From Octopus sinensis (lineage: Eukaryota), in contig NW_021835141.1 in NCBI RefSeq assembly GCF_006345805.1, positions 34,750 through 98,749 of the forward strand: 64,000 bases of DNA, in the 5' to 3' direction. Below, in pieces: positions 1-64,000 of this stretch; the first letter of the stretch is position 1; every line of letters begins with the position of its first letter. The position numbers and the translations under genes were made by a program. The notes under the pieces are model-generated. The model had not been told where the DNA came from. It ran no database searches and worked only from the letters and a program-made list of their open reading frames with translations.

Positions 1-11499: not shown

Positions 11500-13495
11500 T
11501 GATTGGTCAATTAACAATATCAGCTTCGTATTTGGCGCGAATCAGGCCATCATAGCAACAATATGCAAAGGGCTCGAAAGAATAGCCATACCGCGTCATC
11601 CATCGAGAGGGATAACAGCAGTTGCGTTCGGATCTTGGATAGAGTAGTCCATTTGGGAAATATACTGCGGTCTCCACCCAACTTAATCTGGGAAGCATGG
11701 GGAGGGAATACAAAATATGCGTGTTCCAGGACTCCGAAGCAGGTCCAGAAGGGATCAGCCGTTCATTATTGAGAATTAGACTGTCAAAACCGGACGAGAC
11801 AAGACGTGCCTGTTATATATAATCGGCGTCTCCTCAAGAAAGCTTCATTGCTTCGGAGGCGCACACTTGGAAGTAGGTTGGAAACTCCACCGTGCATGTG
11901 TGGTGCCAACTATGTCTGCACAGGCGGAAATGGGAGGCTCACAATCCCTGGCTTTCGGATTGGATTATGGAGTGAATCTCACTAGGTATTAAGGGATACC
12001 TCCTGAAGCTCAAGCAGAATGAAGGAGTGGTGTAGCTGCTGGAAGTAAATGCATCCAATAGCGAGGCCAAATACAAATGCTTCCTTAACAAAGTCACTGC
12101 AGCTTTGGATATATTTGGGGTAAAGTCATTTGTCTTACAAGGAGACTTCCGTGAACACTTTGGCGCTGATAACCGCAAGAAGTATTGATTGGGTGGAATG
12201 GCGTCACACACCTTAATGTGGTGGCCATACTAGTCTTCTGGTAGGAAACGGACTCTCTATGATATAGTTATCGTTTTAAGACAGGATTGTTTATAAGGGT
12301 ACTTGGAATAGAAATGCTTAGTGACAGAAGTTCTTGATAGATGTTGTTGTCGTCTCAGTCATCTTTGAGTCTGTGCTGGACGTTCGGGTAAAAGGAGTGG
12401 GGAGAGTTGTCAACTGATCACTACCAAGATGTCTGAAACCGGAAGATGCCTACAGTTGGGAGAACCTAGTGATTTGGTAAGTCCAGTGCGACCTACAGAA
12501 TAAAGTTGATAGTAGTTGTGGATGATGGAATAAGAAAAAAAATTGTGGATAATATTGCATCCAAATTGAGAGAGACCCATATGAATAAACTTGGGCATCG
12601 AAATCGATTAGTGATTGTATTATTTTGTCGAACTAAAGTCACTGAAAGTGATAAAGCTGCTGGAGAGAAATAAATACGTCGTCTTGATAATTTAAAACCC
12701 TTAAATACTCAGGGTATTCTCTGAGTGACCCATGTATGCTAGGTGGAATGGGTCTCAGGGAAAACACGAGGGCAATGTCAATCCGGGGTAATAATCACAG
12801 ATTTTTTTTAGACAAAGTCTACACTACATGTCTAGAAATATTACGTAGGGAAATGGTCGCGCCCAAGATTACTGTCCTGGATACAGTACACCCGACCAGA
12901 TATTCGTTCAAAGGCAGATCTTCGAGAAAACGTTGAAATAATTCCAAGGGGAATACGCTGTAGACCACGTGCCGTGGGGCATGTGCGTATGGTTACCAGG
13001 AAGCCGAGTTCAATGGGCAAATACTTTTTAAACGTAAAATATTTGTACGGATGTCCAAATGTTTGAATTTCTGCAAAAGCCGAATGTTTTCAACGTGGAG
13101 TTTGGACTTCAATAGCAGAGCGCATTGTTAGTGCTTCTTCTCACATTTCTTATGATCTGGTTGAGCATGGCTCAGCCATTTTAGTAGAAGTATCTCATTT
13201 CGTCTGTAAGGGGTCGGTCGACTGCTATTTGCAGACGACATGCTGCTATCTGACTCATGTCATGTTCACTTTCGACATGCATTGAATGGGTTGGCTGCCG
13301 AGTGCTCCAAGGCAGGGATGACTAACACACACTCTGCAGGAAAGTGGAACATCGTTACTTCGGGAATCTATTCACGAGTGATTGAAGCACAAGACTGAGA
13401 CACAGATTGCTAACTTCTAGATATAAACGCATTGATGCGCTAGGTCGGGCATTCGATTCTCAGACGAACAATAGTTGGTACACTTATCGACGTAG
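11500..13495 (+). mobile_element. Degenerate RTE-clade LINE (copy at 45740-47715)
   Basis: Remnant motifs LQGDF..H, STDHY, DHVPW, LLFADD. Confidence 0.65.
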
Positions 13496-13861
13496 CGCTG
13501 CACACACACACACACACACACACCACACACACACACACACACAACACACACACACACTCATATACACACAATTAATGTCATAGTATAACAGAGTAACATT
13601 TTATTAAGGAAATTATTGCAAAGAAAAATGTATTTTAAAAGAAATTTTGACTTGTATCTTAGTATATATTACTGAAGAAATATGAATAGTGATGTAGAGA
13701 CAATTCAGCTTTGGTGAAATTATAAATCGTTAAGGAGACACGGGTGAATGAATTTAGCTAAACACTGTAGAACTGGAAGTTGGATACTTTATAATATTTA
13801 ATCTCATTCCTGAACATTTCTTCAAAGTTATTGTCTTATACAATATAAAATTAGTTCTTAC

Positions 13862-13913
13862 TTGGGGTGTCATCAGGTTTATCGTCGCAAGATTTCTTGG
13901 AGATGACACGGTT
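13862..13913 (-). CDS. G2 exon 2b (52 nt, Cys variant)
   Basis: tttttccacag|NRVISKKSCDDKPDDTP|gtaaga, phase 0 to 1. Confidence 0.7.
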
Positions 13914-13959
13914 CTGTGGAAAAATAGAGAGTATTTATTATCGTTTAGAACTGAAAAAA

Positions 13960-14640
13960 GAATGCAATACATGACAACATTTTCGGACAGCATTTTATGA
14001 AGATGTGGGTGACGTCGACATTGTCCATTCTACCAAATCTATTATATCGTGTTACATCTTGGAGGTTTGCTGGAACTGCATGCCTTTCTGTGAATCTGGT
14101 ATTTCATTATTTCATGCTTGTATATGGCAAAGCATACACATTACATACATAAACAGCTAATATCCCTGTACATTGTCAAGAGTAGACTAATTTTGCTATC
14201 TAAAATCGCTGGTAGTTTGAAGATGACTAGAAACGTTAGACTTGCGCATTCTGCTGACGTACAAGAAAGCCCGAAGCCAACCTTTCATGTACGGCGTCCT
14301 AATCCGCTGTAGGACTATTCCACTGCGTCCTTAGGGGAATCTGTCAAGGCAATATGATGCAATATTTAAAAGTAGTTTGAATTGATGTAAAAGCTCAATT
14401 GCCTTGATATTATTTAGTATAGTTATCCATCATGATCACTGAAGAGTCGGGCATTTCTAGCACTGGTGAATAATATTCCGGATTGAAGCTCGAAGGTCAA
14501 CATATCTTTTGGCGTTCAATGGAATATCACAAAAGTTTGTAAGAAAAATGTTAGGGAACATATATAGTAGGTTATAAATTGACTGCATACGAAAGGGATG
14601 AGGATTAGATATTTTGTACACGGGTGCTATATAAACTGGT
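13960..14640 (-). mobile_element. Possible old RLE-type (R4/Dong-like) LINE fragment (copy 48140-48810)
   Basis: DVTHIFIKCCPKM resembles the CCHC knuckle end of RLE LINEs; otherwise highly decayed. Confidence 0.3.
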
Positions 14641-14851
14641 TATTCACTCCTTAAATATAGTGTGTATATGTAGATGTATATATGTAAGTGTATAAAAATT
14701 TATATATATATATATGTGTGTGTGTGTTGATATATATATATATATATATATGTTTATACATATATATAACATATGTTTGTGTGTATGTGTTTACATATAT
14801 ATATATGTATATATATATGTATACATATTTACATATATATATATGTATTTA

Positions 14852-15323
14852 TATTGGGTTGCCTGGAAAGCTCGTGCCGATTTTTAAAGGAATATAAAGG
14901 GCCAATAAATACTTGCCATTGCATTTTTAAACAACCAAATATGAACCATTTTGTTGCACTATGCTTCTCCATCTTTCCTTTAACTTGAAAATACCCTCTT
15001 TCCAGAATTGAGGTGGTTTCATGGCAAAGAATTCATCGAGGTATCTTTTGACGTCATTCAAGCAATTAAAATTTTTACCATTAAGACTATTCTGCAGAGG
15101 CCTGAATATGTGGAAATCCGAAGGTGCAATATCTGGCGAATATGGAGGGATGGAGTAATACATGCCAGCCGAGCTGCAGCAATTTTTGTCTGGTTCCCAA
15201 AGCATCAAGTGCCGAAAATGAACTTTCTTATCCTGCCTTTTCAAGTGTTACAAAATTAACACTGGTTATAGGAACATAAACCTTTATAACACGAAAAGAT
15301 AGCTTAAACTGCGCTCTAACTGC
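14852..15323 (-). mobile_element. Internally deleted mariner transposon, one TIR lost
   Basis: PPYSPDIAPSDFHIFR...GIFKLKERW transposase C-terminus joined to N-terminal HFRHLMLWE; TA-TTGGGTTGCC TIR. Confidence 0.85.
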
Positions 15324-15429
15324 GCACACATACATAATACATACACACATATTTACTCACACGCACACATACATAATACATACACACATATTCACACACA
15401 AGCACACATACATACCTAAATAAATACAT

Positions 15430-15483
15430 GCATACAGACATAAATATATGTTAACAAAAGAATCCATGACTTACCGTTTTTGA
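15430..15483 (-). pseudogene. Orphan remnant of exon-1 3' end plus donor and intron-1 start
   Basis: AAAAACG|GTAAGTCATGGATT at 15475 matches the true exon-1 donors; fused to RTE LINE sequence. Confidence 0.8.
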
Positions 15484-17335
15484 TGGGAGCACAATATTGA
15501 CGGTCTCAGGACAACAAAGCAGATCAAGAAGGGAACCTTTAATAATTGAGAATTAAAACGTCAAAATTGTTAGATATAATCTGCCTGTAAGATATAATCG
15601 GTGTCTCCTCTACAAAATTTCCTTTCTCCGATAGCGTACACCTGGATATAGGCTTGAAACTCCACTACGCAACTGTGGTGCCAGCAATGTCTGCACAGGT
15701 GGGATTAGGATACTCTCAATCCACAGCTTTCGGATTGTATTATGGAGTGAAACCTACTAGGTGTGAGTGTTCACTTCTTGAAACTAAGGCTGAATATGAA
15801 GGACCACTGTGGCTGCTGTAAGTATATGCAGCAAACAGCGGTCAAATACAAATCCTTCCTAAGCAAATTCACCTCAGCTTTAGATATATTTGGGACAAAG
15901 TCATTTGTCCTGCAAGGAGACTTCAGTGCACACCTTGGCACTGATAACCGTGAGAAGGATTGATTGGAAGGAATGTCGGCAGAGAACTTAAAGAACAGGT
16001 CATAGCAGCCTTCTGTGCAGGATACACACTCTCCTCTCTCTGGTATAGATATTATTTTAAGACAGGGATATTTATAAGGGTGCCTGATATAGAAATACTT
16101 GGTGACAGAGGTTTTTGATAGAGTTCGGTCATCTTTCACTCTTTTCTGAACGTTCAGGTAAAAGGTGAAGTGGAGTTGTCACCTCGTCACTACCTAAATG
16201 TCTGAAAACCTGAAAATTCCTACAGTCTGCCGAACACTGGAAATTGGTAAGTCCAGTGCGACCTACAGACTACAGTTGGAAGCCGCAGTGGATGCTGGGA
16301 TCAGAAACAAAAATGTGGAGACTTTTGCATCCAAGTTGAGAGTGACCCGCCTGAATGAACTTGGACCTCGAAATGGATTCGTGGTTGTATTATTTTTTCG
16401 GCAGGTTCTTCTTCGGTTGAACGCTTATTTGAGCTCAATTCACTTAAAAGTGATAAACCTGCTGGTGATTAGCACGTTGGGCTTGAAATTTTAGAAATCT
16501 TAAATACAGATGGTATTCTCTGAGTGACACATATATGGTAGGTGGATGGGACCTCTGGAAAAAACACCAAGGCAATGGTAATATGGGGAGACAATTACAA
16601 ATGTTTTCAAACAGAGACCAAAGAGTGAGTTCTAATTATAGAAATGTCTATTCTAGATGTCAGGAAAAGATATGCAGGGGAATTGTCGCGCCCAAGATTA
16701 CTGTCCGGGACGCGGAGCACCCGACCAGATAGTCGTTCAAAACAGATATTCCAGCAAACACTGAAATATTTCCAAGGTTTAAACGATGTAAACAACGGAA
16801 AGGCACACGATCACGTGCCCTGGGGCATGTTGCGGATGGTTTACCAGGAAGGTGAGTTTAATGGGCAAATACTGGTTGCCATAAAGTACTTATATGGATG
16901 TTCAAATGATTGTATTATGTAAAAGTCGAAAGTTTTCAACGTGAAGGTTTCACTCAGTTGATGGTGCATTGTTAGTGTCCCTTCTCACATTCTTTTTTGT
17001 GATCTGGTTGAATATGCGCAGCGATTGTGGTAGAGGTATCCCAATTCATCTCTACGTGATCGGTCGACTGTTATTTGTAGACAACATGCTGCTACCTGAT
17101 TCGTCTGATAGTCACCAACAACGTGCATTGAATTGGTTAGCTGCCGAGTACCCCAAGGCAGGATTGACAAATACGCACTCTGTAGGAAAGTGGAAAATCA
17201 TTATTTCGGGTCTCTATTCACGAAACGATTGGAAGCAGAAGAGTGGACAGGATGCTGAATTGTAGATATAAACGCAGTGAAGCTCGGGAATATGATTCTC
17301 AGATGAAGAGGTCTTGGAACAATTATTGACGTAGC
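15484..17335 (+). mobile_element. Degenerate RTE-clade LINE (copy at 49935-51555)
   Basis: LQGDFSAHLGTD (APE), KAHDHVPWGML, RLLFVD(N/D)M (RT). Confidence 0.7.
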
Positions 17336-17571
17336 ACTGCATATATACTCATATACACACAATATATGGCATAGTATATAAGAATAACATTTTATTTAGG
17401 AAATTATTGTAAAGTAGAATATATTTCGAAATAAATTCAGGCAAGTGTCTTAGTATATACTATTGTGGACATGTGGATAGTAATGTGGAACTAATTCAAA
17501 GTTGGTGAAATTATAAACCATGACTTAAGGAGACACGGGTTAATGACTTTAGCTATAAAATTAGTTCTTAC

Positions 17572-17623
17572 TTGGTGTGTCATCAGGTTTATCGTCGAGA
17601 GATTTCTTGGAGATGAAACGGTT
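17572..17623 (-). CDS. G2 exon 2a (52 nt)
   Basis: ttttttcacag|NRFISKKSLDDKPDDTP|gtaaga, phase 0 to 1. Confidence 0.75.
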
Positions 17624-17724
17624 CTGTGAAAAAATAGAAATAGCATCATATAAATAGAACTTCAGGGTATTTATTATCGTTTAGAACTTAAAACAATGCA
17701 ATAGATGACAACATATTCGGACAG

Positions 17725-17995
17725 GTATCATTGCCAACACTACCATCTCAACCTCTTAGGAATCTTCTAGAAGGCGCTTCCATCCAGTCGAACGATTTTC
17801 TGAACAATATCAGACAATACAACTCTGCATTTCAAATGACATCGTTTGGTGAATCTAAGAAGATAGATAAACATGAATTTACGCCGACGTCAAAGTTCAA
17901 GGGCAAGTCTATCCCCTCATTGGTTTCCTTGTAACCGCGAATGAACAACCACAGTTCCTCCAAATTTGCTCTATGAGTGATGTAGGACAAGAAAC
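17725..17995 (+). mobile_element. Helitron Rep-helicase fragment
   Basis: FLNNIRQYNSAFQMTSFG motif typical of the Helitron RepHel N-terminal region. Confidence 0.7.
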
Positions 17996-18330
17996 CCGAA
18001 GTGAGGTGTCAAAATATCCGATGATGGGTCGTGTTAGACACAGCGCACACTGCTGCAAAGTAGAGTATATCCACTGACAGCTTTTCGGTGCGTTGAAAAA
18101 TCACACAAACCCCAGCTCCAATATTGCATGACAGGTTAGGGCCTGAAACACTCCAAACGGACGCATAGCATGTTGCTTAGTCGAATTAGCCCAGCATTTA
18201 CTCTACAAATGTTTTGTTGTCAATGTTGCAGTTTCGCATATCACCTGTTTCAAAATGACTGCAATATATTATATACCAACTTTGCCATTTGAATCCCCAG
18301 CAATGCCGGGTATCTCTGCTAGTACACACA

Positions 18331-18370
<40 letters not shown>

Positions 18371-18442
18371 TATATATATATATATATAAACACACATATT
18401 TCTACATATGTATATATATATATATATATAATATATTATATT

Positions 18443-18510
<68 letters not shown>

Positions 18511-18735
18511 ATATATATATCTATATATGGGTAGCAAAAAAGTGGAGAAAATTCTCTGCTACCAGCGGTCTAGTGAGGAAGAAAAGATAGTCAAAGACTA
18601 TATACTATACATTCAACCATATACGGAATGGCCATAATAGGACATTCGACTCACTAGAAAGAGCAGCCAAACTCAAACCGTAAATTAGTTGTAATTCTGA
18701 AATAGAAAGGGAAATAAAAACGTTTACCCCTTTCA

Positions 18736-18821
18736 TCTCTGGACTATGCATAGTTTCTACAACCTGTAAACGAATTATTAAATTAAATATAGTTACATCT
18801 GGCGTGCCTCGTCAGCAGAGA
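18736..18821 (-). ncRNA. Type I hammerhead ribozyme
   Basis: TCTCTG-CTGACGA...GAAAC-TATGCATA-GTC/CAGAGA; stem II imperfect. Confidence 0.65.
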
Positions 18822-19062
18822 AGCCTAGGACGAGTATATGTCCACGAGGCGATGGTAAAGAAGCCTCCAGTCCATATGCTCTAAATTTTCAAAATTCTCT
18901 ACCGCAATCGCGATGTCTTCTCAGCAGCAAATATAAACTGCTGATTTAATTTCAAAATTAGCCAAAAAAAATTAATTAATAAATATAAGGGTATTTAGCA
19001 GTTTGAGTTTGGCTGCTCTTTCTAGTAAGTCGAATGTCCTATTATGACCAATTCCTTATATG

Positions 19063-19137
<75 letters not shown>

Positions 19138-19659
19138 CATGTATATATATAGTTAAATTTAATCCATAGAAGAAAGCACAAAGAAACACAACAACGCGAG
19201 GACCTGGAACAAATATAGTATTATTGGAAGTTCAGGAAAGAAGGAAAGAAGGAGGGTTTAACGTTTCAGGTGGAGCTCTTCGTCGGAAACATACGAGAAG
19301 GAAAGATCCAGAGGAGGGAAGACAGAGTAAAAAAAATCGCCATCGGTACACACGCGGTCACATTTTGAATGACGGGAAGGAAATGGGTGAAGAAAAGTTC
19401 TTTCAAAGACAGGAGAGTGGTTCTTTCAAAGACAGGAGATTGGTGGAGGAAGAAGTATGTGTGTGTAAGTGTGGATAAGAGCGTGCGCGGAGGTCTGCGT
19501 GTGCGTGTGTGTGTCTGTGTGTATGTGTGCAATGATGACACGTGTGTGTGTGTGTGTGTGTGTTGTAGGGCTAGTAGTGTTAAGGTCAAGGAAGAAGGAA
19601 TTGGGCGTGGCTCCCTTTGTCTCTACCCCAGGTCAAGTAGTAGGTACTGCTAGTTAGAA

Positions 19660-20390
19660 GTATGTGTGTGTGCATGTATGTATATGTATCATGTGTGAGT
19701 TTTGTTTGTATTGTGTGTGTGTGTACGTATGTGTGTGTGTCAGTGTGTGTATGCGTAGAGTTTGGGTGTGTGGTGAATAACTGTGCTTTAATTAGAGTAT
19801 GTGTGAGTGTGTGCTTGTACGTGCGTATGTGTGTATACATGTATGTATAATTGTGTGCGTGTATGTATATTTGTGTGCCGTGTGTATGGGATGTATATGT
19901 GGGTTCATTTATGTGTGTGTATGTATGTGCCTTCGTGTGTCTCATGTGCGTGTACGTGTGCGTTTGTATGTGTGTGTGTAAGCGTATATGGGTGTATATA
20001 CGTGTATCCGTGGGGTTGTGAGATTTGGGTATGGGAATTAATATGCGTGTGTGCGTGCGTATGTGTGCGCATCCTTTTGCGTGCGTGTGTGTGTGTGTGT
20101 CTGTATGTATATACGTATGTGTATGTGTGTGTATGCGTGTAGGCATATGTTGTGTGTATGTATATGTATCGGCGTATATGTAAAATTGTGCATGCGTGTG
20201 CGTGCGTGTGCTTGTGTGCGTGTGTGCGCTTAAGTGTGTGTATGTGCGAGTGTGTCTGTGCCCATTTGTGTATAAGTGCGTGCGTATCAGTATGAGTATT
20301 GTCTGTTGGAGGTAGATGAGGGCATCTGTGCTGGTGTGTGTGTATGCACGTGTGTATGTGTGTGTGTTGTGTGCGTATGATACATATATA
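19660..20390. repeat. Degenerate (TG)n field
   Basis: Direct inspection. Confidence 0.9.
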
Positions 20391-20771
20391 TATCTCCGTG
20401 ATCACCGTGACCGACCAGGCTATCAGTTGTTGCTATACATCGCCGGTCACAATGCGCTTCGCATTGTTTTAGCCTTCAAATGACGCCACCCCGCAGGTTA
20501 AGCGAGCAGGCCAACAGAAGAAAGGGAGAAAGTTGTAGCGAAAGAGTTCAGCAGAGATCAACACAACCCACTCCCTGAGCCTCGTGGAGCTTTAGGTGTT
20601 TTTGCTCAATAAACACTCACAACACCCAGTCTGTGAATCGAAATCGCGATCCTACAATCGTGACTCCGCTGCACTAACCACTGGGCCACTGCGCTTCGAC
20701 ACACACACACACACACACACACACCAGAGCCATGTCAGTAGATTTGGTAGATTGAGACTGAAAGAAGGGTG

Positions 20772-20826
<55 letters not shown>

Positions 20827-20942
20827 TACAAACACGCACACACACAAACACAACACAAACACACACACATATACAAACACACAAAAACACACACAACAAC
20901 ACACACACACACACCACACACACCACCCACACACAACAACAC

Positions 20943-20997
<55 letters not shown>

Positions 20998-21754
20998 TAA
21001 ATACATATCAATATAGAGGTATACACGTACACATAAGCATACACACCATAAATATCACAATTAGACGTATCTACTTATACGCATACACACACAAACGCAC
21101 ACATATATGTGAGTGGACATACACTGTATAGTGTGATTGTTCGTGTACAATTGAGCACGTGTGTCTGTGTGCGTGCGTATGTGTGTGGTGTTTGTGTTTA
21201 TTTGTGCGTGTGTTTGTCCGTGTGTCTGTGTGTATGTATTTACATTCGTTCTTACATATTGTCATATATAAAAACCAACGTGAATTACAGTCAAACGTTA
21301 CGAAATTCACCGATCTACATTGGCACTCGCACGTTTTATTTCAGTTGGAAAGAAAAGATTCAAAAAACTCGCCTCACTTCCGTTCCTGATGGAGAGAAAT
21401 AGATAAATGTGTGTAATATGTACGAATTCCTATGTGTGCGTGTGTGTGTGTTTGTAGTGTTGTCTGTGTGTGTCTGTGTGCGTGTGTGTAAGTGTACATC
21501 TAGATATAATACTTAACACTAATATTAATAGGGCTAAACGTTGCAGCGACAGGGCATGGCCATGCTAGAACTCCACCATTAGATTTTTTCATTACGCACT
21601 TATTTCCCTCTCCAGGATTATGTCTGGTGAAAGAGCGATCGGACAGGAGTACAATTCCCCTTCTTTGTGTTTACTTGGGATGTGTGTTTATGTATGTATA
21701 TATATATGTTATATTATATATATAATATATATAATATATTATATAGACATATAT

Positions 21755-21841
<87 letters not shown>

Positions 21842-22211
21842 TGTAGATAAATAGATTGATAGATAGATATGTATGTACATACATACGTAACTATATATGT
21901 GTGTATGTATATATGATATGTATATATATATATATATATAGATGTATGGGTGTGTTTGTGTGTATAGCACACATAGTTTGTATGTATCTATGTTTTATAT
22001 ATGTGTCTGTTATTGTCGCACCACTATCGATTCTCAACTGATGTCGGTGTATTTACGTCCCCGTTACATAGCGGTTCGAGTAGAGATAACGATAGAATGA
22101 GCAATAGGCTTACAAATAATAATTCCTGAAGTCACTTTGTTCTACTAAACGCTGTGCTCTATTATGGCCGCAGTCAAATGACTGAAACGGGTAAAAGAAT
22201 ATATTTATATA

Positions 22212-22269
<58 letters not shown>

Positions 22270-22701
22270 AATGGAGAGAGAGAGAGAGAGAGAGAAATAG
22301 ACAGAGAGATACAGTGATAGATACACACACGCATATATTTTTTTGTATATATATATATCTATATATGTTCACGCACTAATATATTCATATATATGTATAT
22401 TTATATATACATATATATATGTATATTATATATACAAATATACGTATATGTATATATATGTATATTTAGGTGTGTGCGCCTGTGTGTTCGTGTGTGATTA
22501 CGTGTGTGATCTTATGTGTGTGTGTGTGTGCTCCATAGGAACATATGTAAGTGATTCATGCATACATCCTTACATCCATCCATCCATCCGTACGTACATA
22601 CATCCACATATTAATACATACATACGTAAATGCATACATACATACATGCATATATAAATACATAAAGACATACATATATTAACAAAAAATCCATGACTTA
22701 C

Positions 22702-22845
22702 CGTTTTCGATTTCTCTTCCATTTTTCCTATTCTTGAATCTTGATGAAGAATCACGATCGTCAGAAGGAGAAGAACCCCAAAAGCTATGAGAGAAGAAAT
22801 GGAATAACGCTGCGAAATATTCCTGGACAGTTGTGCGAAATCCAT
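22702..22845 (-). CDS. G2 exon 1 (signal anchor)
   Basis: MDFAQLSRN...IAFGVLLLLTIVIL...EEKSKT|gtaagt. Confidence 0.85.
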
Positions 22846-23739
22846 TCTGGTGACAGTTGTCGGTCGTACGTGATACTTCGTGTGGCTTCAACTAAAGATC
22901 GAGATGCGAGGTTGAAGCTGAAGACCTGTAACTGAATTCCACGTATTTATTGAGCGCACAACAACCCAGCTCTGGCATAGATCTTATCGTAAATTTATGA
23001 ACCAATGCGATTGGTGGAACTGTAAAAGCGGGTGTGAACTTGTCTGACAGGTTTACTTACTGGAAAGAGATGGTTTGATATTGTCACACAATAATTAGCA
23101 AAATATTTTGATGAATGAGAGACACGTGTAAAGTGAAATGATTCCGTTTTCTTGATATATTATGATATATTTATTATTTACTGTTGTTAATTAATTTTAT
23201 TTGTTATTCTTTGGAAACTGTTTTAAATATCAGTGTGGGAAGTATTTCGTTCAACCGACGAATACCACGACACAAAGACACCACACACACACACGCACAC
23301 TGACACACACACACACACACTGACACACTGACACACTCTGACACACACACACAAACACACACACCCACACACACACACTGAAACACACACACACACTGCC
23401 ACACACACACACACACCAACAAACACTGACACACACACACAAACTAACAAACACACAGACACACACTGACACACATACACACACTCACACATAGACACAC
23501 ACACTGACACACACACTGACGCACACACTGACAAACACACATACATTGGCATACACACACACACACACACTGTTTTAATATTCAGTGTGGGAAGTATTTC
23601 GTTCAACCCACACAGTAATCGCAAGACTTAATCTAATGAAGTCCGCTGTTCGGATTGGATTCTTCAAAACAAGCGTTAATCGGATTAGAAAAGTTTTATG
23701 GGAATATCAAAATCAAAACCTACCAATTCCCACCCACCC

Positions 23740-26280
23740 ATACATACATATATACATACATACATATATACATACATACATATATACATACATACACACT
23801 TACATACACACATATATACATACATGCATACATACACACACACACATACATACATACATGCATATATACATACAAACATATATACATACATACATGCATG
23901 CATACATGCATACATACATACATACATACATACATACATACATACATACATACATGCACACATACATACAGGCATACACACATACATACACAGATACTTA
24001 CATATATACCTACATACATACATACCCCAATACATACATACATGCATACATACACACTCACGAACGTACATACGTATATACATACATACATACATACCCC
24101 CATACATTCATATATACATACACTCATACATCCACATAATATACACACATACTTACATACACATACATACATAATATACCCCCATAAATACATACACACA
24201 CACATATATACATACATACATACATACATACACACATACATACATAACAACATACATACATACATACATACACACACCATACTACATACAAACATACATA
24301 CAGCATACATACACACATACTTACATATATATATATACAGACAGTCCCCATACATACATACATAATGCATTCATATACACTCACATACATACATATTTAT
24401 ACATACATACATACACCCATACATACATATATAGATACATACACACATACATCGATACCTACATACTTCACACATACATACATACATACATACATACCCC
24501 CATACATATATACATACATACACACAGATATATACATACATACACACATACATACACACATACATACAAACATACATACATCTACACACATACATACATA
24601 CACACATACTTACTATATCAATACATACATACATACCCCCATACATACATATATACATACATAGACTCTTACATACACCACATACTTACATAAACACATA
24701 CATACCACATGCTTCCTATATACATACATACATACATATACACATACATACAACCACCATACACACACACATATGTACATACATACACACATACATACAT
24801 ACAAACATACATACATAACACACCACATACATACATACATACATACATACTTTCATACATACATACATACATGCATGCATATATGTATACTTACATGTAT
24901 GTATGCACACATGTATGCACGCATGTAGGTATGAATGTAAGCATGTATATATCGATAGACATATATACACATACATACATATATACATACATACTTACAT
25001 CCATATATACATACATACTTACATCCATATATCATACACACAACCTACATTCATACTTGGTGGCTGCCCCCTCATTATCGAGCATGGCCATTGCTCGGTG
25101 CTTAATCAATGTTGTTATCGTGCAATGCCTGTGCATGAAGATTTTTTTAAAGCGAGGAAAGGCTGTGCACTGAGTCAATCCCAGTCACTAATCAACAGCA
25201 GCCATAATCCGAAAAAGAAGATAATAGTCAACATCATCGGTAACCCACTGAGCCGCAGTTTTATGTCGGAGTTATCCCAGTTACCTGAGTTATCCTCTCC
25301 TAGAAGGATGCCCTAACAAAGGCTAGAAGTCCTTCACTCCCTGGGTTTAACCGCACGATCGGTATTCAGTCCGATTATTTCTATGTCCCCGCGCATGATA
25401 CAGCCTTAACACATTTATTGGATGGCCGTTGACTCTCAAGATTTCCTCCGCTCTTTGACGGGTTTTGTTTTTCATCCCGCAGGGTTTCCAGTAAACACCC
25501 TCTTCACCAAGCAAGCTTGGTTGCGTTGCCGGTTTAGTCGCCGACGACCCGACAATGCAACAGGTTGTACTGGGTTACATGTTACCAGTAGCACTCGAAA
25601 GAGACCTGACATACATACATACATACATACATACATACATACATACATACATGCATACATACATACATGCATACATACATACATGCATACATACATACAT
25701 ACATACATACAAACATACATACATGCATACATACATACATACATGCATACATACATGCATACATTCATGCATGCATACATGCATACATACATGCATACAT
25801 ACATACATACTTACTTACATACATGCATACATACATACATGCATACATACATACATACATACATACATACAAACATACATACATGCATACATACATGCAT
25901 ACATTCATGCATGCATACATGCATACATACATGCATACATACATACATACATACTTACATGCATACATACATACATACTTACTTACATACATACATACAT
26001 ACTTGCATACATACATGCATACATCATACATACATGCATACACATACATACATACTTACATGCATACATACATACAATACTTACTTACATACATACATAC
26101 ATACATACTTGCATACATACATGCATACACATGCATACATACATATATACATACATACATGCATACAACATCATACATACATACATGCATACATGCATAC
26201 ATACATACATGCATACATACATACATACATACATACATACATACATACATGCATACATACATACATACATACATGCATAC
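23740..26280. repeat. Compound (CATA)n/(CATG) microsatellite field
   Basis: Direct inspection. Confidence 0.95.
25060..25610. repeat. Unclassified ~550-bp interspersed repeat inside (CATA)n
   Basis: GC-richer island with sharp microsatellite borders; resembles a LINE 5' UTR or non-autonomous element. Confidence 0.35.
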
Positions 26281-26617
26281 AAAAATATCCTGTTCATGTT
26301 GTTGAAATTCCAATGAAAGATACTTGGAACTAAGTTAGAAGCCGTCTCTCTTTCTGTTGGCCAGAAATATTCTATTAAAACCGAATAATGACATTCATAC
26401 ATATTTTTAGCTAGTCATTATCACTAGCTTTGAATATGTTTCTTCTTGTTTTATAAATCATAGCAAAACATACAGGTACAGTGTCTCCCATTTGAAACTC
26501 AATTCGCAAGTGCACCTCCCGTATGTACTGCATATGTACGGCGGAATTCCATAGTTATGATAAAATTTTCTTTGATGAAGCATATTAGACCCCTCAGATA
26601 TAGTTTGACCTAATTTA

Positions 26618-26669
<52 letters not shown>

Positions 26670-26688
26670 ATGTGTGCGTGTGTTTGTG

Positions 26689-26729
<41 letters not shown>

Positions 26730-27969
26730 TTGTGTGTGTGTAATACTCTCGGTTTGGCCCTCGAAATAAGGTTAATTCGAAATAAACTACAAAATAAATC
26801 TTACAGCCATGTCAGATTTCAACAAAGTCCCATAATTCTTCCTATTGTAATGGCGGGTTGCATATGCAGCTGCGCATGCTCTGTACAGCTTAAACACTTG
26901 GCGGTCGTTTTAACTCTCTAATTATGCCGCTGAATCAAAAGATGAATTTGAAGATCTACCAGCGTCCGTATTCTCTGCAATTGTTTACGATTTACAACCA
27001 GGAAAATATTTGTATTCTAGAGAAACGAATGCAGATTTACACATCAGACTAATAATAGTGGGATAGTAAACATTAATAATCTTTAATCTTTATTGCAGCT
27101 TGATGTTGTTTAACCGAACCCTTCGTTTATCTAACAAATATTCGACATCGACACTCCAACATACTGTCATGAATCCTATTGGATATAACGTGACGGTCAC
27201 AACATCTCAGCCTTCTTACACACAGCATCCGTGCTTGCCCTGACTATATTTGCTCTCTTTACACTCACTTTTATGGGTGTTGTATTCGTTTCGCATGAAA
27301 TGTATTCAGCTTCTAGGATCCATCCTTTCTTCGAGTCTGGTATGTTTACGTAGATGAGTGAAAGAAATCGTCGTATTTGATGATCTCTGTCGCTGAAATG
27401 AGGCAATTTTTCTGGTTGATTTCATTTCTTATTCTTGTATATCAGCGTTTAGTGTATGACGTGTATGTTGTGTGCATCGAGTTTCGTTTTGTATCTTATT
27501 TTGAAGAGAGGTGGGAATTTTGTGATATAGATTTAGGTTGGCAGGACCAATACTCATTTAGACAGTCTTTTGAGGGATTGATCGTGTAAATTCCACATTC
27601 TCAGAAAGGTTAAATTGAACATTTTGTGATATTTCTAAAGTTGACGATAAATAGGTTTTATAAGATATGGGGTAGGAATGGATCGGAAAGCTTTCCTGAT
27701 TAATAACGGAAAATAGAATGGATTGTGTGGAAGTATCTGGTTGTTGTTGAAAGAATCATTTAAGTTCTGTGCTAAGTAATGTAGCGGTTCATGGCTCCTT
27801 GTCAGAATCCGAGTTGTAATTTGAACCCAAGCTGTCGGAGATAGTAGCGTCGAGTATTAGACTTTCTAAGGCTGTGCATGAAAAGCTGATATAATTCTAT
27901 GGTGGTACTTTATTTGGGGTTTGTTGAATCATGAGACAGAAGACAAAATACCGTTAAACAAAATAACAT

Positions 27970-27975
27970 TTTATT
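27970..27975 (-). terminator. Probable poly(A) signal of G3
   Basis: AATAAA in homologous context gttgaaataaaat. Confidence 0.55.
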
Positions 27976-28243
27976 TCAACGATAAGTTTGATAAACTGAA
28001 ATCTTACAAAATGTTTTCTAGAATCATTTCGACAGATTTAGATTTTTCTTGTTTTTGAGGATATTTCTGGCATTCTACGTCGCCTCTTTTGTATTGTTTG
28101 AATATCTTCTGTAAACTAGTACAACAGTTTATTGTAACGATAGACATACTTTAAAGAAAATATTAGGTAACACAATTAATACTTTATGTTATTTATTGTA
28201 ATTCACAGACATATTTTCATATGGAACCGAATTTAATTTCTAT

Positions 28244-40361
<12,118 letters not shown>

Positions 40362-40791
40362 TCTGGTGACAGTTGTCGGTCGTAAGTGATACTTCGTGTG
40401 GCTTCAACAAAAGATCGAGATGCGAGGTTTAAGCTGGAGACCTGTAACTGAATTCCACGTATTTATTGAGCGCACAACAACCCAGCTCTGGCATAGATCT
40501 TATCGTAAATTTATGAACCAATGCGATTGGTGGAACTGTAAAAGTGGGCGTGAACTTGTCTGACAGGTTTAATTATTGGAAAGAGATGGTTTGATATTGT
40601 CACACAATAATTAGCAAAATATTTTGGATGAATGAGAGACACGTGTAAAGTGAAATGATTCCTGTTTCTGGATATTATGATATATTTATTTACTAATGTT
40701 GTTATTTAATTTTATTTGTTATTCTTGGGAAACTGTTTTAATATTCAGTGTGGGAAGTATTTCGTTCAACAGACGAATACACAGACACAAA

Positions 40792-40830
<39 letters not shown>

Positions 40831-41213
40831 ACTGATACACACACACACAGACACACATACACACGCACACACTGACATACATACACACACACAAATACAC
40901 ACACACTGACTTACACACACACACACTGACACACACACACACACATACTGACATACACTGACACACACACTGTCACACACACACACACTGACATACACAC
41001 ACACACACACAAACTGACATAAACACACACAAAAGCACACAGTGACACACACACTGACACACACTGGCACACACACAGTGACACACACACACATTGTCAC
41101 ACACACACACACACACTGACACGCACACACACAAACACGCACGCACTGGCTCACACACACTGACACACACACACACACACACTGACACACTGACACACTG
41201 ACACACACAAACA

Positions 41214-41259
<46 letters not shown>

Positions 41260-42651
41260 CAAATATGCGGGGAAAATGCGGGCACTCACGAGCGACCGCA
41301 GTTACTGTTGGGGCACAAGGTTGAAGTCAACTCCTCTAGCGAAGAATTTATCAAAGAGAAATACCGAATGGAGGTAACTCACGACAGACTCCAGCCTGAC
41401 GCTCTAATGGCGTCACTTACTCGTTGTTGTTGACTATGTTTAAGTTAAAGCTATGGCTTTAAGTTTGTCCAGATATTCCCCACTTCGGTATTTTCTTTTG
41501 ATAACGGCTGAACTGGAACCCGATAGGGAGCAGCACTGGACTGACATGCTGTTTTTGTAGCTTTTTGCACAGAATTTGCGTTTAGAGTTTGAAATATGCC
41601 ATTATCACATTTTAACGAACCTAAAAATTGCTTATGCCTAATACTGAGCGCTAATACTGTTCACTGGAAACGCCATGTTGAATGTTTCCATATATTCATT
41701 TGTCAATTTGCATTTCGTGCTTTCATATTACTTAATTATTATTCTTTTTCTCTAGCTTTTTCACAATCGAGCATTCTTATGGCACGCAATTAATCGGACA
41801 AAAAACGTGCTGCCACCCACAGATCCCTCTTTCCACGGATACCTTCGTTTATCTGGCAGCCATCCTACAAACTCCCACATACAAGGAGCAATCATGCTGG
41901 GTGGAGTGTGAAAGACTCAACATGTTGCACTGATTCCACCTAATGTATATTTTATAAGTGGTGTTCCTTTCCTTACTAAGTCGTTTATGTGTGTTACAGT
42001 TATTGTATGCATGTATCTCGAAGCAAGTTCCTCTTCTGCGAGTTTGATAGTTTTATGTTACAGACGGAGATAATTTGTTGAACTCGATGTTTTGTGGTGT
42101 TGCTGTAGATTCGGTTGATGCTGTTCCTGAAGTCTACTCATATTTCTTGCTGGTTTCATATTTTATTTTGGCACATCAGTGTTCAGGGAACGATGAGAGG
42201 CTGCGTGTGTAATGTGAGGCGAGGTTGTGTGTGTGATTTTTGTAGAAAAGCGGGAATATGTGAATGTAGGTTGAAAATAGTTCATCGTGGGACGTGTACT
42301 TGTACCCTTTTCGAAAGTGTTTCGTGAAAACTTCAATGTGTTAGTAACCTGATAAGTAGTTTGGTAGTCAACATTTTGTGGTATTTCTTCAGTGGATATC
42401 AAATATCCTTTATTAGGTAATATCCGCGATTGGATTGCAGAGCTTTCATCGCATCGATTGTAGTTACAATGATACGTATGGGAGTATTTCTTTTATTAAA
42501 CCATCATGATTAAGTGATGTTAGTCATAAGCTTTTATCGTGTTTTCTGAAGATTGATCATGAAAGGGTGATATATTTGTACGGAGGTGTTTCATTTGGGG
42601 ATTGTTTTCATTTTAAGACGGAATACAACACACATTTAAACGAATCATCAT

Positions 42652-42657
42652 TTTATT
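42652..42657 (-). terminator. Probable poly(A) signal of G4
   Basis: AATAAA in homologous context. Confidence 0.55.
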
Positions 42658-42941
42658 TCAACTTTTAAATTTGATAAACTGAACCTCATACAATGTATTC
42701 TAGAATAATTCCCTGAGGATTACATCGTTCTGTTAAGCTCTTTGTCACATTCTATGACGTCTCTGTTGTTTCGTTTTGAATATTTTCTGAAAACTTGTAG
42801 CCGCAGTTTTTTTAACGACATATATTACTTGGATAAAATACTGCGAAACACAATTACAAGAAACGTATATGTTGCTTTATTATATTATATTTTATGATTC
42901 GCCGACATAAATTTTCATATAAACACGAATGTAAATTCGAT

Positions 42942-43440
42942 TCAGTATTTACTGCACACAACGCAGGTTAATTCTCGACCATTGACATACGGTGGACATG
43001 GCAATGAACCACAAGCAGCCTGAACGAAATACAGTAGAGCTCCATTTTCGTCTCTGTAACCTGCTGGATCAGCTTCTGGTGCATAGTCCACACACACATA
43101 TTCATGTCTGCCCTGATGACTATGACGCTCGCTCATCAAATATCCCGAATACTCAGCTGTCCAACCAGTGTAACACTCATTCCTGGCTGGTAACATCATA
43201 ACAACAGCAGGTTTTCGTGTCAAACAGATAGCACACGGAACGTTGTGATCATGAATTGATTCGGCGTTAGCAAAAGAAAGAGTTTTATTAGTTGGGTATA
43301 AATCTAACTGATATTCACTGCCATAAATCCAACCACCACTTCACCTACTGCAGTATAATTGGCCCAAATGGGATCGTTGGGTAGACACAAGAGATTACTT
43401 CCGCCACCAAAGTGGGCAAAGAATTGCCCACCAACCACAC
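42942..43440 (-). CDS. G4 exon 4: C4-like domain
   Basis: GVVGGQFFAHFGGGSNLLCLP...ACGSLPCPPYVNGRELTCVVCSKY-TGA. Confidence 0.85.
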
Positions 43441-43657
43441 CTAGAATTGGTAAGAATAAATCATATAAAAAATATATTAAGCAAAGTTATATATGAAATA
43501 ACGGAAACATTCATTACAATTTGACCCTTAAAATGAGTCGTGTTTAGTCACGTGTGAACGAATTGTGGTGTATATATATTAGTGTTTATCTTAGTGTAAG
43601 CTGTGTGTGGCTAAATGCTTCAGATCGTAGCTGTACATTAACCATCTCATCATATGT

Positions 43658-43703
<46 letters not shown>

Positions 43704-43716
43704 TATTATATATATA

Positions 43717-43870
<154 letters not shown>

Positions 43871-45260
43871 TGTATATATATATATTTAAATATATATGTT
43901 GTGTGTATACGGGCAAGTATTTGTGGATACGTCTCGGATTATTTTGTACGTTTGCATGGGGTAGGTGTTTTTCGGTGGATGTCAATAGATGGAGAAAAAG
44001 AAAGATATTTTATAACGCATGCACTCGTGTTTATCGAAAATTGAAACGATATTAGCGTGTGAACGGGGATATTTTGGGCTGTGGATATTGTAGGAGGTTT
44101 GAGTAGGACAATACGGGAGACGACGAGATGCAGAGACGTGGTGGGTAACCGTCGATGAAATGTTGTTTAGTCGATCATACGAGAGTCAGTGGCTAAACCT
44201 CTCGTTTAGACTCGGACGAATCAGGCTTACAAAGACGTTATGATCACACAGACTTTATTTCATGCAATACACAGAAACGAGGTGGGTGGAAAAATTGTGA
44301 GGTTCAGGGATGGCGTTGTGCTTAAGATGAATGGACGGTGACGTGGGCGACCGATAAACGATACGTGTAGGGTTTATAGAGAGAAGATTCGGAGCACTTT
44401 TAGGGATTGTGAGGTTGATTGGGGACGCAGTTTGTAGCAGCAGTTTTGAATTGGAAGTTTCGGAATTACCTTACAAAGATATACTGGATAATTAATGAGG
44501 TGATGTGGTGCATGAAAAGAGCAAGGTTTTAGCGATAGGACGATTTCGGTGAGGCAGAGAAGAATAGAAGTGCATTCTGTACTCTGTTGTGTTCTCTCAC
44601 TAAAATTTAGTCTCTCTCTATTTTACTTAATGAATAAAGTCCTTAGCTTTTTCCATTAGTGACTGTATGTGGTTTGTCCAGCCCTCATTCTACATTGTGC
44701 TTTCATTCCATTAACCATTTACAGTCACTGTCATCAATTCTAAGAGACTCTTTTCAATTTAGTCCACACCTACGATCATTGGGCACTCTAGTTATAGATA
44801 GTCAAGTGGCCACTTTTCAGCTCTGGTCACTCACGTACAATACCACCATCCGTAGCCTGTACACTTGATCACCAGTTAGCAGCCTCGGTATTTGATATCT
44901 ACAATCCAAAGCTGGTCAGCCTGAAATCTTGATCGCCATGGTGGTTTTCAGTCCAGCCCCTGTCTGTAATTTAGCGTAGAGATATCTATATTCTGTGGTT
45001 AGACAACAACCTTTTCACTTGGTCCGTAGTAGACAACATTTAAAATTCTGATTTGAACAATTACCTACAAAGTAGTGAGTAGATTCATGCAGTCACTATA
45101 GGGTCTATATGTATCGTTGCAAACGTGATATATCAAATGATTTGCTTGAGTGTGTGTGCGTGAGAGAGAGGAACGACAGAAAGAGAAAATGAAGGAATAA
45201 AAAGAGAAGAAAAGTAAGATAAAGAGAGAAAGAGAGAACAGAAGTGTAGTTTATACTAAC

Positions 45261-45335
45261 CGTCATATACAAGGCTTGAATTAGTATGACAAGTAGTTCT
45301 GCCCCACCGGGTATACAATGATCCGAGACCGGGTT
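45261..45335 (-). CDS. G4 exon 3
   Basis: KPGLGSLYTRWGRTTCHTNSSLVYDG with AG/GT. Confidence 0.9.
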
Positions 45336-45739
45336 CTGTGAAATTAAAATGAAATAATGTAGTTTAAACGAAAGAATTCTTGAATCCTATACAAAGGAAG
45401 TTGTTGGCTTGGAAGGAATTGATAGAGAGGAGAGAAATTTAGAATTTAAGAGTGAAAGAATGAGTAAATGAATGAAAATCAGAATGAAAGAAGTAAATGA
45501 TTCGCTAAGAATAAATTTTAAACGAAGAAAATAAGTCAGTTGTCTATTGAGCCTGTTGTTGACGTTGATGTCAACGATTTGAGAGATTAATCTCAGAATA
45601 TCAGAATGTGTATTTGGCTCCCTTATGAACGGATGTTTGCTTTGTAGTTGAACTTGGATGTGAGTATATATATATATTTGTGACCATAATAATGATAAAG
45701 TTCTTGTTTTATAGGTATGTAGGCCATATTATCAATTCT

Positions 45740-47715
45740 TGCTACCTGATTGGTCAATTACAAATATCAGGTTGGTGTTTGGCGCGAATCAGGCCATCAT
45801 AGCTACAATAGGCAAAGGGCTCGAAGGAATAGCCATAACGCGTCATTCATCGAGAGGGATAACAGCATTTGCGTCCGGATCTTGGATGAAGGAGTCCATT
45901 TGGGAAATATTTTGCAGTCTCCACCCAACTCAATGTGGGATGCATGGGAAGGGAAAACAAAATATGTGTGTTCCATGTCCCCGAAGCCGGTCTAGAAGGG
46001 ATCATCCGTTCATAATTGAGAATTAGACTGTCAAAACCGGACGAGATAAAACGCTGCCTCTTATATATAATCAGTCTCCTCAAGAAAGCTTCATTGCTTC
46101 GGAGGCATACACTTGGAAGTAGGTTGGAAACTCCACCGTGCAGGTGTGGTGCCAACTATGTCCGCACAGGCGGAAGTGGGATGCTCACAATCCCTGGCTT
46201 TCGGATTGGATTATGAAGTGAATCCCACTAGGTATTAAGGGATACCTCCTGAAGCTCAAGCAGAATGAAGGAGTGGTGTAGCTGCTGGAAATAAATGCAC
46301 CCAATAGCGAGTTCAAATACAAATGCTTCCTTAACAAAGTCACTGCAGCTTTGGATATATTTGGGGTAAAGTCATTTGTCTTACAAGGAGACTTCCGTGA
46401 ACATTTTGGCGCTGATAACCACAAGAGTATTGATTGGGTGGAATGGCGTCACACACCTTAATGTGGTGGCCATACTAGTCTTCTGGACTCTCAATGATAT
46501 AGATATCGTTTTAAGAAATGGTTGTTTATAAAGGTACTTGGAATAGAAATGCTTAGTGACAGAAATTCTTGATATATGTTGTTGTCGTCTCAGTCATCCT
46601 TGAGTCTGTGCTGGACGTTCGGGTAAAAGGAGTGGAGAGAGTTGTCAACTGACCACTACCAAGATGTCTGAAACCGGAAGTTGCCTACAGTTGGGAGAAC
46701 CTAGTAACTTGGTAAGTCCAGTGCGACCTTCAGAATAAAGTTGAAAGCAGTAGTGGATGATGGAATAAGAAACAAAATTGTGGATAATATTGCATCCAAA
46801 TTGAGAGAGACCCACATGAATAAACTTGGGCATCGAAATCGATTAGTGATTGTATTATTTTTTTCGAACTAAAGTCACTGAAAAGTGATAAAGCTGCTGG
46901 AGAGAAATACGTTCGTCTTGATAATTTAAAACCCTTAAATACTCAGGGTATTCTCTGAGTGACCCATGTATGCTAGGTGGAATGGGGCATCAGGGAAAAC
47001 ACGAGGGCAATGTCAATCCGGGGTAATAATCACAGATTTTTTTAAGACAAAGTCTACACTACACGTCTAGAAATGTTACGTAGGGAAAAGGTCGCGCCCA
47101 AGATTACTGTCCTGGATAGGGTACACCCGACCAGATATTCGTTGAAAGGCAGATCTTCGAGAAAACGTTGAAATATATCCAAGGGGAATACGCTGTAGAC
47201 CACGTGCCGTGGGGCATGTTGCGGATGGTTTACCAGGAAGGTGAGATTATTGGGCAAATACTTTTTACCGTAAAATACTCGTACGGATGTCCAAATGTTT
47301 GTATTTGTGCAAAAGCCGAATGTTTTCAACATGGAGTTTGGACTTCAATAGAAGAACGCATTGTTAGTGCTTCTTCTCGCATTTCTTATGATCTGGTTGA
47401 GCAAGGCTCAGCCATTTTAGAAGAAGTATCTCATTTCGTCTGTATGGGGTTGGTCGACTGCTATTTGCAGACGACATGCAGCTATCTGACTCAAGTCATG
47501 ATCACTTACGACATGTATTGAATAATTGGCTGCCGAGTGCTCCAAGGCAGTGATGAACACACACTCTGCAGGAAAGTGGAACTTCGTTACTTCGGGAATC
47601 TATTCACGAGTGATTGGAAGCACAAGACTGAGCAAATTGCTAAATCTAGATATAAACGCTACGTCGGGCATTCGATTCTCAGACGATAATAGTTGGTACA
47701 CTTATCGACATAGCG
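45740..47715 (+). mobile_element. Degenerate RTE-clade LINE
   Basis: Paralog of 11500-13495. Confidence 0.65.
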
Positions 47716-48041
47716 CTGCACACACACACATACACACTCATATACACACAATTAATGTCATAGTATAACAGAGTAAAATTTTATTAAAGAAATTATTGTA
47801 AAGAAAAATGTATTTTAAAAGAAATTTAGACTAGTGTCTTAGTATATATTACTGAAGAAATATGGATAATAATGTAGAGACAATTCAACTTTGGTGAAAT
47901 TATAAATCGTTAAAGAGACACGGGTGAATGACTTTAGCTAAACACTGTAGAACTGGAAGCTGGATACTTTATAATATTTAATCTCATTCCTGAACATTTC
48001 TTCAAAGTTATTGTCTTATACAATATAAAATTAGTTCTTAC

Positions 48042-48093
48042 TTGGGGGGTCATCAGATTTATCGTCGCAAGATTTCTTGGAGATGACACGGTT
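48042..48093 (-). CDS. G4 exon 2b (Cys variant)
   Basis: NRVISKKSCDDKSDDPP with AG/GT. Confidence 0.7.
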
Positions 48094-48901
48094 CTGTGGA
48101 AAAAGAGAGAGTATTTATTATCGTTTAGAACTGAAAAAAATGCAATATATGACAACATTTTCGGACAGCATTTTATGAAGGTGTGGGTGACGTCGACATT
48201 GTCCATTCCACCAAATCTATTATATCGTGGTACATCTTGGAGGTTTGCTGGAACTGCATGCCTTTCTGTGAATCTGGTATTTCATTATTTCATGCTTGTA
48301 TATGGCAAAGCATACACATTACATAAACAGCTAATATCCCTGTTCATTGTCAAGAGTAGACTAATTTTGCTATCTAAAATCGCTGGTAGTTTGAAGATTA
48401 CTAGAAACGTAGACTTGCGCATTCTGCTGACGTACAAGAATGCCCGACGCCAACCTTTTATGTACGGCGTCCTAATCCACTGTAGGACTTTTCTACTGCG
48501 TCCTTTGGAGAAACTGTCAAGGCAATATGATGCAATATTTAAAAGTAGTTTGAATTGATGCCAAAGCTCTATTGCCTTGATATTGTTTAGTATAGTTATC
48601 CATCATGATCACTAAAGAGTCAGGCATTTCTAGCACTGGTGAATAATATTCCGGATTGAAGCTCGAATGTCAATATATCATTTGAGGTTCAATGGAATAT
48701 CACAAAAGTTTGTAATAAAAATGTTTGGGAACATATATAGTAGGTTATAAATTGACTGCATACGAAAGGGATGAGAATTAGATATTTTGTACACGGGTGC
48801 TATATAACTGGTTATTCACTCCTTAAATATAGTGTGTATATGTAGATGTATATATGTAAGTGTATAAAAATTTATATATATATATATATGTGTGTGTGTT
48901 G

Positions 48902-48933
<32 letters not shown>

Positions 48934-49049
48934 GTTTATACATATATATAACATATGTTTGTGTGTATGTGTTTATATATATATATATGTATATATATAT
49001 ATGTATATATATATGTATACATATATACATATATATATATATGTATTTA

Positions 49050-49618
49050 TATTGGGTTGCCTTGAAAGCTCGTGCCGATTTTTAAAGGAAAATAAAGGGC
49101 CAATAAATACTTGCCATTATATTTTTAAACAACCAAATATGAACCATTTTGTAAAACTATGCTTCTCCATCTTTCCTTTAACTTGAAAATACCCTCTTTT
49201 CAGAGTTGAGGTGGTTTCATGGCAAAGAATTCATCGAGGTATCTTTTTACGTCATTCAAGGAATTAAAATTTTTACCATTAAGACTATTCTGCAGAGCCT
49301 GAATAAGTGGAAATCCGAAGGTGCAATATCTGGTGAATATGGAGGGATGGAGTAACACATACCAGCCGAGCTGCAGCAATTTTTGTCTTGCTCCCAAAGC
49401 ATCAAGTGCCGAAAATGAACTTTCTTATCCTGCATTTTAAAGTGTTACAAAATTAACACCGGTTATAGGAACATAAAACGTCTTACACGAAAAGATAGCT
49501 TAAACTGCGCTCTAAATGGAGGTGGAGTTAAATCTATTTTATGAACTCAACCATGTTCTAAAATAAGTCGAAATTAAAGCTACCATATATCAGCAATAAA
49601 TTTCTGGACAACCGAATA
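49050..49618 (-). mobile_element. Internally deleted mariner with both imperfect TIRs
   Basis: TA-TTGGGTTGCC ... GGACAACCGAA-TA; same transposase remnant. Confidence 0.85.
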
Positions 49619-49645
49619 GATTGACAGGTATTTCTATATCAATCA

Positions 49646-49730
<85 letters not shown>

Positions 49731-49874
49731 CCAATCTATCTATCTATCCATATCGCTATCCATCTATCTATCTATCTTTCTGTCTGTCTGTCTGATCTGT
49801 CTCTCTCTCTTTCTATCCGCAAATCTACCAATCCATACTCACACATACTTACACACAAGCACACATATACCTAA

Positions 49875-49935
49875 ATAAATACATGCATACAGACATACAT
49901 ATGTTAACACAAAATCCATGACTTACCGTTTTTGA
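49875..49935 (-). pseudogene. Orphan exon-1 donor remnant (second copy)
   Basis: Same junction as 15475, donor at 49927. Confidence 0.8.
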
Positions 49936-51555
49936 TGAGAGCACAATATTGACGGTCTCAGGACACCAAGGCAGATCAAGAAGGGAACCTTTAATAATTG
50001 AGAATTAAAACGTCAAATTGTTAGATATAATCTGCCTGTAAGATATAATCGGTGTCTCCTCTACAAAATTTCCTTTCTCCGATAGCGTACACATGGATAT
50101 AGGCTTTGAACTCCACTAAGCAACTCTAGTGCCAACAATGTCTGCACAGGTGGGATTAGGACACTCTCAATCCCCTGCTTTCCGATTGTATTATGGAGTG
50201 AAACCTACTAAGTGAGGGTTCACCTCTTGAAGCTAAAGCTGAATATGAAGGACCACTGTGGCTGTTGAAAGTATGTGCAGCAAACAGCTGGGTCAAATAC
50301 AAATCCTTCCTAAGCAAATTCACCTCATCTTTAGATATATTTGGGGTAAAGTCATTTGTCCCGCAAGGAGACTGCAGTGCACACCTTGGCACTGATAACC
50401 GTGAGAAGGATTGATTGGAAGTAATGTCGTCAGTGAACTTAATGGAGAGGTCATAGCAGCCTTCTGTGCAGGATACACACTTTCCACCACTCCATGTTAT
50501 AGATATTATTTTAAGACAGGGATATTTATAAGGGTGCCTAGTATAGAAATACTTGGTGACAGAGGTTTCTGATAGATTTCGGTCATCTTTCACTCTTTGC
50601 TGAACGTTCGGGTAAAAGGAAGGGGTGGAGTTGTCAACTCGTCACTAATTAAATGTCTGAAAACCTGAAAATTCCTACAGTCAGCCGAACACTGGAATTG
50701 GTAAGTCCAGTGCGACCTACAGAATACATTTGGAAGACGCAGTGGATGCTGGGATCAGAAACAAAAATGTGGAGATATTTGCATCCAAATTGAGAGTGAC
50801 TCGCCTGAATGAAGTTGGACATCGAAATGGATTCGTGAATGTATTATATTTTTCGGCAGGTTCTTCTTCGGTTGAACGCTTATTTGAGCTAAACTCACTT
50901 AAAAGTGATAAAGCTGCTGGTGAAAAGCACGTTCGGCTTGATATTTTAGAAACATTAAATACAGATGGTATTCTCTAAGTGACCCATGTATGGTAGGTGG
51001 ATGGGACCTCTGGAAAACACACCAAGGCAATGGTAATAAGAGGCGACAATCCCATTTTTTCTTCAAACAGAGACCAATGAGTGTGTTCTAATTATAGAAA
51101 AGTCTACACTAGATGTCAGGAAAAGATATGTAGGGAAATTGTCGTGCCCAAGATTACTGTCCGGGACGCAGTACATCCGACTAGAGGTTCGTTCAAAGAC
51201 AGATCTTCCAGCAAACGTTGAAGCATTTCCAAGAGGAATACACTGTAAACCACGAAAAGGCACACGATCACGTGCCCTGGGTCATGTTGTGGATGGTTTA
51301 CCAGGAAGGTGAGTTTAATGGGCAAATACTGGTTGCCATAAAGTACTTATATGGATGTTCAAATGTTGGTATTTATTTAAAAGTCGAAAGTTTTCAACGT
51401 GAAGGTTTTACTTAGTTGAAGTGCGCTGCGCATTGTTAGTGCCCCTTCTCACATTCTTTTTTGTGATCTGTTTGAATATGCTCAGCCATTGTGGTAGAGG
51501 TATCCCAATTCATTTCTGCCTGATCGGTCGACTGTTATTTGTAGACGACATGCTT
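49935..51555 (+). mobile_element. Degenerate RTE-clade LINE
   Basis: Paralog of 15484-17335. Confidence 0.7.
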
Positions 51556-51814
51556 CTTGGTACAATTCTAGACATAGTACTGCATATATACTCATATACA
51601 CACAATAAATAGCATTGTATATTAGAGTAACATTTTATTCAGGAACTTATTGTAAAGGAGAATATAGTTTGAAATAAATTCAGGCAAGTGTCTAAGTATA
51701 TACTATTGTGGACATGTGGATAGTAATGTGGAATTAATTCAAAGTTGGTGAAATTATAAATCATTGGTTAAGGAGACACGGATGAAAGACTGTAGCTATA
51801 AAATTAGTTCTTAC

Positions 51815-51866
51815 TTGGTGGGTCATCAGGTTTATCGTCGAATGATTTCTTGGAGATGAAACGGTT
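51815..51866 (-). CDS. G4 exon 2a
   Basis: NRFISKKSFDDKPDDPP with AG/GT. Confidence 0.75.
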
Positions 51867-51969
51867 CTGTGAAAAAATAGAAATAGCATCATATAAATAG
51901 AACTTCAGAGTATTTATTATCGTTTAGAACTTAAAACAATGCAATAGATGACAACATATTCGGACAGGT

Positions 51970-52235
51970 ATCATTGCCAACACTACCATCACAACCCCTT
52001 AGGAATCTTCTAGAAGGCGCTTCAATCCAGTCGAACGATTTTCTGAACAATATCAGACAATACAACTCTGCATTTCAAATGACATCGTTTGGTGAATCTA
52101 AGAAGATAGAATAACATGAATTTACGCCGACGTCAAAGTTCAAGGGCAAGTCTATGCCATCATTCGTACTGTGGTACCCGCGATGAACAACCACAGTTCC
52201 TCCAAATTTGCTCTATGAGTGATGTAGGACAATAA
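51970..52235 (+). mobile_element. Helitron fragment (paralogous copy)
   Basis: Near-identical to 17725-17995. Confidence 0.65.
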
Positions 52236-52495
52236 ACCCGACGTGAGGTGTCAAAATTTCCGATGATGGGTCGTGTTAGACACAGCGCACACTGCAGCAA
52301 AGGAGAGTATATCCACTGACAGATTTTCGGTGCGTTCAAATATCACACAAACCCCACCTCCAATTTTGCATGACAGGTTAGGGCCTGAAATACTCCAAAC
52401 GGACGCATAGCATGTTGCTTAGTCGAATTAGACCAGCATTTACTCTACAAATGTTTTGTTGTCAATGTTGCACATTCCCATATCACCTGTTTCAA

Positions 52496-53023
52496 AGATG
52501 GAACATCTTAGAGAATGACATCTGCAAATGTAGAAAGGTCGGGACACTAAAACATATTCTTTCCAACTGTTCATTAGCATTGAACAGGTACACATGGAGG
52601 CACAACTTGGTCCTTAAGGTTATCTTCAATGCTATAAAAACCAAATTCATCTCAACAACACTGAGGAAAAACCGTTAAAAGTACCATCAAGAGATTTCAT
52701 TACCATCGTGCGACCAGGTCAGCGGATCCGTTTCAAGAAAAAGATCAAGAAACATCCTGAGAGAAATTAAAAGTGGAACGGCTATTGAGAGGTAACTGCA
52801 GATTTACCTGGGTGCCAGGTTTTCTTTCCCATCCTACTTCCGAAAAAACCAGATATTTTGATGTGGTGTGAAAGAAAGAAAGTTGTAAATATAGTCGATC
52901 TAACAGTTCCTCATGAAGGTAATATGGACGCCGCTCGGCTCGAAAATTGAACCGTTATGAAAACCTTGAGGAATGTGAAGACGTAGGCTGGAAAGTGGAA
53001 CATTTTCCTATCGAAATCGGATG
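52496..53023 (+). mobile_element. HERO-like RLE non-LTR retrotransposon, 5'-truncated, left part
   Basis: CKCRKVGTLKHILSNC...YTWRHN zinc knuckle; PDILMW...DLTVPHE...FPIEIG restriction-like endonuclease. Confidence 0.8.
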
Positions 53024-53214
53024 GAGACGCATGTTTCTTAATAATGTCGCTTATTATGCAGTGTACAATGTTAAAATTTTATGTCTGTTACAGTTAAATT
53101 CGATTATTATAATTTGAAAAAAGGGACTATTTATTGCTTGTTTTGAAGCAAATTTGTTTTAATTCCCTCTTGCGGGGGGAAACGTTTTACTTTATTTATT
53201 AGTGTTTTTACACA

Positions 53215-54486
53215 ATGGAAGGTACTGTCGCGCGTAGGGAGAGTGTATCTCCAGTGCCAGTACCAGTAAGGATTCTGTAGTGAGCAGAAGGATATTAGAA
53301 GAGCCAATAAGGAGCTTTGCGGCTGCCGCCGGAGGAAACTCAAGGAAAATTGATACAACCAATTTGAAGGCAAACCGAGAGCTGTTAACAAAAGAAGGGA
53401 CCGAAATAAAGGTGGTCCCTCCTCATAGCATCATTAAAGATGCACTCGAAAGGACTGTAATTTTCAAAACATATAATGTTGAAAAGAAAAAAATTAACTA
53501 TGTCAATGACAGAAGTGAGAAAAATATTTAAGGCCAGGCAATTGGAATAACATCACATTTTGGCCAGAGGAAAAAGATATGCAACTGTTGAAGTGAGGAT
53601 GTCAACAGTGGAACAGGCGCAAAAGTATTCTGTGGAGCCGCTGCGAACGGATGAGGTAGTACTGTTGCCATTTTATATGGGGGGGAGAACCTCCCGAATA
53701 AAGATATAACTGTGTACCACCGGAGGCGGACGCCGAATGGCTAGTAGCGGCAGTACTGTATGACCTAGAGGAAGAAATCACACTGCTTCTTTCTGCGGAA
53801 GTAACAGAAGACAAAGTCTGGCTTGGCCAAACAATAAAAATGCTGATCCAAGCAGAGCCTATGACCCTAGAAAAAATTCCAGAGGTCATAGATACAATGG
53901 GTACGAAGTTAGAAGTCATGGTGGAAGGTAGAAAACCCAGATGTTTTAAATGTGGAAAGAAGGGCCATGTTAGGTCCGAATGCAAGAGTGGTGAAGAAAA
54001 GAAAAAGAGGAGAACAACATTGAAGAAGACTCGGAAGATGAAACTACAGAGAATGGGAAAACAGAAGAAGAAAGTACAGAAGAAGAAAATGAGAGCGGAA
54101 ATAAAGAAGAGGCGGAATGGAAGAGAGCTGGTAGCAAAAGAAATTAAAGAGAAATGTTAATCATTGGCAAAATGCAAACTCAAAGAAGGCATGAAAAAGC
54201 CAAAAATCAAAACAAAAGAAATACGAGAAAAAGAAGTTCTATATATGGCGGTTCGAACCTCAAACTCGAGATTAATGAGTCAAATACAATTTAAAAACTA
54301 AAAAGAACTGGATGCAAAAACGTTAAAGACGGTTTCGAAGTCTACCACGTAGAGAGAACGTCTTACAACGTTCTAGCAAATGACTATCGGAGTGATGTTG
54401 GCTTAATTAAAACGACTCCACGAGCCCGAGAAAAAGAAAAAGAGGCGGACCCACCTCCGCCTTTTAGCGAAGACACAAGAAATTGA
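53215..54486 (+). pseudogene. Tx1/L1 ORF1 (frameshifted)
   Basis: CFKCGKKGHVRSEC CCHC knuckle followed by an acidic/basic tail. Confidence 0.7.
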
Positions 54487-54496
54487 GGTAAGACTT

Positions 54497-57400
54497 ATGG
54501 CAGTTCACGTTGGATGTTTAAATGTGCGTGGCCTGACGGCGGGATGGAAGCAAGGTCGCTTCTTAAACGACGTCATGTCACATAATTTGGATGTCATTGT
54601 TGCTACTGAAACCCGGTTAAAGGGATCAAGAGGACTGCTCCCACTCCTGGATGGATACGAGAAATTTATTTCTCCAGGTCCACCGGCGGATGGGTGGGGG
54701 TGTTGTTGGTCCTACTAAAAAGAAACCGGGTTTCAGAGAAGAAGTTAATTTTTTGTGACCCAGAGGGTAGGCTGGTCGTCTTCGACCTGACTTTAAGTTG
54801 CGGTAAGAAAATCAGACTGGTGGCAATTTACCCCCCTACAATTGTCAGTCTGAGTATTTCCGAGACCTAGAGAAGTTTCTTGGTACGGCGTACCCATTAG
54901 TTTTGTTAGGTGACTTTAATGTTATTCAAGATGCGCGCGTGGATAATGTTGGCTCGAACCCAAATAGAATACCTAATGCCGGTTTCCGGGATCTACTAAG
55001 TCGCTTTCAGCTAGTAGATCCATACAGACTTGAATTCCCGAAAACCCCAATGTGGACATGGTTAAGTGGTGACGGGTCTTTTAAGTCCTATATAGATAGG
55101 ATTCTAATTAGAGAAACAGATAGACCCATAGCTAAGTGTCCACAATTCCACTTGGTCAGCTACAGTGATCATAAATTGGTCACTTGTAAGCTGAACCTAG
55201 ATAAGTTACAGAGTAGAGGATCCGGTTACTAGAAACTCAATAAGTCCCATTTGGCGAACGAAGAGTACAGAAGCCGGATTAAGTTACTGATACAGAGTGC
55301 TTTAACTGGTACCATCATTAATAATAAATGGTGGTACGCCCTCAAAAGAGCCATTAAATTTGAGTCTGTTAGATATAGCATAGGTTTAGTGGCGAGAGAG
55401 CGTAAGAGAGAACTAGAACTGGTTAAGGAATTAGAGGAAGCAGTGTTGACTGGTAGTGCTGCTGAGGCGAAGGCTAAGAGACTGGAATTAAACCAGCACC
55501 TCGAGGCCAAACACAGGGGATGGATTAAGGGGTAGACTTCGTGCAAAGGGAAGTGAGGGGCTCAATGCCGCTGGATGGGCTCGGGTGATGGAAACCCAAT
55601 GTGGAAATAATTCCACAATTCGATCTGTGGAGAACCTACAAGGCGAGATTGTGAACGAACCCGATGAGATGTGTCAGGCTTTTCAGGAGCACTTTGTACA
55701 GCTTTTCGGGAGGGGCAATGGACCGGATGGTAGGTTGGACCTTTCGGACTTCCTTGCCGGGCTGCCGCCTCTCTCGGGGCAGGATGCTGAGTGCTGTGAG
55801 GGTCCGATAACACCTGAGTGTAGGGTAGCTATTATAACGTAAAGCTGGTAGGAGCCGGTGACTTGATGGTTTGCCTTATGAATGTATAAAAGTATGCCAG
55901 ACTTCTTTGGGAAAATTCTGGACAGGGTTTACGCTAACTGCAGCAGAATGGGTCGATTCCCAGATCTGTACGCAGGGGAGTGGTGACTCTGGTCAGGAAG
56001 GACCTAAACAAGGGAGATAAGATAGACAACTTTAGGCCCATCACTCTGTTAAACGCAGAGGTGAAGATTTTGGCCAAGGTACTAGCAAAAAGATTGGGGC
56101 GGGTCGCGAATACTCTGATCGGCAAGGCACAAACCTGTGCCGTCGCCGGCAGAAGCATTCAGGACAATCTCCATCTATACGCTATACCTTAGAAGGGTTT
56201 GGTAGTGATTCTGGCAAAAGCATTCGATAGGGTTGACCATCGATACCTGGTGTCCGTGCTAGCACAGTTCGGGCTGGGTCTTGGCTTCCTTAGGTGGATA
56301 ATCCAATTATACGACAACATCGATTCGATCGTTCGGGTGAACGGATTTTCTTTCTAGGCCGTTCTCTGTTAAGCGCTCGGTTCGCCAAGGATGTCCGCTT
56401 TCGCCACTTTTGTATGTGATGGCTCTAGAGCCGTAACTGCGAAAATTGAGCGGCATCCCGAGGGGCGGCTGTTGGAGAGTCGGTTTCAGCATATGCGGAT
56501 GACATCACCATTTTTGTAACCAAGATGGAACACCTACAGAGGGTAAGTGAAACCATTAAGGTTTACGAGACGGTAGCAGGAGCAAAGATTAACCGGGAAA
56601 AGTCAGTCGGCTTGCAACTCGGCACCTGGAGGAGAAAGTCGATGCCTTTGGATAGCGTCGTGGGACGTTGGACGGAGGGCCCGGTTAGCTGTTAGGGGTA
56701 TGGTTTGGACCAGACCTCCAGGTAGAAAAGAACTGGGCAGAGGTATTGAGCAAGGTGACCTGCATAGTCAAGACCTGGTCTTGGCGGTGGCTATCCTTGA
56801 AAGGGAGGGCGGAGGTATCGCATCGGTCATCATTTACCGCCTAACCGTCGTGCCCTGTCCCGGTTCGTGGTTGAGCAAGCTGGAGAAGCAGATCTTCCGC
56901 TTTTTGTGGAAGGGCACCACTCCTCTAGTGAGGCGTTCTCTCTGTGCTGCCAAAAGCCGTTGAATGGAGGACTGGGGATGCCTTGGCTGTTGATGCGCAA
57001 ACATGCGCTGAGGTTGAGGCATCTCTGGCTACTCCTCAATGGTTAACAGGTGTGGTCTCCGCACGCGAAACGGATGTTTCCCAGGTTCACAAGTTTTAGT
57101 GGACAAGAAAGCTGGTTCCTTCGTAGAACGAGGTTGGGTACATGGTTTACGGAGTGCTGTAAAGCACTCCTACAGTCCATCGCTCGGGTAATGCTAGCGG
57201 TTTTGGTACCACCACATTTTTCTATAGCAGGTTGGTAGAGGCTGGGAACGACGATACCCTAGAGGAAACCCTAGGTCTCGGAGATAACCAGTTAGACAGT
57301 CTGTTCCGAAGGACGTTTGGGCTGGGGTGTTTGGATAATTTCCAAAAGTCCCTGGCCTGGCAATGTTACTGAGGAGCCTTACCCGTTCGGGATAAGCTCG

Positions 57401-57828
57401 CAGGACACGGTCGAACCACCACTGCCGACTGTCCAAGATGCAGACGGGATAGGGAAACTGTCCTGCACGCTATTGTTCAGTGTCCGGAAGTGTCTGAAGT
57501 GTGGGTTTATGCAGAACATCTGCTGTCAGATTCGGGAAGAGTACAGCTGTCGTCTGAGTCAATCGTAAAAATTGACCCGCCGGATTTCCTCACGAAAGAA
57601 GGTAAGCAATGTTTTCTCGCAGTAGTAGCAATAGCGAAAGAGGTGGTATGGAAGTCGCGAATGAAAGGTTGGCGACAGGCACCTTATCTCCGGTCTCGGG
57701 TTGGTGAGATATTTATCTTCCTCCTTAAAAGGAAGGTGGGGCTGGAAAGTAGATGCCTGTCAAAGAAAATGTTCAAAGAAAGATGGTTGCATGTTGCGAG
57801 GATGCTGGGAATGAAAGATTCCTCATGA
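54497..57828 (+). pseudogene. Tx1/L1 ORF2: APE endonuclease, RT, zinc finger (frameshifted)
   Basis: LNVRGL, ETRL, LGDFN, IDRIL, SDHK; [29 protein letters not shown]; CPRC...H...C. Confidence 0.9.
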
Positions 57829-58068
57829 ACATGTCATAAGTCTGCATACAAATGTTTCAGTAGGAGAATGGGGCTCGTGGGGTCGGAGCGTAAGCCATCT
57901 CTCTGCTTCATCTCATCTCACGTGTGTATTTCGTCCTTGTTGTATCTCATTCGATTTCATTCGATTTCATTATATTTGTAAAATTTTAAGAGTCATATAA
58001 TCATTGTGTGTCTGACCCCAATCAGCTGTATTGCCCCCCTCTATGTTTGGGCCCATTTGGCTAATAAA

Positions 58069-58420
58069 GAAATTGGATGTAGAGGGTTTGTTGGACACAG
58101 CGTGAGACGACTGTTGTTATCGCTAGGCCTAACTCATCGTAAAGTCAATACCATCATGACTGATATCCAATCTACAGTGGAGAAGGCTAGCCACTGGATT
58201 TGGTTAAAAAGAGACGATGAGCGATGGCTAAAGTATATTGAGTTCTTCATAACCAGCTGATCTAGCAAGCGGAGCCTCATATCAGTGAGGCATTGATTGC
58301 CGTCGAGAGGTAGGCCCCGAAACGGCGCGCAATCTCTCCTGATGACCCCATACACTTGCTAGCTTCCGGTATACGGAGCTTTTAACTGGTAGCACTTGCA
58401 TGTGCAAGTTGTTTGCAAGA
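58069..58420 (+). mobile_element. HERO-like element right part: ORF end and structured 3' UTR
   Basis: EIGCRGFVG...VEKASHWIWLKR continues the endonuclease broken at 53023; stop at 58260. Confidence 0.85.
58262..58362 (+). ncRNA. Permuted hammerhead-like ribozyme candidate
   Basis: GCCGTC 58299-58304 pairs with GAAACGGC 58319-58326; GAGAG 58305-58309 pairs with CTCTC 58334-58338, followed by CTGATGA; closed by CTAGCAAG/CTTGCTAG. Confidence 0.6.
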
Positions 58421-60098
58421 CATCTAAGACCTTGTGGTAGGGAACCACTGACAAACCGGAAAGACGGTTAGGCATCTTGGAAAGACAAGAGGACTGCTCG
58501 GAAAGACGAGCGGACAATAGGAAAGACTATCGACACCAGGAAAGACTGGTGGAGGCTGCGGACTTACGATCCTCGCCTTTGTTATATATTGTAACAGATA
58601 TGAATGGATATGACTGCCCCACGATCGACCGAGAGGGGAGAATCGAGAATCAATCAAACCGGTCAGCACGGAAATGACCTTGGAAATGAGTGCGGTTATT
58701 CATTCGAACAGCGAACGAAATGCAAACAACTTTGGATGCAAGCTGTGCTGTAGAACCTTTGCAACTGTGAGAGGCTTGAAGATACATCAGGGAAAGACTT
58801 GTGAGAAGAGGACAGAGCAGTGTGGATCGTCAGATCGTAAAACACGTGGCAAATAATCCCCGGACTCAAACCACAGCGGATCGATAAATGCTACAGCAGA
58901 GACATCTTCGCGTGATGAAACTACAATCATAAAACTGGTGTATCGATAATACTACTCAGAGGAAACCGAGGGTTTTGTGGCCTGCTGCTAATGAGAAAGT
59001 GAAATATAAAGAGTTTGAAAACAAGGTTTGTCGGGCTCTTTATAAAATGACAGACTCTACAGTGGAGAAACTGGGCAAATTATCAAGCTCAGTATAGGAT
59101 ATAGGAAAAGATTTATTTGGAATAAAAGAGAATATCCGGCTAGAGAAAGGAAAGTGTGGACCAAGCAGCAGGATCAGAAAAATGCAGCAGTTGAGGAAGG
59201 AAAAGTCCGACTTAAGAAAGCGATGGAGATGTGCTGCACTAGATGAGAAACCTGGCCTTGCGCTACTGTATAACGATTTGAAGAGGAAATGTCGTTATGT
59301 GCAACGACATATCCGCCGATATGAGCGTCGAAAAGAAAGTAAAAGGACTCGGGGTCAGTTTCTGAAGGACCCTTACGGGTTTACTAAGAAGCTATTCACT
59401 GAACCGTAGAGTGGCACTTTATCGTGCACTAAAGAAGAATTGGATGCTCATATCAAGGATACCTACAAGGCAAGATCTTTATGGGAATTCTGTCGAGGAG
59501 AACAGTGGCATATTTACACAAATTACTAATAACAGCCATGGACCACTTCCACATTCCAGACAAAGTGATCAAAATAATGAGGATGTACTATGACAGTTTC
59601 GAAATGAGATTTACGACTGGAAATTTTACAACAAATTGGCACCGATTGGAAGTTGGCATTGCTGCTGGCTGTACGATATCTGTCACGTGGTTTATCTTAG
59701 TCATGGAGTTGATTTTGGAAGGTGTAGATTTTTCGGAACAAATCGCCCATGTACAATTGCCTAAGAAAGCCTTCATGGATGACGTGACACTTCTAGCTAC
59801 AGATAAAAAAACATGCAGAATGCCCTCTTGAGATTAGACGAACTTGTAAGTTGGTCAAGGACGCGATTTAGAGCAAAAAAGTCGCGTAGTCTGACATTTG
59901 TTAAGGGAGTGCAGAAGAAGAAGTTTAAGTTTCGATTCTGAAGAAAGCATTCCAACAGTCAAGGAAGAACCGTCAAGAGCTTGGAACGAGTATACGCTGG
60001 AACATTGTCAGACAGAAGTCGTGGGATTGAAATTATGAAACAGGCCGAGGCTGGGTATCAGCGATTGATAATTCGAAGTTTCCAGGTAAATATAAAAT
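58421..60098 (+). mobile_element. Second HERO-like copy: 5' UTR, N-terminal zinc finger, partial RT; internally deleted and 3'-truncated
   Basis: CKLCCRTFATVRGLKIHQGKTC; WPAANE; FLKDPYGFTKKLF; GIAAGCTIS; KAFMDDVT; KKSRSL. Confidence 0.85.
58434..58551 (+). ncRNA. Array of five G-GAAAGA-C hairpins
   Basis: Invariant loop, five different fully paired stems, 19-21 nt period. Confidence 0.8.
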
Positions 60099-61850
60099 TG
60101 ATGTTTGTGACAGCACATAAGATCTCCTCAGCAGGATCAATGACTGTAACAACACTTGTGACCTGACAGGATGTATGGTGGGTAGCATGGATGTGGTATC
60201 CCTATACCCATCGATTGACGTAGATTTTGCGGTGGAGAAGTGCGTGGAGACGATCAACGAGAGCCAGGTGGAGTTCCGTAATGTCAACACAGAAGAACTG
60301 GGCCTCCTACTTAGACTGACATGTAATAATGAATACTTAGATAAGCATAATCTTAGTAGTTTCTGCCCCAGTCGATGTTTAAGAGGTAGACCGCCCACAA
60401 TTACTTCTATGGCTAGGAAGACACATATAGAAAGGTGACGCGGATGGACCAGAGGCATACGGAGCCCTGCAAATGTCCATCAGGTAAAGAAAATGATCGC
60501 ACATGCACTAGGAGCTAGTATAAGAGTTATCCTAAAAGCCACACGTTTAAGTTTAATAATAAAATATATGCCTAGGACGAGGGGGCAGCCATCGGCGTTA
60601 GTATCGCTGGTGATGGGGCCAACCTTTTCATGGTATGGTGGGACAGAGGCTTAAAGAACGCCTAACACAGAACTCCATACTCGTAAACATGTACTCTCGC
60701 TATGTTGATGATATCAACATAGTGGTAAAGGCACCCCCACAAGAGAGTACTCTTGAAAGAGAAATAGAAACTAATACTATGGAGAGTATCCAGCAAATAC
60801 ATAACTCCATCCTCCAGAGTATTAAGGTTACAATAGACTACCCCACTAAACACCCCAACCATAGACTACCAGTGCTAGACACTGAACTCTGGCTAGAAAT
60901 TGTGAATAATAAAACCCAAATCCTTCATTCATACTATGCCAAACTATGGCCTCAAAATACTTGATCCACCGGAACTCAGCCATTGCGGGCAATGCCAAAT
61001 TCAATTTTTGATGGCACCTCGTCAGAATAATGAGAAATGTGTCACGCATGTGCGAGCCTACAGAGTTAAAGAAACACATACGATACGATTTTCATTCACC
61101 GCATGCAGTTCTCAGGTTACAGCCAGAAAGAAAGGATCAGAGTATACAAAGGAGCTATGAAGAAATTTGATAATATATTATGTAATGATAGGATTGGGAT
61201 TTGCCCACTCTATAGAACAAGTCATGGAACACTATAGAAAGGACAAAAAAGAAAATAGGGAAGGCCAACTCTTGGTATGATAACCATAAATACCAGAGTG
61301 TCATGTTCGTTGACACCACCCCTGGAGGTGAACTGGCGTACCGCTTTAGAAGGACCCTAGACAAACTGAAGCTAAGAATTAACGTTGTTGAAAAGCCAGG
61401 CAACCCTATCAAATCTATAATTGGTAGAACCTATCCTTTTAGTAGAACCCCCAGTACGGATAAGTACTGTACTGTATGTAGATTTAGCCCACAAAAAACT
61501 GTAAAGCCAGGAATGTAGTCTATAGTATAAGATGTATAGAGGGACGATGCAGTAACAAGACGACATACGTAGGGGAAACGGCAAGAAGCATAGGAGAGCG
61601 GGTAAATGGACATTGGAGACAACTCAAGGAGGTAAAAGCTCATCGATTCTGTACCAACACGCCGAACAGAAACACGGGGGATCAATCAATAACATACAAA
61701 TTAAAATATTGTCCACACATAGAACAGATGCAACAATTAGACAAATTACAGGAAGCTACACACATAATAGAAAATAAACGTAGCCTGATAGAAAACTAGA
61801 ATGGAGCACTAACACACACCACAACATGTGACGATAGAGGATCCAGAAAA
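60099..61850 (+). mobile_element. 5'-truncated Penelope-like element (RT plus GIY-YIG endonuclease)
   Basis: GSMDVVSLYPSID, GAAIG, YSRYVDD, LPVLD; NVVYSIRC...YVGETARSIGERVNGH. Confidence 0.85.
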
Positions 61851-61911
61851 CAAATAAATACACAGATAAAAAAACAAATATAAATAAATAACTATATATA
61901 TATATATATAA

Positions 61912-61957
<46 letters not shown>

Positions 61958-62497
61958 GTGTGTGTATATATATGTATATATATATTTTTTTTCAATTCGA
62001 TTTATTATTGTATTACTAGTATTGTTGTTATACATACATACATACAAGAATGTGATATGATAATAAGTAGATGTAAACACATGAACAAAATAAGAATAAA
62101 CAAAACAACAACAACAAAAACAAAATACAAATTACATGAACGTATATAAACAGAAGATAGAAATATTACAGGCATCCCCCACATACACACACTATATAAA
62201 CATAGACGCACATAGAGATATAAGCATGCGCAAATGAAAACATACAATAGAAATACAAAAGGCTTACGGTTAGTAAGGAGAGACACAAATAAGAAAGAGA
62301 AATCAAAGGACCACTGATGCGGTCACAGGATTGTGACGAAAGAACTCTGGGCGAAATAAGATTAAGATTAATGTAAAAATAAATAACACTGAAGCAAAAT
62401 AACACCAAATATGTCAATATGACCATTCCGAAATATAACAATATCTGTTTCAACACACGACTTCACATAAAAAATCTTGCACAACAAATATTTAAAC

Positions 62498-62560
<63 letters not shown>

Positions 62561-62815
62561 ATTATGTTTAGGTGTGTGCGCCTGTGTTATTTTATGTGTA
62601 TACGTGTGTGATGGATCGTACGTGTGTGTGTGCTGTATAGGAACATATGTACATGGTTCATGCATACATCCTTACATCCATCCATCCATCCATCGGTATG
62701 TACATACATCCATATATTCATATATACATACGTAGATGCATACATACATGCACGCATACATACATATATAAATACATAAAGACATACATATGTTAACACA
62801 AAATCCATGACTTAC

Positions 62816-62958
62816 CGTTTGCGATTTCTCTTCCATTTTTCCTATTCTTGAATCTTGATGAAGATTGACGATCGTCAGAACGAGAAGAACCCCAAAAGTA
62901 TGAGAGAAGAAATGGAATAACGCTGCGAAATATTCCTGAACTGTTGTGCGAAATCCAT
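62816..62958 (-). CDS. G4 exon 1 (143 nt, one base short)
   Basis: MDFAQQFRNISQRYSISSLI then a missing G relative to paralogs; donor gtaagt intact. Confidence 0.75.
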
Positions 62959-63345
62959 TCTGGTGACAGTTGTCGGTCGTACGTGATACTTCGTGTGGCT
63001 TCAACAAAAGATCGAGATGCGAGGTTTAAGCTGAAGACCTGTAACTGAATTCCACGTATTTATTGAGCGCACAACAACCCAGCTCTGGTATAGATCTTAT
63101 CGTAATTTATGAACCAATGCGATTGGTGGAACTGTTAAAAGTGGGCGTGAACTCGTCTGACAGGTTTAATTATTGGAAAGAGATGGTTTGATATTGTCAC
63201 ACAATAATTAGCAAAATATTTTGATGAATGAGAGACACGTGTAATGTGAAATGATTCCTGTTTCTGGATATATTATGATATATTTATTTACTAATGTTGT
63301 TATTTAATATTCTTTGTTATTCTTGGGAAACTGTTTTAATATTCA

Positions 63346-63818
63346 GGAGTGGCTGTGTGGTAAGAAGCTTGCTTACCAACCACATGGTTCCGGGTTCTGT
63401 CCCACTGCTTGGCATCTTGGGCATGTGTCTTCTGCTGTAGCCTCGGGCCGACCAATGACTTGTGAGTGGAGTTGGTAGACGGTAACTGAAAGAAGCCTGT
63501 CGAATATATGTATATATATATATATATGTATATATATATTATATGTATGTATGTGTGTGTAAATATATGCATATATATATATATATGTATGTAATTTGTG
63601 TAATGTTTTGTGTCAGTGTTTGTCCCCCTACCATCGCTTGACAACCGATGCTGGTGTGCTTACGTCCCCGTCACTTAGACGTTCGGCAAAAGAGATCGAT
63701 AGAATAAGTACTGGGCTTACAAAGAATAAGTCCGGGGTCGATATGCTCGACTAAAGGCGGTGCTCTAGCATGGCCGCAGTCAAATGACTGCAACAAGTAA
63801 AAGAGTTAAGAGTAAAGA
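63346..63818 (+). mobile_element. Full-length tRNA-derived SINE upstream of G4
   Basis: ggagtggctgtgtggtaag...gggttctgtccc head, aagagt-repeat tail; empty site in the other three promoters. Confidence 0.8.
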
Positions 63819-63917
63819 GTGAGAATATTTCGTTCAACCAACAAATACACAGACGCACACACACATACACACACACACACATACACACACACCACACACT
63901 ACTCTCACACACACAAG

Positions 63918-63949
<32 letters not shown>

Positions 63950-64000
63950 TACACAGTATCGCAAGACTTAATCTAATGAAGTCTAATGTTCGGTTTGGAT

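Follow-up and report, generated by a model that had tools for sequence, protein, structure and literature searches.

What does a row of hairpins that all carry the same loop do in the leader of a retrotransposon? The question is raised by the plus strand of the window (the whole stretch of 64,000 nucleotides of Octopus sinensis DNA that was analysed), where five hairpins with GAAAGA loops, at 58454-58469, 58475-58490, 58496-58511, 58517-58530, and 58534-58551, and with 5, 5, 5, 4, and 6 perfect stem pairs, respectively, follow a leading hairpin at 58434-58448, all as located by an initial annotation of this DNA. GAAAGA occurs at 91 sites on the two strands of the window and is closed by at least three Watson-Crick pairs only at these five. 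The 118 nt from 58434 to 58551 fold at -40.5 kcal/mol on the plus strand (z -7.06, with 0 of 200 shuffles as low) and at z -5.28 on the minus strand. By sequence, fold, and the census described below, the array proper is a run of five units at 58449..58551, each composed of a G[A/G]C linker and a 4-6 bp hairpin. The linker, which the annotation had noted between the hairpins, precedes each hairpin and belongs to the motif. The stems had been called fully covarying: their outer pairs do differ and still match, but the closing G-C pair (G-GAAAGA-C) is identical in all five.

That structure has been selected, as the annotation proposed, is borne out at the RNA level by compensatory stems, a sense-strand bias, and conservation between families. 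Arrays of at least two units are present in 26 of 80 related loci (metagenome contigs from one scan, with proteins 32-71% identical to that of the element); the reverse strand has none, and shuffled loci yield them in 10 of 400 cases. The leading hairpin has a counterpart, CTGG-N4-CCAG, in most array-bearing families. Among 22 loci whose upstream region was read, most of those lacking an array are 5′-truncated, and in L153 the array has decayed. For a census, 69 distinct units from 23 loci and the window were chosen by sequence only, with a pattern requiring G[A/G]C and a loop AG; three loose-rule matches (L115, L166, L172) had been dropped as chance, and L120 was added. The consensus over families is (U)G[A/G]C-N1-3-stem-G(A)NAG(A)-stem, with linkers of UGAC (51), UGGC (10), and, by type, G-G-C (13); the loop, invariant among the window's five, differs between families, in 20 variants, with GAAAGA in 25 of the 69 units. 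Compensatory changes, which the annotation had named as a check, are found throughout: the four loop-proximal pairs hold in 60, 67, 64, and 59 of 69 units, where shuffle means are 42, 31, 41, and 34, and such pairing was never reached in shuffles (0/5000), a test that kinship among families inflates. The second pair is variously A-U (23), G-C (20), U-A (16), and C-G (4), and G-U exceeds A-C by 13 to 1 over three pairs and by 17 to 2 over four; this bias indicates that the sense strand acts as single-stranded RNA. A neutral minisatellite, or a series of palindromes at the DNA level, would be in keeping with the period of 19-21 nt and with the simple tandem repeats containing GGAAAGAC that turn up as unpaired pattern matches, but not with differing stems that still pair, strict strand bias, G-U over A-C, or the retention of arrays by families that are 39-58% identical in protein; it is largely refuted by the unit census and the strand test, and its probability is very small.

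The array belongs to an element of 3738 nt with a single ORF that includes a reverse transcriptase (RT; RVT_1, E=7e-19 on the element copy L037), C-terminal CCHC and PD..D endonuclease motifs, and an N-terminal C2H2 finger (motifs seen by eye in P0001 and P0002). This is the ORF layout of the HERO clade, and, like the annotation, we provisionally class the element as HERO-like; the nearest solved structure to its protein is R2 (E=5e-15). As the annotation had it, the array occupies a 5′ leader position, between the fixed end of the element and its ORF. The RT ORF that it placed 3′ of the array is indeed that of a single-ORF RT element, but in the window (58591..60099, plus strand) it is broken, with the C2H2 finger and part of the RT surviving among stops and frameshifts. 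This copy keeps only unit positions 1-1042, 1380-1431, and 1600-2185, and is dead, through internal deletion, stops, and truncation at 60099 by another element. The latter is a broken Penelope-like remnant at 60113-61800 (GIY-YIG at E=2e-4, just under the cut-off), and a broken APE-type LINE lies upstream at 53700-57830 (Exo_endo_phos, E=2e-7; zf-RVT, E=4e-7). The window copy has multiplied along with its flanks: L001-L014, at G000:C18:3.8-5.2 Mb and on small contigs, share the whole fetched stretch at 95-99%, and the window region belongs to a segmental duplication that is recent and multi-copy. Other loci (L020, L023, L024, L028, L030, L040, L045) are short, internally deleted derivatives that keep the leader and the 3′ end and are possibly non-autonomous.

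Ahead of the unit on the plus strand lies a partial copy of the element's own 3′ end (58069..58426; endonuclease tail and 3′ UTR; 93% in BLAST to the 3738-nt unit), and 58000-58257, when translated, corresponds to the C-terminal end of P0001. At 58415..58428 (plus strand), the fixed 3′ end of genomic insertions is seamlessly joined to the unit start, as judged from the 3′ junctions of copies and from contig depth. Insertion 3′ ends are fixed at about 58422-58428 and 5′ ends vary; depth is ~100-fold higher to the left of the 58424-58428 junction in 4/4 runs, in contigs that do not resolve ends or circles. Among 34 array-bearing loci, a non-random set taken from BLAST hits in which two share one flank and one value is a deletion artefact, the start lies 5′ of the junction in 30 and 5′ of the predicted ribozyme cut (see below) in 23, and 5′ ends do not pile up at that cut. 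Such partial-tandem insertions suggest a circular or tandem template. Moreover, the leading hairpin lies 5-7 nt downstream of the insertion end in 4/4 clean cases, drawn from three other families, and 6-12 nt downstream of it in the window's family. These end points, and the starts of 30 of the 34 copies, would suit an array read by the element's own protein to mark where reverse transcription begins on a circular or tandem template. Yet two groups of loci (L108/L111/L112 and L172/L175-L177) keep the hammerhead, leader, and upstream partial copies with no array, and the unit is common in RNAs without an RT. Because it occurs in tmRNA, phage leaders, and RNA viruses, as detailed below, we hold it improbable that the array serves the element's own protein as a binding site; binding by the zinc-finger/RT protein and second-strand control, both among the uses proposed by the annotation, are weakened by the same RNAs, where there is no such protein. 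A mark of the reverse-transcription start is better sought in the leading hairpin than in the array.

The ribozyme in question is a rewired hammerhead-like fold on the plus strand at 58269..58349, 85 nt upstream of the array, in which cleavage site, GAAA, and CUGAUGA come in that order and a four-way junction stands for stem II; the cut is predicted after 58304. The window copy is broken and retains the core only, one junction strand being deleted in the alignment. The CUGAnGA, GAAA, and UH core with stems I and III was recovered in 34 of 80 related loci, and the full fold with its four-way junction in 33 of 80 (L099-L178), each against 0 of 80 reverse complements; L176 has two hammerheads 4365 nt apart. 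The order of site, GAAA, and CUGAnGA is that of the type-SGC hammerhead in the available text of Eckert et al. (2023; PMC10085705), from which the octopus-element fold differs by its four-way junction and its want of a direct stem II, the listed sites having 0 direct pairs except for two (1 and 2 pairs). The one file covered of that paper's supplement does not contain GGAAAGAC.

Downstream of the array, alignment and pair counts delimit an anticodon-like stem-loop (58560..58572, plus strand), whose 7-nt loop (58563-58569) has the middle triplet UAC (58565-58567), the predicted partner of a GUA codon that, together with the ACA predicted to be decoded first, occupies 58591..58596 on the same strand. 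The GUA shares the reading frame of the long ORF in copy L036, and UAC:GUA is seen in 35 of 40 matched own-genome loci. Array-bearing families have in common a G-C-rich stem with a 7-nt loop 3′ of the array and a complementary in-frame codon 19-57 nt further on. In a MAFFT alignment of 26 leaders (L107 and L153 left out, loop positions partly hand-placed), the three loop-codon pairs are formed in 97.4% of cells, and both sides change at each of them; sliding the alignment by 1-3 columns leaves 33-47% paired over the whole structure. The combinations of loop triplet and codon are AGC:GCU (17), GGC:GCU (5), AGU:ACU (twice), UGC:GCA, and the UAC:GUA of the window's family, with a wobble-pair mismatch in L110 and L165. 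Flanking pairs mostly fail (10:82 holds in 2/26, 15:77 in 10/26, 16:76 in 12/26, and 11:81 in 17/26), as expected of a true anticodon-codon contact.

When the frame was anchored on peptides, a cognate codon was present in 19 of 23 anchored families against 4.7 expected (4/27 were without an anchor), 7-12 codons, in most cases 8-9, ahead of the first conserved peptide motif, and the codon cognate to Ala(AGC) is gone where the loop triplet is UGC, AGU, or UAC. L107 and L132 came out without a cognate codon; L132 was wrongly anchored and pairs in the 26-leader alignment, and L153 reads UGC:GCA by eye. A second family in the octopus genome, fetched after the prediction had been written, combines an array with a UGC loop and, 19 nt further along, GCA-ACG; it resembles L101 and is a new locus, not a new event. 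The own-genome search for other families returned one with a leader among 25 loci, the rest being of the window's family or 5′-truncated. On an RT tree that kept 32 of 72 aligned rows, the double changes reduce to some four events: in the L101 group, in L153 (by eye), in L124/L127, and in the window's family. On the negative side, the pseudoknot has only three pairs and a spacer of 19-57 nt, and 17 of 26 leaders share AGC:GCU; on the whole we consider it very probable that the loop triplet pairs with the in-frame codon.

The paired codon is followed by ACN in 21 of 26 leaders, by AUG in three, and in one leader each by UCU and CCA. No AUG is conserved at the ORF start: within 25 codons before or 15 after, an in-frame AUG is missing from 14 of the 26 leaders, and in the other 12 there is one nearby at a position that varies. 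The covarying pair offers a candidate start signal, and we think it likely, with less assurance than for the pairing itself, that it sets the start of translation. L108/L112, with neither array nor loop, begin with AUCAUGA and nest among array-bearing families in the RT tree, an association of AUG start and array loss seen in one lineage only. The distant branch of L172/L175-L177 also lacks the array and the loop rule, has no early Met, and is left unexplained by the proposed start model; L172/L175, whose first 50 codons contain no Met, may rely on a different entry site.

Loops that pair with a triplet just before a non-AUG first codon are known from viruses. According to the parts of the literature available to us, domain 3/PKI of type 6 intergenic region (IGR) IRESs is an anticodon-codon mimic in that position (PMC12221177, PMC10275262, PMC10516663), first codons include GCU, ACU/ACC, and UCN, and the type 6b PKI has an extra hairpin (PMC10516663). 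The octopus-type leaders likewise have a loop paired with the in-frame triplet before the first codon (three pairs, about four double changes), no conserved AUG, first codons of the GCU/ACN/UCN kind, a total length of about 140-190 nt, and in many cases an optional hairpin between loop and codon. They differ in their row of 3-5 hairpins, their three (perhaps four) pseudoknot pairs, and their encoding by retrotransposons; no PKII domain with an L1.1 loop, PKIII, or SLIV/SLV was found in them, and the array fills the upstream region. By analogy, the leader would most likely work like a type 6 IRES while falling outside that type for want of PKII/PKIII. An IRES-mining study covers viral genomes, and the string "retrotranspos" is absent from the text of it that was available (PMC12221177); in what could be seen of another paper, such IRESs in APE-type non-LTR elements are a matter of mere speculation (PMC3894237).

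The R2 group offers the other comparison. Its leaders contain a self-cleaving ribozyme and are translated without a required Met (PMC13580325, PMC7650587), and the start position is described as not deducible and the start mechanism as unknown (PMC13580325), as far as the accessible sections of these papers go. The octopus element resembles this group as a restriction-like-endonuclease element with presumably ribozyme-processed RNA and no conserved AUG, and departs from it in having a start predicted by a covarying loop-codon pair and, as its ribozyme, a hammerhead variant near the 3′ end where R2 has an HDV-like 5′-terminal fold. In RNA viruses, cap-independent translation is stimulated when a ribozyme cleaves the RNA, according to the portion available of PMC13725137. 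Of the uses proposed in the annotation, cap-independent translation of a ribozyme-cut RNA is the best supported, by the anticodon-codon covariation beside the array.

Our main reading, to which we assign a probability of roughly 0.5, is that the leader may be an AUG-independent IRES resembling type 6, where the array, whose only link to ribosomes is its position, would help recruit them. The upstream hammerhead would cut the transcript and leave an uncapped or circular RNA, on which cap-dependent initiation is not usable. The loop-codon pseudoknot would sit in the A or P site, like PKI of the dicistrovirus type 6 IRESs, the codon after the paired triplet would be the first decoded, and the 3-5 array hairpins would replace the PKII/PKIII domains by contacting the small ribosomal subunit, directly or through a bound factor. 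We guess that the contact is a conserved ribosomal surface because bacteria and eukaryotes both use the unit, and docking or holding of ribosomes is suggested by the way in which the array abuts the anticodon mimic here as it abuts Shine-Dalgarno sites in bacteria. The recurrence of the unit in tmRNA and ahead of Shine-Dalgarno sites, both places where ribosomes bind, also favours this reading.

The bacterial and viral occurrences come from pattern scans that gave 52 + 108 viral matches and at least 123 genome matches. Of 163 distinct prokaryotic or viral matches listed, 78 are well paired, and a G[A/G]C linker that the pattern did not request precedes the second loop in 72 of these 78 against 11 of 33 unpaired ones among the matches listed. 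The excess of G-U over A-C is 20:4 in viral matches and only 39:21 among the genome matches listed. Among the 123 genome matches listed, 33 have the unit inside an ARAGORN-called tmRNA, 3′ of the tag frame at offsets of 200-240 of about 380 nt, and 14 of these 33 pass the strict pairing rule; where titles are given among the matches listed, the unit-bearing tmRNAs are from Acidimicrobiia/Actinomycetota. The region 3′ of the tag frame is normally taken up by tmRNA pseudoknots 3-4. Acidimicrobiia chromosomal tmRNAs with 3-4 units include L260:588-978, L264:469-851, and others in L210-L332, and two phage tmRNAs (L059, L086) carry units as well.

A Shine-Dalgarno sequence and an ORF directly follow the unit in 18 of the 53 well-paired genome matches listed and in 17 of 42 viral ones, the ORF often being a gene that precedes a phage capsid gene or one whose start, by eye, is signal-peptide-like. 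Phage pre-capsid genes in L333-L440 (e.g., L069:2001-2080, L335, L388) have 2-3 units directly before their Shine-Dalgarno site and begin with N(L/I)xL(F/H), presumably akin to a Prp cleavage site; in L069 a Prp gene is adjacent. Units before signal-peptide-like genes (L213, L248, L249, L252, L267, L276, L278, L306, L307, L317, L320) are from Chloroflexota, Bacillota, and Patescibacteria genomes, and the products are possibly abundant surface proteins. Units in the form UGAC-N-stem-GGAAAGAC-stem were recovered from phages, both in gene leaders and in tRNA clusters; proximity to tRNA genes was noted in 2 of the 53 genome matches listed and 6 of 42 viral ones (phage), and 19 of the 53 and 19 of the 42 have no assigned context. 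Two RNA-virus contigs also have arrays in their 5′ regions: L065 (RdRP_3, E=7e-18) and L097 (RNA helicase, E=1e-25), in which an AUG immediately follows. In the 3.7-kb contigs L353 and L409 the array lies no more than about 25 nt from the 3′ end, and L400 carries one in either a 5′-region or a 3′-terminal position. L353, L400, and L409 are only tentatively RNA viruses because no Pfam match was obtained for L353 and L400; the first ORF of L065 had none either. Initiation is not an obvious use for units beside phage tRNA genes or at the ends of L353/L409, which counts against the array as part of an IRES, and the likeness of eukaryotic and prokaryotic units is possibly due to convergence.

The tRNA-cluster and viral 3′-terminal placements are accounted for if the array is an RNA stabiliser that slows exonucleases on uncapped ends (of hammerhead-cut retrotransposon RNA, viral ends, tRNA precursors, and abundant phage or surface-protein mRNAs) while the anticodon mimic works alone. 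A phage tRNA cluster with two type II hammerheads (L052:1231-1298 and 2126-2193) adds to this, one of them being ~85 nt upstream of an array, a spacing as in the octopus element. Arrays deep inside tmRNA are hard to reconcile with protection of ends, stems are of only 3-6 bp (the L132 array folds weakly, z -1.5), a circular RNA would need no stabiliser, and the array loop and linker have no apparent pseudoknot partner, in contrast to known xrRNAs, which do. On balance we consider stabilisation unlikely, although the least so of the alternatives.

Somewhat less likely still is that the unit is a dock for a non-ribosomal host RNA-binding protein, with a KH, S1, or cold-shock fold as found in bacteria and eukaryotes, and that arrays provide multivalent binding for storage, localisation, or translational control. 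A conserved linker (UGAC or UGGC in most units) and an ..AG.. loop on a variable stem are typical of protein sites, but to our knowledge no non-ribosomal protein family has equal specificity across animals, Actinobacteria, Firmicutes, and Chloroflexota. The preference of the KH protein Bicc1 for YGAC and GACR (in the available text of PMC8249388) favours such a dock, but G-G-C linkers (13/69) lose the GAC, and the adjacency of the array to the anticodon mimic would go unexplained.

Repeated short hairpins with purine-rich loops, as in the array, are also a feature of CsrB/RsmZ (GGA loops), boxB, and MS2 arrays. The present array differs from them in loops without GGA, a conserved 5′ linker, and a spread across domains of life. 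CsrA/RsmA sites have ANGGA in hairpin loops; loops in the 69 units are of the G(A)NAG type, with a GGA start in two. Compared with the phage unit, the retrotransposon form is a tandem array, and the unit is shared besides with chromosomal tmRNA and the UTRs of RNA viruses. Four further candidates were set aside: m6A (DRACH) sites, given the 13 G-G-C linkers and the presence of the unit in bacteria; pairing to the 16S 3′ tail, because the base in the middle of the loop is variable and the unit also occurs in eukaryotes; a bacterial SECIS or read-through signal (UGA-C plus hairpin), on spacing; and the identity of GGAAAGAC with part of 23S rRNA 2054-2068, taken as a coincidence in view of the different pairing register and the absence of the linker spacing. 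That rRNA segment is a TLR13 ligand, according to what is accessible of PMC12887398.

The array is real, under selection, and, within the sources covered below, uncatalogued. Rfam, a check named in the annotation, has no entry for it: 58240-58620 gave three unrelated matches only at E<=10, 12 family loci no match and no IRES at E<=2, 17 viral loci only tmRNA, tRNA, and type II hammerhead, and 17 further loci nothing relevant. Within the open-licence PMC/bioRxiv literature, a scope to which Repbase reports and most subscription papers do not belong, we found neither a description of the array, nor such repeats in tmRNA, nor a PKI-like element in a retrotransposon; a prior description in Repbase or subscription papers is possible.

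Returning to the type-6-like entry site, a stronger version would make it a factorless IRES of a new class, the first in animal genomes, acting on hammerhead-cut, circularised RNA, with the array as a universal ribosome-docking module that would also serve tmRNA, phage and surface-protein leaders, and RNA viruses; this is tentative, and clearly less likely than the main reading. A module common to animal retrotransposons, tmRNA, phages, and RNA viruses, and missing from Rfam, would imply a deeply conserved binding surface or fold, and RNA engineering could make direct use of a compact entry site that needs no AUG and possibly functions on RNA that is uncapped or circular. For the retrotransposons themselves, translation start without Met in the R2 group is described as unsolved (PMC13580325, in the sections available), and the loop-codon rule addresses it: the covariation singles out an exact start codon in this clade and, if true, fixes the N-terminus for genome-writing work.
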